This document shows, piece after piece, positions 1 through 64,000 of a DNA stretch of 64,000 bases; position 1 is the first letter of the stretch; each line of letters starts with the position of its first letter. Made by a program: the position numbers and the translations under genes. The notes under the pieces were generated by a model. The model ran no database searches. It was not told where the DNA came from and saw nothing but the letters and a program-made list of their open reading frames with translations. Origin of the DNA: an uncultured Solirubrobacterales bacterium (lineage in GTDB: Bacteria; Actinomycetota; Thermoleophilia; Solirubrobacterales; 70-9); assembly GCA_963729065.1 (NCBI GenBank), contig CAVSMS010000003.1:8005-72004 (forward strand), in the 5' to 3' direction.

Positions 1-756
1 ACCGCGGAGTGGGTCGACGACGTCGGCTACACGGACTTCCACTTCGATCCCGAGCGCCACGACGGCGGCCAGAAGGCGATCTTCGGCCGCAAGGGCGCCT
101 TCGACTGGGCCGACTCCTGCCGCCTATGCGTCGGCCACGAGGCCCACAAGGACTTCTTCGTCAGCAAGCTCTGGAGCTACTTCATCCCGACCCCGCCCTC
201 GCGCAAGACGCGCAGGGCGCTCGAGCGTCTCTACGCCAAGCGCGACTACGCGATCCGGCCGGTGCTCGAAGCGATCCTGATGCACCCCGACCTCTATCGC
301 GGCCCGGCGATGGTCAAGCCGCCGATCGTGTTCATCGCCGGCCTGCTGCGCGCCCGGCGCCAGGGCGTCCGCAGCGACTGGTCGTGGATCTCCGAGCTCG
401 CCGGCCAGCGCCTCTTCCGGCCCCCGAACGTCGCCGGCTGGAACGACGAGCGCTGGCTCGACACCTCGACCTTCCGCGGGCGCTGGATCGCCGCCAACGA
501 GATCGCCGGCTACGACGCGCTCGACGACGAGGGCTCCTACGACGCCGGGGAGGGCACGAAGCTCGCCGTCCGGCGCGCGCTCGCCTTCTGGGGCGACCCT
601 CAGGTTCGCGGCGGCACCCGGAAGAGCCTCGAGCGCTACGCCGGCTCGGTCGAGGCCGTGGCGACGGCCGACTGGCAGCAGGAGACCTACCGGCTGCTGC
701 GCCAGAACGCGCTGCGGATGCTCGTCGCAACGTCCCCCGACCTGCAGACCTGCTGA
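1..756 (+). CDS. DUF1800 domain-containing protein (C-terminal part, 5' end outside window)
   Basis: Frame 1 is open from the window edge (TAEWVDDVGYTDFHFDPERHDGG...MHPDLYRGPAMVKPPIVFIAGLLR...NVAGWNDERWLDTSTF). This is the DUF1800 family pattern. Its usual DUF1501 partner follows 8 nt downstream. Confidence 0.8.
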   Translation, partial: TAEWVDDVGYTDFHFDPERHDGGQKAIFGRKGAFDWADSCRLCVGHEAHKDFFVSKLWSYFIPTPPSRKTRRALERLYAKRDYAIRPVLEAILMHPDLYRGPAMVKPPIVFIAGLLRARRQGVRSDWSWISELAGQRLFRPPNVAGWNDERWLDTSTFRGRWIAANEIAGYDALDDEGSYDAGEGTKLAVRRALAFWGDPQVRGGTRKSLERYAGSVEAVATADWQQETYRLLRQNALRMLVATSPDLQTC

Positions 757-764
757 GGACGACC

Positions 765-2135
765 ATGCCCTGCAACCACTGCGCCGAATACACCCGCTCG
801 CACCTGGTCCGCCAGGCGGTCGCAGAGGCCGGGCGCGGGCTGCCGTCGATCGAGCCGGGGATGCCGGTCCCCGCGGGCACCGGGCTCAGCCGCCGCTCCT
901 TCCTGCTGCGCTCGAGCGCCGCCGTGCTCTCCGTCTACGGGGCGTCGAAGCTGCGCCTCGGAGAGCTCGAGGCGGGAGTTGCCCAGGCGGCCGGGGGCTC
1001 CGACCGGGTGCTGGTCTCGATCTTCCTCGACGGCGGCATCGACTCGCTCTCGGTCCTCGCGCCGACCACCGACCCGATCTACCGGAGCCTGCGCCCGAGC
1101 CTGGCGCTGGCGCCGGGCGCCGGGACCGAGTTCACCGAGGACTCGCGCCTGCGCTGGAATCCGGCCGCGGCGTCGTTCGACGCCCTGCATCGGTCCGGAA
1201 AGATGAGCGTGCTCCCGGCGGTCGGCTACGCCAGCCCCGACCAATCGCACTTCACATCGCGCCACTACTGGGAGGTCGGTGACCTGGCACCCAACGAGCA
1301 GACCGGCTGGATCGGCCGGCTGCTCGACACGATCGGCACCGCGGACAACCCACTCCAGGGGCTCTCCCTCGACGGCTCGCTCTCGCCGGCGCTGGCCAGC
1401 CGCTCGGTTCCGGTTGCGGCGATCGACGGTCCCTCCTACGACCTCTGGGCGGAGGGCGTCTGGGACGAGCCCGAGTCGCTGATGTTCGGCGCCGTGGGCG
1501 AGCTCGGCCGGGCGGCGGCGGCCGCCAAGGACATCGGCCTGAGCGCCGCAGGGACCACCGCGGCGATGGCCATGCAGCTGAAGGCGCAGCTCCAGCCGTT
1601 CTCCGGCCAGGAGATCACCCCTCCGGTCGCCTATCCCGATGGCGAGGACAACTGGTTCGGCCAGAGCCTCTCCTCGCTGGCGGCGATGCTGGCCGCGGGG
1701 CTGCCGATCCGCTGCGCGGCGATCTCGTCGCCGGGCGACTTCGACACGCACGACAACCAGGCCGAGGGCTTCGACTCGGACCTGCGGCTGGCGGCCGACA
1801 CGATCTCCGCCTTCCAGGCCGACCTCGAGGCGCGCGGCCTCGCCGACCGGGTGATCACGCTGGTCTGGTCGGAGTTCGGCCGCAGGCCGGAGGAGAACGA
1901 TTCCGGCACCGACCACGGCGCGGGGGGCACCGCGTTTGTGATCGGGAGCAACGTCCGCGGCCAGATGATCGGCGAGTTCCCGGGCCTCGCCCAGCTCGAC
2001 GCCGACGACAACCTGCGCGCGACGGCCGACTTCCGCGCGCTCTACTGCTCGATCGTCGAGCAGTGGTTCGGCGTCGACGCGGGCGCAGTGATCCCCGGCG
2101 CGGGCGGGTTCGCCCGCCCGGCGTTGATCGGCTGA
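765..2135 (+). CDS. DUF1501 domain-containing protein, Tat-exported (sulfatase-like fold)
   Basis: ATG at 765 lies inside the longer 9..2135 ORF. Twin-arginine signal SRRSFLLRSSAAVLSVYGA. DUF1501-type motifs are present (FLDGGIDSLS, DQSHFTS, GDFDTHDNQ, WSEFGRRPEENDSGTDHG). Confidence 0.85.
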   Translation: MPCNHCAEYTRSHLVRQAVAEAGRGLPSIEPGMPVPAGTGLSRRSFLLRSSAAVLSVYGASKLRLGELEAGVAQAAGGSDRVLVSIFLDGGIDSLSVLAPTTDPIYRSLRPSLALAPGAGTEFTEDSRLRWNPAAASFDALHRSGKMSVLPAVGYASPDQSHFTSRHYWEVGDLAPNEQTGWIGRLLDTIGTADNPLQGLSLDGSLSPALASRSVPVAAIDGPSYDLWAEGVWDEPESLMFGAVGELGRAAAAAKDIGLSAAGTTAAMAMQLKAQLQPFSGQEITPPVAYPDGEDNWFGQSLSSLAAMLAAGLPIRCAAISSPGDFDTHDNQAEGFDSDLRLAADTISAFQADLEARGLADRVITLVWSEFGRRPEENDSGTDHGAGGTAFVIGSNVRGQMIGEFPGLAQLDADDNLRATADFRALYCSIVEQWFGVDAGAVIPGAGGFARPALIG

Positions 2136-2527
2136 TGCGCAGGCTCGCTCTTGCGCTCGCCGCCGCGGCTCTCGCCTTCGCGGCCTCCGCCGCGGCGAAG
2201 CCCGAGCCGGCGCCCGATCGGGTGCAGGTCCGAGGCTCGGAGTTCGATCTCCTGCTCTCGAAGCGGAAGGTCACCCCCGGGCGGGTGATCGTGCAGTTCG
2301 TAAACGCGGGGGAGGACGACCACGACCTGCGGTTGCAGCGCCTGGACTCGGCCGGGGCCCAGTTTGGCCTCGAGCTCGGCGCGGGAGAGGTCGAGCCCGG
2401 CGCCTACGAGAACATCGACGCCAGGCTTCGCAAGCGCTCCACCTACGTGCTCTGGTGCTCGCTCGGCGATCATCGCCAGCGCGGCATGGAGGCGCTCCTG
2501 CGCACCCGTCGCCACCGCCGGCGCTGA
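2135..2527 (+). CDS. secreted cupredoxin-like protein
   Basis: ATG overlaps the upstream stop (ATGA at 2133-2137). Signal peptide MRRLALALAAAALAFAASAAA. Candidate type-1 copper ligand set is DDHDL ... WCSLGDHRQRGM (His, Cys, His, Met). Confidence 0.7.
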   Translation: MRRLALALAAAALAFAASAAAKPEPAPDRVQVRGSEFDLLLSKRKVTPGRVIVQFVNAGEDDHDLRLQRLDSAGAQFGLELGAGEVEPGAYENIDARLRKRSTYVLWCSLGDHRQRGMEALLRTRRHRRR

Positions 2528-2559
2528 GGCACGCTGCGCTCGACTGGCCTCGGCGCGGC

Positions 2560-2596
2560 AAAAAAAATCCGGGGCCCGCAGCGCGGACCCCGGATT
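2560..2596 (-). terminator. intrinsic terminator of the 2615..3001 gene
   Basis: Stem AATCCGGGG / CCCCGGATT with inner CCGC/GCGG pairing. On the minus strand the hairpin is followed by a T8 run (A8 at 2560-2567 on plus). It lies 19 nt after the minus-strand stop. Confidence 0.7.
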
Positions 2597-2614
2597 CATG
2601 CCTGCGGTCGGCGG

Positions 2615-3001
2615 CTAGTTGAAGCGGCCGTAGGCGACCAGCGCGCCGTTCGTGAGCGTGATGCGGATCGGCGAGCCCGTGACGACACGCGGCACGCCGG
2701 CGCCGGCGCGGTCGATCTCGGCGTCGCCGAACGCGTCGACCGTCGCGGCACCGACGAGCTGGCCCTTGACCACGAACCGAACGCGCTTGCCGGCGAGGGA
2801 CCTAGCGTCCTCGATCTCGGCCTCGAAGTCGCGGACGCCGTCGTCGAGCTGGTTCTTCGCCTTGCCGTTCGCGGCCGGGTAGGCCACCGTGCCCTTGAGC
2901 GTCGCGGTGTGGATGTCGGTCGCGGCGGTCGCGCCCGGCACGGCCACGAGCGCAAGGGCAGCCAGAACTCCGACGATGACGATGCTGATTCGGGATCTCA
3001 C
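2615..3001 (-). CDS. small secreted protein, unknown function
   Basis: 128-aa ORF with a clear signal peptide (MRSRISIVIVGVLAALALVAVPGATA) and protein-like composition. It is followed by a canonical terminator. Confidence 0.65.
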   Translation of the reverse strand: MRSRISIVIVGVLAALALVAVPGATAATDIHTATLKGTVAYPAANGKAKNQLDDGVRDFEAEIEDARSLAGKRVRFVVKGQLVGAATVDAFGDAEIDRAGAGVPRVVTGSPIRITLTNGALVAYGRFN

Positions 3002-3078
3002 AATTGCCTCCTAAGGCGGGGTGGGGGTATCGCCGGGGAGGCTCCTGTGTTCCGAGGCTCGGTTGCAATGGGACATAG

Positions 3079-3088
3079 GTCGTACGAC
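3079..3088. promoter_or_regulatory. palindrome GTCGTACGAC (candidate operator)
   Basis: Perfect 10-bp palindrome 78 nt upstream of the 2615..3001 start. The same core recurs at 3576-3587. Confidence 0.4.
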
Positions 3089-3103
3089 AGGCCACGGCCA
3101 GGG

Positions 3104-3487
3104 TCAGATCCTCACCTTCGCCGCGCATCGCTCACCGCCATCGGTGTTGCGCGCGGTGGCGGTTATGGAGTCGGTCCCAGGCTTGTTCGCGATCTTCCGC
3201 TCGATCTCGAAGGAGCCGCTTGAGCCGCCCGTGACCGCGGAGCCCTTGAAGACGACGTCTCCGTTGTCCTTGAACTTCACCTTCCAGCGATCGCCGCTCC
3301 GGTTCTGGTCCACCTCGAACTCGACCTCGAGCCGGCCGTCGTCGGGCTTCGCCTTGATCTTCGAGCTCGTGGCGCCGGTGCACTGGCCGCCCGCGCGGAT
3401 GTCGTCGTCGGACGCGGTCGCGGCGCCGGGGATCCCCATGGCGGCCGCCGCAGCTCCGGCGGCCAGGACGGTGATCGTGCGCTTCAT
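3104..3487 (-). CDS. small secreted protein, unknown function
   Basis: Start taken at MKRTITVLAAGAAAAAMGIPGAATA (signal peptide) inside the 3104..3514 ORF. Beta-rich mature part with two Cys. Confidence 0.65.
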   Translation of the reverse strand: MKRTITVLAAGAAAAAMGIPGAATASDDDIRAGGQCTGATSSKIKAKPDDGRLEVEFEVDQNRSGDRWKVKFKDNGDVVFKGSAVTGGSSGSFEIERKIANKPGTDSITATARNTDGGERCAAKVRI

Positions 3488-3575
3488 CTCGTTTTCCCTT
3501 CGGTGTGGTGGCACTTCGACCCCACACCTTCGGACCTCGCGCGTCCAGCTTTCAACGCGACATTGGTCCTAAGAC

Positions 3576-3587
3576 GGTCGTACGACC
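3576..3587. promoter_or_regulatory. palindrome GGTCGTACGACC (candidate operator in divergent promoter)
   Basis: Perfect 12-bp palindrome in the spacer between the divergent starts at 3487 (-) and 3660 (+). It shares its 10-bp core with 3079-3088. Confidence 0.45.
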
Positions 3588-3659
3588 AACGTCCGATTGA
3601 AACCACGACGCACCGAAGCGCAGGCTGTTCGCATCAACAACCGATGCGGAGGTGCAGAG

Positions 3660-4058
3660 ATGAACAGGAACGCAAACCGGATCAAGGCGGCGGTCGCCGT
3701 CCTCGCGGCGTCGGCGATCGGCGCGAGCGCCGCGCTGGCCAGCAACGGCGCGGACGACCCGCCCGGCGACGACCGGGGCGGTAACGGCGACGACATCGCG
3801 CTCGTCACCACGTCGACGACGGACACCACGACGCCGACCACGACCGAGGACAATCCCACCCGCGGCGGCGGCGGCGGCGGCGACGACCGGTCCGATGACG
3901 GCCGGCGCGGCCACCGGGGCCGCCACCACGGCCACCGTCATCACCACGGCCACGGCGCCGACGACCATGGCGGGCACGGCAACGAGCCCGGCGACGATCA
4001 CGGCGGGCACGGCGAGCTCGAGCCCGGCGACGATCACGGCGGCTCGGACGACGACTGA
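3660..4058 (+). CDS. secreted His/Asp/Gly-rich protein (putative metal-binding)
   Basis: ATG at 3660 is preceded by GGAGGTGCAGAG. Signal peptide MNRNANRIKAAVAVLAASAIGASAALA. The C-terminus reads RGHRGRHHGHRHHHGHG followed by GDDHGGHG repeats. Confidence 0.7.
   Translation: MNRNANRIKAAVAVLAASAIGASAALASNGADDPPGDDRGGNGDDIALVTTSTTDTTTPTTTEDNPTRGGGGGGDDRSDDGRRGHRGRHHGHRHHHGHGADDHGGHGNEPGDDHGGHGELEPGDDHGGSDDD
3954..4055 (+). repeat. in-frame tandem 36-nt repeat (about 2.8 copies) encoding G(A/D)DDHGGHGxxP
   Basis: Units are 3954-3989 (GADDHGGHGNEP), 3990-4025 (GDDHGGHGELEP) and 4026-4055 (GDDHGGSDDD). Confidence 0.8.
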
Positions 4059-4062
4059 GGTC

Positions 4063-4695
4063 TCAGGAAGGCTCGCCGGCGATTCCCTGCCGGCGAGCCC
4101 AGATCGCGGCCTGGGTGCGATCGGTGACGCCGATCTGCTGGTAGACGCGCGTCAGGTGCGCCTTCACCGTCTTCTCGCTGATCTCGAGGCGGCGGGCGAT
4201 CAGCTTGTTCGGCATCCCCTCGGCCAGCAGCGCGAGCACCTCGCGCTCGCGACCCGAGAGCTCCGGTCCGTCGGCGCTCTGGCTGCGCGCGGAGACCAAG
4301 GCGCCGGCGGCCTTCGGCGACAGCGGCGACTCTCCACGGGCGGCGGCCTTGATGGACCGGCGCAACTCCTCCGGCTCGATGTCCTTCAGGAGGTAGCCGA
4401 GGGCGCCCGCGTCGAGGGCCGCCAGCACCCGGTCGCGCTCGGCGAACGAGGTCAGGGCGACGACCTTGGTCGGCGCTCCGGAGGCGACGATCCGCCGGGT
4501 CGCCTCGACCCCGTCGACCCCGGGCATCGAGAGGTCCATGAGCACCACGTCCGGTTGCTCGCGCTCGACCACCTCGACCGCCTCGTCGCCGCTCGAGGCC
4601 GTGGCCACGACCTCGATCTCGTCGTCGCTCGCCAGCAGCTCCCCGAGACCGGCGCGAACCACGGTGTGGTCGTCGACTATCGCAACGCGGATCAT
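4063..4695 (-). CDS. NarL/FixJ (LuxR-type) response regulator
   Basis: Receiver domain (IVDDH..., VVLMDLSMPGVDG) plus a C-terminal LuxR HTH (LSGREREVLALLAEGMPNKLIARRLEISEKTVKAHL). It overlaps the kinase gene by 4 nt. Confidence 0.9.
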   Translation of the reverse strand: MIRVAIVDDHTVVRAGLGELLASDDEIEVVATASSGDEAVEVVEREQPDVVLMDLSMPGVDGVEATRRIVASGAPTKVVALTSFAERDRVLAALDAGALGYLLKDIEPEELRRSIKAAARGESPLSPKAAGALVSARSQSADGPELSGREREVLALLAEGMPNKLIARRLEISEKTVKAHLTRVYQQIGVTDRTQAAIWARRQGIAGEPS

Positions 4696-6038
4696 CTCAG
4701 CGGAGCCCTTACCCGCACGGTCGTGCCCTCTCCCACCCGCGAGTCGATATCGATTTCCGCGCCGGCGTCGGCTGCGAGGTCGCGAAGCAGGCGCAGCCCC
4801 ATATGGCCCTCGCGCTGGCGGGCCAGCACCTCCTCGGCGGAGAATCCGCTGCCGTCGTCGGTGACCGAGAGCGACGCGGTCTCGTCGGTTGCCTCAACGC
4901 GAACCTCGACATGGCTCGCCCCGGAGTGTGCCGCGACGTTGCGAAGCGACTCCTGGGCGACACGGAAGAGCAGCGCCTCGGCCTCGCCGGCGAGCCGCAG
5001 GCCCGGCGCCACCTCGAGCTTCGTCTCGATCGCTCGTTCCTCCAGTGGCGTCAGCAGATCGGCGAGCGCGCTCTCGAGCCCTTCCTCGTGCAAGCGGGGC
5101 GGGTAGATCTCCACCAGCATGCTGCGGAGCTGGCGTACGGCGCTCCTGCAGGTCGCCGCGGCCTGCTCGACCCGCGCCCTCGAGCCGTTCTCGTCGCCGC
5201 TCAGGCGCTCGCCGACGGCACTGATCGCGAAGGCGGCGCCCGTCAGCTCCTGCAGGATCCCGTCGTGCAGGTCGGCGGCAATTCGCCGCCGTTCGAGCTC
5301 GGACGCATCCAGGGCGCGCCGCAGCAGCGCCTCGCGCGCCGCATGTTCACGCTGTAGCCGACGGGCCAGGGACCATGCGAGGGGCAGCAGGAGGAGCCCG
5401 AGCGCGACCACGCCCCCGATCAGTGCGGGCGCGAACTCGCCGAGCAGGTCCGATCCGCTCGCGGCAACCGAGCTGAACGGCTGGTAGGTCTCGAACAGGA
5501 GCTGACGCCCGCCGGCCTCGATCGGCAGATAGACCTCGAGCAGGTCACCGTGACCGCGGTCGAAGCGGTTCTCGGGTTCGGACAGGTCACTGAGCTCGGC
5601 GTCGCCCTCCCCGGTCTCGAGAGCCTCCACCTCGTCCTCGTCGAGCGGATATCGAGCCCCGATCAGTCGCGGCTCATCCGAGTAGACGATCCGGCCCCCG
5701 GGGGTCCAGATCTTTACCCGGACGACCTCCGATCCCAGAACCTGCTGGCGCACAATCCGGTCGACCCGTGCCCGCGACTGCGGGTCACCGGCCGCCAGGC
5801 CCGCGTCGACCGCGGGCTCGAGTGCACCCCGGGCAAGGACCTCGGTCAGGCGCTCGGCCTGGTTGATCGCCTCGTCCTCGCTCACATCCCGGAGGATCAG
5901 GGCGGCGCCGATGGCCAACGCCGCGAGTACGGCGAGGGCTGCTGCTGCGAACTTGGCCACCTCGGCGAGCACGGACGGCGGCGGCCCGGCTGCGGCCGTC
6001 TTGCTGCCCGCCTCGCCGCGGCCTGGACGCAGTCTCAC
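4692..6038 (-). CDS. sensor histidine kinase (HisKA_3 / NarX-DesK type)
   Basis: Two TM segments flank a periplasmic domain. H-box RRRIAADLHDGILQ. HATPase_c region (VAQESLRNVAAHS..., DDGSGF, GHMGLRLL). Confidence 0.85.
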   Translation of the reverse strand: MRLRPGRGEAGSKTAAAGPPPSVLAEVAKFAAAALAVLAALAIGAALILRDVSEDEAINQAERLTEVLARGALEPAVDAGLAAGDPQSRARVDRIVRQQVLGSEVVRVKIWTPGGRIVYSDEPRLIGARYPLDEDEVEALETGEGDAELSDLSEPENRFDRGHGDLLEVYLPIEAGGRQLLFETYQPFSSVAASGSDLLGEFAPALIGGVVALGLLLLPLAWSLARRLQREHAAREALLRRALDASELERRRIAADLHDGILQELTGAAFAISAVGERLSGDENGSRARVEQAAATCRSAVRQLRSMLVEIYPPRLHEEGLESALADLLTPLEERAIETKLEVAPGLRLAGEAEALLFRVAQESLRNVAAHSGASHVEVRVEATDETASLSVTDDGSGFSAEEVLARQREGHMGLRLLRDLAADAGAEIDIDSRVGEGTTVRVRAPLR

Positions 6039-6076
6039 CCGCGGGAAGTTAGCCCGCTCTGCGGGATACTCGCGCC

Positions 6077-7105
6077 ATGTCGCAGCAGAACCTCGAGACG
6101 TTCGAGCGCGGGATCGACGCGATCAATCGCCGAGATATCGATGCGCTGTTGGAGGAGCTCGATCCGGAGGTCGAGTGGCACGACGTGTTCGGCGTCATGC
6201 TCGGGGGAGGAGCACGGACCTATCAGGGACGCGCAGGCGTCCGCGAGCTCTTCCACGATCTCTACGACGCATTTGCCGAGACCTACAGCCGGTACTCGGA
6301 GGTCAGAGACCTTGGCAACCGAACCGTCGCATTCGGCAGCCTCCGTGCCCTCGGTAACGAGAGTGGTGCCACGATCGAGTCCCCGCTCGGCACTCTGGTC
6401 GAGTGGAGAAGCGGCAAGGCCATTCGGGTCCAGACCTTCCTGAACCGCCGGGAGACGCTCGAAGCCGCGGGCCTCGATGGGCTGCTCGCCGAGCAGATCG
6501 CCTACTACCGGGCCCGCGCGCCGGAGTACTACGCGGGCGTGATCGACTTCCCCGGCGACGAGCTGGAGGCAGCGCTGCATGACTTTCGTCCCGGCGGTCG
6601 CGTGCTGGAGCTCGCCTGCGGGCCGGGCGGCTGGACAAAGCTGCTCCTGGAATCCGCCGACAGCATCACCGCGATCGACGCCTCGCCCGAGATGCTCGCG
6701 CTGGCGGCCGACCAAGTCGAGCACGATCCGCGGGTCCGATTCGTCGAAGCGGACCTGTTCGATTGGCGACCGGACGGCGAGTACGACGTGGTGTTCTTCG
6801 GCTTCTGGCTCTCACACGTGCCGCTCGAGCGCTTCGAGTCGTTCTGGTCGACCGTCGCCGAGGCCCTGGCCCCGAACGGGCGGGTCTTCTTCGCCGACGA
6901 CGCGTACAGGACGCCGGATGAGCTGATCGAGGGTGAGGGGTCGAGCACGATCAGGCGACGCCTCAGCGACGGGACCAGCTTTCGCGCGGTCAAGGTGCCG
7001 CACACGCCGGCCGGCCTGGAGCGGCGGCTGCGGGACCTGGGGTGGAGGATCGAGGTGCGCGGGGCCTCCGGCCCGTTCTTCTGGGGTTCGGGATCCCCGG
7101 GCTGA
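6077..7105 (+). CDS. SnoaL-like domain / class I SAM-dependent methyltransferase fusion protein
   Basis: The N-terminal part, about 125 aa, is NTF2/SnoaL-like (FERGIDAINRRDIDALLEELDPEVEWH). The C-terminal part carries SAM motif I (VLELACGPGGWT) and post-I/II motifs. Confidence 0.8.
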   Translation: MSQQNLETFERGIDAINRRDIDALLEELDPEVEWHDVFGVMLGGGARTYQGRAGVRELFHDLYDAFAETYSRYSEVRDLGNRTVAFGSLRALGNESGATIESPLGTLVEWRSGKAIRVQTFLNRRETLEAAGLDGLLAEQIAYYRARAPEYYAGVIDFPGDELEAALHDFRPGGRVLELACGPGGWTKLLLESADSITAIDASPEMLALAADQVEHDPRVRFVEADLFDWRPDGEYDVVFFGFWLSHVPLERFESFWSTVAEALAPNGRVFFADDAYRTPDELIEGEGSSTIRRRLSDGTSFRAVKVPHTPAGLERRLRDLGWRIEVRGASGPFFWGSGSPG

Positions 7106-7114
7106 GCGGTCGGT

Positions 7115-7654
7115 TCAGCGCTCGCGCAGCTTGCGGACGGCGGCGCCGGCCGCTGTCTTGGCGTTGAAGGCGCCGGTCATCGCCCGCTCGGCGACCGAGC
7201 CGGACGGGGGCAGGAGGCCGATCTGCTGGGCGAGATAGGCGCCGTTGGTGTAGGCGTGGTTCTCCACGATCTTCTCGTCGACCACGTGGAACATGTCGCA
7301 GCCCTCGAGCTCGACCTTGGCGCCCGTGGGCGCGACCCCCTGGAAGCGCCCGGGCCCGGCGAAGGTCGCCGAGATGCGCCAGCGCGCCGCCGCGTATTCG
7401 CCGGTCGCGACCAGCTCGAGCACCTCGAAGCGCCAGTCGGGGAAGGCCGCGAACAGGTTGCTGAACCAGGCGCGGATGCCCGCGGGGGCGTCGAGGTCGC
7501 CCATCCCGTACATGTGGTCGATCGAGCCCGTCTTCCAGACCGCGAGCGCGCGGTCGAGATCCTGGTCAGCGAGACCGTCGAAGTACTCGCGGACGATCGT
7601 CTTGGCGCCCTTCTTCCGCGGCGTCTTGGTCTTCGTCTCTGCTTCGGTGGCCAT
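7115..7654 (-). CDS. SnoaL-like / NTF2-family protein (ester-cyclase-like)
   Basis: 179-aa ORF with the pattern REYFDGLADQDLDRALAVW ... GAKVELEGCDMFHVVDEKIVENHAYTN, typical of the SnoaL polyketide-cyclase fold. Confidence 0.75.
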   Translation of the reverse strand: MATEAETKTKTPRKKGAKTIVREYFDGLADQDLDRALAVWKTGSIDHMYGMGDLDAPAGIRAWFSNLFAAFPDWRFEVLELVATGEYAAARWRISATFAGPGRFQGVAPTGAKVELEGCDMFHVVDEKIVENHAYTNGAYLAQQIGLLPPSGSVAERAMTGAFNAKTAAGAAVRKLRER

Positions 7655-7663
7655 CGTCTAAAT

Positions 7664-9673
<2,010 letters not shown>

Positions 9674-9706
9674 CGAGCTCAGGATAGGGCGGGCCGGGAC
9701 GCTGCC

Positions 9707-9982
9707 CTAGACACCCTCGCCGCGGTTGGCGCTGATCTCCTTCGACAGCTCGCCGAGCGCCGCGGCGGCCTCGCCGATCCCCGCGCCGGTCTGCTGCATG
9801 TAGAGCTTCGCGGCCTTTCGGGTCTCGCCCTGTTCGAGCAGCAGCCGGACCTCGTCGGAGACCGGCGGCGCCTTGGCTGCGTCCGCCTCCCAGTCGGCCG
9901 CGCCGGTCTGCTGGAAGAGCACCGCCACGCGGCGCTCGAGCTCGGCGACCCGGGCCTGTAGCTCCGCGATCTCGTCGCTCAT
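9707..9982 (-). CDS. small hypothetical protein (coiled-coil N-terminus, L7/L12-C-like C-terminus)
   Basis: Start at MSDEIAELQARVAELERR overlaps the GST stop (ATGA). The C-terminal part DEVRLLLEQGETRKAAKLYMQQTGAGIGEAAAALGEL resembles the L7/L12 C-terminal motif. Confidence 0.55.
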   Translation of the reverse strand: MSDEIAELQARVAELERRVAVLFQQTGAADWEADAAKAPPVSDEVRLLLEQGETRKAAKLYMQQTGAGIGEAAAALGELSKEISANRGEGV

Positions 9983-10627
9983 CGTGCCCTCAGTATGCGC
10001 GGGGGAGCTGCGCCGATGCGCTCGATCCATTCGCGCAGCCTCGGGTGCGTGTCGCCGAGCGGCTGGTGCTCCTCGAGGATCAGGTGGAAGGGCTCGGTGT
10101 CGGCCGGGTCCCGCCGCAGCGCGTACTTGAGGAACGGATAGGCGACCAGGTCGGCGGCGGTGAGCTCACCGATCAGCAGATAGTCACTGCCGGTCAGCAG
10201 ACCCTCGAAGACGTCCAGCCGCGCGCTCATCTCGGCGCCGAGCCTCTCGATGCGGGCCCGGTCGGGCTGATCGTGGCTCGAGCTCGTCCTCGATCGCGTT
10301 CGGCGCCGCCTTGTAGACGTGCTCGAACCAGCCGATGAACACGTCCACACCCGCGCGGCACGCCGGGTCGGCGGGGAACAGGGGAGGCTCGGGCGTGCGG
10401 GCTTCGAGATGGCGCATGATCGCGACGGAGTCGTGGATCACCTCGCCGGCGTCCTCGATCACGGGCACCAGCCCCTGGCCGCTGATCGCCTCCACCGGCC
10501 CGCGGTTCGAGTACTCGATGAGGATCGACTGGGCGTCGATCCCCTTGTACGCGAGCGCGAGCCCTACGCGCTCGCAGTTGGTCGACCAGTCGGCCCGATA
10601 CAGGCGAACCGCAGGACCGCCTGCCAT
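9979..10627 (-). pseudogene. glutathione S-transferase, one frameshift near 10275
   Basis: The N-terminal thioredoxin-like half is in ORF 10184..10627 (VRLYRADWSTNCERVGLALAYKGI...). The C-terminal helical half is in ORF 9979..10350 (ARIERLGAEMSARLDVFEGLLTGSDYLLIGELTAADLVAYPFLKY). The frames switch at about 10270-10282. Confidence 0.75.
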
Positions 10628-10645
10628 CGGCCCTTCGTCGACCGG

Positions 10646-12037
10646 CTAGGCGCCGGTGACGTCGCGCGCGAAGGCCTCGAGCGCGTCGGCGAACACCTGG
10701 AGGTCCTCCTGGGAGTGGGCGACCGAGACCGTCCACTCCTCCTCGACCCCCGGCGTCATGAACACGCTGTGGTTCATGTGGTAGAGCCACGCCAGGCTCG
10801 AGAGCTCTTCGTCGACCTTGGTCAGGTAGTCGCGGTACTCGTACAGGCGCTCGTCCGAGAAGACGACGCAGCCCTTGGCGCCGATGCCCTGGGTGTAGCA
10901 GGGCAGCCCGTACTGCTCGATGATCTCGTCGCAGCGCGCCAGCAGCCAGTCGTTGGCCTGCTCGAGCTTCGCGTAGGCGTCCGGGGTGAGGACCTTGGTC
11001 AGGGCCGCCTCGGCGGCCGCCATCACCAGCGGGTTGCCGTTGAAGGTCCCGTACTGGACCACGGTGTCGTCGGCGATCGCCGCACCGAGCTCGGCGGTCA
11101 TCCCGATGGATCCGCCGGGATAGCCGCCGCAGGTGGCCTTCGCCAGGGTGATGATGTCCGGCGTGACGCCGAAGCGCTCGGTGGCGCCGCCGCGGGCGAT
11201 GGTGGCGCCGGTCTTCACCTCGTCGAAGATCAGCTTCACGCCGTGGGCGTCGCAGAGCTCGCGCACGCGCTCGAGGTAGCCCTCGCGGGGCGGGATGATG
11301 TTGATGTTCATCATCGCCGGCTCCATGATCAGCCCGGCGACCTTGCCGTCGAGCTTGCCGAGGACGCTCTCGAGCGCCGTCGCGTCGTTGAAGGGAACGG
11401 CGCGGGTGAGCTCGGTGAGCGCCAGCGGATAGCCGGCGCCGTAGGGAACCGACCGCGGGTCGTCGCGGTCGCCGAGCGCCTCGAGCGGGGGATAGACGCT
11501 GACCATGACCGAGTCGTGGTGGCCGTGGTAGGAGCCCTCGATCTTCAGGATCATGTCGCGGCCGGTGACCCCTCGCGCGAGGTGCACCGCGTCCATCGTC
11601 GACTCGGTGCCTGAGTTCGTGAACCGCCACTGCGGCAGGCCGAAGCGGTCGGCCAGCTCCTCGGCGACGACGATCGAGCCGTCGGTGGGAGCGGCGAAGT
11701 GGGTGCCGAGGTCGATCCTGGCCTTGACCGCCTCGCCGATGGTCGGGTTGGCGTGGCCGACCGCCATCACCCCGAAGCCGTTGTGGAAGTCGACGTACTC
11801 GCCGCCGTCGACGTCCCAGACGCGGGCGCCCTTGCCCCGCTCGAGGTAGACGGGCCAGGGCTTGTTGACCTGGAACGACGAGGGGACGCCGTTGGGCATC
11901 ACCTTGACTCCGCGCTCAAAGCGCTGCTTGGACTGCGGCGTGCGGTCGGCGAGCTTCTTCATCTCGCGCTCGGTGAGCTCCGCGACGCGTGCGCGGTCGA
12001 TGGTCGGCCTTCCCTGGGCGGTCTGTTCGAGAGTCAT
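10646..12037 (-). CDS. class III (PLP) aminotransferase, GSA-aminomutase-like
   Basis: 463-aa intact ORF. Motifs: VWDVDGGEYVDFHNGFGVMAVGHANP, FTNSGTESTMDAVHLAR, IFDEVKTG, and ITLAKATCGGYPGG with the PLP lysine. Confidence 0.9.
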   Translation of the reverse strand: MTLEQTAQGRPTIDRARVAELTEREMKKLADRTPQSKQRFERGVKVMPNGVPSSFQVNKPWPVYLERGKGARVWDVDGGEYVDFHNGFGVMAVGHANPTIGEAVKARIDLGTHFAAPTDGSIVVAEELADRFGLPQWRFTNSGTESTMDAVHLARGVTGRDMILKIEGSYHGHHDSVMVSVYPPLEALGDRDDPRSVPYGAGYPLALTELTRAVPFNDATALESVLGKLDGKVAGLIMEPAMMNINIIPPREGYLERVRELCDAHGVKLIFDEVKTGATIARGGATERFGVTPDIITLAKATCGGYPGGSIGMTAELGAAIADDTVVQYGTFNGNPLVMAAAEAALTKVLTPDAYAKLEQANDWLLARCDEIIEQYGLPCYTQGIGAKGCVVFSDERLYEYRDYLTKVDEELSSLAWLYHMNHSVFMTPGVEEEWTVSVAHSQEDLQVFADALEAFARDVTGA

Positions 12038-12059
12038 GAGGGGAGCGTAGCGGCCGAAT

Positions 12060-12548
12060 TCAGGCCGCTTCGTCCAAGTCTCGGGTGACCGGTTGGACGC
12101 GGAGGCGGCTCCAGACGCCCGCCAGAGCGTCGATCTGCTCCGGCTCGAGCCGCTCGATGAAATGCCGGCGCACGCCCTTGAGGTGGTCGGGGCGCGCGCT
12201 CGCGAGCAGCCCGCTGCCGGCGTCGGTGAGCAGCGCGTAGTAGCCGCGGCCGTCGTCCTTGCAGCGCTCGCGCTCGATCAGGCCCTGGCGGGCCAGCCGG
12301 TCGACCAGCCGGGTGATCCCGCTGCGGCTGAGCAGCAGCCGGTCGGCGAGCTCGCCCATCCGGAGCTTGCCACCGGGTGCGTCGCCGAGGTACATGAGCA
12401 CCTCATAGGAGGTGAGCGGAAGCCCGTGCGCCCGCTCCAGCTCGGCGTCGAGCTCGGCGACCAGAGTGCTGTGCGCCTCGAGGAGGCCGCGCCAGGCGGC
12501 GAGCTCGCGATCGGAGAGCAGGGAGGAGGGCAGACCCGTCATGCCCAC
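12060..12548 (-). CDS. MarR-family transcriptional regulator (MhqR-like context)
   Basis: Winged-helix MarR pattern (LTSYEVLMYLGDAPGGKLRMGELADRLLLSRSGITRLVDRLARQGLIERERCKDDGR). It is divergent from a dioxygenase-esterase pair. An alternative ATG start lies at 12542. Confidence 0.85.
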   Translation of the reverse strand: MGMTGLPSSLLSDRELAAWRGLLEAHSTLVAELDAELERAHGLPLTSYEVLMYLGDAPGGKLRMGELADRLLLSRSGITRLVDRLARQGLIERERCKDDGRGYYALLTDAGSGLLASARPDHLKGVRRHFIERLEPEQIDALAGVWSRLRVQPVTRDLDEAA

Positions 12549-12573
12549 ACAAGGGTAACAGTGCTTGCAGGTG

Positions 12574-12592
12574 CAACTATCTGATATAGTTG
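12574..12592. promoter_or_regulatory. inverted repeat CAACTAT-N5-ATAGTTG (candidate MarR operator)
   Basis: Perfect 7-bp arms in the AT-enriched 77-nt divergent spacer between the MarR gene and the dioxygenase gene. Confidence 0.45.
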
Positions 12593-12625
12593 ATTACGCA
12601 AATACTTTCGCACCGAGGAGACGAG

Positions 12626-13543
12626 ATGAAGCTCGAGGGCGTCCACCACATCACCGCGATCACCGCCGACGCGCAGGCCAACGTCGACTTCTACGCCGGG
12701 ACGCTCGGGCTGCGGATGGTGAAGAAGACCGTCAACCAGGACGCGCCCAGCGTCTACCACCTCTTCTACGCCGACGAGCAGGGCGATCCTGGCTCGGACA
12801 TCACGTTCTTCGAGTTCCCCGGCGCGCCCCTGGGCCGCGCCGGTGCCGGGATGGTCCACCGGATCCTCTGGCGGGTCGGCTCGCCGGAGTCGCTGGACTT
12901 CTGGGCCGAGCGCCTCGCGGCGGCCGGGCGCGAGCCCGTCCGCGACGGCGACCGGCTGCGCTTCTCCGACCCCGAGGGCCTCGAGCACGAGCTCGTCGTC
13001 GCCGACGTCACAGACCAGCCATTGATCGCCGACCATCCGGAGGTGCCCGCCGAGCACGCGCTCCAGGGCTTCCACGGCGCCCGCGCCTACTCCGCCGACC
13101 CCGAGCGGAGCGCCGGGCTGCTCGAGCAGCTCGAGTTCGAGCGCACCGACGACGGCTGGGAGGCCCGCGGCGACGCCCGCGGAGGCCTCTGGATCTACGA
13201 CGAGCCGCCCGCCGAGCGCGGGCTCGAGGGCGCCGGCACGGTCCACCACATCGCCTGGGCCTCGGAGACCGACGAGCACCTCGACTGGCGCGAGCGGGCG
13301 ATCGCGGGCGGCGCGCGCCCGACCCCCGTCATCGACCGGTTCTGGTTCAGGTCGATCTACTTCCGCGAGCCGAGCGGAGTGCTGTTCGAGGTCGCGACCC
13401 TGGGACCCGGGTTCGGCGTCGACGAGGATCCCGAGCACCTGGGCGAGCGGCTGATCCTGCCGCCCTTCCTCGAGGACCAGCGCGAGCAGATCGAGGCCGT
13501 CCTCACCCCGGTCACCAACCCGCGGCAGAAGGTGTCGACGTGA
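12626..13543 (+). CDS. VOC-family ring-cleaving dioxygenase (glyoxalase fold, MhqE/MhqO-like)
   Basis: Start at MKLEGVHHITAITADAQANVDFYAGTLGLRMVKKTVNQD inside ORF 12590..13543. Two VOC modules (second one GTVHHIAWA...YFREPSGVLFE). Confidence 0.85.
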   Translation: MKLEGVHHITAITADAQANVDFYAGTLGLRMVKKTVNQDAPSVYHLFYADEQGDPGSDITFFEFPGAPLGRAGAGMVHRILWRVGSPESLDFWAERLAAAGREPVRDGDRLRFSDPEGLEHELVVADVTDQPLIADHPEVPAEHALQGFHGARAYSADPERSAGLLEQLEFERTDDGWEARGDARGGLWIYDEPPAERGLEGAGTVHHIAWASETDEHLDWRERAIAGGARPTPVIDRFWFRSIYFREPSGVLFEVATLGPGFGVDEDPEHLGERLILPPFLEDQREQIEAVLTPVTNPRQKVST

Positions 13544-14193
13544 CCGACGGCCTCGTCCACCGGATTCGCGAGCCTGCCGGCGAGCCGAGGGGCGCGTTGA
13601 TTCTCAACCACGGTCGCGGTGCCGACGAGAACGACCTCTACGGACTGCTCGACGAGCTCGATCCGGAGCGGCGTCTGCTCGCCGTCACGACCGGCGCCCC
13701 GCTTACGAACGTGCCACCGGGCGGGCGGCACTGGTATCTGGTGCCGCGGGTGGGCTACCCGGACCCGGTGACGTTCGCCGGCAGCTACGCGGCGCTGACG
13801 GAGTTCGTCGACGTGCTGCTCACCGAGTGGGAGATCGGCTGGTCGCACACGGTGGTGGGAGGCTTTTCGATGGGCGCGGTGATGTCCTACGCGATCGGCC
13901 TCGGGCTTGGCCGCCCGTCCCCGGCGGCCATCCTCGCCTTCAGCGGGTTCGTGCCGACGGTCGACGGCTGGCGCGCGGACCTGGACGGCCGAGCCGGCGT
14001 CCCGGTGCTGATCCACCACGGCCGCAACGATCCCGTGATCTCGGTCGAGTTCGCCCGCCGCGCGAACGAGCTGCTGACCGCTGGCGGCCTCGCAGTCGAC
14101 TACCTCGAGACCGACGCCGGGCACTCGCTGCCGCTCGAGGCGCTGGCGCCGGCGCGCGAGCTGGTCGGCTCGGTCGCCTCGGGCCCCGTCTGA
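13540..14193 (+). CDS. alpha/beta hydrolase (phospholipase/carboxylesterase, MhqD-like)
   Basis: GTG start overlaps the upstream stop (GTGA). Nucleophile elbow GFSMGA. The HHGRNDPVI and DAGH motifs complete the triad. It lies in the frame of the 12565..14193 ORF. Confidence 0.8.
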   Translation: MTDGLVHRIREPAGEPRGALILNHGRGADENDLYGLLDELDPERRLLAVTTGAPLTNVPPGGRHWYLVPRVGYPDPVTFAGSYAALTEFVDVLLTEWEIGWSHTVVGGFSMGAVMSYAIGLGLGRPSPAAILAFSGFVPTVDGWRADLDGRAGVPVLIHHGRNDPVISVEFARRANELLTAGGLAVDYLETDAGHSLPLEALAPARELVGSVASGPV

Positions 14194-14242
14194 TCGCCTC
14201 ATCGAGAGGGCCGAGGAGGCCACCCGGCTAGCCTGTCTGTCG

Positions 14243-15280
14243 ATGCCCGCGTTGCGTCTCGTAGAGGGGAAGGCATCGGCGTCCGATCGAAAGCCGAGCT
14301 CGGCTTTCGACGTCCCCGTCGACGCCCCGGACCCGCCCACCGAGGAGGAGGTCCTCGACGCCTACTCGCGGGCGGTCTCCACCGTTGCCGCGCGCCTGGC
14401 GCCCTCGGTGGCGAGCCTCCGGGTCACCCGGCGCACGCGGCGCGGCCGGGTCCAGGCGGGCGCCGGGAGCGGAGTGGCGATCACCCACGACGGGTTCCTG
14501 CTCACCTCCGCCCACGTGGTCGGCGACAGCGACGGCGGCAGCGCCCGGTTCACCGACGGCCGCGAGCTTGGCTTCTCGATCGCCGGCAGCGACCCGCTCT
14601 CGGACCTCGCCGTGATCCGGATCGAGGACGGCGAGCTTCACCCGGTCGAGCTCGGCGACGCCGAGCGCCTGCGGGTCGGACAGCTCGTGGTCGCGATCGG
14701 CAACCCGCACGGCTTCGAGGGCTCGGTCACCGCCGGCGTGGTCTCGGCGCTCGGCCGCGCCCTGCCGGCCCGCGCCGGCCGCGGCGTGCGGGTGATCGAC
14801 AACGTGATCCAGACCGACGCTGCGCTCAACCCCGGCAACTCCGGCGGCGCGCTCGCCGACGGGCGCGGAACGCTGATCGGCGTCAACACCGCCGTCGCCG
14901 GGGTCGGCCTCGGCCTCGCCGTCCCGGTGACCGCGACCACGCAGCGGATCATCGCGGCGCTGATCTCCGACGGCCGCGTCCGCCGCGCCTACCTCGGGGT
15001 CGCCGGCGGGCCGGCACCGCTGCCGCCGCGGGCCCGCGCGGCCACCGGCGCCGAGCGCGGGGTGGAGGTGGTCGAGGTCGTCGCCGGGAGCCCGGCCGAA
15101 CTCGCCGGCGTCCGCGTGGGCGACGTGATCTACGAGCTCGACGGCACCGCGGTGACCGCCGCGACGGACCTCCAGCGGCTGATGGTCGCCGAGCGGATCG
15201 GCGCCGAGGCGGCCGCCCGAGTGGTCCGCGACGGCGCCCCGATCGAGCTCCGGATCACCCCGGTCGAGCTCGAGCTCTAG
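14243..15280 (+). CDS. HtrA/DegP-family serine protease with PDZ domain
   Basis: Catalytic triad contexts LLTSAHVV, DLAVIRI and GNSGGAL. C-terminal PDZ domain (GVEVVEVVAGSPAELAGVRVGDVIYELDG). Confidence 0.85.
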   Translation: MPALRLVEGKASASDRKPSSAFDVPVDAPDPPTEEEVLDAYSRAVSTVAARLAPSVASLRVTRRTRRGRVQAGAGSGVAITHDGFLLTSAHVVGDSDGGSARFTDGRELGFSIAGSDPLSDLAVIRIEDGELHPVELGDAERLRVGQLVVAIGNPHGFEGSVTAGVVSALGRALPARAGRGVRVIDNVIQTDAALNPGNSGGALADGRGTLIGVNTAVAGVGLGLAVPVTATTQRIIAALISDGRVRRAYLGVAGGPAPLPPRARAATGAERGVEVVEVVAGSPAELAGVRVGDVIYELDGTAVTAATDLQRLMVAERIGAEAAARVVRDGAPIELRITPVELEL

Positions 15281-15292
15281 ACGGTTCGCCGC

Positions 15293-16843
15293 TCATCGGC
15301 GCGCCGAGAATCGGCGAGCGTCGACGTTCCTTGCGCATAGGAGCAAGGAAGTCACCGCTCGCGCGGAACGATCGGCCGTACCTCGGACGGCCGCACGGCC
15401 CGCTACTCCGCCGCCATAGCTCGGCCGCGCTGCGGCGGCCGGCCGCGCCGCGTACGGCAGCCGCGACGGGATCGCGAGGCTGGCGCAGAAGGCGGCCGCC
15501 GACGCCGACGGCCGAGATCGCGAAGGCGAGGGTGAAGCCGGACTCGGCCGGGCGCGCCGGTGCCGGCGATCACGTGGCCGGCGACGACGGAGGCGGTGAT
15601 CTGGCCGCCGAGGGAGCCGCCGATCGTGCGCATGATCGTGTTCATCGCGGTGGCGACCGAGGTCTTGGTGCGGTCGACCGCCTCGACGATCAGGTTCGCC
15701 ATCGCCGCGAAGGCGAGCCCGATGCCGACTCCCATCAGCGTCGTCCCGGCGTAGATCTCCCAGCGCTCGGAGTGCGCGGCCGCGAGGAAGGTGAAGCTCA
15801 CGGTGCAGACGGCGGTGCCCAGCAGGAGGGGCAGCTTCGAGCCGTACCGGGTCCCGAGCCAGCCCGAGGTCGGGCCGGCGAACAGCATCACCAGGGCCGA
15901 GGGGAGGAGGAAGATCCCGGCCTCGGTGACGGTCGCGCCGAACCCGAAGCCGGACTCCGCGGGGATCGACCTGGACGAAGCGGGGGATGAGGATGAAGGA
16001 GCCGAACATCCCGAACCCGACGAGCAGCCCGGTGAGGTTCGTGGTCCACACCCCGCGCTCGGCCATCATCCGCATGTCGACCAGCGGTTGAGGCACGCGC
16101 CGCTCCCAGACAACCCAGGCGCAGAGGACCGCCGCCGCGCCCCCGAACATGCCGACGATCCGCGCGTCGGACCAGCCCCAGGACGCGCCCTCGCTGACCC
16201 CGATCAGCAGCGCCGCGAGGCCGACGGAGAGCAGCCCGGCGCCGACCCAGTCGATCTTCGCCGGCGACTTGATCGGCGACTCGGGCACGAACAGGTGCGT
16301 GGCCACGATCGCGATCACGACGAAGACGAGCGCGAGCCAGAAGATCCACTCGTAGGCGAGGTGGTCGACGATCAGCCCGCTGAGCACCAGGCCGGCGCCG
16401 CCGCCGATCCCGAAGGTCGCGCTGATCAGCCCGATCCCCGTCGCCACCCGCTCGGGCGGGAACTCGTCGCGGATGATCCCGAAGGCGAGCGGGAAGACGG
16501 CGCCGCCGACGCCCTGCACGGCGCGGCCGGCGATCAGCAGGCCGATCGAGTGCGAGAGCGCGCAGATCAGCGAGCCCGCGGCGAAGCAGATCAGGGTGAT
16601 CAGCAGCAGGCGCTCCTTGCCGAACATGTCCCCGAGGCGGCCGACGATCGGCGTCGCCACCGAGGCGGTCAGCAGGTAGGCGGTGAGGACGAACGTGACC
16701 GTCGTGGTCGTGGTCCCGAGGTCCTCCTGGATCGCGGGCAGCGCCGGCGCGACCATCGTCTGCGCCAGCGCGTAGGCCAGCGCGCTGAGCACCAGCACGC
16801 CAAGCGTCAGGCCGTAGTGCTGGCGCGCCAGCGCCGCGGTCAC
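15293..16843 (-). pseudogene. MFS drug exporter (DHA2/EmrB-QacA type), at least 2 frameshifts
   Basis: The N-terminal 8-9 TM segments are intact (GRLGDMFGKERLL, WIFWLAL...). The frame is lost near 15968 (FILIPRFVQ|). The sequence continues in ORF 15403..15891 (MLFAGPTSGWLGTRYG...IMRTIGGSLGGQI). The frame is lost again near 15540, and possibly near 15500. Confidence 0.8.
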
Positions 16844-17328
16844 GCCTGGTCCTCGATCGCGGCCGCGAGCACGCCGAGCAGGCGGGCCGCCGTATCGCGG
16901 TCGGCCGGATCGAGCGACTCGAACACCGCCTGTCGCTTGGCGGCCACCAGCTTGCGCTTGCGCTCGAGCAGGCGGCGCCCGGGGGCCGTGAGATGGACGG
17001 TGACGCTGCGGCGGTCCTCGGTCGACGGCCGGCGCTCGACCACGCCCTGGCGCTCGAGCCCGTCGAGCATCCGCGTCGCGGTGGGCTGGGCGATGCCCGC
17101 CGCCTCGGCGAGCGCCCCGACCGGAAACGAGTCGTCGGCGCCGAGCTCGGCGAACGAGAACAGGAGCTGGAACTGGGCGACGCTGAGGCCCTCCTTCTCG
17201 GCCTCCTGCGTCGAGCGTCCGCGGGCGCGGCGGATCGCGCCGAAGAAGCGGTCCCAGGCGGCGTCGAACTCGGCCCGGGTGGAGGTCTTTGCACGGGTGG
17301 CGGGCAAGCGCGGCCAGCAGGGTAGCAA
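16840..17328 (-). CDS. MarR-family transcriptional regulator
   Basis: MarR winged helix (LSVAQFQLLFSFAELG...GALAEAAGIAQPTATRMLDGLERQGVVERRPSTEDRRSV). 4-nt overlap with the downstream MFS gene. The TTG start at 17328 is uncertain. Confidence 0.8.
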   Translation of the reverse strand: MLPCWPRLPATRAKTSTRAEFDAAWDRFFGAIRRARGRSTQEAEKEGLSVAQFQLLFSFAELGADDSFPVGALAEAAGIAQPTATRMLDGLERQGVVERRPSTEDRRSVTVHLTAPGRRLLERKRKLVAAKRQAVFESLDPADRDTAARLLGVLAAAIEDQA

Positions 17329-17332
17329 GATC

Positions 17333-17361
17333 GATAGCTAGCTACATATTCGCTAGCTATC
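17333..17361. promoter_or_regulatory. perfect inverted repeat GATAGCTAGC-N9-GCTAGCTATC (candidate MarR operator)
   Basis: 10-bp arms in the only AT-rich stretch of the marR / radical-SAM divergent spacer. Confidence 0.5.
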
Positions 17362-17408
17362 TAAATTCCCACCGCCGGTCCGTCACCCCCGTATGCGAAC
17401 ATGTGTTC

Positions 17409-18422
17409 GTGCGCTGGGAAAATCTCGAGAAGGGAGCGAGCACGCAGGGGCTGCTGCCCGGGACCGGGGAGTCCACGGTCCGCACCTTCGACGCCCCCGA
17501 GGCGCTCGGGGTCCGCTTCCACGAGGTCGAGGCGCGCTCGGGACTCAACCGGGTGCCCAAGCAGTCGCGGATGCCGTTTCGGTGGACGATCAACGCATAT
17601 CGCGGCTGCACCCACGCCTGCGTCTACTGCTTCGCCCGGCCCACGCACACCTACCTGGACCTGAACGCGCGCGAGGACTTCGAGCGCGAGATCGTGGTCA
17701 AGGTCAATGTCCCGGAGCTCGTCCGGGCCGAGCTCGGGCGCCGGAGTTGGAAGGGCGAGCACGTCGCCCTCGGCACCAACACGGACCCGTATCAGTGGGT
17801 CGAGGGCCGGTACCGGCTGATGGAGGGGATCTGGGAGGCGATGCGCGACTACGCCAACCCGTGCTCGGTGCTGACCAAGTCGCCGCTGCTGCTGCGCGAC
17901 ATGGGCCTGATGAAGGAGATCTGCGCGCGAACCGAGTTCGTCGCCAACCTCTCGATCCCGACCCTCGAGGAGAAGGCGTGGCGGCAGACCGAGCCCCACA
18001 CGCCGCACCCGCGCAAGCGGATCGAGGCGGTCGCGGAGCTCAACAGGGCCGGGATCCCGACCGGGGTCCTGATCGCGCCCCTGATCCCCGGCGTCAACGA
18101 CGCCCCGGGGCAGGTCGAGGAGCTCGTCGCGCTCTGCGGCGAGGCGGGCGCGCAGAGCATCGGCGGGGTCGGGCTGCACCTGCGCGGCGAGGTGCGCGAG
18201 ATCTGGTTCGACTGGCTGCGCCAGTACCGCCCCGACCTGCTGCCGCGCTACCGCGAGCTCTATCGCCGCGGCGCCTACATGCCCTCCGAGGAGCGCGACC
18301 GGCTGGCCGCCCGCGCTCGCGGCGGGCGCCGACCGCGGCGCTTCACGGTCGAGCGCGGCACCCAGCGCGCGACGAAGGCGCGCGAGCGGCGCCTGCCCGC
18401 GCGCCAGACGAGCCTCTTCTGA
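17409..18422 (+). CDS. radical SAM protein (Rv2578c / SplB-like family)
   Basis: CxxxCxxC cluster motif (GCTHACVYC). Family-typical LGTNTDPYQ, SVLTKSPL and IAPLIPGVND. The start is taken at GTG (MRWENLEK). The 17289 start in the track would overlap the MarR gene. Confidence 0.8.
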   Translation: MRWENLEKGASTQGLLPGTGESTVRTFDAPEALGVRFHEVEARSGLNRVPKQSRMPFRWTINAYRGCTHACVYCFARPTHTYLDLNAREDFEREIVVKVNVPELVRAELGRRSWKGEHVALGTNTDPYQWVEGRYRLMEGIWEAMRDYANPCSVLTKSPLLLRDMGLMKEICARTEFVANLSIPTLEEKAWRQTEPHTPHPRKRIEAVAELNRAGIPTGVLIAPLIPGVNDAPGQVEELVALCGEAGAQSIGGVGLHLRGEVREIWFDWLRQYRPDLLPRYRELYRRGAYMPSEERDRLAARARGGRRPRRFTVERGTQRATKARERRLPARQTSLF

Positions 18423-18480
18423 GCGAGCGCCGATCCCCGATGAATCCCGATCGCGCCGCGGGTCTACCCTCACGAAACCG

Positions 18481-19398
18481 ATGAATGCGATCGAGCCGAG
18501 CGGAAACGCGATCGAGCTCCGCGGCGTGGTGAAGACGTTCGGGCCCATCACCGCCGTCGACGAGCTCGACCTCGACGTGCCCGCGGGCATCTGTCTCGGG
18601 CTCCTGGGCCCGAACGGGGCCGGGAAGTCGACCACGATGCGCCTGCTCACAGGGCAGGCGATCGCCGACTCGGGCGAGCTCCGGGTGCTCGAGTTCGAGC
18701 TCCCGCGCCAGGCGAAGTCGGCGCGCGCCGTGATGGGCGTCGTGCCGCAGCTCGACAACCTGGACATCGACGTCACGGTCGAGGACAACCTCGCGGTCTT
18801 CGCCCGCCTCTACCGGGTCGCCGACGTCCCCGCGGCGGTCGACCGCGCGCTCGAGCTGGCGCGCCTGACCGAACGGCGCAAGGACGCGGTCGACGAGCTC
18901 TCCGGCGGCATGCGCCGCCGCCTGCTGGTCGCCCGCGGCCTCGTCCACGACCCGCGCCTGGTCCTGCTCGACGAGCCCACCGTCGGACTCGACCCGCAGA
19001 TCCGCACCCAGATCTGGTCGCTGATCGACGGCCTGCGCTCGCGCGGGGCGACGATCCTGATGTCGACGCATTACATCGAGGAGGCGGAGCGGCTCGCCGA
19101 CGAGGTCGCGGTGATGGCGGCCGGCAAGGTGGTCGCCCGCGGCAAGCCGAGCGAGCTCATCGTCGAGCACGCCGGGCCGCGAGACCGCCGAGGTCTACGG
19201 GCCGCCCGACCGGCTCGCCGAGGTCGGGCCGCCGCCGAGTCGGAGGGCATGCGGGTGCGACCCGCTGGGCCCGCGATCGCGATCGTGGGCTCCGAGCGCT
19301 CGGTCAACGGGACCGTGCCCGAGGACGCCGTCCGCCGCGCGGCATCGCTCGAGGACGTCTTCGTGCTCTTGACGGGGGAGGAGGCGGATGAAGCCTGA
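18481..19398 (+). CDS. ABC transporter ATP-binding protein (DrrA/NodI type) with an internal out-of-frame patch
   Basis: Walker A GPNGAGKST, signature LSGGMRRR, Walker B LVLLDEPT. Between about 19175 and 19230 the conserved peptide (RETAEVYGPPDRLAEVG) is encoded in a different frame. The ORF nevertheless stays open. Confidence 0.85.
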   Translation: MNAIEPSGNAIELRGVVKTFGPITAVDELDLDVPAGICLGLLGPNGAGKSTTMRLLTGQAIADSGELRVLEFELPRQAKSARAVMGVVPQLDNLDIDVTVEDNLAVFARLYRVADVPAAVDRALELARLTERRKDAVDELSGGMRRRLLVARGLVHDPRLVLLDEPTVGLDPQIRTQIWSLIDGLRSRGATILMSTHYIEEAERLADEVAVMAAGKVVARGKPSELIVEHAGPRDRRGLRAARPARRGRAAAESEGMRVRPAGPAIAIVGSERSVNGTVPEDAVRRAASLEDVFVLLTGEEADEA

Positions 19399-19422
19399 GG
19401 CCAGCCGCCGGAGGCCCCGCGC

Positions 19423-20191
19423 ATGGGCCGGCTCGAGCCGGCTGCGATCACGGGCGTGATGAGCCGCGAGGTCGCCAACTTCCGCACGTTCTGGAAGGCG
19501 ACGACGTTCTCGAGCGTGCTCGAGCCGACGATCTACCTGCTCGCCTTCGGGCTCGGCCTCGGCTCGACGATCGTCACCAACGTCGACGGGCTCGACTACG
19601 TCGAGTTCGTCGGCACCGGCATGGTCGCGACCGCGGTGATCTTCGCCAGCGCGCTGCCCGCGATGTTCGGCACCTTCGTCAAGCACCGCTTCCAGCGCAC
19701 CTACGACGCGATCCTCGCCGCCCCGGTCGACGTCGAGGAGCTGGTCACCGCGGAGGCGCTGTGGATCGCGCTGCGCGCCGGGGTCTACGGCTGCTTCCCG
19801 CTGCTCGTCTCCTTCTTCTTCGGCCTCGAGCCGACCTGGGCGATGCTGCTGGTGCCGTTCTTCTGCTTCATCACCGCGCTCGGCTTCGCCTCGTTCGGAA
19901 TCGCGGTCGCAGGCACCGTGGCGAAGATCGACCAGTTCAACTACGTGACCACGCTCGTGATCACGCCGCTGTTCCTGGTCGCCGGGACGTTCTTCCCGAT
20001 CAACCAGCTCCCCGAGGGCTTCCAGGTGCTGGCGCAGTTCAACCCGCTCTACCAGCTCGTCGAGCTCGTCCGTGGGGCGGCCTTCGGGTTCGAGGCGGTG
20101 GACGTGCTGCGGGTGCTGGCGCTGATGGGGTTCGGGTTCGTCATGTGGCGGGTCGCCGTCCGCCAGACTCGGCAAGCGGCTGGTCGACTGA
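19423..20191 (+). CDS. ABC-2 type transporter permease (DrrB/NodJ type), probable frameshift near 20172
   Basis: Six TM segments. In the track frame the ORF runs to 20319, antisense into the next gene. A +1 shift near 20172 gives ...RQTR-KRLVD-stop at 20189-20191, which is a typical family terminus. Confidence 0.7.
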
Positions 20192-20198
20192 ACGGGCG

Positions 20199-21392
20199 TC
20201 AGGGTCCGGACGCGGCCGGCGCCGGGTCGGGCAGCGCCGCGAGCGTGGCCCTGAGCGACAGCGCGACGAAAACGGTGGCGAGCGCGCAGCCGGCGGCGAC
20301 CAGGAACGCGGCCTCGTAGCCGCCCAGGGCCGCCGCCGCTCCGGCGATCGGGCTGCCGACGCCGACCCCGAGGTCGAAGAAGGCGGTGAAGGTGCCCATC
20401 GCCGTCCCGCGCCGCTCCTCGGGGACCCGGTTGATGACCACGAGCGCCAGCGACGGGAACATGAGCGAGAAGCCGGCGCCCATCGCGACCGCGCCGACGA
20501 TCGCCTCGGCGAGCGAGTGGGTGAAGGCGAGCAGGAGCAGGCCGCCGGCCTCCAGCAGGGCGGCCCCGATCGCGCACGGGATCGAGCCGAAGCGGTCCGG
20601 GAGCCAGCCGCCGAGCACGCGCATCGCGACGACGCTGACGGCGAAGGCGGTGAACACGCCGGCGCCGTGGCCGACCTGGCGCTCGTCGAGGTGCAGGACG
20701 ATGAACGCGGCGACGGTCGCGTAGCCGACGATCGCCAGCGCGAGCCCCACGCCGGGTCGCAGCGCCTCGCGCGCGATCCAGCGCCGGTCGGCGTGCTCGC
20801 CAAGCGGCCGCGGCTCGTAGCGCTCCGGGATCCGGGTCGCGATCAGCGCGCCGAGCAGCGGCGCGCCGGCGGCGAAGGCCCAGACGCCCTCGAAGCTCGT
20901 CGCGTGCAGGATCAGCTCGCCGATCGGTGGCCCTAGGGAGAGCCCGCCCCAGATCGCGAGCCCGTAGAGGCCGATGATCCGCCCGCGGCGGTCGGGTGGC
21001 GCGAGGTCGACGACCCAGGCGGAGCCGGCGGTGTAGACCATGCCCTCGCCCGCGCCGAGGAAGAGCCGGGCGACGATCAGGCCGCCGATCCCGGCGGGCA
21101 CGAAGTACAGAATTCCGGCGATCGCCGTCGAGATCGACCCCGCGATCACAACGAGCCGCCGCCCTCTGCGGTCGGCGAGGTTGCCGGCAAGCGGCCGGCA
21201 GGCGAGCCCGGTGATCGCGAACGAGCCCGTGACCACGCCGACCGCGAGGTCACCGGAGTCGAGCGGGCCGCGCACGTAGCGCGGCAGCACCGGCAGCGTC
21301 GCGCCGACCGAGATCAGGCCGAGCATCGTGACCACGAAGACCCCGGCGAACGCGGCTCGCGCCGGCGTCAGGCGTCGGACCGGCGCTGCCAT
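20199..21392 (-). CDS. MFS transporter
   Basis: 397-aa intact ORF with 12 predicted TM helices. MFS motif A-like GNLADRRGRRLV and PDRFG. Confidence 0.85.
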   Translation of the reverse strand: MAAPVRRLTPARAAFAGVFVVTMLGLISVGATLPVLPRYVRGPLDSGDLAVGVVTGSFAITGLACRPLAGNLADRRGRRLVVIAGSISTAIAGILYFVPAGIGGLIVARLFLGAGEGMVYTAGSAWVVDLAPPDRRGRIIGLYGLAIWGGLSLGPPIGELILHATSFEGVWAFAAGAPLLGALIATRIPERYEPRPLGEHADRRWIAREALRPGVGLALAIVGYATVAAFIVLHLDERQVGHGAGVFTAFAVSVVAMRVLGGWLPDRFGSIPCAIGAALLEAGGLLLLAFTHSLAEAIVGAVAMGAGFSLMFPSLALVVINRVPEERRGTAMGTFTAFFDLGVGVGSPIAGAAAALGGYEAAFLVAAGCALATVFVALSLRATLAALPDPAPAASGP

Positions 21393-21461
21393 GCCGCAAC
21401 TAAAGCAAGTGCACGGTCAGGGGTTTGGCCAGCGTCCCAGGTGGAAATAGGACGGACGAAG

Positions 21462-21486
21462 CCTCGGGAGTGGGGGGCTCCCGAGG
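21462..21486 (+). promoter_or_regulatory. hairpin in the leader of the DUF485-actP-acs genes
   Basis: CCTCGGGAG-TGGGGGG-CTCCCGAGG (9-bp stem, 7-nt loop), 28 nt upstream of the 21514 start. Confidence 0.3.
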
Positions 21487-21513
21487 GTGAGAGCCTCGAA
21501 TAGGGAGTGAGAG

Positions 21514-21915
21514 ATGGCTGAACAGGCCGCAACGGGCTCGTCACACCATCCCGAAATCGATTGGGATGCAGCGGCGAGGTCGCCCGAGTTCCAGGAGTTG
21601 GTGCGCAAGCGTCGTTCGTTCGTGGTGCCGGTGCTGGCGTTCGTATTCGTCTGGTACTTCGGGTTCATCGCGCTCGCGGGTTACGCGCCGGACTTCATGG
21701 GCGAGCGCCTCATCGACGGGTTCACCGTCGGCTACGCGCTGGCGCTGACCCAGTTCGTGATGACCTGGGTGCTCGGCTGGCTGTACCTCCGCCAGTCCGA
21801 CCGGGTCTTCGACCCGCTCGCGAAGCGCGCGGCCAAACGGGCGCTCGAGCACCGCGACGCCGGGCCCGGAGTCGCGGGCACGGCGGTGACGGCCACCCGG
21901 GCGGTGAGCCGCTGA
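21514..21915 (+). CDS. DUF485 (YjcH-like) membrane protein
   Basis: Pattern PEFQELVRKRRSFVVPVLAFVFVWYFGFIALAGYAPDFM plus a second TM helix. It directly precedes actP, as yjcH does in E. coli. Confidence 0.85.
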   Translation: MAEQAATGSSHHPEIDWDAAARSPEFQELVRKRRSFVVPVLAFVFVWYFGFIALAGYAPDFMGERLIDGFTVGYALALTQFVMTWVLGWLYLRQSDRVFDPLAKRAAKRALEHRDAGPGVAGTAVTATRAVSR

Positions 21916-23580
21916 TGCTGCCCGCTCGCAGAGGTAAACGTCGAGGCGGTCTCGATCTTCGCGCTCGTTGTCGCGATCACCCTCGGGATCACCTTCTGGG
22001 CGTCGAAGCGGACCAAGGACGCGACGACGTTCTGGGCCGCGGGACGCGGGATCACCGGAGTGCAGAACGGGTTCGCGATCGCCGGGGACTACATGTCCGC
22101 GGCGTCGTTCCTGGGAATCGCCGGGCTGATCTTCGTGTTCGGCTTCGACGGGTTCCTGTACTCGGTCGGCTTCCTGGTCGCCTTCCTGATCGTCCTGTAC
22201 CTGCTCGCGGAGCGGATGCGGAACTCGGGCAAGTTCACGATCGCCGACGTGCTCTCGTTCCGGCTGAACGAGCGGCCGGCGCGAGTGGCGGCGGCCCTCG
22301 GGACGCTCACCGTCGTGGCCTTCTACCTGATCGCGCAGATGGTGGGGGCGGGGATCTTGATCCAGGCCTTGGTCGGGATCAACTTCAACCTCGCCGTCCT
22401 GCTCACCGGCGTGTTCATGCTCACCTACGTGATCTTCGGCGGCATGCTGGCGACCACGTGGGTGCAGATCATCAAGGCCGTGCTGCTGATGACGGCGACG
22501 ATCATCCTGTCGCTGTTCGTGCTCGGCAAGATCGGCTGGAATCCGATCGACATCTTCGACCGCGCCGAGGCGCAGTCGGACGACGGCGCCGCGTACCTGG
22601 CGCCCGGCCTGCGGTTCACCGAGCCGGTCGACACGATCTCACTCGGCCTCGGGCTGCTGCTCGGGACGGCGGGGCTCCCGCACATCCTGATGCGGTTCTT
22701 CACCGTTCCCGACGCCAAGGCCGCCCGCTCGTCGGTCGTCTGGGCGGTGGGCCTGATCGGGGCCTTCTACGTGATGACCACGTTCCTCGGCTTCGGCGCC
22801 CGGGCGATCCTCGGCGAGGCCGGGACGACCGGTGGCGTCGACGAGGCCGGCAACCTGGCGGCCCCGCTGCTCGCGCAGGAGGTCGGCGGCGGCGCCGGGA
22901 GCATCGGCGGCGACGCGTTCCTGGCGATCATCGCGGCGGTGGCGTTCGCCACCATCCTCGCCGTGGTCGCGGGGCTGGTGATCTCGGCCTCGGGAGCGGT
23001 CGCGCACGACGTCTGGTCGAACGTGATCCGCAAGGGCCGCGACTCCGAGCACGAGGAGGTCTACGTGGCGCGGATCGCGGCGGCCGGGATCGGCGCGATC
23101 GGGATCGCGATCGCGATCATCGGCGGCTCGGACCTGAACGTCTCGTACATGGTCGGGCTCGCGTTCGCGGTCGCCGCGAGCGCCAACTTCCCGGCCCTGT
23201 TGCTGGCGTTGACGTGGAAACGGTTCAACACCACCGGGGCGATATCCGGGGTGGTGACCGGCGTGATCGCGTCGGTCGGGCTGGTGCTCGTCGGTCCCGA
23301 CGTGAGCAGCAACCCGCTCGAGATCATCCCGGGCGTGGAGCTGTCCCAGCCGGCCATCCTGTCGGTGCCGCTCGGGTTCCTCGCCTGCTATCTCGGCACG
23401 GTCCTCTCCCGGGAGGAGCGCAAGGCCGAGCGCGGGTTCGACGAGCTGCACGTGCGCTCCGAGACCGGCCTCGGCGCCGAGGTGCCGATCGAGGGCGCCG
23501 GCCTGCGCTCGCGGCCACCGAGCCGGCCGCCGCAGGCGCCGGAGCGCGAGCCCGCGACGACGGGCGCGCGCGGTTCGTAG
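21915..23580 (+). CDS. actP: cation/acetate symporter ActP (SSS family), frameshift in codons 3-5
   Basis: ORF 22060..23580 and the upstream same-frame stretch from about 21937 (NVEAVSIFALVVAITLGITFWASKRTKDATTFWAAGRGITGVQNGFAIAGDYMSAASFLG) form ActP. The only start is the ATG at 21915 in another frame. Removing one C from CCC at 21921-21923 restores MLPLAEVNVEAV. Confidence 0.85.
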
Positions 23581-23648
23581 GAGACTCCGGGTGGTCGCGG
23601 GCACGCGGCCCGCGGCCACCCGCGGTCCACACTCGACAAGGAGGACAG

Positions 23649-25652
<2,004 letters not shown>

Positions 25653-25654
25653 AC

Positions 25655-26947
25655 CTAGGCGGGCGCGGGCGCGGCCTCGGCCTGCGCCCCGGCGTCGGGT
25701 TCGGTCCCGGGCGTGCCGATGATCGTGTCCGCCGGGTCGTTCTGGCGGCGCGAGAGCCAGATGAACGGGATCGCCAGGGCGGCGATCGCGGCGCTGAGCA
25801 GGTAGGAGGGCGCGTAGCCCCAGGCGTCGGCGGAGCGGCCCAGCACCGGCTGCGCCCAGACGCCGCCGGTCGAGCTCATGAGCGAGTCGAAGGAGAGGAT
25901 CGTCGCCCGCTGCTTCGAGGGGATCATGGAGTTGATGTAGGCCTGTCGGATGGGCATCTCGGCGGCGAACAGCAGGCCCCAGACGACGATCAGAGCAACT
26001 ACTGCGGCGAAGGCGGAGATCACCCCGATCAGGGCCAGCGCGATCACGCCGAGGGTCGACATCGCGATCAGCGCCGACGTTCGCCGGTGAAAGAGCCTGC
26101 GGATCCGCGGGGCGGCGATCCCGCCGAGGATCTGGGCACCGGCGACGATCGCGGCGACCAGGCCGGCGATCGAATAGGCGGTCGGGTCGCCGTAGAGCTC
26201 GAGCAGGTACGGCTGCAGGGCGTAGAAGGCGTAGATCCCGACGCCGCCGCTGAACAGTGAGCTCACCATCAGCCACTTGACCGGCGGCACGCGCCAGCCG
26301 TACTCGATCGAGTCGGAGGTGATCTTGCGCATCTCCGCCAGCGGCCGCTCTCCCTTCTGGGGGGTGAAGCCGACGTCGCGCATGAGCCGGAAGGCGACCA
26401 CGAACATGACCATCAGGACGCCCGCCCGGACCAGGAAGGGCACGCCGAGGCTGGTCGCCTGGGCGATCAGGCCGCCGGCGACCGAGCCGGTCAGCATCGC
26501 GATCCCGGAGACGATCTGGCCCTTGCCGAACACCGACTCGAGGTCGCCGGTGAACCCGGTGGCCTTGAGCGCGTCGACGAGCCACGCCTCGACCGCCCCG
26601 GAGAAGAAGGTGAAGCCGAGCCCGAGCACCATCGAGGCCAATGCCCACTCCCAGAAGGGCGCCTCGACCTGCCACAGGGCGACGTAGAGGACGGTCGAGA
26701 CGGTGAGCGTGACCGTGCCGAGCAGATAGGAGACCCGGCGGCCGACGGTGTCGGCCACGATCCCGGTCGGGACCTCGAAGAGCACCATGCCGGCGGTGAA
26801 GAAGGCGTTGGCCGCGAACGCCTCGGCGTTCGAGAGGCCGGCGTCGAGCAGGAAGATCGTGTTGATCCCCCAGATGAACGACGCCGCCAGGGTGTTGCCC
26901 AGCATCAGGATCAGGTACGTCCGGACGATCGAACGCGACGTCGGCAT
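25655..26947 (-). CDS. MFS transporter
   Basis: 430-aa intact ORF with 12 TM helices. MFS motif GIVADTVGRRVSYLLG. Confidence 0.85.
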   Translation of the reverse strand: MPTSRSIVRTYLILMLGNTLAASFIWGINTIFLLDAGLSNAEAFAANAFFTAGMVLFEVPTGIVADTVGRRVSYLLGTVTLTVSTVLYVALWQVEAPFWEWALASMVLGLGFTFFSGAVEAWLVDALKATGFTGDLESVFGKGQIVSGIAMLTGSVAGGLIAQATSLGVPFLVRAGVLMVMFVVAFRLMRDVGFTPQKGERPLAEMRKITSDSIEYGWRVPPVKWLMVSSLFSGGVGIYAFYALQPYLLELYGDPTAYSIAGLVAAIVAGAQILGGIAAPRIRRLFHRRTSALIAMSTLGVIALALIGVISAFAAVVALIVVWGLLFAAEMPIRQAYINSMIPSKQRATILSFDSLMSSTGGVWAQPVLGRSADAWGYAPSYLLSAAIAALAIPFIWLSRRQNDPADTIIGTPGTEPDAGAQAEAAPAPA

Positions 26948-26980
26948 CCGCCGATCAATGTACGAGGTGGGGTGCGCGCC

Positions 26981-28438
26981 TCAGCCGGCGCGCAGCTCGG
27001 CGCGCTTGATCTTCCCGCTCGCGGTCTTCGGCAGCTCGTCGACGAACTCGACGATCCGCGGGTACTTGTACGGGGCGGTGGTTGCCTTCACGTGCTCCTG
27101 GAGTTCGCGCGCGAGCTCGTCGGAGGGGTCGCCCTGCCGCAGGACGACCAGCGCCCGGACGACCGAGCCGCGCTCGGCGTCGGGGGCGCCGACGGCGGCC
27201 GCCTCGGCAACCGCCGGATGGGTGAGCAGCGCCGACTCGACCTCGAAGGGGCCGATCCGGTAGCCGGCGGACATGATCAGGTCGTCGCGGCGGCCCTCGT
27301 ACCAGAGGTGGCCGTCGGCGTCCTCGCTGACCACGTCGCCCGTCGACCACCACTCGCCCGCGAACGGCTCATCGTCGAGGTAGCGGCTGAAGAAGGTCGG
27401 ACAGCTCGCGACCCTCACCTCGAGGGTGCCGTCGACGATGCGCAGCTCGACGCCCGGGAGGGCCTTGCCCATCGAGCCGTCGCGGACCGCGTCGCCGACC
27501 AGGTTGCCCGCCAGGTGCCCGGTCTCGGTCTGGCCGTAGCCGTCGCAGATCTCGAGCCCGACGGCGCGGCGCCAGGATTCGATCACCTCGGGGTTCAGCG
27601 GCTCGCCGGCCGAGACCAGGCGGCGCACCGAGGGCAGCGGCCGCAGCTCCGTGCGCTTGCTGAGCACCCGGTACTCGGTGGGCGCCTGGCAGACGACGTT
27701 CACGCCCTCGCTCTCGATCAGGTCCAGCCGCTCGGGGGCCTCGAAGCGCCCGTCGACGAGCATCGCCGCGGCGCCGCAGAGCCATGGGGCGAGGAAGACG
27801 TTGCGGGCCGACTTCGACCATCCGGGGGCGGTCGTGCACCAGACGAGCTCGTCGCGGCGTGCGCCCAGCCAGCTCTCGGCCTGGGTCCGCTGCCCGGGCA
27901 GGTAACTCTGCGAGTGCAGCGCGGCTCGTGGCTCGCCGGTGGTCCCCGAGGTGAACACGATCAGCGCCGGGTCGTCGGGGTCGAGCGCGGCGATCTCGGC
28001 CGGGACCTCCTGCGGCCGGTCCTCATCGAGAGCCTCGCCGACCTCGGTCATCGTCATGTACGCGACGCCGTCCGGGAGCTCGCCGAGCAGGTCCTCGTCG
28101 CCGACGCACAGGGTCGGGTTGGCCACCGCGATTCGCAGGGCGAGATCGTGGCGGCGCAGCTGCGTGTTGCAAGGCAGGGCGATCGCGCCCATCCGCCAGC
28201 AGGCGAGCAGGCTCAGCACCCACTCGACCCGGTTGCCGACCAGGGTCATGACCACGTCGCCGCGGCCGACGCCGCGGGCGGCGAAGGCGCCCGAGAGGCC
28301 GGCCGACATCGCGATCAGCTCGCCGAAGTGCCACACGCGACGCTCGCCGTCGCGCGAGATCTCCAGCAGCGCCGGCTTCGACGCGGGGAAACGCTCGAGC
28401 AGGTCCTCGATCAGGTTCACGGCGCCGCAGTCTGCCAA
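26981..28438 (-). CDS. AMP-dependent acyl-CoA synthetase/ligase (medium-chain type)
   Basis: AMP-binding motif FTSGTTGEPRA, plus YGQTE, GDV...DGHLWYEGRRDDLI, and a C-terminal PKTASGKIKR. TTG start at 28438. Confidence 0.9.
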   Translation of the reverse strand: MADCGAVNLIEDLLERFPASKPALLEISRDGERRVWHFGELIAMSAGLSGAFAARGVGRGDVVMTLVGNRVEWVLSLLACWRMGAIALPCNTQLRRHDLALRIAVANPTLCVGDEDLLGELPDGVAYMTMTEVGEALDEDRPQEVPAEIAALDPDDPALIVFTSGTTGEPRAALHSQSYLPGQRTQAESWLGARRDELVWCTTAPGWSKSARNVFLAPWLCGAAAMLVDGRFEAPERLDLIESEGVNVVCQAPTEYRVLSKRTELRPLPSVRRLVSAGEPLNPEVIESWRRAVGLEICDGYGQTETGHLAGNLVGDAVRDGSMGKALPGVELRIVDGTLEVRVASCPTFFSRYLDDEPFAGEWWSTGDVVSEDADGHLWYEGRRDDLIMSAGYRIGPFEVESALLTHPAVAEAAAVGAPDAERGSVVRALVVLRQGDPSDELARELQEHVKATTAPYKYPRIVEFVDELPKTASGKIKRAELRAG

Positions 28439-28456
28439 CTAGGGTGCTCGGCGACC

Positions 28457-30141
28457 GTGTCCGCCGCCGGCGCATCGAGCGAGTACGCGGCCACCGCGGG
28501 GCCGACCGGGGCGCCCGTCGCCTGCGGCGCGCTTGGGTCCTACGACGCCGAGCGCGTGCGGAGGATCGCGGCCGGGCTTGGCGACGGCATGCGGCCGGTG
28601 CATGAGGACGAACGCTCGATCCTCTACTGCGACCGCGAGCCGATGGTGTGGCGCGGCGAGCACGAGCGCGGCTACGCGTGGATCGAGGGCGGCGTCTGGC
28701 GCGGAGACCCCTCGAGCTGGGAGGAGGCCTCGAGGCTCGGCGCCTGCGGCATGGCGCTTGACGGGCCGGCGAAGGCTCGTCCACACCTCGGTCTCCGGGT
28801 ACGCGCGGCTCTACTGGATCGAGGATCGCGGCGCGACCTACTTCGCCTCCAGGCTCGACCCGCTCGTTCGCGCATGGCCGCGACCGCTGTCGGTCGACTG
28901 GGACGCCTGGGCGGCGACGATCATCTTCCGCCATCCGGTCGGCGGCCGGACCCCGTTCGCGGAGATCCGTCGCCTCGGGCCCCACGTCGCACTCCGCCGC
29001 CGGCTCGGGCGCTCGCGGGTCGAGCAGCCGGCGTGGCCATGGGCGGAGATCGAGCCGCGGCTGAGCCTCGACGACGGGGCGGACGCATGGGTCGGCGCGC
29101 TGCGCGAGGTGATGGCCTCGCTCGACGGTGAGCTCCTGTGCCCGCTGAGCGGCGGGCGCGACTCGCGGATCGTGCTGTGTGGGGTTCCCTCCGGCCGAGC
29201 GGTGACCGCGATCACGGTCGACGACGACGAGGGCGGGCGCTTCGAGGAGGACCACGCTGCGCCGGTGGCGCGCGTTCTCGGGGTCGAGCACGAGGAGCTT
29301 CGCGGGCGCGCCGAGGACTATCCCCGCGACTGGGATGAGCGGGCGAGGGGCGTCGAGTACCAGTTCGTCGACCACGCGTGGCTCGTGCCGCTCGCGCAGC
29401 GGATCGCCGGCGCGCGCGCGCCGGTGCTCGACGGCGGGGCGATCGACGTCACGCTTCCAGGCCGGCGATCGCTTCTACACCGCCGCGAGCCTCGACACCA
29501 GCCGTCCCCGGGCCGCCAGCGAGGCGCTGTTCGAGACCGTGCGCCGCTTCGGCCACGCCCAGCTGGGGCTCGCGGAAGGCATTCGCGCGCCGCTGCTCGC
29601 GCGCGCCCGCGACCAGTACATGGCCGAGATGAGGCGGTTCGAGGGCCATCCCTCCCAGGGCATCCTGAGCGTCTACTGGACGCGGACCCTCCGCGGGACC
29701 TCGAGCTATCCGGCGGGGCTGCTCGGCGAGTCGGCGCGGGTGATCGTCCCGGGGGCGCGCGACGAGCTCGCCTCGGCCGTGCTCTCGATTCCGCCGGAGA
29801 CCAAGCGCGGCGGGCACCTGTACCCGGCGGTGATGGGGCGTCTGGCGCCGCAGGTCGCCCGCCTGTCAGCGACGACCGACTCGGGGCGCGCGCCGCCCCG
29901 ACTTCCGCGCCGGTGGTGCTCGGAGCCGGCCGTGGCCGCCTACCGCGAGCTGCTGACGCACGGGCCCCTCGCCGGCCAGATCGCACCGGAGCTGAGCGCC
30001 TGGCTCGAGGCGCCCTCGCCCGGGGAGCTCGATGGCCATCACCGCCTCGGGATGGAGGCCGTCGCGCTGCTTCATGCCTGGTGGCGGCGCTACCGGGACT
30101 GCCTCGGCGAGGTCGACGGCCGCGACCTGGCGCGCGGCTGA
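28457..30141 (+). pseudogene. asparagine-synthetase-like (PP-loop) protein, 2 frameshifts
   Basis: Three consecutive frames. Frame 2 runs to about 28765 (ILYCDREPMVWRGEHERGYAWIEGG). Frame 0 runs to about 29455 and contains LCPLSGGRDSRIV (SGGxDS). Frame 1 runs to 30141 (RFYTAASLD...HLYPAVMGRL). There is no N-terminal MCG nucleophile. Confidence 0.65.
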
Positions 30142-30150
30142 GCCGGCCGG

Positions 30151-31324
30151 CTATCGGGGGCGCCGGCGGCGCAGGCGCCGGACCAGGTCCCGTGCCGCGC
30201 GCAGCCGCTCCGTCGCGCGCCAGCTCAGAGTCGACTCGTAGTTGCGCCGGACCTGCTCGGTCTCCGCCCGCGCCCGCTGCGTCTCGCGGGCGTTCGCATC
30301 GACCTCATCCTGCTTGCGGACCAGCTCCCGGCCCAGGCCCTGCGACTCGACCCGGGCGCGCCACTCGAGGCGGACCAACCGCGCCATCTCCTCGTGGGGC
30401 AGGGGCTCGCGGCTCTCGCGGCGTGAGCCGCCGCAGCAGCTCGACCAGCTCCTGGGCATGGACGTTCGCGCGGTGGTTCGCGACCGCCAGGTCGCGGTTG
30501 ACGGGGCCCATCGCGGAGGAGTACGCGGCGAGGTCGGTGCGCAGCCGGGCGCCGTCGATCGTCGCCCCGGGTACGCGGCCGGCGAACCCGTCGGCCTCGA
30601 GCCGGCCGTAGGTGTCGGCGGTCACCCAGCCATCGCCGCCGTGGCGGTCGTATACGTACGCGGCCCGGCCCGACGCCATCGCCTCGAGGATCGACCGCCC
30701 GTAGCCGATCACGATCTCCACGGCGCCGAGCGCCTCGCGCGGATCGTCGGTCTGACCCGCCTCGCCGCCGAGGCGCACGAGCTCGAGCCCGGCGGCCGCG
30801 CAGGCGTCCTCGATCAGGGTCAGGCGGTCCGCGACCGGGTTGTTGCTCAGAAGCAGGGCCCGGCGGGCGGACTCGGGCAGGGGCGTGGAGGCCGTGTTGC
30901 GCTCGACGTCGATCGGCTGGCGCAGGCGCACGATCTCGGTCTCGACCGCGAGCGCCCGCAGCCGCTGGGCGACGCGGTCGTTGAGCGCCACCACCAGACC
31001 GACCTGCCCGGGGAGCTGGGGTGGCAGCTGGAGGTCGAACGTCTCGCTGTGCGCGACGAAGAGCTGCGGGAGATCGGGCAGGCGCCCGGCGAGCTCGTGC
31101 GAGGTCCCGGCGTCCTGCGCGAGCACGGCGTCGAGCTCCCCTGCCGCCTCGATCTGCTCGACGACGCCGATCCCGCGCTCGCGCGCCGCTCGCGCCCCGG
31201 CGCCCGGCTCGCGGGTGTAGATCACGGCCTCGTGCCCGAGCCGGTCGAGCTCCTCGGCGACCGTGAACAGGTACGACTCGCTGCCCCCGAGCCCGAGATG
31301 GTTGGTCGCCAGGACCAGCCTCAT
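30151..31324 (-). pseudogene. GT-B glycosyltransferase (GT4-like) with coiled-coil tail, 1 frameshift near 30415
   Basis: MRLVLATNHLGLGGSESYLFTVAEELDRLGHEAV plus EAMASGRAAYV, as in GT4. The C-terminus continues in ORF 30151..30459 (REPLPHEEMARLVRLEWRARVESQGLGRELVRKQDEVDANARETQRARAE). Confidence 0.65.
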
Positions 31325-31336
31325 CGGCGAACGGGT

Positions 31337-31798
31337 CTAGCCGCCGGTCTCGGCGCAGTCGTCAGGCAGCTGCAGCTGCGCGCTCAGCCGGCCGGTGCGC
31401 TTCGCGGCGGTCGCCTCGAGGTCGAGGCTCGCGCCGCGGCAGCTCTTGATCGCGAAGTCGAGCACCTCGAGCTGCCGTGGGCTGAGGTCGAGTCTCACCG
31501 TGGCCTCGCGGTCGCGAAGCTTCTTGGCCGTCGGCCCGAGCCGGAAGACGAAGTCCTCCGGAAAGCCGTCGACGACGAACCGTGCCTCGACCCGGACCTT
31601 CTCGCCGCCCTTGGATTCGACGCCGACCTTGATCGCCTCCTTGCGGAAGACCTTCTCCTCGGTCTGGGTCAGCAACGTGAGCTTGGGCTTCGGTTTCGGC
31701 TTCGGCGGGTCGGGCTTCGCCGCGGCGACGCCGGCGAGGCCGCCGAGGATCGCGGCGGTCGCGGCGACCGCCACGACCCGGTGTGGGGACCGTCTCAT
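31337..31798 (-). CDS. secreted hypothetical protein with (PK)n linker
   Basis: The real gene is only the last 153 codons of the 910-aa ORF. It has a signal peptide (MRRSPHRVVAVAATAAILGGLAGVAAA), then KPDPPKPKPKPK, then a beta-rich domain with 2 Cys. Confidence 0.55.
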   Translation of the reverse strand: MRRSPHRVVAVAATAAILGGLAGVAAAKPDPPKPKPKPKLTLLTQTEEKVFRKEAIKVGVESKGGEKVRVEARFVVDGFPEDFVFRLGPTAKKLRDREATVRLDLSPRQLEVLDFAIKSCRGASLDLEATAAKRTGRLSAQLQLPDDCAETGG

Positions 31799-31921
31799 TG
31801 CTCGGAATTCTTGCGGGCGAGCCGCGATCCTGCTGGCATCGTCCGGGCGGGTGCGCGAGACTGACCGTGAAATGCACGAGTTTTGGCGGTCCGAAGGCGG
31901 GCGGACGGCGATTTCGCGCTG

Positions 31922-33982
31922 ATGCGTGAGCTTCCCCGGATCGGCGCGGAGGTGGCCGGTTACCGGCTCGAGTCGCTGGTCTCGCGCGGCGGCATGGCCG
32001 TCGTCTACCTGGCTCAGGACCTGCGCCTGAGCCGGATGGTGGCGCTGAAGATCCTCGCGGCCGAGCTTGCCGACGACGACAACTTCCGCGAGCGCTTCCT
32101 GCGCGAGTCGAGGGTGGCGGCGAGCATCGACCACCCCAACGTCATCCCGATCTACGACGCGGGCGAGGCGGACGGCGTGCTCTACATCGCCATGCGCCAT
32201 GTCGAGGACTCCGACCTCAGAGGGCTGCTGAGCGCGGCCGGGCCGCTGGAGATCGGGCGCACGGTCGCGATCGGCAGCCAGGTCGCGGGCGCGCTCGACG
32301 CGGCGCACAGGCTCGGGCTCGTCCACCGCGACGTCAAGCCGGCCAACGTCCTGCTCATCCACCGGCGATCGCCGCAGGTGCTCGATCACGTCTACCTCTC
32401 CGACTTCGGGCTCGCCAAGCACACCAGCTCGATCACCGGGCTGACGGCCACGGGCCAGTTCGTCGGCACGGTCAGCTACACGGCGCCGGAGCAGGCCCAG
32501 GGCAGGCAGGTCGACGGACGCACCGACATCTACGCGCTCGGCTGCGTCCTGTTCGAGTGCCTCGCCGGCAGGCCGCCGTTCCGCAAGGACGAGGACGTGG
32601 CGGTGGTCATGGCCCACATCAGCGAGCCGGCGCCGCCCGTGACCCAGTTCCGCCCCGATTGCCCCCCGGAGCTTGCCGGCGTCGTCGCGAAGGCCCTGGC
32701 CAAGGCGCCCGACGATCGCTTCCAGAGCGGGGACGAGCTGGTCGACGCGCTGCGCTCCGCTGGGGCCGGGGAGGCCATCGCGGTCACCAGGGTGTCCGAG
32801 TCCCCCGCGCCGGCCGAGCCCGCCGGGCCCGCGCCGCCGAGCGAGCCGCCCGCGCCGCCGAGCCAGCCCTCGGTTCCCGCCGGCGAGCCGCCCGCGTCCG
32901 GTGAGGCCGCCCGCCGCCGCTCGGTGAGCCCGTCGTGGCTGATCGCCGCGGGCCTTGCCCTCGCGGCCGCTGTCGCCGTGGCCGTGGTGCTGATCGTGGG
33001 CGGCGGCGACGACGAGGGTTCTGGCGAGCAGGGGGCGGTCGCCGGCACGACCACGGCCGCCTCGCAGCAGGGCGCGGGCGGGGGCTCGGATGCCGTCACC
33101 GGCGGCTGGCGCAGCCTGCGCGACTCGCCGATCGCGCGCCAGCAGGCGGCCGCCGCGGCCGACGAGGGCCGAATCTGGATCTTCGGCGGCCTGGTGGGCA
33201 AGGAGCAGGCGGCGAGCGCGACCAGGAGCGTCGAGGCCTACGACCCGGCGATCGACACCTGGACGACCGAGCCCGACCTGCCGGTCCGCCTGCACCACGC
33301 GAGCGCGGTCACCTACGGCGACGAGCTCGTCGTGCTCGGCGGCTGGATCCCGAAGGGCCCGAACCTCACCGCGGAGACCTCGGACAGGGTCTTCGCCCTG
33401 CGGGACGGCAAGTGGGTCGAGCTGCCGCCGCTCAACCACCCGCGCGCAGCCGCGGCGGCGTCGGTGGTCGGCGATGAGATCATCGTCGTCGGCGGCCAGG
33501 CGGACGGCGAGCTCGTCTCCGAGACGGAGGTCTTCGACGGCGAGCAGTGGCAGGACGCCGCCGCGATGCCGACCCCCCGCGAGCACCTCGCAGCACCCTC
33601 CGACGGCCGCTACGTCTACGCCGTCGGCGGGCGCTCCCTGTCGGCCGATCAGAACAGCGGCGCGTTCGAGCGTTACGACCCCGAGGCCGACCAGTGGACG
33701 AACCTGCCGAGCATGCCGAAGCCGAGCGGGAGCCTCGGGGCGGCGGTCGTCGACGGCTACGTGGTCGCGGTCGGCGGCGAGGACCCGACCCACGTCATCG
33801 ACGCCGTCCAGGCCTACGACATCGCCAACGAGGAGTGGTCCTCGCTGCCGCCGATGCGCACGCCTCGCCACGGGATGGGCGTGGTCGCGGTCGGCGACAC
33901 GCTCTACGCCATCGACGGCGCCCTCGCCCCCACGCACGCCGAGTCCACGAGCGTCGCCGAGGCGCTCGACTTCCGCGGCTAG
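31922..33982 (+). CDS. Ser/Thr protein kinase with TM helix and extracytoplasmic Kelch-repeat beta-propeller
   Basis: Hanks kinase motifs (VALK, HRDVKPANVL, DFGLAK, SYTAPE). Pro-rich linker and TM helix WLIAAGLALAAAVAVAVVLIV. Then 5-6 Kelch-like repeats (..W..LP..R...A...G..I.V.GG). The start could instead be 31883. Confidence 0.9.
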   Translation: MRELPRIGAEVAGYRLESLVSRGGMAVVYLAQDLRLSRMVALKILAAELADDDNFRERFLRESRVAASIDHPNVIPIYDAGEADGVLYIAMRHVEDSDLRGLLSAAGPLEIGRTVAIGSQVAGALDAAHRLGLVHRDVKPANVLLIHRRSPQVLDHVYLSDFGLAKHTSSITGLTATGQFVGTVSYTAPEQAQGRQVDGRTDIYALGCVLFECLAGRPPFRKDEDVAVVMAHISEPAPPVTQFRPDCPPELAGVVAKALAKAPDDRFQSGDELVDALRSAGAGEAIAVTRVSESPAPAEPAGPAPPSEPPAPPSQPSVPAGEPPASGEAARRRSVSPSWLIAAGLALAAAVAVAVVLIVGGGDDEGSGEQGAVAGTTTAASQQGAGGGSDAVTGGWRSLRDSPIARQQAAAAADEGRIWIFGGLVGKEQAASATRSVEAYDPAIDTWTTEPDLPVRLHHASAVTYGDELVVLGGWIPKGPNLTAETSDRVFALRDGKWVELPPLNHPRAAAAASVVGDEIIVVGGQADGELVSETEVFDGEQWQDAAAMPTPREHLAAPSDGRYVYAVGGRSLSADQNSGAFERYDPEADQWTNLPSMPKPSGSLGAAVVDGYVVAVGGEDPTHVIDAVQAYDIANEEWSSLPPMRTPRHGMGVVAVGDTLYAIDGALAPTHAESTSVAEALDFRG

Positions 33983-34227
33983 CGCCGCAGCTCGGTGCCG
34001 TCGTAGAGCTTGCGGACGACGACCGCGCCCGGCGGTGCCGCCTCGAGGCAGAGCTCGCAGAGCACGCACTCGTCGAGGTTCCCGCGCACGATCTCGACCC
34101 CGCCGTCACCGGCGGCGAAGATGTCGACCGGACAGACCTCCTCGAGCTTCTTCGCGAGCTCGGGGTCGGACGCCGCCTCCGGCGAGACGTCGACCTCGAT
34201 GAAGACCGCGTCGAGCTGCTCGCTCAT
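33979..34227 (-). CDS. small ferredoxin-like protein (single CxxCxxC...CP-type cluster motif)
   Basis: 82-aa gene whose ATG overlaps the ligase stop (ATGA). Cys pattern is CPVDIF ... CVLCELC. It lies in the tail of ORF 33979..35052. Confidence 0.6.
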   Translation of the reverse strand: MSEQLDAVFIEVDVSPEAASDPELAKKLEEVCPVDIFAAGDGGVEIVRGNLDECVLCELCLEAAPPGAVVVRKLYDGTELRR

Positions 34228-36353
34228 GCCAACGCCTCCTTGACCCGCCCTGGGATCTCGTCGATCCGCTCGACGACCGGGATGCCGGCGGCCTCCAGGC
34301 GGGCGATCTTCTCGGTGGCCGAATCCTCCTTGCCCTCGACGATGGTGCCGGCGTGGCCGAAGCTCATCCCCTGCATCTCCTCGTCGTCCATGAACTTCCC
34401 GGCCATGAAGGCGACGATCGGCAGCCGCGAGCCGTTGGCCTCGCGCCAGTCGACCAGCTCGGCCTCCATCCGCCCGCCGGGCTCGGTGTAGATCACGATC
34501 GCCTCGGTCTGCTCGTCGGCCTCGAACAGCGGCATCAGCTCGGCGTAGGTGGAGCCGATGATCGCGTCGCCGCCGATGGAGACGGCGGTCGAGACGCCGA
34601 GGCCCGCGGCCGTGAGCGAGGAGGAGATCTCGGTGGTCATGCCGCCCGAGCGCGACATGACGCCGACGCGGCCGGGCTCGTAGGCCTTGCGGGCGTCCTT
34701 CGCCGGGCCGCCGATGCCGCCCATCTTGGCGACGCCGGGGGCGATCACGCCGAGGCAGTTCGGCCCGATGATCCGCGCCCCCCGCTCGTTCGCGAGCTCG
34801 ACCATCTGCGCGACGTCGCGGCGCGGGATGCGCTCGGTGACCACCACGATCAGCTTGATCCCGTTCTCGATCGCCTCCAGGACGGCGTCCTTGGTGAACG
34901 CGGGGGGGACGGTGACGACCGAGCCATCCGGGGCGGAGCCGTGGTGGTCGGCCACCTGCTCGACGGTGTCGAAGACGGGCACGCCGTGCACGTCGCGGCC
35001 CTTGCGGCCGGGCGTGACCCCGCCGACGATCTGCGAGCCGTAGTCGAGGCACTCCCGGGTCAGGTTCACGGCCTCGCGCCCGGTGATGCCCTGGACGATG
35101 AAGGTGAAGTCCTCGTTCAGGAGGATGCTCATCGCCGCACCACCCGCATCGCCCTGAATCTTGGCGACCGCCTCACCGGCCGCCTCCCACATCGACGTGT
35201 TGCGGTCGCGGAACTCGACGCCGTACTTGGAGAGGATCTTGGCGCCCTCCTCCTCCCACGCACCGGGAATCCTGAAGACGGCGATCGTCTCGGCCGGGTC
35301 CTTGCCGAGCTCGAGGCAGGCCTTGATCACGCCGCGCGCGACGATGTCGACCCGCGTGTTGGAGACGATCGACATCATCACCGCGATCTTCTCGACCCCG
35401 TCCTTGTTCAGGACCTCCATCGCGAGGCCCTTCGACTTCGCGACCGACGGGTTGCCGCCGATCTCGGCGTAGTTGGCGGGCTTGCCGCCCTGGGAGCGGA
35501 CCGCGTCGGTGAGCGTCAGCGAGCCGCCGCCGGCGCCGATCACGAGCCCGAGGTTGCCGCTGAAGCCGTGGTCCTTGCCCTGGATCACCCCGCGGTGGTC
35601 GGCGGCGTCGATCGCCTTGACGTTGCGCTCGAAGGCCGATGGCTCGTAGAGCTCTCGCGGCTCGTCGAGGTCGACGCCGATCTCCGAGAGCAGCTTGCGG
35701 TGGCGGCCGACCGCCTCGTCCTCCATCTCCATGTGGGCGTCGAGGGCGACGAAGGAACCGTCGGCGAGCCGCGCGAGCGGGTTGATCTCGGCGAGGGTCA
35801 TGTCGAAGTCGCGCTGCAGCCGGGCGAGGCGGGCGAGGACGGCCGTGGCGCGGTTGAGCTCCGAGCCGGTCATGCCGCAGCGGGCGACCGCCTGCTTGGC
35901 CTCGAAGTCGGCGACCGGGTGCAGGTTCGAGAGGTGCCCGCGCCCGACGTGGTCGGGGTGCTCGAGGGCGACCTGCTCGATGTCGATCCCGCCCATGTCG
36001 CTGAACAGCATCATCGGGCGCTTGGCGCGCCCGTCCCAGAGCACCGCGGCGTAGTACTCGTGCGCGACCTCGGCCTTCGGGTCGACCAGGACCCCGACCG
36101 GCATGTGCCCCCCGATCTCGAGCTCGAGGATCTGGGCCGCGTGCGCCTCGGCCTCCTCCGGGCTGTCGGCGAACTTCACCCCGCCGGCCTTCATCCGCCC
36201 GCCCGTGAGCACCTGCGACTTGATCACCGTCGGCCCGCCGATCCGCTCGGCGGCCTCGCGGGCCTCGGCCGCCGTGGTGGCGAAGCCGTAGTCGGTCACC
36301 GGGATTCCGGCCCGCTCGACGATCCGCCGTGATTCGTACTCGTAGAAGCGCAT
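34224..36353 (-). CDS. succinyl-CoA-synthetase-family acid-CoA ligase, beta(ATP-grasp)-alpha fusion
   Basis: Start MRFYEYESRRIVERAGIPV at 36353. The beta-like part ends ...KIQGDAGGAA. It runs in frame, with no stop, into the alpha-like part MSILLNEDFTFIVQGITG (Met codon 35130-35132). The alpha part carries SRSGGMTTE and the phosphohistidine motif SFGHAGTIV. Confidence 0.85.
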   Translation of the reverse strand: MRFYEYESRRIVERAGIPVTDYGFATTAAEAREAAERIGGPTVIKSQVLTGGRMKAGGVKFADSPEEAEAHAAQILELEIGGHMPVGVLVDPKAEVAHEYYAAVLWDGRAKRPMMLFSDMGGIDIEQVALEHPDHVGRGHLSNLHPVADFEAKQAVARCGMTGSELNRATAVLARLARLQRDFDMTLAEINPLARLADGSFVALDAHMEMEDEAVGRHRKLLSEIGVDLDEPRELYEPSAFERNVKAIDAADHRGVIQGKDHGFSGNLGLVIGAGGGSLTLTDAVRSQGGKPANYAEIGGNPSVAKSKGLAMEVLNKDGVEKIAVMMSIVSNTRVDIVARGVIKACLELGKDPAETIAVFRIPGAWEEEGAKILSKYGVEFRDRNTSMWEAAGEAVAKIQGDAGGAAMSILLNEDFTFIVQGITGREAVNLTRECLDYGSQIVGGVTPGRKGRDVHGVPVFDTVEQVADHHGSAPDGSVVTVPPAFTKDAVLEAIENGIKLIVVVTERIPRRDVAQMVELANERGARIIGPNCLGVIAPGVAKMGGIGGPAKDARKAYEPGRVGVMSRSGGMTTEISSSLTAAGLGVSTAVSIGGDAIIGSTYAELMPLFEADEQTEAIVIYTEPGGRMEAELVDWREANGSRLPIVAFMAGKFMDDEEMQGMSFGHAGTIVEGKEDSATEKIARLEAAGIPVVERIDEIPGRVKEALA

Positions 36354-36398
36354 GGCGCGGCGCGGGAGGCTAGTCGATCGGGCGATATCGTCGGCGCG

Positions 36399-37751
36399 GT
36401 GAAGGAGCGATCCGCGGACGTTGTCGTGGTCGGTGCGGGCCTTGCGGGGCTCGCCGCGGCGCGGGAGCTGGCCGCCTCCGGGCGGGACCCGATCGTGCTC
36501 GAGGCCCGCGACCGGGTCGGGGGCAGGACCCTGAACGAGCCGATCGGCGACGGCAAGGTGGTCGAGATCGGCGCCCAGTGGGTGGGCCCCACGCAGGATC
36601 GTGTGCTGGCGCTGATCCGCGAGCTCGGGCTCGAGACCTTCCCCACCTACGCCCGCGGGAAGAACATCTTCGAGCGCGAGGGCAAGCTCAGCGAGTACTC
36701 GGGCGCGATCCCGCGCGCCAACCCGGTCGGCCTCGCCGAGGTCGGGGTGGCGATGAAGCGGCTCAACCTGATGGCCGCCAAGGTCTCGCCCGAGGCGCCC
36801 TGGCGCGCGCCCAAGGCCGACCGCTGGGACTCCGAGACCTTCGCGACCTGGATGCGCCGCAACGTCCGCACCGAGGTCGCGCGCGACATCCTGCGGCTGG
36901 CGATCATCGGCGTCTGGGCGGCCGAGCCGCGCGACGTCTCCCTGCTGCACGTCCTCTTCTACATCCGCTCGGCCGGCTCATTGGAGATCCTCATCGGCAC
37001 CGAGGGCGGGGCCCAGCAGGACCGGGTGGTGGGCGGCACGCAGCTGATCTCGCTGCGGATGGCGGAGCAGCTCGGCCCGGTGGTCGAGCTGCAGACCCCG
37101 GTGCGCGCGATCCGCCACAGCGACGCCGGCGTGACCGTCGTCTCGGACCGGCTGGAGGTCAGCGCCCGCCGCGCGATCGTCGCGATTCCCCCGGCGCTCG
37201 CCGGGCGGATCGCGTACGAGCCGGCGCTGCCGGCGGTGCGCGACGGCCTCTCGCAGCGGATGGCGCAGGGCAGCGTCGTCAAGTGCATGGCCGTCTACGA
37301 GCGCCCGTTCTGGCGCGAGCGCGGGCTCTCCGGGGCCGTGACCAGCGTCAGCGGGCCGGTCTCGGTGGGGTTCGACAACTCGCCCCCGGACGGCTCGCCC
37401 GGCGTGCTGCTCGGGTTCCTCGAGGGCCAGGCGGCGCGCGAGGCCGCCGACCTCACCCGCGACGAGCGCCGCCGCCTGGTCGCCGAGTGCTTCGGGCGCC
37501 TCTTCGGCCCCGAGGCGGCACAGCCGATCGACTACGTCGACCGCGCCTGGGGCGCCGATCCCTGGTCGCGCGGCTGTTACGGCGGGTTCATGCCGACCGG
37601 CGCCTGGACGGACTACGGCGCGGCGCTGCGCGAGCCGATCGGCCCGATCCACTGGGCCGGCGCCGAGACCGCCGTGGTCTGGAACGGCTACATGGACGGC
37701 GCCGTCGGCTCCGGCCGGGACGCCGCCCAAGCGGCGCTCGCCAGCCTCTAG
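36399..37751 (+). CDS. flavin-containing amine oxidase (putrescine-oxidase-like)
   Basis: GTG start. FAD motif VVVVGAGLAGLAAARELA..LEARDRVGGRT. The IGAQWVGPTQDRVLALIRELGL pattern and the C-terminal HWAGAETA...GYMDGAV match flavin monoamine oxidases. Confidence 0.9.
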   Translation: MKERSADVVVVGAGLAGLAAARELAASGRDPIVLEARDRVGGRTLNEPIGDGKVVEIGAQWVGPTQDRVLALIRELGLETFPTYARGKNIFEREGKLSEYSGAIPRANPVGLAEVGVAMKRLNLMAAKVSPEAPWRAPKADRWDSETFATWMRRNVRTEVARDILRLAIIGVWAAEPRDVSLLHVLFYIRSAGSLEILIGTEGGAQQDRVVGGTQLISLRMAEQLGPVVELQTPVRAIRHSDAGVTVVSDRLEVSARRAIVAIPPALAGRIAYEPALPAVRDGLSQRMAQGSVVKCMAVYERPFWRERGLSGAVTSVSGPVSVGFDNSPPDGSPGVLLGFLEGQAAREAADLTRDERRRLVAECFGRLFGPEAAQPIDYVDRAWGADPWSRGCYGGFMPTGAWTDYGAALREPIGPIHWAGAETAVVWNGYMDGAVGSGRDAAQAALASL

Positions 37752-37872
37752 TCGCGCTCCGGACGCGCTCCGTCGACACAGCGCGCGCCACCCGCGCGCC
37801 CGCAGCCGCGACTCTCGAGGCGATGGGCCGCCAACCGCACGAAGTGGCAAACATGAGCGACACTTCGCAACG

Positions 37873-38807
37873 TTGGCCGGGAGAGCGGCGCTGGCGGAGC
37901 TCGCGACGCGCCAGCACGGGGTCGTCGCGATCGCCCAATTGCACGAGCTCGGGTGGACGACCACCGCGGTCTCGGACCGCCTGGCGGCCGGCAAGCTCCA
38001 TCGCCTGTACCGCGGCGTGTACGCGGTCGGGCACAGGCGGCTCGCGGCGCGCGGCTCGCTGATGGCTGGCGGTCCTCGCCTGCGGGCCCGAGGCGGTGCT
38101 CTCGCACCGGTCGGCGGCCGAGCTGCGCGGCTGCGCGACGCCGATTCTGGGTCGATCGAGGTACTCGGTCCGAGGCGCGTGCGCAGCGCCAGGCGGGAGC
38201 TTCAGCGCCACGCGTGGTCGGACGACCTCGCCCGACCGCACCGTCGTCGACGGCATCCCTTGCGCGGGCGTGGCCCTGACGCTGCTTGGGGTGGCCGAGG
38301 TCGCGCCCGATTCGCTGGAGCAGGCGATCGCCGCCGCCGAGCGCCGGCGGATGCTCGACCGCCGCGAGCTCGACGGGCTGCTGGAATCCCGCGCCGAGCC
38401 GCCCGGGTGCCGCGGCTCTGCGCATCGCCCTCGCTCGCATCCGCGTCGAGGACGAGTGGTCGCGAAGCGAGTTCGAGCGCCGGTTCTTGCGCCTGTGCAC
38501 GGAGGCCGGGCTGCCGCGCCCACGACTCAACGCCTGGGTCGAGGTCCCGGGCGACGGCTTCGAGGTCGACTTCAGCTGGCCCTCGGCGCGCGTGATCGTC
38601 GAGGCCGACAGCTACCGGTCGCACGGGGATCGCGCGGCCTTCGAGCTCGATCGCCGCAGGGACCAGCTGCTGGCCGCCGCCGGTTGGCGGGTCCTGAGGG
38701 TCACCTGGCGACAGCTCACCGGCGAGCCGCAGCGCGTCGTCGAAGCGCTGCGCCGCCTCGTGCCGATCAGCCCAAGGATGAAGCCGCCGCGGACTCCCAG
38801 CAAGTGA
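37873..38807 (+). pseudogene. AbiEi-N-like / DUF559 (Vsr-endonuclease-fold) protein, at least 4 frameshifts
   Basis: Family-typical segments are spread over three frames: LAELATRQHGVVAIAQL...YRGVYAVG, AVLACGPEAVLSHRSAAELRG, SIEVLGPRRVRSARRELQRH, DRTVVDGIPC...LLGVAEV, and RSEFERRFLRLCTEAGLPRPRLNAWV...EADSYRSHGDRAAFELDRRRDQLLAAAGWRVLRVTW. The switches are near 38067, 38128, 38230 and 38395. Confidence 0.7.
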
Positions 38808-38975
38808 TCGGCCCGAGCATCCGTTGTTCCTTCGTGATGGGAGGCCGGCGTTTCCGCGCCCCGGGCGGGTAATCCGGGTGTAACGTCGCTCTCACTCCAT
38901 CTCAGGCAAAATGACCCCTCTCCCGCGACGCACTCAGAGCAGAGGACAGCCGCGATTAACGCGTAAGAAAAGGAG

Positions 38976-40799
38976 TTGAAGCTCAACTTGACCGACGCCA
39001 CGGCCCCGACGAAGCAACTGACGGACAACCCGCGCCTGGTCTCCTGGGTCGAGGAGATCGCCGAGCTCACCCAGCCGGACTCGATCCACTGGTGTGACGG
39101 GTCCGCCGAGGAGTACGACCGGCTCTGCCAGGAGCTCGTCGAGGCGGGGACGTTCGAGAAGCTCTCCGACGCCAAGCGCCCCAACTCCTACCTCGGGCGG
39201 TCGGATCCCGGCGACGTCGCTCGGGTCGAGGACCGGACCTTCATCTGCAGCGAGCGCGAGGACGCGGCGGGGCCCACCAACAACTGGCGCGATCCGGCCG
39301 AGATGCGCGAGCACCTGCGCGAGCTCTTCCGCGGCTCGATGAAGGGGCGCACGATGTACGTCGTCCCGTTCTCGATGGGGCCGCTGGGCTCGCCGATCGC
39401 CCACATCGGCGTCCAGCTCACGGACTCGGCCTACGTCGCGACCTCGATGCGGATCATGACCCGGATGGGGGAGGGCGCGCTCGAGGTGCTGGGCTCCGAC
39501 GGCGACTTCGTCCCCTGCGTGCACTCGGTCGGGATGCCGCTCGCCGAGGGCCAGGACGACGTCCCCTGGCCCTGCAACGCCGAGAACAAGTACATCGTCC
39601 ACTACCCCGAGACGCGCGAGATCTGGTCCTACGGGTCGGGCTACGGCGGCAACGCCCTGCTGGGCAAGAAGTGCTTTGCGCTGCGGATCGCCTCGGCGAT
39701 GGCCCGCGACGAGGGCTGGATGGCCGAGCACATGCTGATCCTGAAGCTGACCTCCCCCGAGGGCGAGGTCAAGTACGTCGCCGGCGCGTTCCCCTCGGCC
39801 TGCGGGAAGACCAACCTGGCGATGCTGATCCCGACCCTCCCCGACTGGACGGTGGAGACGGTCGGCGACGACATCGCCTGGATGAAGTTCGGCGACGACG
39901 GCCGCCTCTACGCCGTCAACCCCGAGGCGGGCTTCTTCGGCGTGGCCCCGAACACGAGCCACAAGACGAACCCGAACGCGATGGACACGATCGAGCGCAA
40001 TTCGATCTTCACCAACTGCGCGCTCACCGACGACGGCGACATCTGGTGGGAGGGGATGACCGGCGAGCCGCCGGCGCACGCGATCGACTGGAAGGGCAAC
40101 GACTGGACGCCGGACAGCGAGGAGCCCGCGGCGCACCCGAACGCGCGCTTCACCACTCCCGCGGCGCAGTGCCCGTCGATCGCGCCCGAGTGGGAGGACC
40201 CGGCCGGCGTGCCGATCGACGCGTTCCTCTTCGGCGGCCGCCGGGCGACCGTGCAGCCGCTGGTGAGCGAGTCGTTCGACTGGGAGCACGGCGTCTTCCT
40301 CGGAGCCACGATGTCCTCGGAGACCACGGCGGCGGCGGCCGGCGCGGTCGGCGAGCTGCGCTTCGACCCGATGGCGATGCTGCCCTTCTGCGGCTACAAC
40401 ATGGCCGACTACTTCAGCCACTGGCTGGCGATCGCCCGCGAGCACCCGGACCGGATGCCGCGGATCTTCGTCGTCAACTGGTTCCGCAAGGATGCCGACG
40501 GCAAGTTCCTCTGGCCCGGCTTCGGCGAGAACAGCCGCGTGCTCGAGTGGATCTTCCGCCGCTGCAACGGCGAGGGCGACACGGTCGAGACGCCGATCGG
40601 GCTCGTCCCGGCCGAGGGCGACCTCGACCTGCGCGGGCTCGAGATCTCCGACGAGGCGATGCGCCAGCTGCTCACCGTCGACGCCGACAAGGTCCAGGCG
40701 CAGCTGCCTCAGGTGGAGGCGTTCCTGGAGAAGTTCGGCGACAGGCTGCCGGACGAGATCAAGCGCCAGCTCGAGGCGCTGCGCGAGCGCCTGGCCTGA
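38976..40799 (+). CDS. pckG: phosphoenolpyruvate carboxykinase (GTP)
   Basis: 607-aa intact ORF. TTG start after AAAAGGAG. Kinase-1a motif FPSACGKTN, plus GDDIAWM and [22 protein letters not shown]. Confidence 0.95.
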
Positions 40800-40806
40800 G
40801 CTCCGC

Positions 40807-41211
40807 TTAGTCCGAGTAGCGCTCGAGCCCGGCCCGGATCGGGTCCGGGATCGGAATCGGGCCCGGCTGCCCGCGCTCGACGAAGACGTGGCGCAGCTCG
40901 CCCTCGGCCACCGGCTCGCCGCCGCGCTCGATCGCCAGGTCGGTGGTCATCGAGGTGTTGCCGAGGCGCACCGAGCGGATCACGAGGTCGGCGTCGTCGT
41001 CGAAGCCGAGCGAGGCGAGGTAGCGGACCCGGGCCTCCGCGACGACCATGTCGACGCCGTCGTCGACCATCCCGGTGTAGCCGCCGATCTCGCGCCAGAG
41101 CTCGGTGATCGCGATGTCGAAGTAGGTCAGGTAGTTGGCGTTGAAGACGTGCCCCTGCGGGTCGCACTCGTGATAGCGGACCTGGATCCGGTATCTGAAC
41201 TGCTCGCCCAC
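40807..41211 (-). CDS. acyl-CoA thioesterase (4HBT / YbgC-like hotdog fold)
   Basis: GTG at 41209-41211 is preceded by GAGAGGA. FRYRIQVRYHECDPQGHVFNANYLTYFD is the 4HBT active-site pattern. There is no stop upstream in this frame until 42123. Confidence 0.75.
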   Translation of the reverse strand: MGEQFRYRIQVRYHECDPQGHVFNANYLTYFDIAITELWREIGGYTGMVDDGVDMVVAEARVRYLASLGFDDDADLVIRSVRLGNTSMTTDLAIERGGEPVAEGELRHVFVERGQPGPIPIPDPIRAGLERYSD

Positions 41212-41249
41212 GGGCGGGGATCCTCTCAGTTGGCGCTGGCGCTCAGCGG

Positions 41250-43658
41250 TCAGAGGCTCGGAGATGCGCTCGACGCGCGCCCGCGCGCGGGCCAGGTCGA
41301 GAGCGTCCTCGGCCGCGGGGGCGCGCTCGAACTCGGCGTCCAGCAGCCGCTCGAGGCGCTCGCGCCAACGCTCGTCGACCAGCCCGAGGTAGGCATGCCG
41401 GTAGCCGGGAGCGGGGACCTCGGCGGCCCGGCCGGCGAGCCGTCCGCGCAGCGCCGCGTACCGTCGCAGCGTCCCCGGCCCCTCGCGGGAGAGCAGCCGG
41501 CGCGGCTCGGTGCGCGCCAGGCGGATGGCGAAGGCCGCGGGCTCCGCATCGCCGCCAGCTCGCGGACGACCGCGCCGTGGAGCTCGCGTCGGGCGCGGCT
41601 CTCGGGCAGGCCGTCGTCGTCGAGGCGCGGCCGCCACTCCCAGAAGCGCTCCAGCAGCTCGCCGACGTCCACGCCCGCCCGCGCCGGGCCGACGCCGGCG
41701 TCCAGCGCGGCCAACGCTGTGGCGAGGCACTGGCGACAGCCGTTGCAGGCGCTCGCGCCGGGCTCGTGGCGCCGGCACGAGTACGCGAGCCGGGCCAGCT
41801 CGGGATAGCGCGACCACAGCAGCCGGCGGATCTGCCATGCGGGCACCGGATAGGTGAGCGAGCCGAGGTCGACCCCCCGCCGGCGCAGGAGCCCGGCGAG
41901 CGCGCCGTGGGCGATCGCCGCACCGGCGAACCGCGGGTGCTGGACCAGACCCCCGTCGCGCTCGGCGGTCGTCTGCAGCTCGGCGGCCGAGCCGAGCAGG
42001 ATCCGGGAGGCGCCGCGCTCCCAGCCGACCGCCAGGGCGGCGGCGAGGTAGAGCATCGGGTCGCTGAGCTCGGAGACGGCGAGCCCGTAGCCGCGGCGGC
42101 GGGCGAAGTCGTTGTCCCAGCACTCGCGCAGGTTCGAGCGCACCTCGACCAGCTCGACCTCGGGGCGCGCGGCGACCGCTTCGAGCGCCGTGCGCCGCCG
42201 GGGCGCCGCGTGATCGAACACGAGCGGCATCGGCGCCGTGGTCGTGACCGCCAGCGGGCGCTCGCCGAGCTCGAGCAGCAGACCGAGGCTCAGCAGGCTG
42301 TCGCGGCCGCCACCGAACGCGAGCGCGACCCGCTCGCCGCCCGGAGGGGGCGCCGGCTCGACGCCGCGGGCCGCCGGTCGCGGATCTCGATCGTTCCGGG
42401 CGAGCTCACGGCCGCCGGCGGCGAGCTCCATCGTCTCGACCGCCGCGTCGAGCAGCCGCAGCCAGAGCTCGCGCTCGCCCGGGGCGAGCTCCACCGGGAG
42501 CTCGACCCGGCAGGGGCGCAGCAACGCCCAGTGGCCGTGCAGGCAGAGCAGAGCGACGAGCCACCAGAGGTCGGCCGGGATCCGGTCGGGTGAGACGGCG
42601 CCGCCGAACCTGAGGTTGAAGCTCTGGCGCGAGTAGAGGTCGGTCGGCGGCTCGACCCGCCACCGGAAGGTGACGTCCTGCGCGCCCGGCTCCGGCGGCT
42701 CCAGGAGGATCCGCCGCACGGCGAGCCCCGGCGGCCTCAGCCGCCCCGCGACGCGGGCGAGCGCCGCAGCGACCGGCCCGGGGGCGTGCGGGGCGACCGC
42801 CTCGCGCAGGCGGCGGTCGCGGATCAGCGCCCGGCGCTCACCGCCGACCTCGAGCCACCCCCGCCGGTTGGAGTTCGCGCGCCAGAGCCGCTCGGTTGCG
42901 CCGGCGCCGAGCTCGAGGTCGCGGTTCTGCCAGCCGGAGTCGGCGGGCTCCCCGGCCTCGTCCGTCCGCCGCCCGTGCTCGACGCGGGCCGCGATCCTCG
43001 ACCGGGCGCGGAGCGGCGCGTGCAGGCAGACGATCTCGGTGCCGGCCTCGATCGGGCCGACCGGGTCGCGGACCTCGTGGTTGCCTGGCAGCAGCCAGGT
43101 CCGCTCGCCCGGGCGCACGACGAGCTTCGACTGCCAGGCGACCTCGACAAGGCTCCATTCGCCGATCGCGACGTGGTAGCGGGCTTCGTCCTGCGGGATC
43201 GTGTGGGCGGGCCGGTGGTCCATGGTCAGCAGGGCGCGCTCGGAGGGCCGGCGGCGGCGACGGCGCTGGACGAAGTTGACGACCTCGATCCGCAGGGCGC
43301 CCGCGTCGGAGGCTCCGAGCACCTGCGGCAGCGGGGCGGGGGCGACAAAGAACTCGTCCGCGTCGATCGGCAGCACCCAGTCGGCACCCTGCCGCCGGGC
43401 CTCGGCGGCGAGCCGGTTGGTGAGCTCGGCCATCTGGAACGGCCCGGGGTCGATGCTGAGCTCCACCGGCAACCTTTGCGCCAGCCGCTCGAGCCGCTCG
43501 CGGGTGCCGTCGGTGGACCCGTTGTCGATCACCAGCACCCGCTCGAGCCCCGCTCCGAGGTGGTGCAGGAGGTTGACCCGGACCAGGTCGGCGACGTCGC
43601 GCACGACCATCAGCCCGAAGACCCTGGGGGCCGCCCCGCCCGCCCCGCCGGGGGTCAC
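41250..43658 (-). CDS. multidomain protein: GT2-like glycosyltransferase + unknown middle + PP-loop/QueC-like ATPase; C-terminus frameshifted near 41550
   Basis: N-terminus: VVRDVADLVRVNLLHHLGAGLERVLVIDNGSTDGT...PIDADEFF (GT2). Residues 470-700: VALAFGGGRDSLLSLG (PP-loop-like) and SCRRHEPGASACNGCRQC. After ...RELAA the protein-like sequence continues in the frame of ORF 40807..42123 (DAEPAAFAIRLARTEPRRLLSREGPGTLRRYAALRGRL...). Confidence 0.6.
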   Translation of the reverse strand: MTPGGAGGAAPRVFGLMVVRDVADLVRVNLLHHLGAGLERVLVIDNGSTDGTRERLERLAQRLPVELSIDPGPFQMAELTNRLAAEARRQGADWVLPIDADEFFVAPAPLPQVLGASDAGALRIEVVNFVQRRRRRRPSERALLTMDHRPAHTIPQDEARYHVAIGEWSLVEVAWQSKLVVRPGERTWLLPGNHEVRDPVGPIEAGTEIVCLHAPLRARSRIAARVEHGRRTDEAGEPADSGWQNRDLELGAGATERLWRANSNRRGWLEVGGERRALIRDRRLREAVAPHAPGPVAAALARVAGRLRPPGLAVRRILLEPPEPGAQDVTFRWRVEPPTDLYSRQSFNLRFGGAVSPDRIPADLWWLVALLCLHGHWALLRPCRVELPVELAPGERELWLRLLDAAVETMELAAGGRELARNDRDPRPAARGVEPAPPPGGERVALAFGGGRDSLLSLGLLLELGERPLAVTTTAPMPLVFDHAAPRRRTALEAVAARPEVELVEVRSNLRECWDNDFARRRGYGLAVSELSDPMLYLAAALAVGWERGASRILLGSAAELQTTAERDGGLVQHPRFAGAAIAHGALAGLLRRRGVDLGSLTYPVPAWQIRRLLWSRYPELARLAYSCRRHEPGASACNGCRQCLATALAALDAGVGPARAGVDVGELLERFWEWRPRLDDDGLPESRARRELHGAVVRELAAMRSPRPSPSAWRAPSRAGCSPARGRGRCDGTRRCADGSPAGPPRSPLPATGMPTSGWSTSVGASASSGCWTPSSSAPPRPRTLSTWPARGRASSASPSL

Positions 43659-43659
43659 C

Positions 43660-44718
43660 TCAGAGCCCGTAGGCCTCGGCCAGCGCCGGGTCCTTCCGCG
43701 CCAGCATCTCGGCGAGCTCGACCATCACCTTGCACTGCTTCCACGTCGCGTCGTCCTGCATCTTGCCGTCGATCATGTGGACGCCGCGGCCGTCGGGGAT
43801 GGCTTCGATCACCTTGCGGGCGAACTTGACCTCGTCGGGGTCGGGGCTGAAGACCTTCTTCGCGATCTCGATCTGCACCGGGTGCAGCGACCAGGCGCCG
43901 ACGCAGCCGAGGAGGAAGGCGGCGCGGAACTGGGCCTCGCATCCCTGGACGTCCTTGATGTCGCCGTAGGGGCCGTAGAAGGGCAGGATCCCGGCCATCG
44001 CGCACGCGTCGACCATGCGGGCGATCGAGTAGTGCCACGGGTCCTGCTGCGCGGTTGCGCGCGGGGCATCGGGGTCGTCTGGATCGGGGTCGTTGATCAC
44101 CAGGTAGCCCGGGTGGCCGCCGCCGACCCGGGTCGTCTTCATTCGCCGCGAGGCGGCCAGGTCGGCGGGGCCGAAGCTCATCCCCTGCATCCGCGGGCTC
44201 GCGGTCGCGATCTCCTCGACGTTGACGACCCCCTGGGCGGTCTCGAGGATGGCGTGGACGCCCAGCGGGCGGTCGAGCCCCGCCTTGGCCTCGAGCTGAG
44301 CGAGCAGGCGGTCGACGTAGTGGATGTCCCAGGCGCCCTCGACCTTCGGGACCATGATGACCTCGAGCTTGTCGCCGATCTCGGTCACCAGGGTGGTCAG
44401 GTCGTCGAGCACCCACGGGCTCTCGAGCGAGTTGACGCGGGTCCAGAGGGCCGTCTCGCCGAAGTCCGTCTCGCGGGCGACGCGAACCAGCCCCTCCCGG
44501 GCCGCCTCCTTGTTGTCGACCGAAATCGCGTCCTCGAGGTTCCCGAGCAGGATGTCCGCCTGCTGGGCCATGTCGGGGACCTTGGCCGCCATCTTCTCGT
44601 TCGAGGCGTCGAAGAAGTGGATCATCCGCGAGGGGCCGAAGGGCACCTCGGAAACCGGATCGGGGGCGCCGATCGCCAGCGGCCGCAGGAAGTCGCGCGG
44701 GTTTCTCACGGCGGGCAA
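43660..44718 (-). CDS. mcl: malyl-CoA / beta-methylmalyl-CoA / citramalyl-CoA lyase-type enzyme (HpcH/CitE superfamily, long Mcl type)
   Basis: 352-aa intact ORF. From memory it is collinear with Chloroflexus-type Mcl. Shared segments: [98 protein letters not shown]. Confidence 0.8.
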
Positions 44719-44748
44719 TGTACAGGTGGGACCGAACCGGTCAGATCG

Positions 44749-45662
44749 CTAGCCCTTCCGCTGGAGCCAGAAGCTCGCCGGCACACTCGTGCCCGGCGCG
44801 AAGCCCGGGATCAGCCGGGCGACGCGCTCGGGCTCGCTGCGGGTGACGAGTTGGGAGGAGAAGAGGATCTCGAAGGCGGGGTTGAAGGCGAGAAACGCCT
44901 GCAGCAGGTACTGCTCGGACCAGTACCAGCGCGACCGAAGCGGCCATTTGCGCGGGTACTCCCAGGGGAGGAAGACGTCGTGGAAGTGCACCAGCACGCC
45001 GGGCGCGAGTCGCGGGAGCACCTCGAGGATCAGGTAGTTGACCTCGCTGCCGAGCTTCACCGTGTGGGTCGTGTCGCAGAAGAGCACGTCGCCGGCCTCG
45101 AGCGCCTCGAACTCAGACAGCGGGACCTCGGTGCCGCGGACGGCGTGCAGCTCGGTGTCGAGCGGCTCGATCAGCGGCGACGGATAGGGGTCGATCGTCA
45201 CCAACCGCGCCGGGTGGCCGTCGTCGGCGTTCCGGCGCGCGGCCCGGTCGAGCACCAGGGTGGAGAATCCCGAGCCGACCTCGATCACCAGCCTGCGGTT
45301 TCGAGGAGCGCACGGTGGCGTAGAGCAGGTCCGCGTCGACCGACTCGAACGGACTGGTTGCGGGCGAAGTAGGCGCCCGGGGCCGCTTCGCCGGCGGTCA
45401 GCGGCGGGCTGAACTCGCTGAGGAACGGTTCGAGCCGCTCGAGGTAGGCGAGCTGCTCGGCGGCGACCATCGGCGGCACGGCGACCAGCTCGCTCCTGCG
45501 CTCCCAGGTCTCCTCGTCGATGGTCGCGACATCGGGGATCGGGCTGGCCCAGTCATGCGCCACGAGGTCGTAGCCGAGGTCGGACGCGAGCGTCTCGAAC
45601 GCGCGCCTGCCCCTGTCCGTGGCGAACACCCGTCCCAGCATGGCCCGCAGGCGGCGACGCAC
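44749..45662 (-). pseudogene. class I SAM-dependent methyltransferase (Methyltransf_24-like), 2 frameshifts
   Basis: The N-terminal part is in ORF 45285..45662. A short middle segment (FESVDADLLYATVRSSKP) is in a second frame. The SAM-binding part (VIEVGSGFSTLVL...FCDTTHTVKLGSEVNY) is in ORF 44749..45288. The switches are near 45347 and 45293. Confidence 0.7.
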
Positions 45663-45704
45663 GGCGGCAGTCTAGAGGCCGCCCGGCGCGACTAGGCTGC
45701 CCGG

Positions 45705-46154
45705 ATGGCGATCGAGGTGCGCGCCGCCGAGGCGGGCGAGGAGCAGACGGTGACAGGGCTCTACGAGTGGCTGTTCGCGCCTCCGGGGGCGCGCCCGGCG
45801 GGCTGGGACGAGCGCCGCGCCGCGGTCGCGCTCCGCGACGCGATCGACTCGCACGACGCGTGCGTCCTCCTCGCCGACAGCGAGGGTCGGTTGATCGGCT
45901 TCTGCACCGCCTACCAGGACCTGCACTCGGTCCGGTTCGGGTACCGGGCCTGGGTCGAGGACCTCGCGGTCGACCCGGAGCAGCGCTCGCGGGGGGTCGG
46001 GAAGGCGTTGCTCGATGCCGCCAAGGACTGGGCTCGCGAGCGCGGCGCCACGCACCTCGAGCTCGACTCCGCGGAGGCGCGCGCCGACGCGCACCGCTTC
46101 TACGAGCGCGAGGGCCCCGCCTACAGGTCGATCTGCTTCGGCTGGGAGCTCTGA
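45705..46154 (+). CDS. GNAT-family N-acetyltransferase
   Basis: 149-aa ORF with the acetyl-CoA binding pattern VEDLAVDPEQRSRGVGKALLDAAKDWARERG and a C-terminal HRFYEREG. Confidence 0.85.
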   Translation: MAIEVRAAEAGEEQTVTGLYEWLFAPPGARPAGWDERRAAVALRDAIDSHDACVLLADSEGRLIGFCTAYQDLHSVRFGYRAWVEDLAVDPEQRSRGVGKALLDAAKDWARERGATHLELDSAEARADAHRFYEREGPAYRSICFGWEL

Positions 46155-46158
46155 GGCC

Positions 46159-47262
46159 ATGCCCAGGATCGTGATCTTCGGTGCCACCGGTTACACGGGC
46201 AGGCTCACGGCGGAGGCGCTCGTCGCCCGCGGCGGGCGCCCGCTACTCGCCGGTCGCAGCGCCGGGCGGCTCGAGGCGCTTGCGGCCGACCTCGGCGGCG
46301 AGGTGGAGACCGCCGTCGCCGACGTCGCGAGACCCGAGTCCGTGCGGGCGCTCGTGGAGCCGGGCGACGTGATCGTGGCCACGGTCGGTCCCTTCGCCCG
46401 CCACGGCGACCCCGCGGTCGAGGCGGCGATCGCGGCCGGCGCCCTGTATATCGACTCGACGGGCGAGCCGGCCTTCATCCGCCGCGTGTTCGAGCGCTAC
46501 GGCGCCGATGCTGCGCGTGCGGGGGCCTCGCTGGTGACCGCGTTCGGCTACGACTGGGTCCCGGGCAACCTCGCCGGCGCGCTGGCGCTGCGCGATGCCG
46601 GCGACGAGGCGACGCGGGTCGACATCGGCTACTACACCACCGACGGCGGCCTCGGGGGGATGAGCGGGGGCACTCGGGCCTCGGCCGCCGGGGCGATGCT
46701 CGAGCCCGCGTATCGTCTGGCGGAGCGGGATCCGGACCGAACGCGGGGCGGTGCGGATGCGCAGCTTCGAGGTCGCCGGCAAGTCGCGCCAGGCGATCTC
46801 GGTCGGCTCCTCCGAGCACTTCGCCCTGCCCGCTCTCTATCCCGGCCTGCGGGAGGTCAACGTCTACCTCGGCTGGTTCGGCTCCAGCTCCCGGGCGATG
46901 CAGGCCATGTCGGCCGTCAACGCCGGCCTCCTGCGGATCCCGGGCCTGAAGTCCGGGTTCGACCGCCTCATCGACCGGTTCGTCCCCACCTCGACCGGCG
47001 GCCCCGACGCCGCCGCGCGCGAGCGAGACCGGGTCGGCGATCGCGGCGATCGCGTACGGCCCGGGGGATCGGGAGCTCGCCAGGGTCGAGGTGCGGGGGG
47101 TCAACGGGTACACGTTCACCGGCCGAGGTCCTCGCCTGGGGCGCGGCCTCGGCGCTGGAGCAGGGGATGGAGGGGGTGGGCGCCCTCGGGCCGGCGTCGG
47201 CGTTCGGCCTCGACCGGCTCGAGGCCGGCTGCGCCGAGGCGGGGATCAGCCGGGTCGCCTAG
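46159..47262 (+). pseudogene. saccharopine-dehydrogenase-like NAD(P)-binding protein, 3 frameshifts
   Basis: Start MPRIVIFGATGYTGRL (Rossmann fold). Segments lie in frames 1, 2, 0 and 1: ...AMLEPAY | WRSGIRTERGAVRMRSFEVAGKSRQAISVGSSEHFALP... | ETGSAIAAIAYGPGDRELARVEVRGVNGYTFTG | AEVLAWGAASALEQG... The switches are near 46715, 47025 and 47125. Confidence 0.7.
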
Positions 47263-47902
47263 GCCGGCCCGCCCGTTGGCGGCAGGAGCCGGACGTTGTC
47301 GAGATCGTCGGTGTCGTCGCCGGTCCTGTACTCGGCCCTGATCCGCAGGTCCGTTGTCGCTCCGAGCACGCGCTGGAGGTCACGCTTGGTGGCCGGGGTC
47401 GGACTGCCGGTGATGTCGGTGAACTGGCTGGGCCGCAACCGGACGCGATAGGTGGTCCAGTTCGGGGCGACCGCCGGGTTGACCGCCGTGTCGTGGGAGA
47501 GGGTCAGGCCGTCGCCCTGGATGACCACGTCATCGGCCTCGAACTGAGCGCTCCCGTCCGACTGGCGAAGGGCAAAGGTCAGGAGCCCGCCGTACGCGGC
47601 GCCGTGGTCACCGCGGAACTTCGGGGGCGCGACCCAGTACGAGACTCCGCCGACGACGCTGTCCGTGGAGCTGATGTAGCCGCCCGGGTTGCCGCCGGTC
47701 GCGAAGTACGTGGGCGTCGCCGAGGTGGCGTCACCGGCCACCTGCCAACCCTCGCGGCTGTTGGTGAAGTTGCTGGCAACGAGTGCCGCCGCGCTCGCCG
47801 ACGCAACCGGAAACGCCGCAATGAGGAGAAGTCCCGCAACCGCCAGCGCGACCCCGCGACACGTGCCCCGTACCTGCGGTGGGCAGTGCTGCGATCGTTC
47901 AT
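47259..47902 (-). CDS. secreted protein with laminin-B (domain IV)-like module, frameshift in the signal peptide
   Basis: ATG at 47902 follows GAGGAGGGGACG (MNDRSTAHRR...). The signal peptide and mature part (VALAVAGLLLIAAFPVASASA...YWVAPPKFRGDHGAAYGGLLTFAL) are in the frame of ORF 47259..48095. The switch lies in a G-run near 47868. Confidence 0.6.
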
Positions 47903-48039
47903 CGTCCCCTCCTCGAGTCGTGGATCCGGTCGAGCACCGACTGCTCGGCGCGCTCCGGATCTCGGCCGACCCTAACCGGCCATGTCCGCCGGCGCAACAC
48001 GGGGCTATTCTCCGGGCCGACTCGAACGCGAGAGGAGCC

Positions 48040-49252
48040 ATGGCCGTAGCGACCGCGCAATTCCAGGAGAAGACCGACGAGCAGAAGGCGATCACCGAGA
48101 TGGTGCATCAGTTCGTCGACAACGAGATCCTCCCCGTCGCCGAGGAGTTCGATCACGAGGACAAGTTCCCCGAGGCGATCGTCGAGCAGATGAAGGAGCT
48201 CGGCCTGTTCGGGGTCACGATCCCCGAGGAGTACGGCGGGATGGGCCTGGACCTGACCACCTACGCGATGATCGTCGAGGAGCTCTCGCGCGGCTGGATC
48301 TCGATCTCGGGCGTCGTGAACACCCACTTCATCGGCTCCTACCTGGTGTTGAAGTTCGGCACCGACGAGCAGAAGGAGCACTTCCTGCCGAAGATGGCGA
48401 CCGGCGAGCTCCGCGCCGCGTTCTCGCTCTCCGAGCCCGAGGTCGGCTCCGACGTGCAGGGGATCAAGTCGACCGCCAAGCAGGACGACGACGGCAACTG
48501 GGAGCTCAACGGCCAGAAGATGTGGGTCACCAACGGGCTCGGCTCCGGGGTCGTCTTCGTGCTCGATGAAGAGCGACCCGAAGGCCGACCCGCCCTACAC
48601 GGGGATGACCTGCTTCATCACCGAGAAGGAGCCCTGGGTCGAGAAGAACACGGGCGAGTTCGAGGGCCTCGAGATCCCGCCGAAGATCAAGAAGATGGGC
48701 TACAAGGGCGTCGAGTCGACGGAGCTCGTCTACAACGGCTACCGCTGCCCGCCCGAGCGCATCCTCGGCGGCCCCGACGGGGTCGGCCAGGGCTTCAAGC
48801 AGATGATGGACGCGCTCGAGGTCGGCCGGGTCAACGTCGCCGCCCGCGGCGTCGGCATCGCCCAGCGCGCGCTCGAGCTGGCGCTGCGCTACTCGCAGGA
48901 GCGCAAGACGTTCGGCAAGCCGATCGCCCAGCACCAGGCGATCCAGTTCAAGCTCGCCGAGATGGCGACCAAGGTCGAGGCGGCGAGGCTGCTGACGATG
49001 AAGGCCGCGCGGATGAAGGACGCCGGCGAGCGCTCCGACCTCGAGGCCGGGATGGCGAAGCTGTTCGCCTCGGAGACCGGCAAGGAGGTCGTCGAGGAGT
49101 GCTTCCGCATCCACGGCGGCTACGGCTACTCGAAGGAGTACGAGATCGAGCGTCTCTACCGCGACGCGCCGCTGCTGCTGATCGGCGAGGGCACCTCCGA
49201 GATCCAGAAGATGGTGATCGGCAGGAAGGTGCTCGAGCGCAACAAGATCTGA
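48040..49252 (+). CDS. acyl-CoA dehydrogenase, 1 frameshift near 48565
   Basis: ATG at 48040 follows AGAGGAG. The N-terminal half is in frame 1 (FSLSEPEVGSDV, WVTNG). The C-terminal half is in ORF 48566..49252 (GVGIAQRALELALRYSQERKTFGKPIAQHQAIQFKLAEM, GEGTSEIQ). Confidence 0.85.
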
Positions 49253-49277
49253 GCGTCGCGCCCGCCTCGAACCGGTC

Positions 49278-49643
49278 ATGGCAAGCAGCACTCCAGATCT
49301 GATCAAGCAGGCCGTCGAGGGCCTGCAGGCGGAGGTCCCGGCGCTGGCGAAGCTGAAGCTGGTCTTCAGCCTCGAGCTCCGCGGCCGCGGCGACGTGCAG
49401 ATCTACCGCGTCGAGGTCCCGGGCCCGAAGATCTCCAAGGGCAGCTCCGACGACGAGCGCCTGCGCGTCTCGATCCCCCGCTCGCACTTCAACGAGCTCG
49501 CGGCCGACGGCAAGGCCAAGCACTGGCACGAGGCCTACGAGCACGGGCACGTCCGGGTCGAGGGCGACCCGAACATCCAGAAGCTGATCGGGCAGGTCAT
49601 CGAGCACGCCGAGGCCCGCGGGCGCCTTCGCAGGGCACGCTGA
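49278..49643 (+). CDS. SCP2 (sterol-carrier-like) domain protein
   Basis: 121-aa ORF. The LKLVFSLELRG...VQIYRVEV...RLRVSIPRSHFNELAADGKAKHWHEAYEHGHVRVEGDPNIQKLI pattern matches the SCP2 fold. Confidence 0.7.
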   Translation: MASSTPDLIKQAVEGLQAEVPALAKLKLVFSLELRGRGDVQIYRVEVPGPKISKGSSDDERLRVSIPRSHFNELAADGKAKHWHEAYEHGHVRVEGDPNIQKLIGQVIEHAEARGRLRRAR

Positions 49644-49650
49644 CACCGTC

Positions 49651-50001
49651 GTGGCCTCGACCGAGGAGCTGATCGTCGCCGCCGTGGAGCGGGTTCAGGA
49701 GCAGGCGCCGTCGTTGGCGAAGCTCAAGCTCGTCGTCGCGCTCGAGCTGACGTCCGGCGGCCTCACCGGCCCGGGCAAGACCGACATCTACCGCATCGAG
49801 GTTCCGGGGCCGAAGGTCAGCGCCGGCGACCCCGACGACGCCCGCCTGACGCTGACGATCCCGAAGACGATGTTCGACCTCATCGCGGCCGAGGGCGGGC
49901 TCGCCGACTGGCGCGAGGCGCTTCACTACGGCCATCTCAAGGTCACCGGGGACTCGCGGGTCAAGCGCGTCATCGGGCGGGCGATCGAGCCCTCCCTGTA
50001 G
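49651..50001 (+). CDS. SCP2 domain protein (tandem paralog)
   Basis: GTG start. It aligns by eye with the preceding gene (LAKLKLVVALELT...DIYRIEVPGPKVSAGDPDDARLTLTIPKTMFDLIAAEG..W.EA.HYGHLKVTGDSRVKRVIG). Confidence 0.7.
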   Translation: MASTEELIVAAVERVQEQAPSLAKLKLVVALELTSGGLTGPGKTDIYRIEVPGPKVSAGDPDDARLTLTIPKTMFDLIAAEGGLADWREALHYGHLKVTGDSRVKRVIGRAIEPSL

Positions 50002-51079
50002 GTGGGGCGCGGCGTCGACCCGGCGCGGCTGGCGCGCCTGCGCGGGGCCTCGCAGCGCCTGCACCGCCCGGCGGCCGTCCGCCATCCGGCCGACGTCGCC
50101 CGGCTCGCCGGGCCGGTCCAGGCGCAGGAGCCGCGCGCCGCGAAGCTCGCCTTTCGCGCCCGCGCGCGCGGCCTCGTCGCGGCCGACGTCGACCGGGCGC
50201 GGACCGAGGAGCGCTCGCTGCTGCGCGCCTGGATGATGCGCAGGACCGTCCACCTGATCGCGACCGAGGACGCCGGCTGGCTGCTGCCGCTGTTCTCGGA
50301 GACGATCGTGCGGCTGGCGCGCAAGCGGCTCGCCGACTTCGGACTCGACCGCCGCGGGCAAGACCGCGCCCTGGCGGTCGCTGCACGGCGCGGTCGACGC
50401 CGACGGCGCCCTGACCCGCCCCGAGCTCGCCGAGCGCCTCGAGCGGGAGGGGTTCGACACCGCGAACGAGTTCAAGGTCCACCTGTGGGTGCTGGCGACG
50501 CTCGACGGCGAGCTCTGCCTCGGGCCCGACCGGGGCGGGCAGACGTGCCTCGTGCGCGACCGCCGACTGGATCGGCGAACCGCAGCGCCGGTCGCGCGAG
50601 GACTCGCTCGCCGAGCTCGCGCGCCGCTACCTCCGCGGCTACGCGCCCGCGGACGAGCGCGACCTCGCCCGCTGGGCGGGCCTGCCGCTGCGCGACGCGA
50701 GGCTCGGGTTCGACCGGATCGCGGACGAGCTCACCCCGCCGGCGGGCTGTTCGTGCTCGGCCGGCCGCCGCGGGTCGCGCGGTCGCCGGTGGTGCGAATG
50801 CTGGGCGGGTTCGACAACTACAACCTCGGCTACGTCGACCGCGGCTTCGCGCTCGCCCCGGAGTTCGAGAAGCGCGTGAACCCGGGCGGCGGGATCGTGC
50901 GCCCGTCGATCGTCGTCGACGGCCGCTGCGTCGCCACGTGGTCGTCCAAGCGCAGCGGCGAGCGGCTCGCGGTGACGATCGAGCCCTTCGAGCCGCTGGC
51001 GCCCGAGATCGCCGAGGCGATCGCCGCCGAGGCCGAGGACGTCGGGCGCTTCGAGGCCCTCACCGCGACCATCGCCTGA
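50002..51079 (+). pseudogene. winged-helix DNA glycosylase-like protein (YcaQ / AlkZ family, DUF1006), 3 frameshifts
   Basis: Segments: LRGASQRLHRP...VQAQEPRAAKLAFRAR...RSLLRAWMMRRTVHL (frame 1). Then HGAVDADGALTRPELAERL...HLWVLATLDGELCLGP (frame 2). Then WIGEPQRRSREDSLAELARRYLRGYAPADERDLARWAGLP (frame 0). Then RMLGGFDNYNLGY...GGIVRPSIVVDGRCVATW (frame 2). The switches are near 50380, 50568 and 50745. Confidence 0.7.
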
Positions 51080-51104
51080 GGTCGTCGCTACGATCCCGCG
51101 CCGA

Positions 51105-51692
51105 ATGAACGACTCAGATCAGAATCAGGCGCCTCAACAGCGGCGCGGCTCGGCTACGCCTCACAGCCTGTCAACCGATCAGGCCGAGCGCGAGGCCTCC
51201 GGAGCCCATCCCTACGGGCGCTACCTGGAGGAGTTCGAGGTCGGCGCCGTCTACAAGCACTGGCCCGCGAAGACGGTCACCGAGGCCGACGACCACCTCT
51301 TCTGCCTGATCACGATGAACCACCACCCGCTGCACCTGAACGACGTCTACGCGGGCGCCTCCCAGCAGGGCCAGAACGTGGTCGTCGGGCCGCTGGTCTA
51401 CTCGCTGGCGCTCGGGATGTCGGTCTCCGACGTCTCCGGCAAGGCGATCGCCAACCTGGCGACCGAGGAGCTCTCGCACCCGAACCCGGTCTTCCACGGC
51501 GACACGCTCTACTGCGAGTCCGAGGTGTTGGACGTGCGCGAGTCGAAGTCCAAGCCCGACCGCGGCGTGGTCAAGGTCCACACGCGCGTCTACAAGCAGG
51601 ACAACACCCTGGTCGCGGAGTTCAAGCGCGCGGTGCTCGTCCCCCGCAAGACGCCCGGCGAGGCGCCGCCCCCCGAGGGCGGCGTCGAGTAG
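51105..51692 (+). CDS. MaoC-family (R)-specific enoyl-CoA hydratase/dehydratase
   Basis: Hotdog-fold pattern YGRYLEEFEVGAVYKHWPAKTVTEADDHLFCLITMNHHPLHLN...HPNPVFHGDTLYCESEVL. Single-domain type, as found next to CitE-like lyases. Confidence 0.85.
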   Translation: MNDSDQNQAPQQRRGSATPHSLSTDQAEREASGAHPYGRYLEEFEVGAVYKHWPAKTVTEADDHLFCLITMNHHPLHLNDVYAGASQQGQNVVVGPLVYSLALGMSVSDVSGKAIANLATEELSHPNPVFHGDTLYCESEVLDVRESKSKPDRGVVKVHTRVYKQDNTLVAEFKRAVLVPRKTPGEAPPPEGGVE

Positions 51693-51696
51693 CCCC

Positions 51697-52683
51697 TCAG
51701 CCCGTCGCGATCAGCTCGGCGACCGACTCGAGCGCGGCGTCGAAGTCGGTCCGCGGCAGGCCGCCGATCCCGGGAGAGACCGCGCCCGCGTCGCGATAGC
51801 GGCGGACCGCGGCGTGCACCTCCTCGGGGCCGCCGATGCCGGCCAGCTCGCCGAGCATCCGGTCCGAGAGCCCGGCCTTGGCGCGCTCGATGTCCCCGGC
51901 GGCCATGCCCTCGTCGAAGGCGGCGATCTCGTCGCCGAACCCCGACGCCTCGAGCATCGCCCGGTAGAACGGCAGCGAGGCGTAGGGCACGAGGTCCTGG
52001 CGCAGCGCGGCCCGCGCCGCGTCCGGGTCGTCGGTGAGCGCCACGGGGACGGCGGCCACGACGTCGAAGCCGTCGCCACTGCGCCCGGCCTTCTCGAACC
52101 CCGCGCGAAGCGCGGGAATGACCGTGTCGCGGATGTACGACGGACAGCAGAGCCACAGCATCACTCCGTCGGCCAGCTCGGCGGCGAGCCGGATCATGTT
52201 CGGCGACAGCGCCGCGACGTAGATCGGCAGGTCGGGTCGGGCCGAGTAGCCCATGAACGCGAACTTGGTCGGGAAGCGCTCGGAGTCGGGCGGGGTATCC
52301 CCGCGGAGGATCGCGCGAACGGCCTCGAGGTATTCGCGCATCTGTGTCACCGGCTTGTCGATCTTCGCCCCGTGCCAGTTCTCGACCGTGACCCGGTGCG
52401 AGACCCCGAGGCCGAGGACCATTCGCCCGCCCGAGTGCTCGTCGATCGTGGCCGCCGTCTGCGCCATGGTCGCCGGGGTGCGGGTGAAGATCGGCACCAC
52501 GCCGGTGCCGAGCCTGATCCGCTCGCTGACCCCGGCGTAGGCCATGAGCGTCGTGAGCGAGTCGCGCCCGGCGATGTGGGTGGTGTACGCGGCGTCGTAG
52601 CCGAGCCGGTCGGCGAGCGCCACCCGGTCGAGTGTGCGCTCCAGCGAGCGGCCCGGCGAGATGAAGGCGCTGATCCCGGCCAC
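51697..52683 (-). CDS. LLM-class (luciferase-like) flavin/F420-dependent oxidoreductase
   Basis: 328-aa intact ORF. Family pattern GYDAAYTTHIAGRDSLTTLMAYAG...RIRLGTGVVPIFTRTPATMAQTAATIDEHSGGRMVLGLGVS. Confidence 0.85.
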   Translation of the reverse strand: MAGISAFISPGRSLERTLDRVALADRLGYDAAYTTHIAGRDSLTTLMAYAGVSERIRLGTGVVPIFTRTPATMAQTAATIDEHSGGRMVLGLGVSHRVTVENWHGAKIDKPVTQMREYLEAVRAILRGDTPPDSERFPTKFAFMGYSARPDLPIYVAALSPNMIRLAAELADGVMLWLCCPSYIRDTVIPALRAGFEKAGRSGDGFDVVAAVPVALTDDPDAARAALRQDLVPYASLPFYRAMLEASGFGDEIAAFDEGMAAGDIERAKAGLSDRMLGELAGIGGPEEVHAAVRRYRDAGAVSPGIGGLPRTDFDAALESVAELIATG

Positions 52684-52689
52684 GCGCGG

Positions 52690-53658
52690 CTACGGTTTCA
52701 GCACGACGCGACCGAAGGCCTGGCGGCTTTCGATGTAGGCGTGTGCGGCGGCGGCCTCGGCGAGCGGGAACGTCCGGTCGATCTCGACGCGAACGTCGCC
52801 GCTCGCGACTCGGTCCAACAGCTCGGCGATCATCGGGTGGACGCGCGGGTACTCGGCCAGCAGCGCCCCGCCGAGAAAGACGCCGCGCAGCGTCTGGTTC
52901 TGCGGCCACAGATCCCTTGCCTCGACGCTGGAGCCGGCGCGACCCGTGACGCCCACGCTGACGAGCGTCCCGCGGTAGGCGAGTGCGCCGATGCTGTCGC
53001 TCAGCGTCTGGCCGCCGACAGAGTCGAGGATCACGTCGACGCCGCGGCCGTCGGTCAGCTCCCGCGCTCGCTCGACGAAGTTCTCGGTGGCGTAGTTGAT
53101 CCCGTGGTCGAGCCCGAACTCCCGCAGGCGTTCGAGCTTTTCGTCCTTGGACGCGGTCGAGATCACGGTCGCGCCGGCTTGCTTGGCGAGCTGGATCGCG
53201 GCCATCCCGACACCTCCGGCCCCCGCGTGGATCAGGGCCGTCTGCCCGGGCTCGAGGTGGGCGGCGGTGAACAGGCACTCCTGGGCGGTCCCGAAGGCGA
53301 CCGGAACGCACGCGGCCGGAGCTGCCTCCAACCCGTCGGGGATCAGCCAGCTCGACAGGGCGGGAACGGCCCGCTTGGAGGCGTGCGAGCCCCCCAGGTT
53401 CAGGGTCACGACGCGGTCGCCGACCGAGCGGTTCTCGACGCCGGCGCCGATCTCGGCCACGGTGCCCGCGGCGAGGTAGCCGACGATGTGGGGGACCGAG
53501 GGCGGGGGCGACCCGGCTCGGTGCAGCAGGTCCCCGCCCTCGATGCTGATCGCCTCGACGTCGATCACCACGCAGCCGTCGGGACACTCCGGATCGGGGA
53601 CGTCCTCGTATTGCAGGACGTCCGGGCCGCCGTTCTCGTAGATCACCGCCGCCTTCAT
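52690..53658 (-). CDS. NADPH:quinone oxidoreductase / zinc-type alcohol dehydrogenase family (MDR)
   Basis: ATG (MKAAVIYENGGPDVL) lies inside the longer ORF 52690..54309. Cofactor motif HAGAGGVGMAAIQLAK. Typical C-terminus HAYIESRQAFGRVVL. Confidence 0.9.
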   Translation of the reverse strand: MKAAVIYENGGPDVLQYEDVPDPECPDGCVVIDVEAISIEGGDLLHRAGSPPPSVPHIVGYLAAGTVAEIGAGVENRSVGDRVVTLNLGGSHASKRAVPALSSWLIPDGLEAAPAACVPVAFGTAQECLFTAAHLEPGQTALIHAGAGGVGMAAIQLAKQAGATVISTASKDEKLERLREFGLDHGINYATENFVERARELTDGRGVDVILDSVGGQTLSDSIGALAYRGTLVSVGVTGRAGSSVEARDLWPQNQTLRGVFLGGALLAEYPRVHPMIAELLDRVASGDVRVEIDRTFPLAEAAAAHAYIESRQAFGRVVLKP

Positions 53659-53715
53659 CGGCGCCGCGACTCTATTCGAGCAGGTGATCGCCGTCGCCCT
53701 GCGAAGCCATCCGGC

Positions 53716-53985
53716 GTGCCTTCCGTCTACCTGCTCCGCTGCGCCGACGACTCCCTCTACTGCGGGTGGACGACCGATGTCGAGCGGCGACTGGCGGCAC
53801 ACCGTTCCGGCACCGCCAGCCGCTACACGCGCAGCCGCCGCCCGATCGAGCTCGCGCTCGTGATCTCCGTTGCCGATCGATCCGCCGCGCTGCGCGAAGA
53901 GGCCCGGATCAAGCGGCTGCCCCGCGCCGCCAAGCTTGCGCTCATCGAGGCATCGTTGGAGCCCCGTGCACTCCGTCACCCGTAG
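53716..53985 (+). CDS. GIY-YIG nuclease-family small protein (UPF0213/YhbQ-like)
   Basis: GTG start. The pattern is PSVYLLRCADDSLYCGWTTDVERRLAAHRSG...YTRSRRPIEL...ALREEARIKRL. It lies in the tail of the long 51814..53985 ORF. Confidence 0.75.
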   Translation: MPSVYLLRCADDSLYCGWTTDVERRLAAHRSGTASRYTRSRRPIELALVISVADRSAALREEARIKRLPRAAKLALIEASLEPRALRHP

Positions 53986-54433
53986 CTCCGTCGTCGCCCG
54001 CCCGCGGCGCGGGTCTGGGCGCGGGCGATCACCGAGGAGGGGATCAACGACGAGCTGGCTCCGATCCTGCGGATGACGATGCCGCCGGGACTGCGCGGGC
54101 GGACGGTCGACGACGTCGAGGTCGGGGTGCCGCTCGGGCGGAGCTGGATCCTGCTGGGCCGCGTGCTGCCGGTCGACTACGACGACCTGTGCCTCGCCGA
54201 GCTCGAGCCCGGCCGGCGCTTCCTCGAGCGTTCGAGCACGCTCAGCTTCAGCGTCTGGGAGCACGAGCGCGTGATCGAGCCCGAGGGCGAGGCGCGCCTG
54301 CCGCGTCACCGACCGGCTCGGGTTCGAGCTTCGCCGCGGCGTCGCCTGGATTCCGGGCTCGGCGCGGGTCGCGGCGGCGATCGTCGGCGCGCTCTTCCGC
54401 CACCGCCACCGGCGGTTGGCGCGCGACGGCTAG
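53966..54433 (+). pseudogene. SRPBCC-like hypothetical protein, 2 frameshifts (assignment tentative)
   Basis: Reconstruction: VHSVTRSSVVARP | AARVWARAITEEGINDELAPILRMTMPPGL...FSVWEHERVIEPEGE | CRVTDRLGFELRRGVAWIPGSARVAAAIVGALFRHR. The switches are near 54005 and 54300. The GTG start overlaps the GIY-YIG gene by 20 nt. Confidence 0.45.
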
Positions 54434-54453
54434 CCAACGGTCCGGCAGCAGCC

Positions 54454-54856
54454 TCAGGCGGCGAGCCCGGCGGCTTCGAGCGCCTCGGCTCGGGACGTGA
54501 ACGAGCGGGCGCGGACCACCGTCTCGCCGTCGAAGGTCCAGACCACCGCGAACTCCTGGGTCGACCGGCACGCCGCTGCCGACGCCCTGCGCCGAGATGC
54601 CGAGCACGACCACGACCTGGTCGCCGTGGTCGATGATCTCCTCGACCTCCTGGGTGTAGTCCTTCCAGGTCTCCTGAGCGTCCGACAGCCACTCCATCGT
54701 CCCGTCGTAGCCCTTGAAGACGCGGCCGTCCCAGACGTGGTGGAACTCGAACTCCGGGCCGAGGCGCTCACGCGACAGCGCCTTGAAGGTCTCCAGGTCC
54801 CCGCGCTCGAGCGCCTCGTAACCGCGCCGCACGAACTCGACGTTCTGCTTCGACAT
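54454..54856 (-). CDS. SnoaL-like / NTF2-family protein, 1 frameshift near 54565
   Basis: MSKQNVEFVRRGYEALERGDLETFKALS...EIIDHGDQVVVVLGISAQG is in ORF 54248..54928. The C-terminus QEFAVVWTFDGETVVRARSFTSRAEALEAAGL is in ORF 54454..54771. Confidence 0.65.
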
Positions 54857-55130
54857 GACAGTCGAGTATCGCGTCTGGACTACCGCGCTGCCGCCGCCGC
54901 GCCCAGCTCCGCACGAGCACCGCGCCAACGAAGACGATGGGGAACGCGAGGAAAGCCCAGCCGCCGATCAACGGGTAGAGGCACACAACCGCGAGGACGG
55001 TCCCGACCGCGATCAGGAAGGCATCCCCCTCTTCGGTCAGCCCCCCGGTGAGAAGCTGCATCCCTCGCGCGCTCAGCCGCTCCTGCTCATGCTGCGCTCG
55101 CCGCTCAGGAGTCGACTGCTCAGATTCCAT
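54768..55130 (-). CDS. small membrane protein (2 TM), end uncertain
   Basis: ORF with a charged N-terminus and two hydrophobic helices (AFLIAVGTVLAVVCLYPLIGGWAFLAFPIVFVGAVLV). The last 30 or so codons overlap the next gene, so the true stop may differ. Confidence 0.35.
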   Translation of the reverse strand: MESEQSTPERRAQHEQERLSARGMQLLTGGLTEEGDAFLIAVGTVLAVVCLYPLIGGWAFLAFPIVFVGAVLVRSWARRRQRGSPDAILDCHVEAERRVRAARLRGARARGPGDLQGAVA

Positions 55131-55210
55131 CTGAAGGGGATATCGGCGGCTGCTCCGGCGGCGTGAGCCCGACGGGTCAAAACGCCCTTGCGCTTACCAT
55201 CGCTCGTCCG

Positions 55211-55858
55211 ATGGCGACCCCCGCGGCGGTGATCTTCGACAACGACGGGCTCCTGCTCGACACCGAGTCGGTGTGGTCGCGCGGGGAGGAGGAGATCTTC
55301 CGCCGCCGTGGCCTCGTGTTCACGCACGAGCACAAGCGCGAGCTGGTCGGCACCTCGGCCCAGGCGGCGGGGGCGACCCTCGCCCGGCAGCTCGGCGAGC
55401 CGGGCACCGCCGCGGAGCTGATCGCCGAGCTCGACGGGCTCGTGCTCGACGAGCTCGAGCGCGGGGTGGAGCCGCTGGCCGGGGCGGTCGATCTGGTCGC
55501 CGAGCTGCAGGGTCGCGGGGTGGTCACCGGCGTGGTCTCGAACTCGCCGCTCGGCTTCATCACCCGCGCTCTCGAGCTGGGCGGCCTCGACGGCTTTCAT
55601 GTGGTCGTGAGCGGGCACGACGTGCCGGCCCCGAAGCCCGCCCCCGACGCCTACCTGGCGGCCTGCGAGCGGCTCTCGGTCACCCCGTCGCGCGACGTCG
55701 TCGCCTTCGAGGACTCTCCGACCGGGGTCGCCGCGGCGCGGGCCGCGGGGCTCACGGTGCTCGGCGTCCCGTCCCTCGAGGGGATCGAGCTCCTCGAGGC
55801 GCACGAGGTGTTCGCATCGCTTGCCGAGCCCGCGGTGCGGGCGCGGCTGGGACTCTGA
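55211..55858 (+). CDS. HAD-superfamily hydrolase (beta-phosphoglucomutase/phosphatase subfamily IA)
   Basis: Start at MATPAAVIFDNDGLLLDTE (motif I DxDG). Motif II is VSNS. Motif III/IV is KPAPD...FEDSPTGVAAARAAG. Confidence 0.85.
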   Translation: MATPAAVIFDNDGLLLDTESVWSRGEEEIFRRRGLVFTHEHKRELVGTSAQAAGATLARQLGEPGTAAELIAELDGLVLDELERGVEPLAGAVDLVAELQGRGVVTGVVSNSPLGFITRALELGGLDGFHVVVSGHDVPAPKPAPDAYLAACERLSVTPSRDVVAFEDSPTGVAAARAAGLTVLGVPSLEGIELLEAHEVFASLAEPAVRARLGL

Positions 55859-55864
55859 AGGTCG

Positions 55865-56434
55865 TCAGTGCGCGTCGTCGGCGGCGTGCGCCGGCGGCCT
55901 TGATTCCTCGGCGAGCGAGGTGAGCTCGAGCACGCCTCGCGAGGCCTCCTCGAGCACCTCGGTGGCCTCCTCGGCCGAGCGGGCGTAGAGCTCGACCAGG
56001 AGGTGGACGATGATCCGCTCCTCGTCGTGCTTGTGGAAGCGCACGTGGGTGAAGAACTCGCGCGTCCCGGCTTCGCCGAAGGCGGCGTACGTGAGGCTGT
56101 CGGCGGCCTCCGGCCCGGAGCAGGTCTCGACGTTGTCCTGGTCGACCGTGACCGTGCAGGAGGCGACCCAGGGCGTGCCGGCGACCATTCGCTCCCAGCG
56201 CTCGCCGATCGGGACGACGCGCCCGTCCTCGATCGTCAGGTGGGGCTGGTCGTGCATGCAGTCGAGGCACTGGACAACGGCCTCCTGGACCTCCTCGACC
56301 CGCTCCGCGGTCTCGCCCGAGTCGGGATCGACGCGGATGATCGCGTCGTAGTGAACCTGCGCCTCGAGCCGCGTCGACCAGCAGCGATAGCAGCGCAACC
56401 AGGCCGTTCGATCGCCGTTGAGCTCGGGGCTCAC
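55865..56434 (-). CDS. hypothetical protein with putative zinc ribbon (CxxC...CxxC)
   Basis: 189-aa ORF with protein-like composition. Cys pairs CYRC and CLDC. Acidic C-terminus. I recognise no family. Confidence 0.5.
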   Translation of the reverse strand: MSPELNGDRTAWLRCYRCWSTRLEAQVHYDAIIRVDPDSGETAERVEEVQEAVVQCLDCMHDQPHLTIEDGRVVPIGERWERMVAGTPWVASCTVTVDQDNVETCSGPEAADSLTYAAFGEAGTREFFTHVRFHKHDEERIIVHLLVELYARSAEEATEVLEEASRGVLELTSLAEESRPPAHAADDAH

Positions 56435-56524
56435 CGGCGTCGGTCCGGTCGCGATATGCGGGGACTCAGCTCAACCATGCTCGAACGCTGGACTGAGGGT
56501 AGCGCCGCCCGGCGGGCTCGGAGC

Positions 56525-57085
56525 TCAGCTCAGCTCGCCCGGCAAGAGCGAGTACATGAGCATGTCGCGGCGTCTGCCGCCGACGTGCATGAACGACCTC
56601 AGCAGCCCCTCGCGCGAGAAGCCGACGGTCTCGGCGACCCGCAGCGAGGCCGCGTTGCCGGGCTCGATCCAGAGCTCGATCCTCTTCACGCCGAGCTCGG
56701 CGAACGCGTATCCGCACAGCAGGCCCAGCCCCCGCCGGGCGACGCCGCGACGGCGCTCGTCGGCGGCGACCCAGTAGCCGGCCGAGCACCGGCCGCTCTC
56801 GGGGTCGAGGTTGTGGAGGGCGACCGCGCCGAGCAGGCGCCCGTCGGTGGCGTCGACGATCAGCGTCGGTAGCTCGGTGCCGGTGCGAAGCCCGGTGCTC
56901 GCCATCCGCTGCCACTGGCGAGCCTCCTCCTCGCCGTAGGCGTCGGGGACCCGGGTGTAGCGCGGGATCTCGGGATCCTGGACGGCGGCCACGATCGCCG
57001 GGACGTCCGCCTCGCTCATCAGCCGCAGGGTGACGACGCCGTCGCTGAGCCCCTCGACCGGGAACTCGATCCGCACGCGGGTCAT
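56525..57085 (-). CDS. GNAT N-acetyltransferase (RimJ/RimL-like)
   Basis: Start MTRVRIEF overlaps the upstream stop (ATGA). The pattern is VTLRLMSEADVPAI...GYWVAADERRRGVARRGLGLLCGYAFAELGVKRIELWIEPGNAASLRVAETVGFSREG. Confidence 0.85.
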   Translation of the reverse strand: MTRVRIEFPVEGLSDGVVTLRLMSEADVPAIVAAVQDPEIPRYTRVPDAYGEEEARQWQRMASTGLRTGTELPTLIVDATDGRLLGAVALHNLDPESGRCSAGYWVAADERRRGVARRGLGLLCGYAFAELGVKRIELWIEPGNAASLRVAETVGFSREGLLRSFMHVGGRRRDMLMYSLLPGELS

Positions 57086-58008
57086 CGCCCCGCACCGGCC
57101 AGGTCCGCCGCGACCTGCCGCGCGGCTGCCACCGGGTCGGCCGACAGCGGCGGCGTGCCCACCTCCTCGACCAGCACCGGGGCCGCGCCGGGGCCGCCGA
57201 GGCGCAGGGCGACCAGGCCGGCGAGGCCGCGCAGCTCGGCGACGTGGGGGCGGAGCGCGTCGGCCGTCGCCGCGGCGAGCACGACCAGCCGCGCGTCGAG
57301 CCGCTCCGCGGTCTGCGCGGCGCTCTCGATCGGCGTGTCCTGGCCGAGGTAGGCGATCCGCCAGCCGCGGGCTCGCAGCGCGAGCCCGAAGGCGATCAGC
57401 CCGAGGTCGTGCTGCTCGCCGGGCGGGCAGGCGAGCACCGCGAGCGGGCCGGTGCCGGCACCCCAGCCGCGGGCGAGCGCGACCAGGCGGGCTCGGATCA
57501 GGTTGCTCGCGAAGTGCTCCTCGCCGATGCCGACCTCGCCGCTCGCCCACCGCCGGCCGATCTCGCGCATCGCGGCGAGCATCACGTCCGCCAGCAGGGC
57601 GTCGAGTGAGAGCGCCGCGCCGGCGCGATCGAGGATCGCGTTCGCGCGGGCGTCGTCGAGCGTCGCCAGCGCCTCGGCGAGCTCGCCCGCCGCCGGGGCG
57701 ACGGTCGCCGGCGCCGGCGCACCACTCCCGTCCACGCTCGCGCCCGCGCCGGGTTCGGCGGCCTCGGCGTCGAGCAGGGAGCGCGCCGCCTCGCCCGTGG
57801 CGACGCCACCGGCGATGAGCTCGCGCATCGCGCGCACCCGGCGCTCGTCGGCCGGCGAATAGAGGCGGAAGCCGCCCGGCGAGCGCTCGGGCCGCAGGAG
57901 GCCGTACCGGCGCTCCCAGGCTCGCAGGGTGTCGACGCCGACCCCGGTGCGCCGCGAGAGCTCACCGATCCGAACGCGCCCGCTCGACGTAGGAAGCCCG
58001 GGGCTCAT
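57082..58008 (-). CDS. MerR-family regulator with B12-binding domain (CarH/LitR-type light sensor)
   Basis: N-terminal MerR HTH (RIGELSRRTGVGVDTLRAWERRYGLL). W-x9-E-H motif (WASGEVGIGEEH). E-x-H-x-x-G (EQHDLG), followed by a Rossmann-like B12-binding fold. Confidence 0.85.
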   Translation of the reverse strand: MSPGLPTSSGRVRIGELSRRTGVGVDTLRAWERRYGLLRPERSPGGFRLYSPADERRVRAMRELIAGGVATGEAARSLLDAEAAEPGAGASVDGSGAPAPATVAPAAGELAEALATLDDARANAILDRAGAALSLDALLADVMLAAMREIGRRWASGEVGIGEEHFASNLIRARLVALARGWGAGTGPLAVLACPPGEQHDLGLIAFGLALRARGWRIAYLGQDTPIESAAQTAERLDARLVVLAAATADALRPHVAELRGLAGLVALRLGGPGAAPVLVEEVGTPPLSADPVAAARQVAADLAGAGR

Positions 58009-58017
58009 GGCATAAGT

Positions 58018-58099
58018 TGGACGAACACTTGACAGAACCGAGCCTAAACGGTTATCGTCGCCGGGTCAATCTCGACGAACTCTGGACAAACACCTGACA
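58018..58099. promoter_or_regulatory. two 17-nt direct repeats plus sigma70-like promoter in the litR / SDR divergent spacer
   Basis: TGGACGAACACTTGACA (58018-58034) and TGGACAAACACCTGACA (58083-58099) match at 15 of 17 positions. The first contains TTGACA (58029-58034), followed 18 nt later by TATCGT (58053-58058). Confidence 0.45.
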
Positions 58100-58165
58100 T
58101 CAACTCCCAAATCCCGCCCGTACGGCGCCCGGTCGCTGCTCGACCGGGCGCTCGACGTCGCCGTC

Positions 58166-59131
58166 GTGCCCGGTTACGGCCGGCCCGGCTACCGGCTGCG
58201 GTCGGGCGCCTGGGGCGCGGTCGCCGACGACTCGCTGATCGCGGGTGGCGACGTGCTGGTCACCGGTGCCAGCGCGGGGATCGGCGAGGCGGCCTGCGCC
58301 GAGCTCGCGGCCCACGGCGCCCGCGTGCACATGGTCGCCCGCGACCGCGGGCGGCTCGAGGCGTCAGCTGAGCGGGTCGCGGCCCGGCTGGCGCCCGGAT
58401 CCCGCGGCGGGGTCGAGACCTGGACCTGCGACGTCTCCGACCTCGCGGCGGTGCGCGCCTTCGCCGCCCGCTTTCGCGAGCGGGATCTCGACCTGCGCGG
58501 CGTGCTCCACAACGCCGGGGTGCTCGTCGACGAGCGCCGCCGGACCGCCCAGGGCCACGAGCTGACCCTCGCCACCCACGTGCTCGGGCCGTTGCTGCTC
58601 AGCGGGCTGGTGGCCCCGCAGCTGCGCGCCGGCGCCCCGAGCCGGATGGTCTTCGTCTCCTCGGGCGGGATGTACACGTCCGGCTTGCGAGCCGACGACG
58701 TCGAGCTCGACGCCGAGCCCTTCGACGGCCCGCGCTTCTACGCGCACGCCAAGCGGCTGCAGGTCCTGGTCGCCGAGATGCTCGCGGAGCGCTGGCGTGG
58801 CGACGCGATCGCCGTCTACTCGATGCACCCCGGATGGGTGCGGACCGGGGGGCTCGACGCCTCCCTGCCCCGGTTCGCGCGGCTCGCCCGCCCGCTGCTG
58901 AGGACCCCGGCGCAGGGGGCCGATACCGCCGTCTGGCTGCTCGCCTCGCGGGAGGCGCCGCGGGCGCCGAGCGGCTTCTGGCACGACCGGCGCGCGCGCC
59001 CCGAGCACCGGCTGCCGTGGACCCGCGCGGACGCGGCCGAGGGCGAACGCGTCCTCGACGAGCTGATCCGCCTGAGCGGCTTCGACGACCGACGGCGCGA
59101 GGCCCGGGCCGGCTCGGCTCCCCCGGCGTGA
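58166..59131 (+). CDS. SDR-family oxidoreductase
   Basis: TGxxxGxG motif (VLVTGASAGIGEA), NAG, and YAHAK (YxxxK). The same frame is open and protein-like upstream to 58016 (LLDRALDVAVVPGY) with no canonical start, so the true start is uncertain. Confidence 0.8.
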   Translation: MPGYGRPGYRLRSGAWGAVADDSLIAGGDVLVTGASAGIGEAACAELAAHGARVHMVARDRGRLEASAERVAARLAPGSRGGVETWTCDVSDLAAVRAFAARFRERDLDLRGVLHNAGVLVDERRRTAQGHELTLATHVLGPLLLSGLVAPQLRAGAPSRMVFVSSGGMYTSGLRADDVELDAEPFDGPRFYAHAKRLQVLVAEMLAERWRGDAIAVYSMHPGWVRTGGLDASLPRFARLARPLLRTPAQGADTAVWLLASREAPRAPSGFWHDRRARPEHRLPWTRADAAEGERVLDELIRLSGFDDRRREARAGSAPPA

Positions 59132-61119
59132 GCCGGGTTGCGATCGTCGGGGCCGGCGTCGCCGGGATGGTCGCCGCGCGCGAGCTCGACCGCGCCGGCC
59201 ACCGGATCACGCTGTTCGAAGCCGGCGCGCGGCCCGGCGGGCACGCGAACACGGTCACCGTCGAGACGCCCGGCGGGATCTGGGACGTCGACACCGGCTT
59301 CATCGTCTACAACGACCGCAACTACCCCGGCTTCGAGCGCCTGCTGGACGAGCTCGCGGTCGAGACCAAGCCGGCCGAGATGTCGCTGTCCGTATCCGAC
59401 GGCCGTGGCGGCTTCGAATGGTCCTCGCGGCCGCTGGGCGTCTTCGCGCGGCCGGCCCACCTCGCCGATCCGCGCTTCCACCGGATGATCGCCGACCTGG
59501 CGCGCTTCTTTCGCGAGGCCCGCGACCTCGTCGGGACAAACGGCTCCGGGCCCTCGCTCGGCGACTTCCTCGACCGCGGCGGGTACTCGCGCTGGTTCGT
59601 CGAGCGCCTGCTGATCCCGCAGACCTCGGCCGTCTGGTCGGCGGACCCGGACCAGCTCTGGGATTTCCCGGCGAGCTTCCTGGCGGAGTTCCTCGCCAAC
59701 CACGGGGCCCTGCAGTTCCTCGGCCGGCCGCGGTGGCGCACGGTCTGCGGCGGGTCGCGCGTGTACGTCGATCGGCTCACCGCGCCCTTCGCCGACCGGA
59801 TGCGGCTCGGGGTCGCGGTGACGGACGTGCGGCGTGACGCGGCCGGGGTCGAGCTTCGCTGGCGCGGCGGGTCCGAGCGCTTCGACGAGGTCGTCCTCGC
59901 GGTCCACTCCGACCAGGCCCTGGCGATGCTCGCCGATCCCTCGCCGGCCGAGCGCGAGGTGCTCGGTGCGATCCCGTACGTGCGCAACGAGGCCGTGCTG
60001 CACACGGACGTCCGGCTGCTCCCGCGGCGGCGCCGCGCCTGGGCCTCGTGGAACTGCCACCTGCTCGACGAGGCCGTCGGTCGGACGACGATCACCTACC
60101 ACATGAACCGCCTGCAATCGCTGCGCGCCGACCGCGAGTTCCTCGTCACCCTCAACCTCGCCGATCGCATCGACCCGGCGACCGTGATCGACACGTACAC
60201 CTACGACCACCCGGTCTACACCCGCGCCGGGCTCGCGGCGCAGGGCCGATGGGCGGAGATCAGCGGCGTTCGCCGCACCCACTACTGCGGCGCGTACTGG
60301 CGCTGGGGCTTTCACGAGGACGGCGTCTGGAGCGCGCAGCGCGCGTGCGATGCGATCGCTGCGCCCGGCACGATCGCGGAGCCCGAGCTCGCGGTGGGCG
60401 GCATGAGCGCCTCGGCCCTGTATGAGGGGTGGGTCGCGCACCGGCGGCTGGAGCCGGTGGAGCACAGCTTCCGCTATCGCATCGCGATGCCGCTGCTCGA
60501 CCTCGACGAACTGCCGGACGTTCTCGACCGCCATCCGCTGTGGTCGGCGCGCCGGCCGGCGCTGATGCGCTGGCGCCGCGAGGACTTCCTCGGCGATCCC
60601 GAGCGGCCGCTGGCCGAGGCGGCCCGCGAGCTTGTCCGCGAGCGGATCGGCTCCGCGCCCTCGGGGCCGGTGCGCCTGCTCGCCGGGTTGCGCTTCGCCG
60701 GGCACGCCTTCAACCCGATCAGCCTCCTGTACCTGCACGGGGAGAGCGGGGAGGTGGAGGCCGTGATCGCCGAGGTGACCAACACCCCGTGGGGAGAGCG
60801 TCACGCCTATGTGCTCGAGGGCGATCGAGGGACGGTCGCCAAGCGGATGCACGTCTCGCCGTTCATGGGCACGGAGCAGAGCTACCGCGTGGTCGCCTCC
60901 GAGCCGGGCTCGCGGCTCGCGCTGCGGATCACGAACGTCGAGGAGGGCCGCGCGGTGCACGAGGCGGCGCTCAGCCTGCAACGCGTCGAGCTCAGCCGCC
61001 GCTCGATGACGCGGGCGATGCTCGCCTATCCGGCAGCGGGCCTGACGACCCTGGCGCGGATCTACTCCCACGCCGCGCGCCTGCGGCTCAAGGGCCTACG
61101 AACCGTCCCGCACCACTAG
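59128..61119 (+). CDS. FAD-dependent oxidoreductase (amine-oxidase fold) fused in frame to a DUF1365 domain
   Basis: GTG overlaps the SDR stop (GTGA). VAIVGAGVAGMVAARELDRAGHRITLFEAGARPGGH and the C-terminal HYCGAYWRWGFHEDG belong to the oxidoreductase part. From Met 60403 (MSASALYEGWVAHRRLEPVEHSFRYRIAMPLLDLDELP...) the sequence is DUF1365-like. There is no stop between the two parts. Confidence 0.8.
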   Translation: MSRVAIVGAGVAGMVAARELDRAGHRITLFEAGARPGGHANTVTVETPGGIWDVDTGFIVYNDRNYPGFERLLDELAVETKPAEMSLSVSDGRGGFEWSSRPLGVFARPAHLADPRFHRMIADLARFFREARDLVGTNGSGPSLGDFLDRGGYSRWFVERLLIPQTSAVWSADPDQLWDFPASFLAEFLANHGALQFLGRPRWRTVCGGSRVYVDRLTAPFADRMRLGVAVTDVRRDAAGVELRWRGGSERFDEVVLAVHSDQALAMLADPSPAEREVLGAIPYVRNEAVLHTDVRLLPRRRRAWASWNCHLLDEAVGRTTITYHMNRLQSLRADREFLVTLNLADRIDPATVIDTYTYDHPVYTRAGLAAQGRWAEISGVRRTHYCGAYWRWGFHEDGVWSAQRACDAIAAPGTIAEPELAVGGMSASALYEGWVAHRRLEPVEHSFRYRIAMPLLDLDELPDVLDRHPLWSARRPALMRWRREDFLGDPERPLAEAARELVRERIGSAPSGPVRLLAGLRFAGHAFNPISLLYLHGESGEVEAVIAEVTNTPWGERHAYVLEGDRGTVAKRMHVSPFMGTEQSYRVVASEPGSRLALRITNVEEGRAVHEAALSLQRVELSRRSMTRAMLAYPAAGLTTLARIYSHAARLRLKGLRTVPHH

Positions 61120-61128
61120 GGCCTCGGC

Positions 61129-63290
61129 TCAGTCGTCGGGGTAGACGCAGGTCATTCCGCCCGCGCCGGTGATCGCCGCGACTCGCGCTGGCGTTGCGGA
61201 ACTCGATGAACCCAAGGCCCATCTCGTGCTTGTCGCCGTCCTGGAAGACGATCGTGCCCGCGAACGGCAGGCCCGGCGGAGCCCAGAGTGTCGTTGCCGT
61301 AGGGCGTCCCGGCGGGCCGTCGATGATCACCTCGGGATCCGGCCCGCCGTAGGGGATCTCGTAGTCGTGGAACCCTGAGAAGTTCGAGATCCCGACCTCC
61401 AGCCGCCAGGCGCCGTCGGTGGAGATCGCGGTGAAGCCACCCGGGCCCTCGGTGCAGTCGCCGATCTTGAAGCTGGCCACGGGCGTCGTGCTCTCGGGGT
61501 CGTCGAAGATCATGATCCCCGCCGCGGCGCCGGGCAGGACTCGCCGTCCTCGCGGGCGAGCGGGCGCGCCGTGGGGGTGGTCGTGCAGGTCCCCGGGCCT
61601 GGACCCTCGCCCGGGCCCGGCCTGGGCTTCTTGCAGTAGTCCTTGAGCTTCACGCCCTCGAAGCTTGACCACGCGCTTCTTGAACGGGTCGCTGAAGCCG
61701 ATGAACGATGCAGCGCCGACCTGCGGGAGCTGCAGGTTGGTCTGCGTCTGGCACTTGCAACCGCCGGGGATGGCGCAGTAGGCGCCCTTGGCGAGCTTGC
61801 GGGTGTTGCCGTTGGTGCGCAACTCGCCGCGGATGTCCTTGTCGGCGCCGATGATCAGCACGTCGGCCGTTAGCTGGAGGGCGAAGCCGTCGGAGCTGCG
61901 CGCCTCGATCGGGCGGGACTGCCGCTGCCCGTGCCGATCTTGACCGCCTCGGGTTTGGTGGTCGGGATGCCCGGTCCCTCGTAATTCCACTCAGGCCCCT
62001 GGCCGGCGTCGCGAATCAGCCCGGGGCCCCACCGCTGCCAGAAGACGTCCGGGAAGCCCCGCGGTCGCCCGAGCGAAGGCCGCCTGGGGCCCGCCGCGTG
62101 GAGGCGAAGAGGGTGTCGCGCATCCGCTGCCAGCCGTCGACGCCGGTCTGGTTGATCATCGCGAAGAACCCGACCCCCGAGTAGCTGCGACCAAAGAGGT
62201 CGAACTCGGGCAGCTTGAGCCACGGGTTCCAGTCGGCCTCCTCGACCGAGTCGCCGAGTTCCTGGACCGTCATCCCGCCGAGCCAGTCCGCGCCGCCCTC
62301 GATCACCCAGGCCGGGGCCTAGGCGATCTGGTCGGCTGGTGGTGAAGAAGGCGTGCTGCGCGCAGTGCGCGAGCTCGTGCGCGTAGACAAACTCCTGGAT
62401 CGCCGGCGTCGGCCGCGCGGCCGAACTTGGTCATGAAGATGTTGCAGGTCGGCGATTCGCCCGGGGGCAGGTCGTCGTAGGGGACGTAGGCATAGACCTT
62501 CTTGCCCTTGACCACCTTGTCGGTTCGAGGAACGAGACCGAGATCGGGCGCAGCAGCGCGTAGCCGTGCGAGCGCATGACGTTGCGGGCGTTTCGAATGT
62601 GCTCGAGCGCGATGATCTGCTCGTCGACGGTGCCGCCGCTGACCGTGATCTCGTCTCCCGCCCGGCGGTCGGCTCGCGGGCGCGAGCGTACGCCACGCGG
62701 GGGTCGATCCGCGCCGCCGCCGCGTCGTCGACGGGGATCGTGAGCGCGTCGGTCGCCGGGGTGGTCGACCGCGTCGAGCACCTTGCGCTGCTGCTTGGAG
62801 AGCTTCTTCGGCTGGGCCTGGAGGGCCGCGAGCACGAAGGTGGGGTCGCCGAGCTTGCCGATCTGCACCTGTCTGCGGCTTCACCCCCGGCAGGTCGGCG
62901 ATCCGGTGTCGAACGCCGCGAGCGCGTCTGTCGAGCGAGACCTGCCCCTGCTTGTCGATCAGCACCGGCTCGGGCCCGCGGAGCTGCTTGATGCTCGCCT
63001 TGCGCAGCGCCCTTCTTGCACGAGAGCCCGGGCGCACGTAGTCGTCCTGGTAGCCTTCTTGCACTTGTCGCCCTTGCGCAGGCAGGCGTTGCGGCCGTCG
63101 ACGATCGCCTTGGTGCACTTCTTCGCCGAGGCGGCGGTACGCGCCCCGGCGCCGCCGCTCGGCGGGGGCGATCATCAGCACGGCGGCGAACAGCGCCGCG
63201 ACGCCGAGCCGACAGGCGACCCGACCTACTTCCCCGCCAGGCAGAAGCGAACACGGCGCGGAGCCTATTGCCCGCCCTCGGTCGAGGCAA
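61129..63290 (-). pseudogene. relic of a secreted HEXXH zinc metalloprotease (many frameshifts, one in-frame TAG)
   Basis: Recognisable segments hop between all three frames. They include the signal peptide VACRLGVAALFAAVLMIAPA and the Cys-rich KKCTKAIVDGRNACLRKGDKCKK. Next come VQIGKLGDPTFVLAALQAQPKKLSKQQRKVLDAV, GDEITVSGGTVDEQIIALEHIRNARNVMRSHGYALLRP and KVVKGKKVYAYVPYDDLPPGESPTCNIF. The catalytic region is QEFVYAHELAHCAQHAFF, followed by WVIEGGADWLGG. The C-terminal beta domain ends VAAITGAGGMTCVYPDD-stop at 61129. The in-frame TAG is at 62319-62321. Confidence 0.65.
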
Positions 63291-63307
63291 GGGGGGAAAA
63301 TACGGAT

Positions 63308-64000
63308 ATGCCGAAGCCGCTCGAGGGCAAGGTCGCGCTGGTCGCCGGGGCGACCCGTGGGGGAGGGCGCGGGATCGCCGTCGCGCTCGGCGAGGCCGGG
63401 GCGACCGTCTACTGCACCGGGCGCACGACCCGCGAGCGCCGCTCCGACTACGACCGCGCGGAGACGATCGAGGAGACCGCGGAGCTGGTCGATGCCGAGG
63501 GCGGGACCGGGATCGCGGTCGCGGTCGACCATCTGGAGCCGCCCGCGGTGAAGGCGCTGGTGGACCGGATCGACTCCGAGCAGGGACGCCTCGACGTGCT
63601 CGTCAACGACGTCTGGGGCGGCGAGCTGCTGTTCGAGTGGAACAAGCCGGTCTGGGAGCACGACCTCGACAACGGGCTGCGGATGCTGCGCCTGGCGATC
63701 GACACGCACCTGATCACCAGCCACTTCGCGCTCCCGCTGCTGATCCGCCGGCCCGGTGGCCTGGTGGTGGAGATGACCGACGGCACCCGTGACTACAACG
63801 CCGTCAACTACCGGCTCTCCATCTACTACGACCTCGTCAAGAACGCGGTCATCCGGCTCGCGTTCGCCCAGAGCCGGGAGCTGGTCGAGCACGGCTGCAG
63901 CGCCGTCGCCCTGACCCCGGGGTGGATGCGCTCGGAGATGATGCTCGACATCTACGGCGTCACCGAGGACAACTGGCGCGACGGGGCGAAGGTCAACCCG
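63308..64000 (+). CDS. SDR-family oxidoreductase (3' end outside window; not in the supplied ORF track)
   Basis: ATG at 63308. Open to the window edge (231 codons). MPKPLEGKVALVAGATRGGGRGIAVALGEAGATVYCTGR (TGxxxGxG-like), plus VLVNDVWGG and PGWMRSEMM. Confidence 0.8.
   Translation, partial: MPKPLEGKVALVAGATRGGGRGIAVALGEAGATVYCTGRTTRERRSDYDRAETIEETAELVDAEGGTGIAVAVDHLEPPAVKALVDRIDSEQGRLDVLVNDVWGGELLFEWNKPVWEHDLDNGLRMLRLAIDTHLITSHFALPLLIRRPGGLVVEMTDGTRDYNAVNYRLSIYYDLVKNAVIRLAFAQSRELVEHGCSAVALTPGWMRSEMMLDIYGVTEDNWRDGAKVNP

Follow-up and report, generated by a model that had tools for sequence, protein, structure and literature searches.

QueC, the 7-cyano-7-deazaguanine synthase (PF06508; PDB 3bl5), carries the canonical cysteine motif C(x)8CxxCxxC and three substrate motifs, YxQxHxxE, VPxRN and YPDC (PMC13329287). 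WbpG has been placed in the wider PF06508 superfamily, and the cysteine motif of the WbpG/PseA type is CxxC(x)6CxC (PMC13329287). QatC (PDB 9y01/9y02, 9zee), a QueC-family protein, belongs to the anti-phage system QatABCD, alongside QatA (an ATPase), QatB and QatD (a TatD nuclease). WbpG/PseA-type N-acetyl-sugar amidotransferases adenylate a sugar substituent, which is then attacked by nitrogen, and they provide the nearest precedent for the role proposed below.

The gene compared here with these enzymes lies in the middle of an unusually long reading frame, within a 64-kb stretch of DNA that we call the window. An initial annotation had read the frame as one protein: a glycosyltransferase joined to a QueC-like domain, perhaps running on into a thioesterase. 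We think the protein is most likely not real. About eight extra bases, spread over six sites, have most likely run three co-directional genes together and broken the middle one, consensus indel errors being the favored cause.

One long reading frame and the genes beneath it

The frame itself is there. ORF 41250-43658 on the minus strand encodes 802 aa, with the expected Pfam GT2 domain at residues 20-145 and its motifs VIDNGSTDGT (residues 43-52) and PIDADEFF (residues 97-104, the DxD metal/nucleotide-sugar motif, read directly from the sequence). FGGGRDS follows at residues 448-454 (42317-42297) and the cysteine cluster SCRRHEPGASACNGCRQC at residues 627-644 (41780-41727). The likeness to QueC holds up in structure searches, where the C-terminal part comes out as a PP-loop ATPase fold with a predicted QueC-type Cys4 ribbon. 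The jump near residue 706 into the frame of ORF 40807-42123 is also borne out: the third-position GC signal shifts at about 41550, and intact homologues, aligned by tblastn, place it between 41541 and 41532. From there the frame is stop-free up to a thioesterase domain (PF13279/PF03061, residues 315-431). What finds no support is the single protein of at least 800 aa, thioesterase-fused or otherwise. Relatives L001/L004, L002 and L003 carry three genes here, the corrected sequence of the window gives ordinary separate genes too, and the 802-aa product is absent from the protein collection searched.

The host would be a Solirubrobacterales-like genome, with a GT2, a QueC/QatC-like PP-loop ATPase and a YbgC-type thioesterase encoded on the minus strand:

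42737..43658, minus strand: GT2-family glycosyltransferase gene, about 305 aa (Pfam, relatives' alignment)
42720..42736, minus strand: intergenic spacer, 17 nt (L001 has a 17-nt spacer in the same place)
41226..42719, minus strand: QueC/QatC-like PP-loop ATPase gene, about 490 aa, unannotated family (homologues, AlphaFold2/Foldseek)
42297..42317, minus strand: PP-loop FGGGRDS (family consensus F-SGG[KR]DS)
41727..41780, minus strand: Cys4 cluster C-x9-C-x2-C-x2-C, predicted QueC-type zinc ribbon (motif count in the family)
41221..41227, minus strand: Shine-Dalgarno-like GAGAGGA, with the thioesterase start 9 nt downstream (read from sequence)
40807..41211, minus strand: YbgC/4HBT-type acyl-CoA thioesterase gene, 134 aa (Pfam, L001)

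The start codon of the GT2 gene, GTG 43658, overlaps the stop codon of HpcH/HpaI just upstream, and the gene probably ends at TGA 42739-42737. The GT2 stop of L001 aligns with this TGA, as does a TAG stop in L002 and L003. Over 303 aa, the product shares 82% identity with the 305-aa GT2 that stands alone in L001, and it scores above the Pfam cut-offs for both PF13704 (55.5 bits, cut-off 27.5) and PF00535 (26.2 bits, cut-off 23.3). Its sequence also has a weak PDB match to GmaR. The roughly 200 residues that had been left unassigned can now be apportioned to the C-terminal half of the 305-aa GT2, the spacer, and the domain of about 125 aa with which the next gene opens; the spacer, 42720..42736, contributes about 10 residues and is translated as part of GRLRPPGLA. 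The PP-loop gene starts at GTG 42719, probably ends at TGA 41228-41226, and in tblastn is split over two frames at 76-78% identity to P0001, a 495-aa homologue.

The thioesterase gene runs from GTG 41211 to TAA 40809-40807 and is 92% identical over 133 aa to a separate 134-aa gene of L001. With the YbgC/4HBT hotdog acyl-CoA thioesterases it shares PF13279 (57.1 bits, cut-off 25.5) and PF03061 (48.3 bits, cut-off 20.6), and here it forms a gene of its own, outside the upstream protein. We assign it at superfamily level only, because its score for NCBIfam TIGR00051 (YbgC/FadM) is under the cut-off (63.9 versus 68.7 bits). In L005 and L006, the thioesterase still adjoins PEPCK, although it is separated from the PP-loop gene by a DegT gene plus about 1.2 kb of further sequence; we reject a functional link between thioesterase and PP-loop gene on that account.

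In L001/L004 the order is MT24, HpcH/HpaI, GT2 (305 aa), hypothetical (495 aa), 4HBT (134 aa) and, further along, PEPCK. GT2, hypothetical and 4HBT are called as separate genes, with spacers of 17 and 16 nt. L003 has the same order, and both L002 and L003 have their own stop and start at each junction. Across the three syntenic relatives, the GT2 is 305 aa, the hypothetical about 490 aa and the 4HBT thioesterase 134 aa. L003 and the window share 83% DNA identity, though both are 77% identical to P0001. Stand-alone homologues of the PP-loop gene are 489-517 aa long. Neither a GT2_4+family nor a family+4HBT architecture occurs in any of 110 word-index matches or in the six long profile matches scanned with Pfam.

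Extra bases at the junctions

Every extra-base site is peculiar to the window when it is set against the syntenic relatives, and at each junction it is the window that is the odd one out:

42745..42752, minus strand: one extra base (about 42750) relative to L001, L002 and L003 (three- and four-way DNA alignments)
42360..42401, minus strand: scrambled stretch ARNDRDPRPAARGV, three 1-nt insertions (about 42396, 42374 and 42363)
41533..41540, minus strand: two extra bases (about 41535) relative to L001, L002 and L003 (tblastn break, alignments)
41243..41252, minus strand: one extra base (about 41246) (alignments with relatives, unitigs)

The first lies about 10 nt ahead of the GT2 stop and throws it out of frame, so the GT2 frame continues into the next gene. 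Take the base away and the GT2 ends ...A-R-V-R-G-G-stop; L001 has ...A-R-L-R-G-G-stop. The next three insertions, all within 33 nt, replace a conserved R-[AT]-IEI-x-DRGPR-[LV] strand, after which the frame is restored. This strand is conserved in family alignment A1 and corresponds to strand E110-114 of the P0001 model. The bases at about 42396, 42374 and 42363 are missing from L001 and from an Illumina-derived unitig of a relative that is about 96% identical (X1 record 7). The two bases at about 41535 make the frameshift that the initial annotation had seen. Because of the last insertion, reading misses the conserved stop AAC-TGA (41228-41226) and enters the thioesterase; at this site L001 is without one base and L002 and L003 are without two. 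At the Shine-Dalgarno-like site, the sequence AACTGAGAGGAT is kept in all four genomes.

Deleting the extra bases brings back the GT2 stop, the IEIxDRGPR strand, the AAC-TGA stop and one continuous frame. None of the original signals (stop, start, Shine-Dalgarno) has been lost; they are simply out of frame. Reads had been suggested as the arbiter. The best public sequencing runs hold 5-20% of the window's 31-mers (they come from distant or low-depth relatives), and the relatives' unitigs are informative for 41246 and 42363-42396 only. At 41246, three relatives are each one base short in their Illumina-derived unitigs (X2 record 9, X4 record 26, X6 record 25). No unitig in the public runs spans 41508-41542 or 42700-42760, where 35-nt matches are spurious, and the runs found include none from the window's own sample.

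Consensus errors, decay or a true fusion

The relatives have separate genes, the window has insertions of its own at every junction, and there are many other frame breaks besides. Frame tracking finds about 25 stop-less frame changes over the 64-kb window, roughly one per 2-3 kb. By eye, an AsnB-like gene is spread over three frames and an AlkZ-like gene over four; by tblastn against L001, a methyltransferase and an acyl-CoA dehydrogenase are each split between frames, and a saccharopine-DH-like gene aligns at just 59% identity. The relatives are Microflora Danica MAGs, the nearest ones from soil. Such MAGs are Flye assemblies of Nanopore-only data given one round of Medaka polishing (PMC12313526). 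Judging by these relatives, the window is presumably long-read-only as well, and its insertions would be consensus errors of a long-read-only metagenome assembly, technical in origin rather than true mutations. Nor do the relatives escape. Over 5.1 kb, L002 carries 27 1-nt insertions of its own, and HpcH of L002 and PEPCK of L003 are broken where the window is intact. Each genome thus has its private breaks at scattered places, the pattern expected of errors.

The main rival takes the insertions at face value: a GT2/PP-loop/methyltransferase cluster decaying into pseudogenes, with the long ORF as a by-product. We consider this unlikely, though it has something going for it. Frame breaks are clustered: the 41-51 kb and 61-63 kb regions have many, the 31-38 kb region has none, and local decay could be the cause. 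The 41-49 kb region, where many of the breaks fall, has also diverged more from L001 (76-86% amino acid identity) than its flanks have (92-99%), and the clade of the window, L001 and L003 is already without the pyruvyl-transferase-GT2 and DegT partners that are usual elsewhere. Against decay, dN/dS of the middle gene is no higher on the window's lineage than between intact relatives (0.35 for window-L001, 0.31 for window-L003, 0.38 for L001-L003), which shows no relaxed selection in the window's lineage. Three frame-restoring +1 insertions within 33 nt would make an odd mutational pattern, and some 25 breaks in 64 kb, metabolic genes included, an implausible pseudogene load for a free-living soil actinobacterium. 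Related MAGs, moreover, show breaks of their own in PEPCK and in HpcH.

A true multi-domain enzyme, GT2 plus QueC-like ATPase with or without the thioesterase and possibly made by ribosomal frameshifting at about 41535, is very improbable: its GT2 and PP-loop parts do share one stop-free frame, and fusion to a GT2 is not far-fetched as such, since the family is naturally joined to glycan enzymes (GT2, pyruvyl-transferase or DegT) in other lineages, but its linker is spacer DNA from between two genes, read through as protein, with the former stop and start codons still there, its conserved strand is scrambled, the 41535 break falls inside the conserved C-terminal helical domain with no slippery motif evident, the thioesterase keeps its own Shine-Dalgarno sequence and start and travels with PEPCK rather than with the PP-loop gene, and 4HBT is found neither among the word-index matches nor in the scanned profile matches with a C-terminal extension (P0120, P0129, P0142 and P0157 being the four longest with only such an extension). 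Programmed frameshifting finds no support; at this site the window just has 2 nt more than each of the three relatives.

As the architecture is most likely an assembly artefact, the fused enzyme is of no consequence as such, and protein catalogues should not list it as a new multi-domain family. At about one frame break per 2-3 kb in the window and in similar long-read-only MAGs, other unusual fusions or split genes from such sources need the same check. The value that remains lies in the uncharacterized family of the middle gene.

A small PP-loop family

The middle gene itself is genuine, and its PP-loop family is small and unannotated; at E<=1e-30 the family comes to 145 cluster representatives among 1.84 billion. 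SGG[KR]DS is present in 64 of 75 full-length members (P0003 and P0026 have the canonical SGGKDS, the window and P0001 the rare variant GGG[RK]DS), and C-x9-C-x2-C-x2-C in 65 of the 75, one residue longer than the C(x)8CxxCxxC of QueC. The AlphaFold2 model of P0001 (pLDDT 92.8, pTM 0.92) bears the PP-loop motif on strand E129-134 and the helix that follows, H138-149. Foldseek ranks QatC first among PDB entries (E 4e-6, full length), then TtuA, MnmA, YcfA and QueC, with argininosuccinate synthase also among the matches; a PDB profile search matches MJ0690, QatC, LarE and TtuA, all on the PP-loop motif only. A Rossmann-like core, SGGxDS and several structural matches together place the modeled fold in the PP-loop ATP pyrophosphatase (adenine nucleotide alpha-hydrolase) superfamily.

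The family lacks a model in Pfam, NCBIfam and PADLOC alike. Twenty intact members have no above-threshold Pfam model, DUF6395 and DUF7411 appearing only as below-threshold matches (we found no paper mentioning DUF6395). PF06508 has no match to the window ORF at E<=1 and is weak in 3 of the 20 members, at best E 0.023. The 802-aa ORF, with most of the PP-loop domain in it, matches no NCBIfam family at E<=1, and P0001, P0003, P0026 and P0033 match no PADLOC family at E<=1.

How does the family compare with its described cousins? QatC is the best fold match and the only one near full target length (424-433 columns), but its top Foldseek entry, 9y02_B (E 4.2e-6), has a TM score of 0.40-0.45 and 16% identity. 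Common to both are an extra N-terminal domain followed by the PP-loop Rossmann core, and a profile match on SGGxDS, while the family's long C-terminal helical domain (residues ~340-495) superposes poorly. Because QatC is the best fold match, we considered membership of the Qat defence system, and rejected it on gene context and PADLOC: genes for QatA, QatB and QatD are not near, and the neighbors are instead GT2, pyruvyl transferase, DegT, HpcH/HpaI and thioesterase. Like the family, QueC bears SGGxDS early in its catalytic domain, its Cys4 motif is very close to that of the family's predicted ribbon, and the fold match spans most of QueC (TM 0.61-0.63 on QueC length), but the family is twice as large, with extra N- and C-terminal domains, and has no queuosine or deazaguanine gene context. 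YxQxHxxE, VPxRN and YPDC occur in none of 75 family members. The WbpG/PseA type is likewise PP-loop and cysteine-rich, and sits among glycosyltransferase and sugar-aminotransferase genes, but its cysteine motif differs in makeup and order from the family's and it is 300-400 aa against about 490 aa. Models for N-acetyl sugar amidotransferases gave no NCBIfam match to the 802-aa ORF, and no such Pfam match in the ORF or in 20 members.

Neighbors and a possible role

Fold and motifs suggest that the family enzyme may be an adenylating ATP pyrophosphatase, activating a carboxylate or carbonyl oxygen that would then be attacked by an amine or ammonia. Its conserved place between pyruvyl-transferase-GT2 and DegT, together with true fusions to these partners, leads us to suggest that a sugar or glycan intermediate is amidated or ligated through an amide. 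More tentatively, the family might be a new QueC/QatC-like ATP-dependent ligase or amidotransferase, the third enzyme of an undescribed glycan module made up of pyruvyl transferase-GT2, PP-loop enzyme and DegT. Such a module could amidate a pyruvyl-ketal or uronic carboxylate, or it could form an amide link between a carboxylate of this kind and an amino sugar made by DegT. We found no paper on a pyruvyl-transferase/PP-loop/aminotransferase module. With its confidently modeled QueC/QatC-like fold and very regular link to pyruvyl-transferase, GT2 and DegT, the family offers a lead to an ATP-dependent step in the modification of cell-envelope glycans by uncultured soil bacteria.

The neighborhood is consistent. 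A pyruvyl transferase lies upstream in 38 of 58 family loci, each time with an adjacent GT2 domain (a GT2 domain is found in 43 of the 58), and DegT lies directly downstream in 34. True fusions take the forms PS_pyruv_trans-family (P0115, P0141, P0121), PS_pyruv_trans-GT2-family (P0124), family-GT2 (P0129) and family-DegT (P0032 and others). From such fusions one would predict that the separate proteins form a complex directly. The hosts of the pyruvyl transferase/PP-loop/DegT module are soil Solirubrobacterales, Acidobacteriota and Binatia known solely from MAGs.

One reading frame, probably three genes

The 802-aa ORF at 41250-43658 (−) was read in the initial annotation as a GT2 domain, an unassigned middle and a QueC-like domain, possibly fused to a thioesterase. 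Those domain calls were largely right. Most likely, though, the assembly produced both the 800-aa fusion and the possible fusion to the thioesterase, and the corrected sequence falls apart into ordinary separate genes. The motifs originally quoted are all present in the ORF:

Residues 43-52, VIDNGSTDGT
Residues 97-104, PIDADEFF
Residues 448-454, FGGGRDS
Residues 627-644, SCRRHEPGASACNGCRQC

In Pfam the ORF matches GT2 alone, over residues 20-145 (PF13704, 55.5 bits; PF00535, 26.2 bits), and an NCBIfam search of it recognised no family. The window is ~72% G+C. On a third-position GC plot and in a simple frame-tracking model, the coding signal quits the ORF's frame at ~41550 and carries on in that of ORF 40807-42123, which has no stop ahead of the 4HBT/YbgC-type thioesterase domain at its end (Pfam PF13279, PF03061). 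The frame jump and the stop-free run are thus as first described.

In a search with the whole ORF, coverage by any one protein did not exceed 53%. The matches form two groups: GT2 proteins aligned to only the first ~35%, and stand-alone hypothetical proteins of 489-517 aa aligned to residues 314-706. P0001, a 495-aa homologue from a related contig, is 77% identical in the matched region; P0003 and P0006 are similar. By tblastn, the stand-alone homologues begin at GTG 42719, follow the ORF's frame down to 41541 and then the other frame from 41532 to 41251, so the ORF's last 97 residues are out-of-frame noise. The middle gene's real C-terminus lies in the frame of ORF 40807-42123, as the initial annotation had indicated, for the homologues' C-termini align there. 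No joining of GT2_4 to the family, and no hotdog domain, was found among the whole-ORF matches and six Pfam-scanned long profile matches, which speaks against the suggested hotdog fusion.

Relatives keep the genes apart

The gene for P0001 is on L001, a contig of 229 kb that is identical to L004, a Solirubrobacterales MAG; the order there is Methyltransf_24, HpcH/HpaI, GT2 (305 aa), P0001 (495 aa), 4HBT thioesterase (134 aa), two small genes and PEPCK. The window's minus strand has the same gene order. Protein identity to L001 is 92-99% for housekeeping neighbours and 76-82% for the GT2, PP-loop and methyltransferase genes. In L001 the GT2, PP-loop and thioesterase genes are separate, with spacers of 17 and 16 nt, and in L002 and L003, from a second species, each gene likewise has a stop and start of its own at both junctions. 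In the window's clade the arrangement is reduced to GT2_4, family gene and thioesterase; pyruvyl transferase and DegT are missing. The thioesterase is part of the conserved PEPCK flank: in two further loci (L005, L006) it still adjoins PEPCK, with a DegT gene and ~1.2 kb more between it and the PP-loop gene. Between the amine-oxidase gene and PEPCK, the window has a short variable islet of overlapping ORFs (37750-38970); at its position L001 has an HTH gene and a 171-aa gene, and L002 a 679-aa product with a weak AbiEi_4 match.

Extra bases at the junctions

Three- and four-way DNA alignments with relatives located extra bases, which at each critical point occur in the window alone:

~42750 (−), +1 base, 10 nt ahead of the GT2 stop
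~42396, ~42374 and ~42363 (−), three separate +1 bases, scrambling a conserved stretch
~41535 (−), +2 bases, the frameshift already seen in the initial annotation
~41246 (−), +1 base, taking the reading past the conserved stop in AAC-TGA-GAGGA (41228-41226)

The GT2 stop, TGA 42739-42737, is still present, put out of frame by the base at ~42750; the 17-nt spacer is read within GRLRPPGLA, after which the frame enters GTG 42719. The three single bases turn R-[AT]-IEI-x-DRGPR-[LV], a beta strand in the predicted model, into NDRDPRPAARG, after which the frame is restored. Past the missed stop at 41228-41226, a following spacer shorter by 2 nt keeps the reading in frame into the thioesterase. The thioesterase retains its own GTG (41211), with a Shine-Dalgarno GAGAGGA 9 nt upstream.

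The read check proposed at the outset was made on public short-read unitigs of relatives, from soil and plant metagenomes and 95-96% identical to the window. The base at 41246 is absent from unitigs of three independent runs (X2, X4, X6), and all three bases at 42396-42363 are absent from one unitig (X1). This evidence covers 41246 and 42396-42363; neither 41535 nor 42750 lies within any public read or unitig.

Consensus error or decay?

Across the window the frame-tracking model places ~25 stop-free changes of frame, several confirmed by eye on translated segments. Among the affected stretches are:

28443-30195 (+), AsnB-like gene in three successive frames, breaks near 28774 and 29455, no stops
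44749-45662 (−), Methyltransf_24 gene, split into ORFs 45285-45662 and 44749-45288
46159-47256 (+), saccharopine-dehydrogenase-like gene, only 59% identical to L001
48040-49249 (+), acyl-CoA dehydrogenase in two frames relative to L001, change near 48566
61147-63053 (−), 1.9-kb stretch with at least eight frame changes, the densest cluster of breaks in the window

The AsnB-like gene, which has its own PP-loop (LSGGRDS), is likely another indel-broken gene. The methyltransferase, a single 301-aa gene in L001, lies in three frames, split by one added base at 45350 and another shift near 45295. Within the saccharopine-dehydrogenase-like gene, ~46712-47023 is out of frame in the frame model, and an AlkZ-like gene is spread over four frames. 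The protein at 61147-63053 bears an HExxH-like motif (HELAH).

The window's closest genomes are Microflora Danica MAGs, built from Nanopore-only data with Flye and one round of Medaka polishing (PMC12313526). Contigs of relatives among them hold many private frame breaks (the whole L002 locus; L003). L002 has 27 private 1-nt insertions within the same 5.1 kb. Its HpcH is broken, in three frames, and PEPCK of L003 (8778-10585) in two; the window is intact at both places. Each assembly thus has breaks of its own; they are scattered and uniform in type, for the most part single-base insertions, and therefore bear the signature of consensus error rather than of inherited pseudogenes.

Over the middle gene's in-frame parts, dN/dS is 0.35 for the window against L001, 0.31 against L003 and 0.38 for L001 against L003, which shows no relaxed selection in the window's lineage. 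Given this and the private breaks, we consider it most likely that assembly indels merged three genes. Real recent pseudogenisation in the window's lineage is unlikely: it fits neither the pattern of breaks nor these ratios, although at 41535 and 42750 the choice between it and assembly error is less firm. A true fusion protein is very improbable.

An unannotated PP-loop family

As posed, the 800-aa fusion is of low interest; a modest lead is offered by the QueC/QatC-like family, which is unannotated, together with its conserved glycan module. Aligned with one another, 20 stand-alone members conserve an N-terminal domain (W..V.L.CLH.HW.LLRPCRV.LP), F-SGGKDS, TTTSP, DH..PRRR, VEV.S..R..WDN, LASEAE.Q......VQHPHF, QYSCW-x8-C-x2-C-x2-C and a helical C-terminal region ending with EPL. 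The AlphaFold2 model made from this alignment (pLDDT 92.8, pTM 0.92) has as first Foldseek match in the PDB QatC (9y02_B; E 4e-6, nearly the whole target aligned, TM 0.40-0.45), followed by TtuA, MnmA, YcfA and QueC (3bl5; TM 0.61-0.63 on QueC length). A PDB-sequence profile search sees only the PP-loop segment (MJ0690, QatC, LarE, TtuA). Of 75 full-length members, SGG[KR]DS is present in 64 and C-x9-C-x2-C-x2-C in 65; the window and P0001 carry a rare variant, GGG[RK]DS. At fold and motif level, these results support the original QueC-like PP-loop/Cys-cluster reading. The QueC substrate motifs YxQxHxxE, VPxRN and YPDC (PMC13329287) occur in none of the 75, and Pfam, NCBIfam and PADLOC gave no significant model match. 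Assignment to QueC proper is not supported, as the substrate motifs and a significant Pfam match are absent; nor is membership of QatC, with no significant PADLOC match.

An exhaustive profile search among 1.84 billion cluster representatives returned 145 at E<=1e-30 and 583 at E<=0.001. Species-representative genomes hold 58 family loci, all in MAGs, from Solirubrobacterales, Thermoanaerobaculia and other Acidobacteriota, Binatia, Blastocatellia and Anaerolineae. A DegT/DnrJ/EryC1 aminotransferase lies directly downstream in 34 of these loci; directly upstream, 38 have a polysaccharide pyruvyl transferase fused to a GT2 domain, and that GT2 domain is found in 43. True fusions occur:

PS_pyruv_trans-family, P0115, P0141, P0121
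PS_pyruv_trans-GT2-family, P0124
family-PS_pyruv_trans-GT2, P0120
family-GT2, P0129
family-DegT, P0032 and others

PP-loop enzymes activate their substrate by adenylation of a carboxylate or carbonyl oxygen, with release of PPi; AMP is then displaced by a nitrogen or sulfur nucleophile. Among PP-loop enzymes of glycan pathways, the nearest precedent is the WbpG/PseA-type N-acetyl-sugar amidotransferases, from which the family differs in motif, size and models. The QueC-family substrate is the carboxylate of 7-carboxy-7-deazaguanine, attacked by ammonia in QueC and by a protein N-terminus in Cap9 (PMC13279940, PMC13329287). Compared with QueC, the family keeps the ATP loop and Cys4 ribbon and lacks the deazaguanine motifs; because of this, and of the fusions to glycan enzymes, we tentatively propose that it may activate a carboxylate carried by a sugar or glycan intermediate and form an amide there. 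Candidates would be the pyruvyl-ketal carboxylate that the adjacent pyruvyl transferase makes, or a uronic acid, with ammonia or a DegT-made amino sugar as possible partner in the amide.

Four loci (L010, L022, L033, L045) carry a tandem or near-tandem pair of family paralogues; the pair in L022 consists of a DegT-fused copy followed by a stand-alone one. In L020 (Solirubrobacterales; 2639-3811 (−) and 7542-9029 (+)) the usual DegT context is replaced: an AMP-binding, acyl-CoA-synthetase-like enzyme directly follows the family gene, and a radical-SAM protein lies ~2 kb upstream.

Follow-up and report, generated by a model that had tools for sequence, protein, structure and literature searches.

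The locus lies within a 64-kb stretch of DNA from a soil actinobacterium of the order Solirubrobacterales; we call this whole stretch the window. Its genes and predicted regulatory features are listed in Table 1. A carH/litR gene and an operon that begins with an SDR gene diverge from a spacer (157 bp up to the SDR start given by the ORF lister) that holds both predicted operators. On the regulator side, an ATGA overlap at 57082–57085, read from the sequence, couples the GNAT gene translationally to carH, and the two are presumably co-transcribed; among the related loci, this arrangement is found only in L001, L003, and L081. A Pfam search of 50 window ORFs, which are most but not all of the gene calls in the 64 kb, detects no CMAS (CFA synthase), carotenoid, or photolyase genes among them. 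For comparison we used 80 related loci of approximately 18 kb, of which 79 were scored for gene separation and 68 were informative for CarH synteny.

Table 1. Genes and predicted regulatory features of the locus (positions in the window)
Feature	Position	Strand	Evidence
GNAT acetyltransferase gene	56525..57085	-	Pfam Acetyltransf_3, 4.5e-24
carH/litR, homolog of class I AdoCbl-type photoreceptor repressors, 308 aa	57082..58008	-	Pfam, CarH structure match, NCBIfam
Operator site 1 (predicted), three tandem 11-bp direct repeats	58003..58035	+	Repeat score, conserved position
P_R (predicted), rightward promoter of SDR operon	58029..58058	+	Promoter scan
P_L (predicted), leftward carH promoter	58041..58069	-	By-eye reading
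Operator site 2 (predicted), three tandem 11-bp direct repeats	58068..58100	+	Repeat score
SDR-family oxidoreductase, operon gene 1 (start likely)	58136..59131	+	Pfam adh_short, 1e-19
UfaD-like FAD-dependent oxidoreductase, amine-oxidase fold	59128..60402	+	Pfam Amino_oxidase, NAD_binding_8
Extra G (GG vs single G in close relatives)	60393..60394	+	Alignments with L001/L003, L081, run X3 contigs
UfaO-like DUF1365 protein, 238 aa from ATG 60403	60403..61119	+	Pfam DUF1365, 2.6e-65

The regulator contains a MerR_1/MerR HTH (residues 13–77, nt 57778–57972), a B12-binding_2 domain (residues 109–178), and a B12-binding domain (residues 190–274) that scores exactly at the Pfam cut-off of 32.1 bits. 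It matches T. thermophilus CarH over its full length (PDB 3whp/5c8d; E-values 9e-36 and 2e-35, thus about 1e-35), and its top NCBIfam match is TransRegCarH (2e-47), with a score of 161.8 bits that is below the 400-bit equivalog cut-off. The first-pass annotation had proposed a CarH/LitR-type regulator with a MerR HTH and both AdoCbl signatures, and this description holds: W-x9-EH (WASGEVGIGEEH, residues 154–165, nt 57514–57549) and ExHxxG (EQHDLG, residues 198–203, nt 57400–57417) both align with their counterparts in T. thermophilus CarH. When the AdoCbl signature residues of CarH (PMC11796333) are compared among the 44 CarH homologs at related loci (approximately 45%–90% identity), GxxW, W-x9-EH, E/DxHxxG, and GxxxP are invariant in all 44. 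Judged by its sequence, the protein is a genuine homolog of the CarH/LitR-type AdoCbl photoreceptors, and it would be expected to bind AdoCbl and to respond to light.

Predicted operator site 1 (gctcATGGCAT aagtTGGACGa acacTTGACAg) covers the start codon and leader of carH as well as the −35 box of P_R. With 19.3 bits (background −68 ± 14), its triple-repeat score ranks second when both strands of the entire window are scanned, and its position is conserved in 31 anchored spacers. The highest score in the window, 31.5 bits (z about 7), belongs to predicted site 2 (aatcTCGACGa actcTGGACAa acacCTGACAt), which adjoins the −35 box of P_L and spans about +3 to +35 of P_R. Outside the spacer, the next-best score in the window is 1.2 bits. 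In a leave-one-out test on loci of approximately 18 kb, the best match is no more than 90 nt upstream of carH every time (54/54 loci), and the 80 loci have 89 matches of 12 bits or more, every one of them in the carH–SDR spacer. In known CarH operators, three or four 11-bp direct repeats (nAnnTnnACAn) stand in tandem and overlap the promoter (PMC8156234). The repeat unit predicted here, A-C-n-y-T-g-G-A-C-A-g with a T-n-G-A-C-A core, has T5 and A8-C9-A10 in common with this consensus, while its conserved A is at position 1 rather than at position 2 as in T. thermophilus. The promoter scan places P_R at TTGACA (58029–58034, the third repeat of site 1), an 18-nt spacer, and TATCGT (58053–58058), with 10/12 matches; no promoter of this quality is expected in shuffles of the region, and the pattern TTGACA-N17/18-TAnnnn is kept across related spacers. 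P_L would be interdigitated with P_R (−35 TTGACC, 58069–58064; 17-nt spacer; −10 TAGGCT, 58046–58041). It is a weak consensus match below the reach of the consensus scan, and about 50%–70% of the sequences in the anchored alignment keep its GTCAA and CTA columns (“cgtcaA” and “Cta” in the consensus).

The divergent SDR gene named in the first-pass annotation is supported by an adh_short match from the listed GTG start (58166–59131), and the nearest NCBIfam models are oxidoreductases of the PRK06196/PRK06197 type. Because the N-terminal motif LLDRALDVAVVPGY, kept in relatives, lies upstream of GTG 58166, the start is likely CTG 58136 (TTG in L001). For the flavoprotein gene, the start is GTG 59128, which overlaps the SDR stop (GTGA): 80/80 related loci align from residue 1–3 of this start. 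We therefore rejected the earlier-listed start at 58834, whose 98 additional codons are an out-of-frame reading of the SDR gene. The ORF that ends at 61119 contains, in one frame as given, the Amino_oxidase/NAD_binding_8 domains and a DUF1365 match that covers nearly the whole Pfam profile. In relatives, the flavoprotein has about 425 amino acids and ends at the TGA of an ATGA junction, and ATG 60403 is the conserved DUF1365 start.

Along its entire length, the flavoprotein shares approximately 40% identity with proteins encoded by FAD/DUF1365 gene pairs in Proteobacteria and in Mycobacteriales. UfaO itself is a DUF1365 protein (PMC7380195). In Rhodobacter, UfaD (the FAD protein) and UfaO make furan fatty acids, which agrees with the first-pass link of the SDR/FAD/DUF1365 set to CFA-synthase-like genes, the singlet-oxygen regulon, and these products (PMC7380195, PMC3546557). 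The R. palustris genes ufaD-ufaO-ufaM suffice for this synthesis (PMC7380195), and the order FAD, DUF1365 (and CMAS) is the same. Rhodobacter UfaD is active only on methylated acyl chains (PMC7380195), so with no linked methylase the product here is uncertain unless an unlinked UfaM exists. The most likely role of the enzymes is to desaturate the acyl chains of membrane lipids and to add oxygen to them, which would give furan-type or related oxidized fatty acids.

CarH lies upstream of the module in 51/68 informative loci, and in 40 of these 51 an uninterrupted run of co-directional genes leads from CarH to the flavoprotein gene; an SDR gene follows CarH in about 45 loci. By sequence comparison, the pairing of CarH with the lipid module, together with predicted CarH-type operators, is conserved in about 50 Solirubrobacterales loci. 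The most constant partners are the SDR and an SRPBCC lipid-binding protein. The absence of a CFA-synthase-like partner, reported earlier, is true of the window ORFs searched and of 29/50 CarH-linked relatives, but not of the family: in 36 relatives the CMAS gene is immediately downstream, in the ufaD-ufaO-ufaM order. Similarly, the statement that the regulator has no carotenoid or photolyase genes beside it applies to the 50 window ORFs, but a photolyase gene adjoins carH in about 16 relatives.

These observations suggest, with a probability of about 0.6, that the locus is a light-responsive regulatory unit in which CarH controls a lipid-modifying operon, the apparent fusion of its last two genes being artefactual. 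In the dark, CarH would bind adenosylcobalamin, oligomerize, and occupy both operators of the spacer. On site 1 it would cover the −35 box of P_R and the carH leader; on site 2 it would adjoin the −35 box of P_L and cover the first 35 or so nucleotides transcribed from P_R. Since the operators lie on both promoters, both carH–GNAT and the SDR/UfaD-like/UfaO-like operon are predicted to be repressed. Light would photolyze the cofactor and release CarH from the DNA, and both units would be expressed. No RNA run was found to contain the locus.

The fusion was taken at face value in the first-pass annotation as a single FAD-oxidoreductase/DUF1365 ORF. If real, a +1 frameshift would join the UfaD-like and UfaO-like enzymes into a 663-amino acid bifunctional protein, and a diene intermediate could be channelled between the two active sites. 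The frame is indeed uninterrupted in the window from 59128 to 61119, both domains are intact with the natural C-terminal tail as the joint, and fused forms occur at loci L005 and L040 and in the proteins P0002 (1149 amino acids; FAD, DUF1365, and CMAS), P0004, and P0009. In eukaryotic cyclopropane synthases a similar FAD domain is fused to the methylase, which also counts for a real fusion. However, everything hangs on one extra G (CGCGGTGGGC in the window vs CGCGTGGGC in L081) that puts the flavoprotein in frame with DUF1365, 9–10 nt upstream of an ATGA stop/start overlap still present at 60403–60406. The two are separate genes with a 4-nt overlap in 76/79 related loci. They are also separate in L081, where a stand-alone flavoprotein of 425 amino acids (P0001, 98% identical) is followed by a gene for a DUF1365 protein of 238 amino acids. 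The extra base is likewise missing from two contigs, about 97% identical, of a public metagenome (run X3), and from 55.8 to 61.1 kb the window and L081 differ by no other indel. This assembly is rich in indel errors: two neighboring genes of the window, both intact in L081, carry at least two frameshifts each. Metagenome assemblies are also the source of the other fused forms. For these reasons the single ORF is probably a one-base assembly or sequencing error, the native state is most likely two genes coupled by the ATGA overlap, and a real fusion is unlikely.

A stronger competitor leaves the regulation as proposed and lets the SDR, (SRPBCC), FAD, and DUF1365 proteins act on another hydrophobic substrate, for example in repair or detoxification of photo-oxidized lipids, with no methylase needed and no furan fatty acids made. 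The missing CMAS and the constancy of the SDR and SRPBCC genes favor it. In Rhodobacter, deletions of the SDR and of other accessory genes, among them that for the operon's small protein, have no effect on furan fatty acids, so that their role is elsewhere, and further oxidation roles for DUF1365 were left possible (PMC7380195). Against it, the only biochemistry for a FAD/DUF1365 pair is the UfaD/UfaO pathway, UfaM is unlinked in R. sphaeroides as well (PMC3546557), and many relatives do have the adjacent CMAS; we regard this alternative as a real possibility that is less probable than the acyl-chain pathway. It is improbable that the operators serve carH autoregulation only, with the SDR operon constitutive or under other control. 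Both sites are near carH, site 1 over its start codon, and 11 relatives have a second MerR-type gene and a gene on the opposite strand between the SDR and the flavoprotein genes, so that the flavoprotein genes cannot belong to the CarH-proximal transcript there. Yet the sole strong sigma-70-type promoter of the spacer points rightward with a site 1 repeat as its −35 box, site 2 lies in its early transcribed region, the last repeat extends, in several relatives, into the first rightward gene's ribosome-binding site, and the divergent CarH–SDR pairing recurs. Still less probable is a CarA-like repressor, B12-independent or light-insensitive, that merely keeps the B12-binding fold. M. xanthus CarA needs no B12 despite its B12 motif (PMC8156234), and the domain and equivalog scores at or below cut-off fit such a protein; but the Trp and Glu-His of W-x9-EH, the His lower ligand, GxxW, and GxxxP are all present and invariant in the homologs, and the predicted operator is of the direct-repeat type bound by CarH tetramers, with no palindrome. 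Finally, the flavoprotein could be a CrtI-type desaturase, a case raised in the first-pass annotation, and the locus an ordinary CarH–carotenoid unit with other crt genes elsewhere. The amine-oxidase fold is common to phytoene desaturases, and there are weak NCBIfam matches to crtI_fam/CrtD. These matches reach only 25–29 bits against cut-offs of 238–580 and are limited to the dinucleotide-binding motif of the N-terminal Rossmann stretch (residues ~3–80), no crt gene is found among the window ORFs searched or the annotated conserved neighbor families of the 80 loci, and the flavoprotein shares with UfaD a constant partner, DUF1365. By sequence the flavoprotein is not CrtI-type, and this last alternative is highly improbable.

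The proposed CarH unit resembles the AdoCbl-dependent photoreceptor repressors CarH (T. thermophilus, B. megaterium, M. xanthus) and class I LitR (Streptomyces, Thermus) in having, in this order, a MerR HTH, a four-helix bundle that carries W-x9-EH, and a Rossmann B12 domain that carries ExHxxG; in its three tandem direct repeats with an ACA core over a −35 box; and in its divergence from the target operon, with autoregulation likely. It differs in its target, a lipid module rather than carotenoid synthesis, in having its triple repeats at two separate sites on divergent promoters that interdigitate, and in its host, a member of the Thermoleophilia. Pseudomonas (PplR1/PmlR1 region) has a class II LitR regulon in which a LitR/CarH-family MerR regulator adjoins phrB (photolyase), SDR, FAD-dependent oxidoreductase, hypothetical protein, and ufaM genes, a set that is light-inducible (PMC9758184, citing Sumi 2020). 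Class II LitR proteins have no Rossmann B12 domain and are thought not to bind B12, unlike the complete AdoCbl sensor here, and one member works with a LOV protein.

The Rhodobacter core sigma-E/ChrR singlet-oxygen regulon contains RSP1091-1087, with UfaD and UfaO, and RSP2143-2144, a photolyase and UfaM, and protects against photo-oxidative stress (PMC3546557, PMC7380195). Common to both systems are the FAD protein of ~430 amino acids, the DUF1365 protein of ~250 amino acids, SDR, a small protein, a CMAS homolog, and a photolyase, as well as an operon divergent from regulator genes; a plasmid copy of the module in R. tropici also adjoins sigma/ChrR genes. The Rhodobacter sensor is an anti-sigma factor that responds to singlet oxygen and control is positive, by sigma release, whereas a direct photoreceptor and derepression are proposed here. 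The same FAD–DUF1365–methyltransferase core occurs in another actinobacterial order, the Mycobacteriales (Tsukamurella plasmid), where the adjacent regulator is an ECF sigma/anti-sigma pair (SigK/anti-sigma) and not a MerR/B12 protein.

The claim of a new wiring is thus narrowed. Light control of phrB, SDR, FAD-oxidoreductase, and ufaM genes by a LitR-family protein has been published for the B12-independent class II of Pseudomonas (PMC9758184, citing Sumi 2020); the predicted new part is a B12-dependent class I sensor, CarH, on the SDR/UfaD-like/UfaO-like module. Lipid oxidation under CarH would protect the cell from photo-oxidative damage, with an enzyme module that in other bacteria is under ChrR/sigma-E or class II LitR control.

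The carH gene product (308 aa) carries a MerR helix-turn-helix, a B12-binding_2 and a B12-binding domain by Pfam, the last scoring exactly at its cut-off. The N-terminus is a MerR-type winged helix (MerR_1, 1.8e-14, aa 13-77) in which RxWERRYG and PGGxRLYS align with the DNA-binding domain of Thermus thermophilus CarH, and the alignment with the solved T. thermophilus CarH/LitR structures spans the entire protein (3whp, 9e-36; 5c8d, 2e-35). Both motifs of adenosylcobalamin (AdoCbl) light sensors are found. The W-x9-EH motif of the four-helix-bundle subdomain (WASGEVGIGEEH, aa 154-165) lines up with WHRGEIGVAEEH in T. thermophilus CarH, and its W, E and H are identical in all 44 CarH homologues from related loci; the E/DxHxxG motif of the Rossmann B12 domain, EQHDLG (aa 198-203), aligns with ERHEIG (GEQHDLG versus GERHEIG). 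In class I CarH, W-x9-EH caps the adenosyl group and the histidine of E/DxHxxG is the lower axial ligand. The GxxW and GxxxP elements are GRRW and GQDTP; together with E/DxHxxG they are invariant in the same 44 homologues save for one E-to-D change. GxxW, EH, GxxH and GxxxP have been proposed as a light-responsive signature (PMC11796333), and this protein has all four. The top NCBIfam model, by far, is TransRegCarH (2e-47), but the score of 161.8 bits lies under the 400-bit equivalog cut-off. The CarH/LitR-type assignment of the first-pass annotation is thus borne out in this form: by its sequence, the protein is a member of the class I CarH/LitR family, a relative rather than an equivalog of the characterised proteins. 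An exact-protein look-up finds no identical protein on record. Rfam and tRNA scans of the window return no matches, and therefore no cobalamin riboswitch. On L081, a near-identical 334-kb contig, a fragment at 17521-18393 (approximately 3.5 kb past the window's right end) has a methylmalonyl-CoA mutase domain, which belongs to an AdoCbl-dependent enzyme family and hints that the organism uses adenosylcobalamin.

How is this regulator placed among its neighbors? Pfam identifies the divergent genes as an SDR, an amine-oxidase-fold flavoprotein and a DUF1365 protein, just as had been proposed. Among public sequences, the window (G+C 70-75%) is closest to metagenome-assembled genomes from Solirubrobacterales (Thermoleophilia, Actinomycetota); its flavoprotein region is 90% identical to locus L001 and 80% to locus L003. 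Searching the flavoprotein-DUF1365 sequence against one genome per species gave 80 loci, nearly all from Solirubrobacterales, in which we called genes, clustered the proteins and annotated the cluster representatives with Pfam. The usual layout is a leftward carH followed by rightward genes for two small membrane proteins (optional), an SDR, an SRPBCC/Polyketide_cyc2 protein, the FAD protein, the DUF1365 protein and a CMAS-type (CFA-synthase-like) methylase. CarH is present in 51 of the 68 loci with sufficient flank. The carH-to-flavoprotein genes are all co-directional in 40 of these 51; the other 11 carry in between a second MerR-type gene as well as one on the opposite strand, and here CarH may act through a cascade. 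Eight Conexibacteraceae-type loci (L012, L041, L046, L054, L055, L062, L072, L076) have after the SDR a second MerR-family gene (approximately 244 aa, helix-turn-helix only, without a B12 domain), and an opposite-strand HD-domain or WS/DGAT gene precedes their SRPBCC-FAD-DUF1365-CMAS genes; in such loci the lipid genes may be under CarH indirectly, through the second MerR regulator. Cultured Solirubrobacter and relatives (L073, L080, L075, L064) have FAD-DUF1365(-CMAS) genes without a nearby CarH, preceded by a wax-ester synthase/DGAT gene, so that within the order only some clades link the module to CarH.

A few details concern individual genes. The gene after carH, which it overlaps by ATGA, encodes a GNAT protein. 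The SDR has a conserved N-terminus, LLDRALDVAVVPGY (window 58136-58166), upstream of its first canonical start, GTG 58166; in frame at 58136, the window and L003 have CTG and L001 has TTG, which suggests that the gene either starts at a non-canonical CTG or encodes a protein shortened at its N-terminus. Elsewhere the window encodes another amine-oxidase-fold flavoprotein, unrelated to the first (Amino_oxidase, full-length, 4e-75). Its true start must be further in, since the ORF as called runs into the 5' end of a large opposite-strand ATP-grasp/CoA-ligase gene.

CarH binds as a tetramer to 11-bp direct repeats in tandem (nAnnTnnACAn) that overlap the promoter, three in Thermus and four in Bacillus (PMC8156234). 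A loose repeat pattern, GACRNNNNNNNGACA, shows no enrichment over the window as a whole (5 occurrences, 5.5 expected); three of the five fall in the 157-bp spacer between carH and the SDR gene. We replaced it by a position-weight matrix for which 40 distant loci (the window, L001 and L003 left out) supplied 133 repeat units from their carH-proximal spacers. Its repeat unit, A-C-n-y-T-g-G-A-C-A-g, agrees with the published consensus at T5 and A8-C9-A10, while the conserved A is at position 1 here versus position 2 there. When the matrix is scanned as three units in tandem over the entire window on both strands, the two highest scores fall in or at the edge of the spacer (see table). With leave-one-out matrices, 54 of 54 loci (approximately 18 kb each) have their top match upstream of carH and no more than 90 nt from it, always in the same orientation, and all 89 matches of at least 12 bits across the 80 loci are in the carH spacer. 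In the same scan, no site ahead of the relatives' photolyase genes reaches 12 bits. In many relatives (L025, L027-L030, L032, L036, L042, L052, L053, L060 and others), two small predicted membrane proteins (approximately 75 and 61 aa, no Pfam match; not present in the window) open the CarH-controlled operon, and the last operator repeat reaches the ribosome-binding site of their genes.

Genes, predicted regulatory features and matrix-scan scores (window coordinates)
Feature	Position	Strand	Score or remark
carH	57082-58008	-	308 aa
Operator site 1 (predicted)	58003-58035		19.3 bits; second-highest score in window
Rightward sigma-70-type promoter (predicted)	TTGACA 58029-58034, 18 nt, TATCGT 58053-58058	+	10/12 matches
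Leftward promoter (read by eye)	TTGACC 58069-58064, 17 nt, TAGGCT 58046-58041	-	partly conserved columns
Operator site 2 (predicted)	58068-58100		31.5 bits; highest score in window
Best match outside spacer			1.2 bits (triple-repeat matrix scan of window)
Background of triple-repeat scan			-68 +/- 14 bits
SDR gene	58166-59131	+	Pfam
Flavoprotein gene	from GTG 59128	+	UfaD-like
DUF1365 gene	60403-61119	+	UfaO-like
Second amine-oxidase-fold flavoprotein	36333-37751	+	unrelated
AlkZ-like DNA glycosylase gene	50002-51076		split across three frames
Luciferase-like gene	51697-52683		intact
713-aa hypothetical gene	61181-63156		split across three frames

The -35 hexamer of the predicted rightward promoter is the third repeat of site 1, and the GTCAA and CTA columns under the leftward promoter are partially conserved in 31 anchored spacers. 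These predicted positions suggest that two divergent promoters are interdigitated and that each operator covers the -35 region of one promoter and the early transcript of the other. Transcription would then begin near 58065 (+) and 58034 (-). Our main reading, to which we assign a probability of about 0.6, is that CarH would repress the operon via both repeat sites and that light would relieve this repression.

What might the operon make? In Rhodobacter sphaeroides, UfaD (RSP1091, an FAD protein of 430 aa) introduces a double bond into a methylated 18:1 acyl chain and UfaO (RSP1090, a DUF1365 protein of 250 aa) then inserts O2 to give the furan ring, the methylase UfaM being unlinked and adjoining a photolyase gene (PMC7380195, PMC3546557). 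The three genes adjoin one another in R. palustris as ufaD-ufaO-ufaM, a set that is enough for synthesis (PMC7380195, PMC3546557), and the FAD-DUF1365-CMAS genes of the Solirubrobacterales relatives stand in this same order. The window pair fits the UfaD/UfaO layout, an amine-oxidase-fold protein followed directly by a DUF1365 protein (425 and 238 aa in L081). It aligns over the full length, with approximately 40% identity, to FAD/DUF1365 pairs of Proteobacteria and Mycobacteriales, among them ChrR-linked pairs in Alphaproteobacteria. From the domain pair, sizes, gene order and context we infer a putative orthology to the Rhodobacter proteins.

The first-pass annotation had noted the absence of a CFA-synthase-like partner and of carotenoid or photolyase genes. 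No CMAS (PF02353), carotenoid or photolyase gene is found among 50 window ORFs scanned with Pfam, which are most, not all, of the gene calls in the 64 kb. A CMAS gene (PF02353, 1e-74) lies directly after DUF1365 in 36 loci (21 with CarH, 15 without), and a photolyase and an NmrA-like gene adjoin carH in approximately 16. There is no downstream CMAS in 29 of 50 CarH-linked loci, the window's clade included. A search with a relative's CMAS was uninformative: none of the best 120 matches is on the long contigs of L081, L001 and L003. Could the flavoprotein instead be a CrtI-type carotenoid desaturase? The NCBIfam models crtI_fam (29.1 bits, cut-off 238.1) and CrtD (28.9 bits, cut-off 580) match the dinucleotide-binding motif alone, at residues ~3-62, far under their cut-offs, and we reject this candidate. 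A furan fatty acid is our tentative suggestion for the product, at somewhat worse than even odds.

The flavoprotein and DUF1365 domains had been described as a single fused ORF. The long ORF ending at 61119 indeed encodes both an FAD domain of the amine-oxidase fold and DUF1365 in its entirety (2.6e-65, Pfam). Its proposed start at 58834 is ruled out, as all relatives align from GTG 59128, which overlaps the SDR stop. Of 79 loci, 76 have distinct FAD and DUF1365 genes, and in most of these the stop of the first overlaps the start of the second by 4 nt (GTGA/ATGA). The ATGA is retained in the window (60403-60406), but positions 60393-60394 read GG against a single G elsewhere, and this extra G takes the stop out of the flavoprotein's frame. 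P0001, a flavoprotein 98% identical to the window's, is unfused with 425 aa; its contig, L081, encodes CarH (308 aa), SDR (321 aa), FAD (425 aa) and DUF1365 (238 aa) proteins, and the extra G is the sole indel between it and the window from 55.8 to 61.1 kb. Two contigs (approximately 97% identical) from X3, a public metagenome run, are also one base short at 60393. A natural fusion would be kept in close relatives or backed by independent sequence, and neither is found. We consider it quite unlikely that the fusion is real, and because one base in a draft-quality assembly decides it, "fusion" should stay out of the annotation.

Other metagenome assemblies (L040, with the 1149-aa P0002; L005; P0004; P0009) also read as fusions, of the types FAD-DUF1365, SRPBCC-FAD-DUF1365 and FAD-DUF1365-CMAS. 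L081 is approximately 95% identical to the window at the nucleotide level. The AlkZ-like and 713-aa hypothetical genes that are split in the window are intact in L081, and the luciferase-like gene intact in the window is frameshifted in L081. Both assemblies therefore seem to carry consensus indel errors, and any ORF boundary or "fusion" in the window should be treated with caution. None of the public RNA runs contains the locus; at most 14% of the locus words are present in the public DNA runs, so the source strain itself is not covered by them.

Different regulators accompany this module in other bacteria. The class II LitR regulators of Pseudomonas putida and P. mendocina, without a B12 Rossmann domain, govern light-inducible genes, phrB and ufaM among them; an SDR, an FAD-dependent oxidoreductase and hypothetical proteins are likewise encoded in the conserved pplR1/pmlR1 region, and one class II member works with a LOV photoreceptor (PMC9758184). 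They control the same gene set but lack the B12 domain of the window CarH. The Rhodobacter module is part of the ChrR/sigma-E singlet-oxygen regulon (PMC3546557). In Vibrio cholerae, whose light response is mediated by ChrR/sigma-E and a MerR-type regulator, a CFA-synthase-like gene is induced by blue light (PMC5241685). Beside FAD/DUF1365 pairs we find an ECF sigma factor and ChrR on a Rhizobium tropici plasmid, SigK and an anti-sigma factor in Tsukamurella, and no obvious regulator on a Rhodococcus plasmid. The wiring had been proposed as new; since published work already puts this gene set under LitR-family regulators, the novelty narrows to the sensor. The literature searched does not describe any B12-dependent class I CarH in control of the module, and the characterised class I CarH/LitR regulators found there all control carotenoid genes. 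Sensor and output module are each known; their predicted combination is new with respect to the literature searched and, in the loci compared, conserved across an order.

The predicted operator/promoter layout at 58003-58100 is a compact target that is directly testable, and CarH together with its candidate operators could add a new natural pair to the optogenetic tools available for high-GC Gram-positive bacteria. A broader proposal, which we regard as rather doubtful, is that in much of Solirubrobacterales a B12 photoreceptor directly switches on furan-type or other oxygenated membrane fatty acids as a light-induced photoprotectant instead of carotenoids, and that the module was independently captured by four kinds of regulators in different phyla (AdoCbl-CarH, class II LitR, ChrR/sigma-E and SigK/anti-sigma) as a universal output of bacterial photo-oxidative defence. 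If the main reading of CarH repression holds, AdoCbl photoreception would also govern membrane fatty-acid chemistry, in a poorly studied and very abundant soil lineage, and one conserved photoprotection module would have been re-wired to differing light or singlet-oxygen sensors across phyla.
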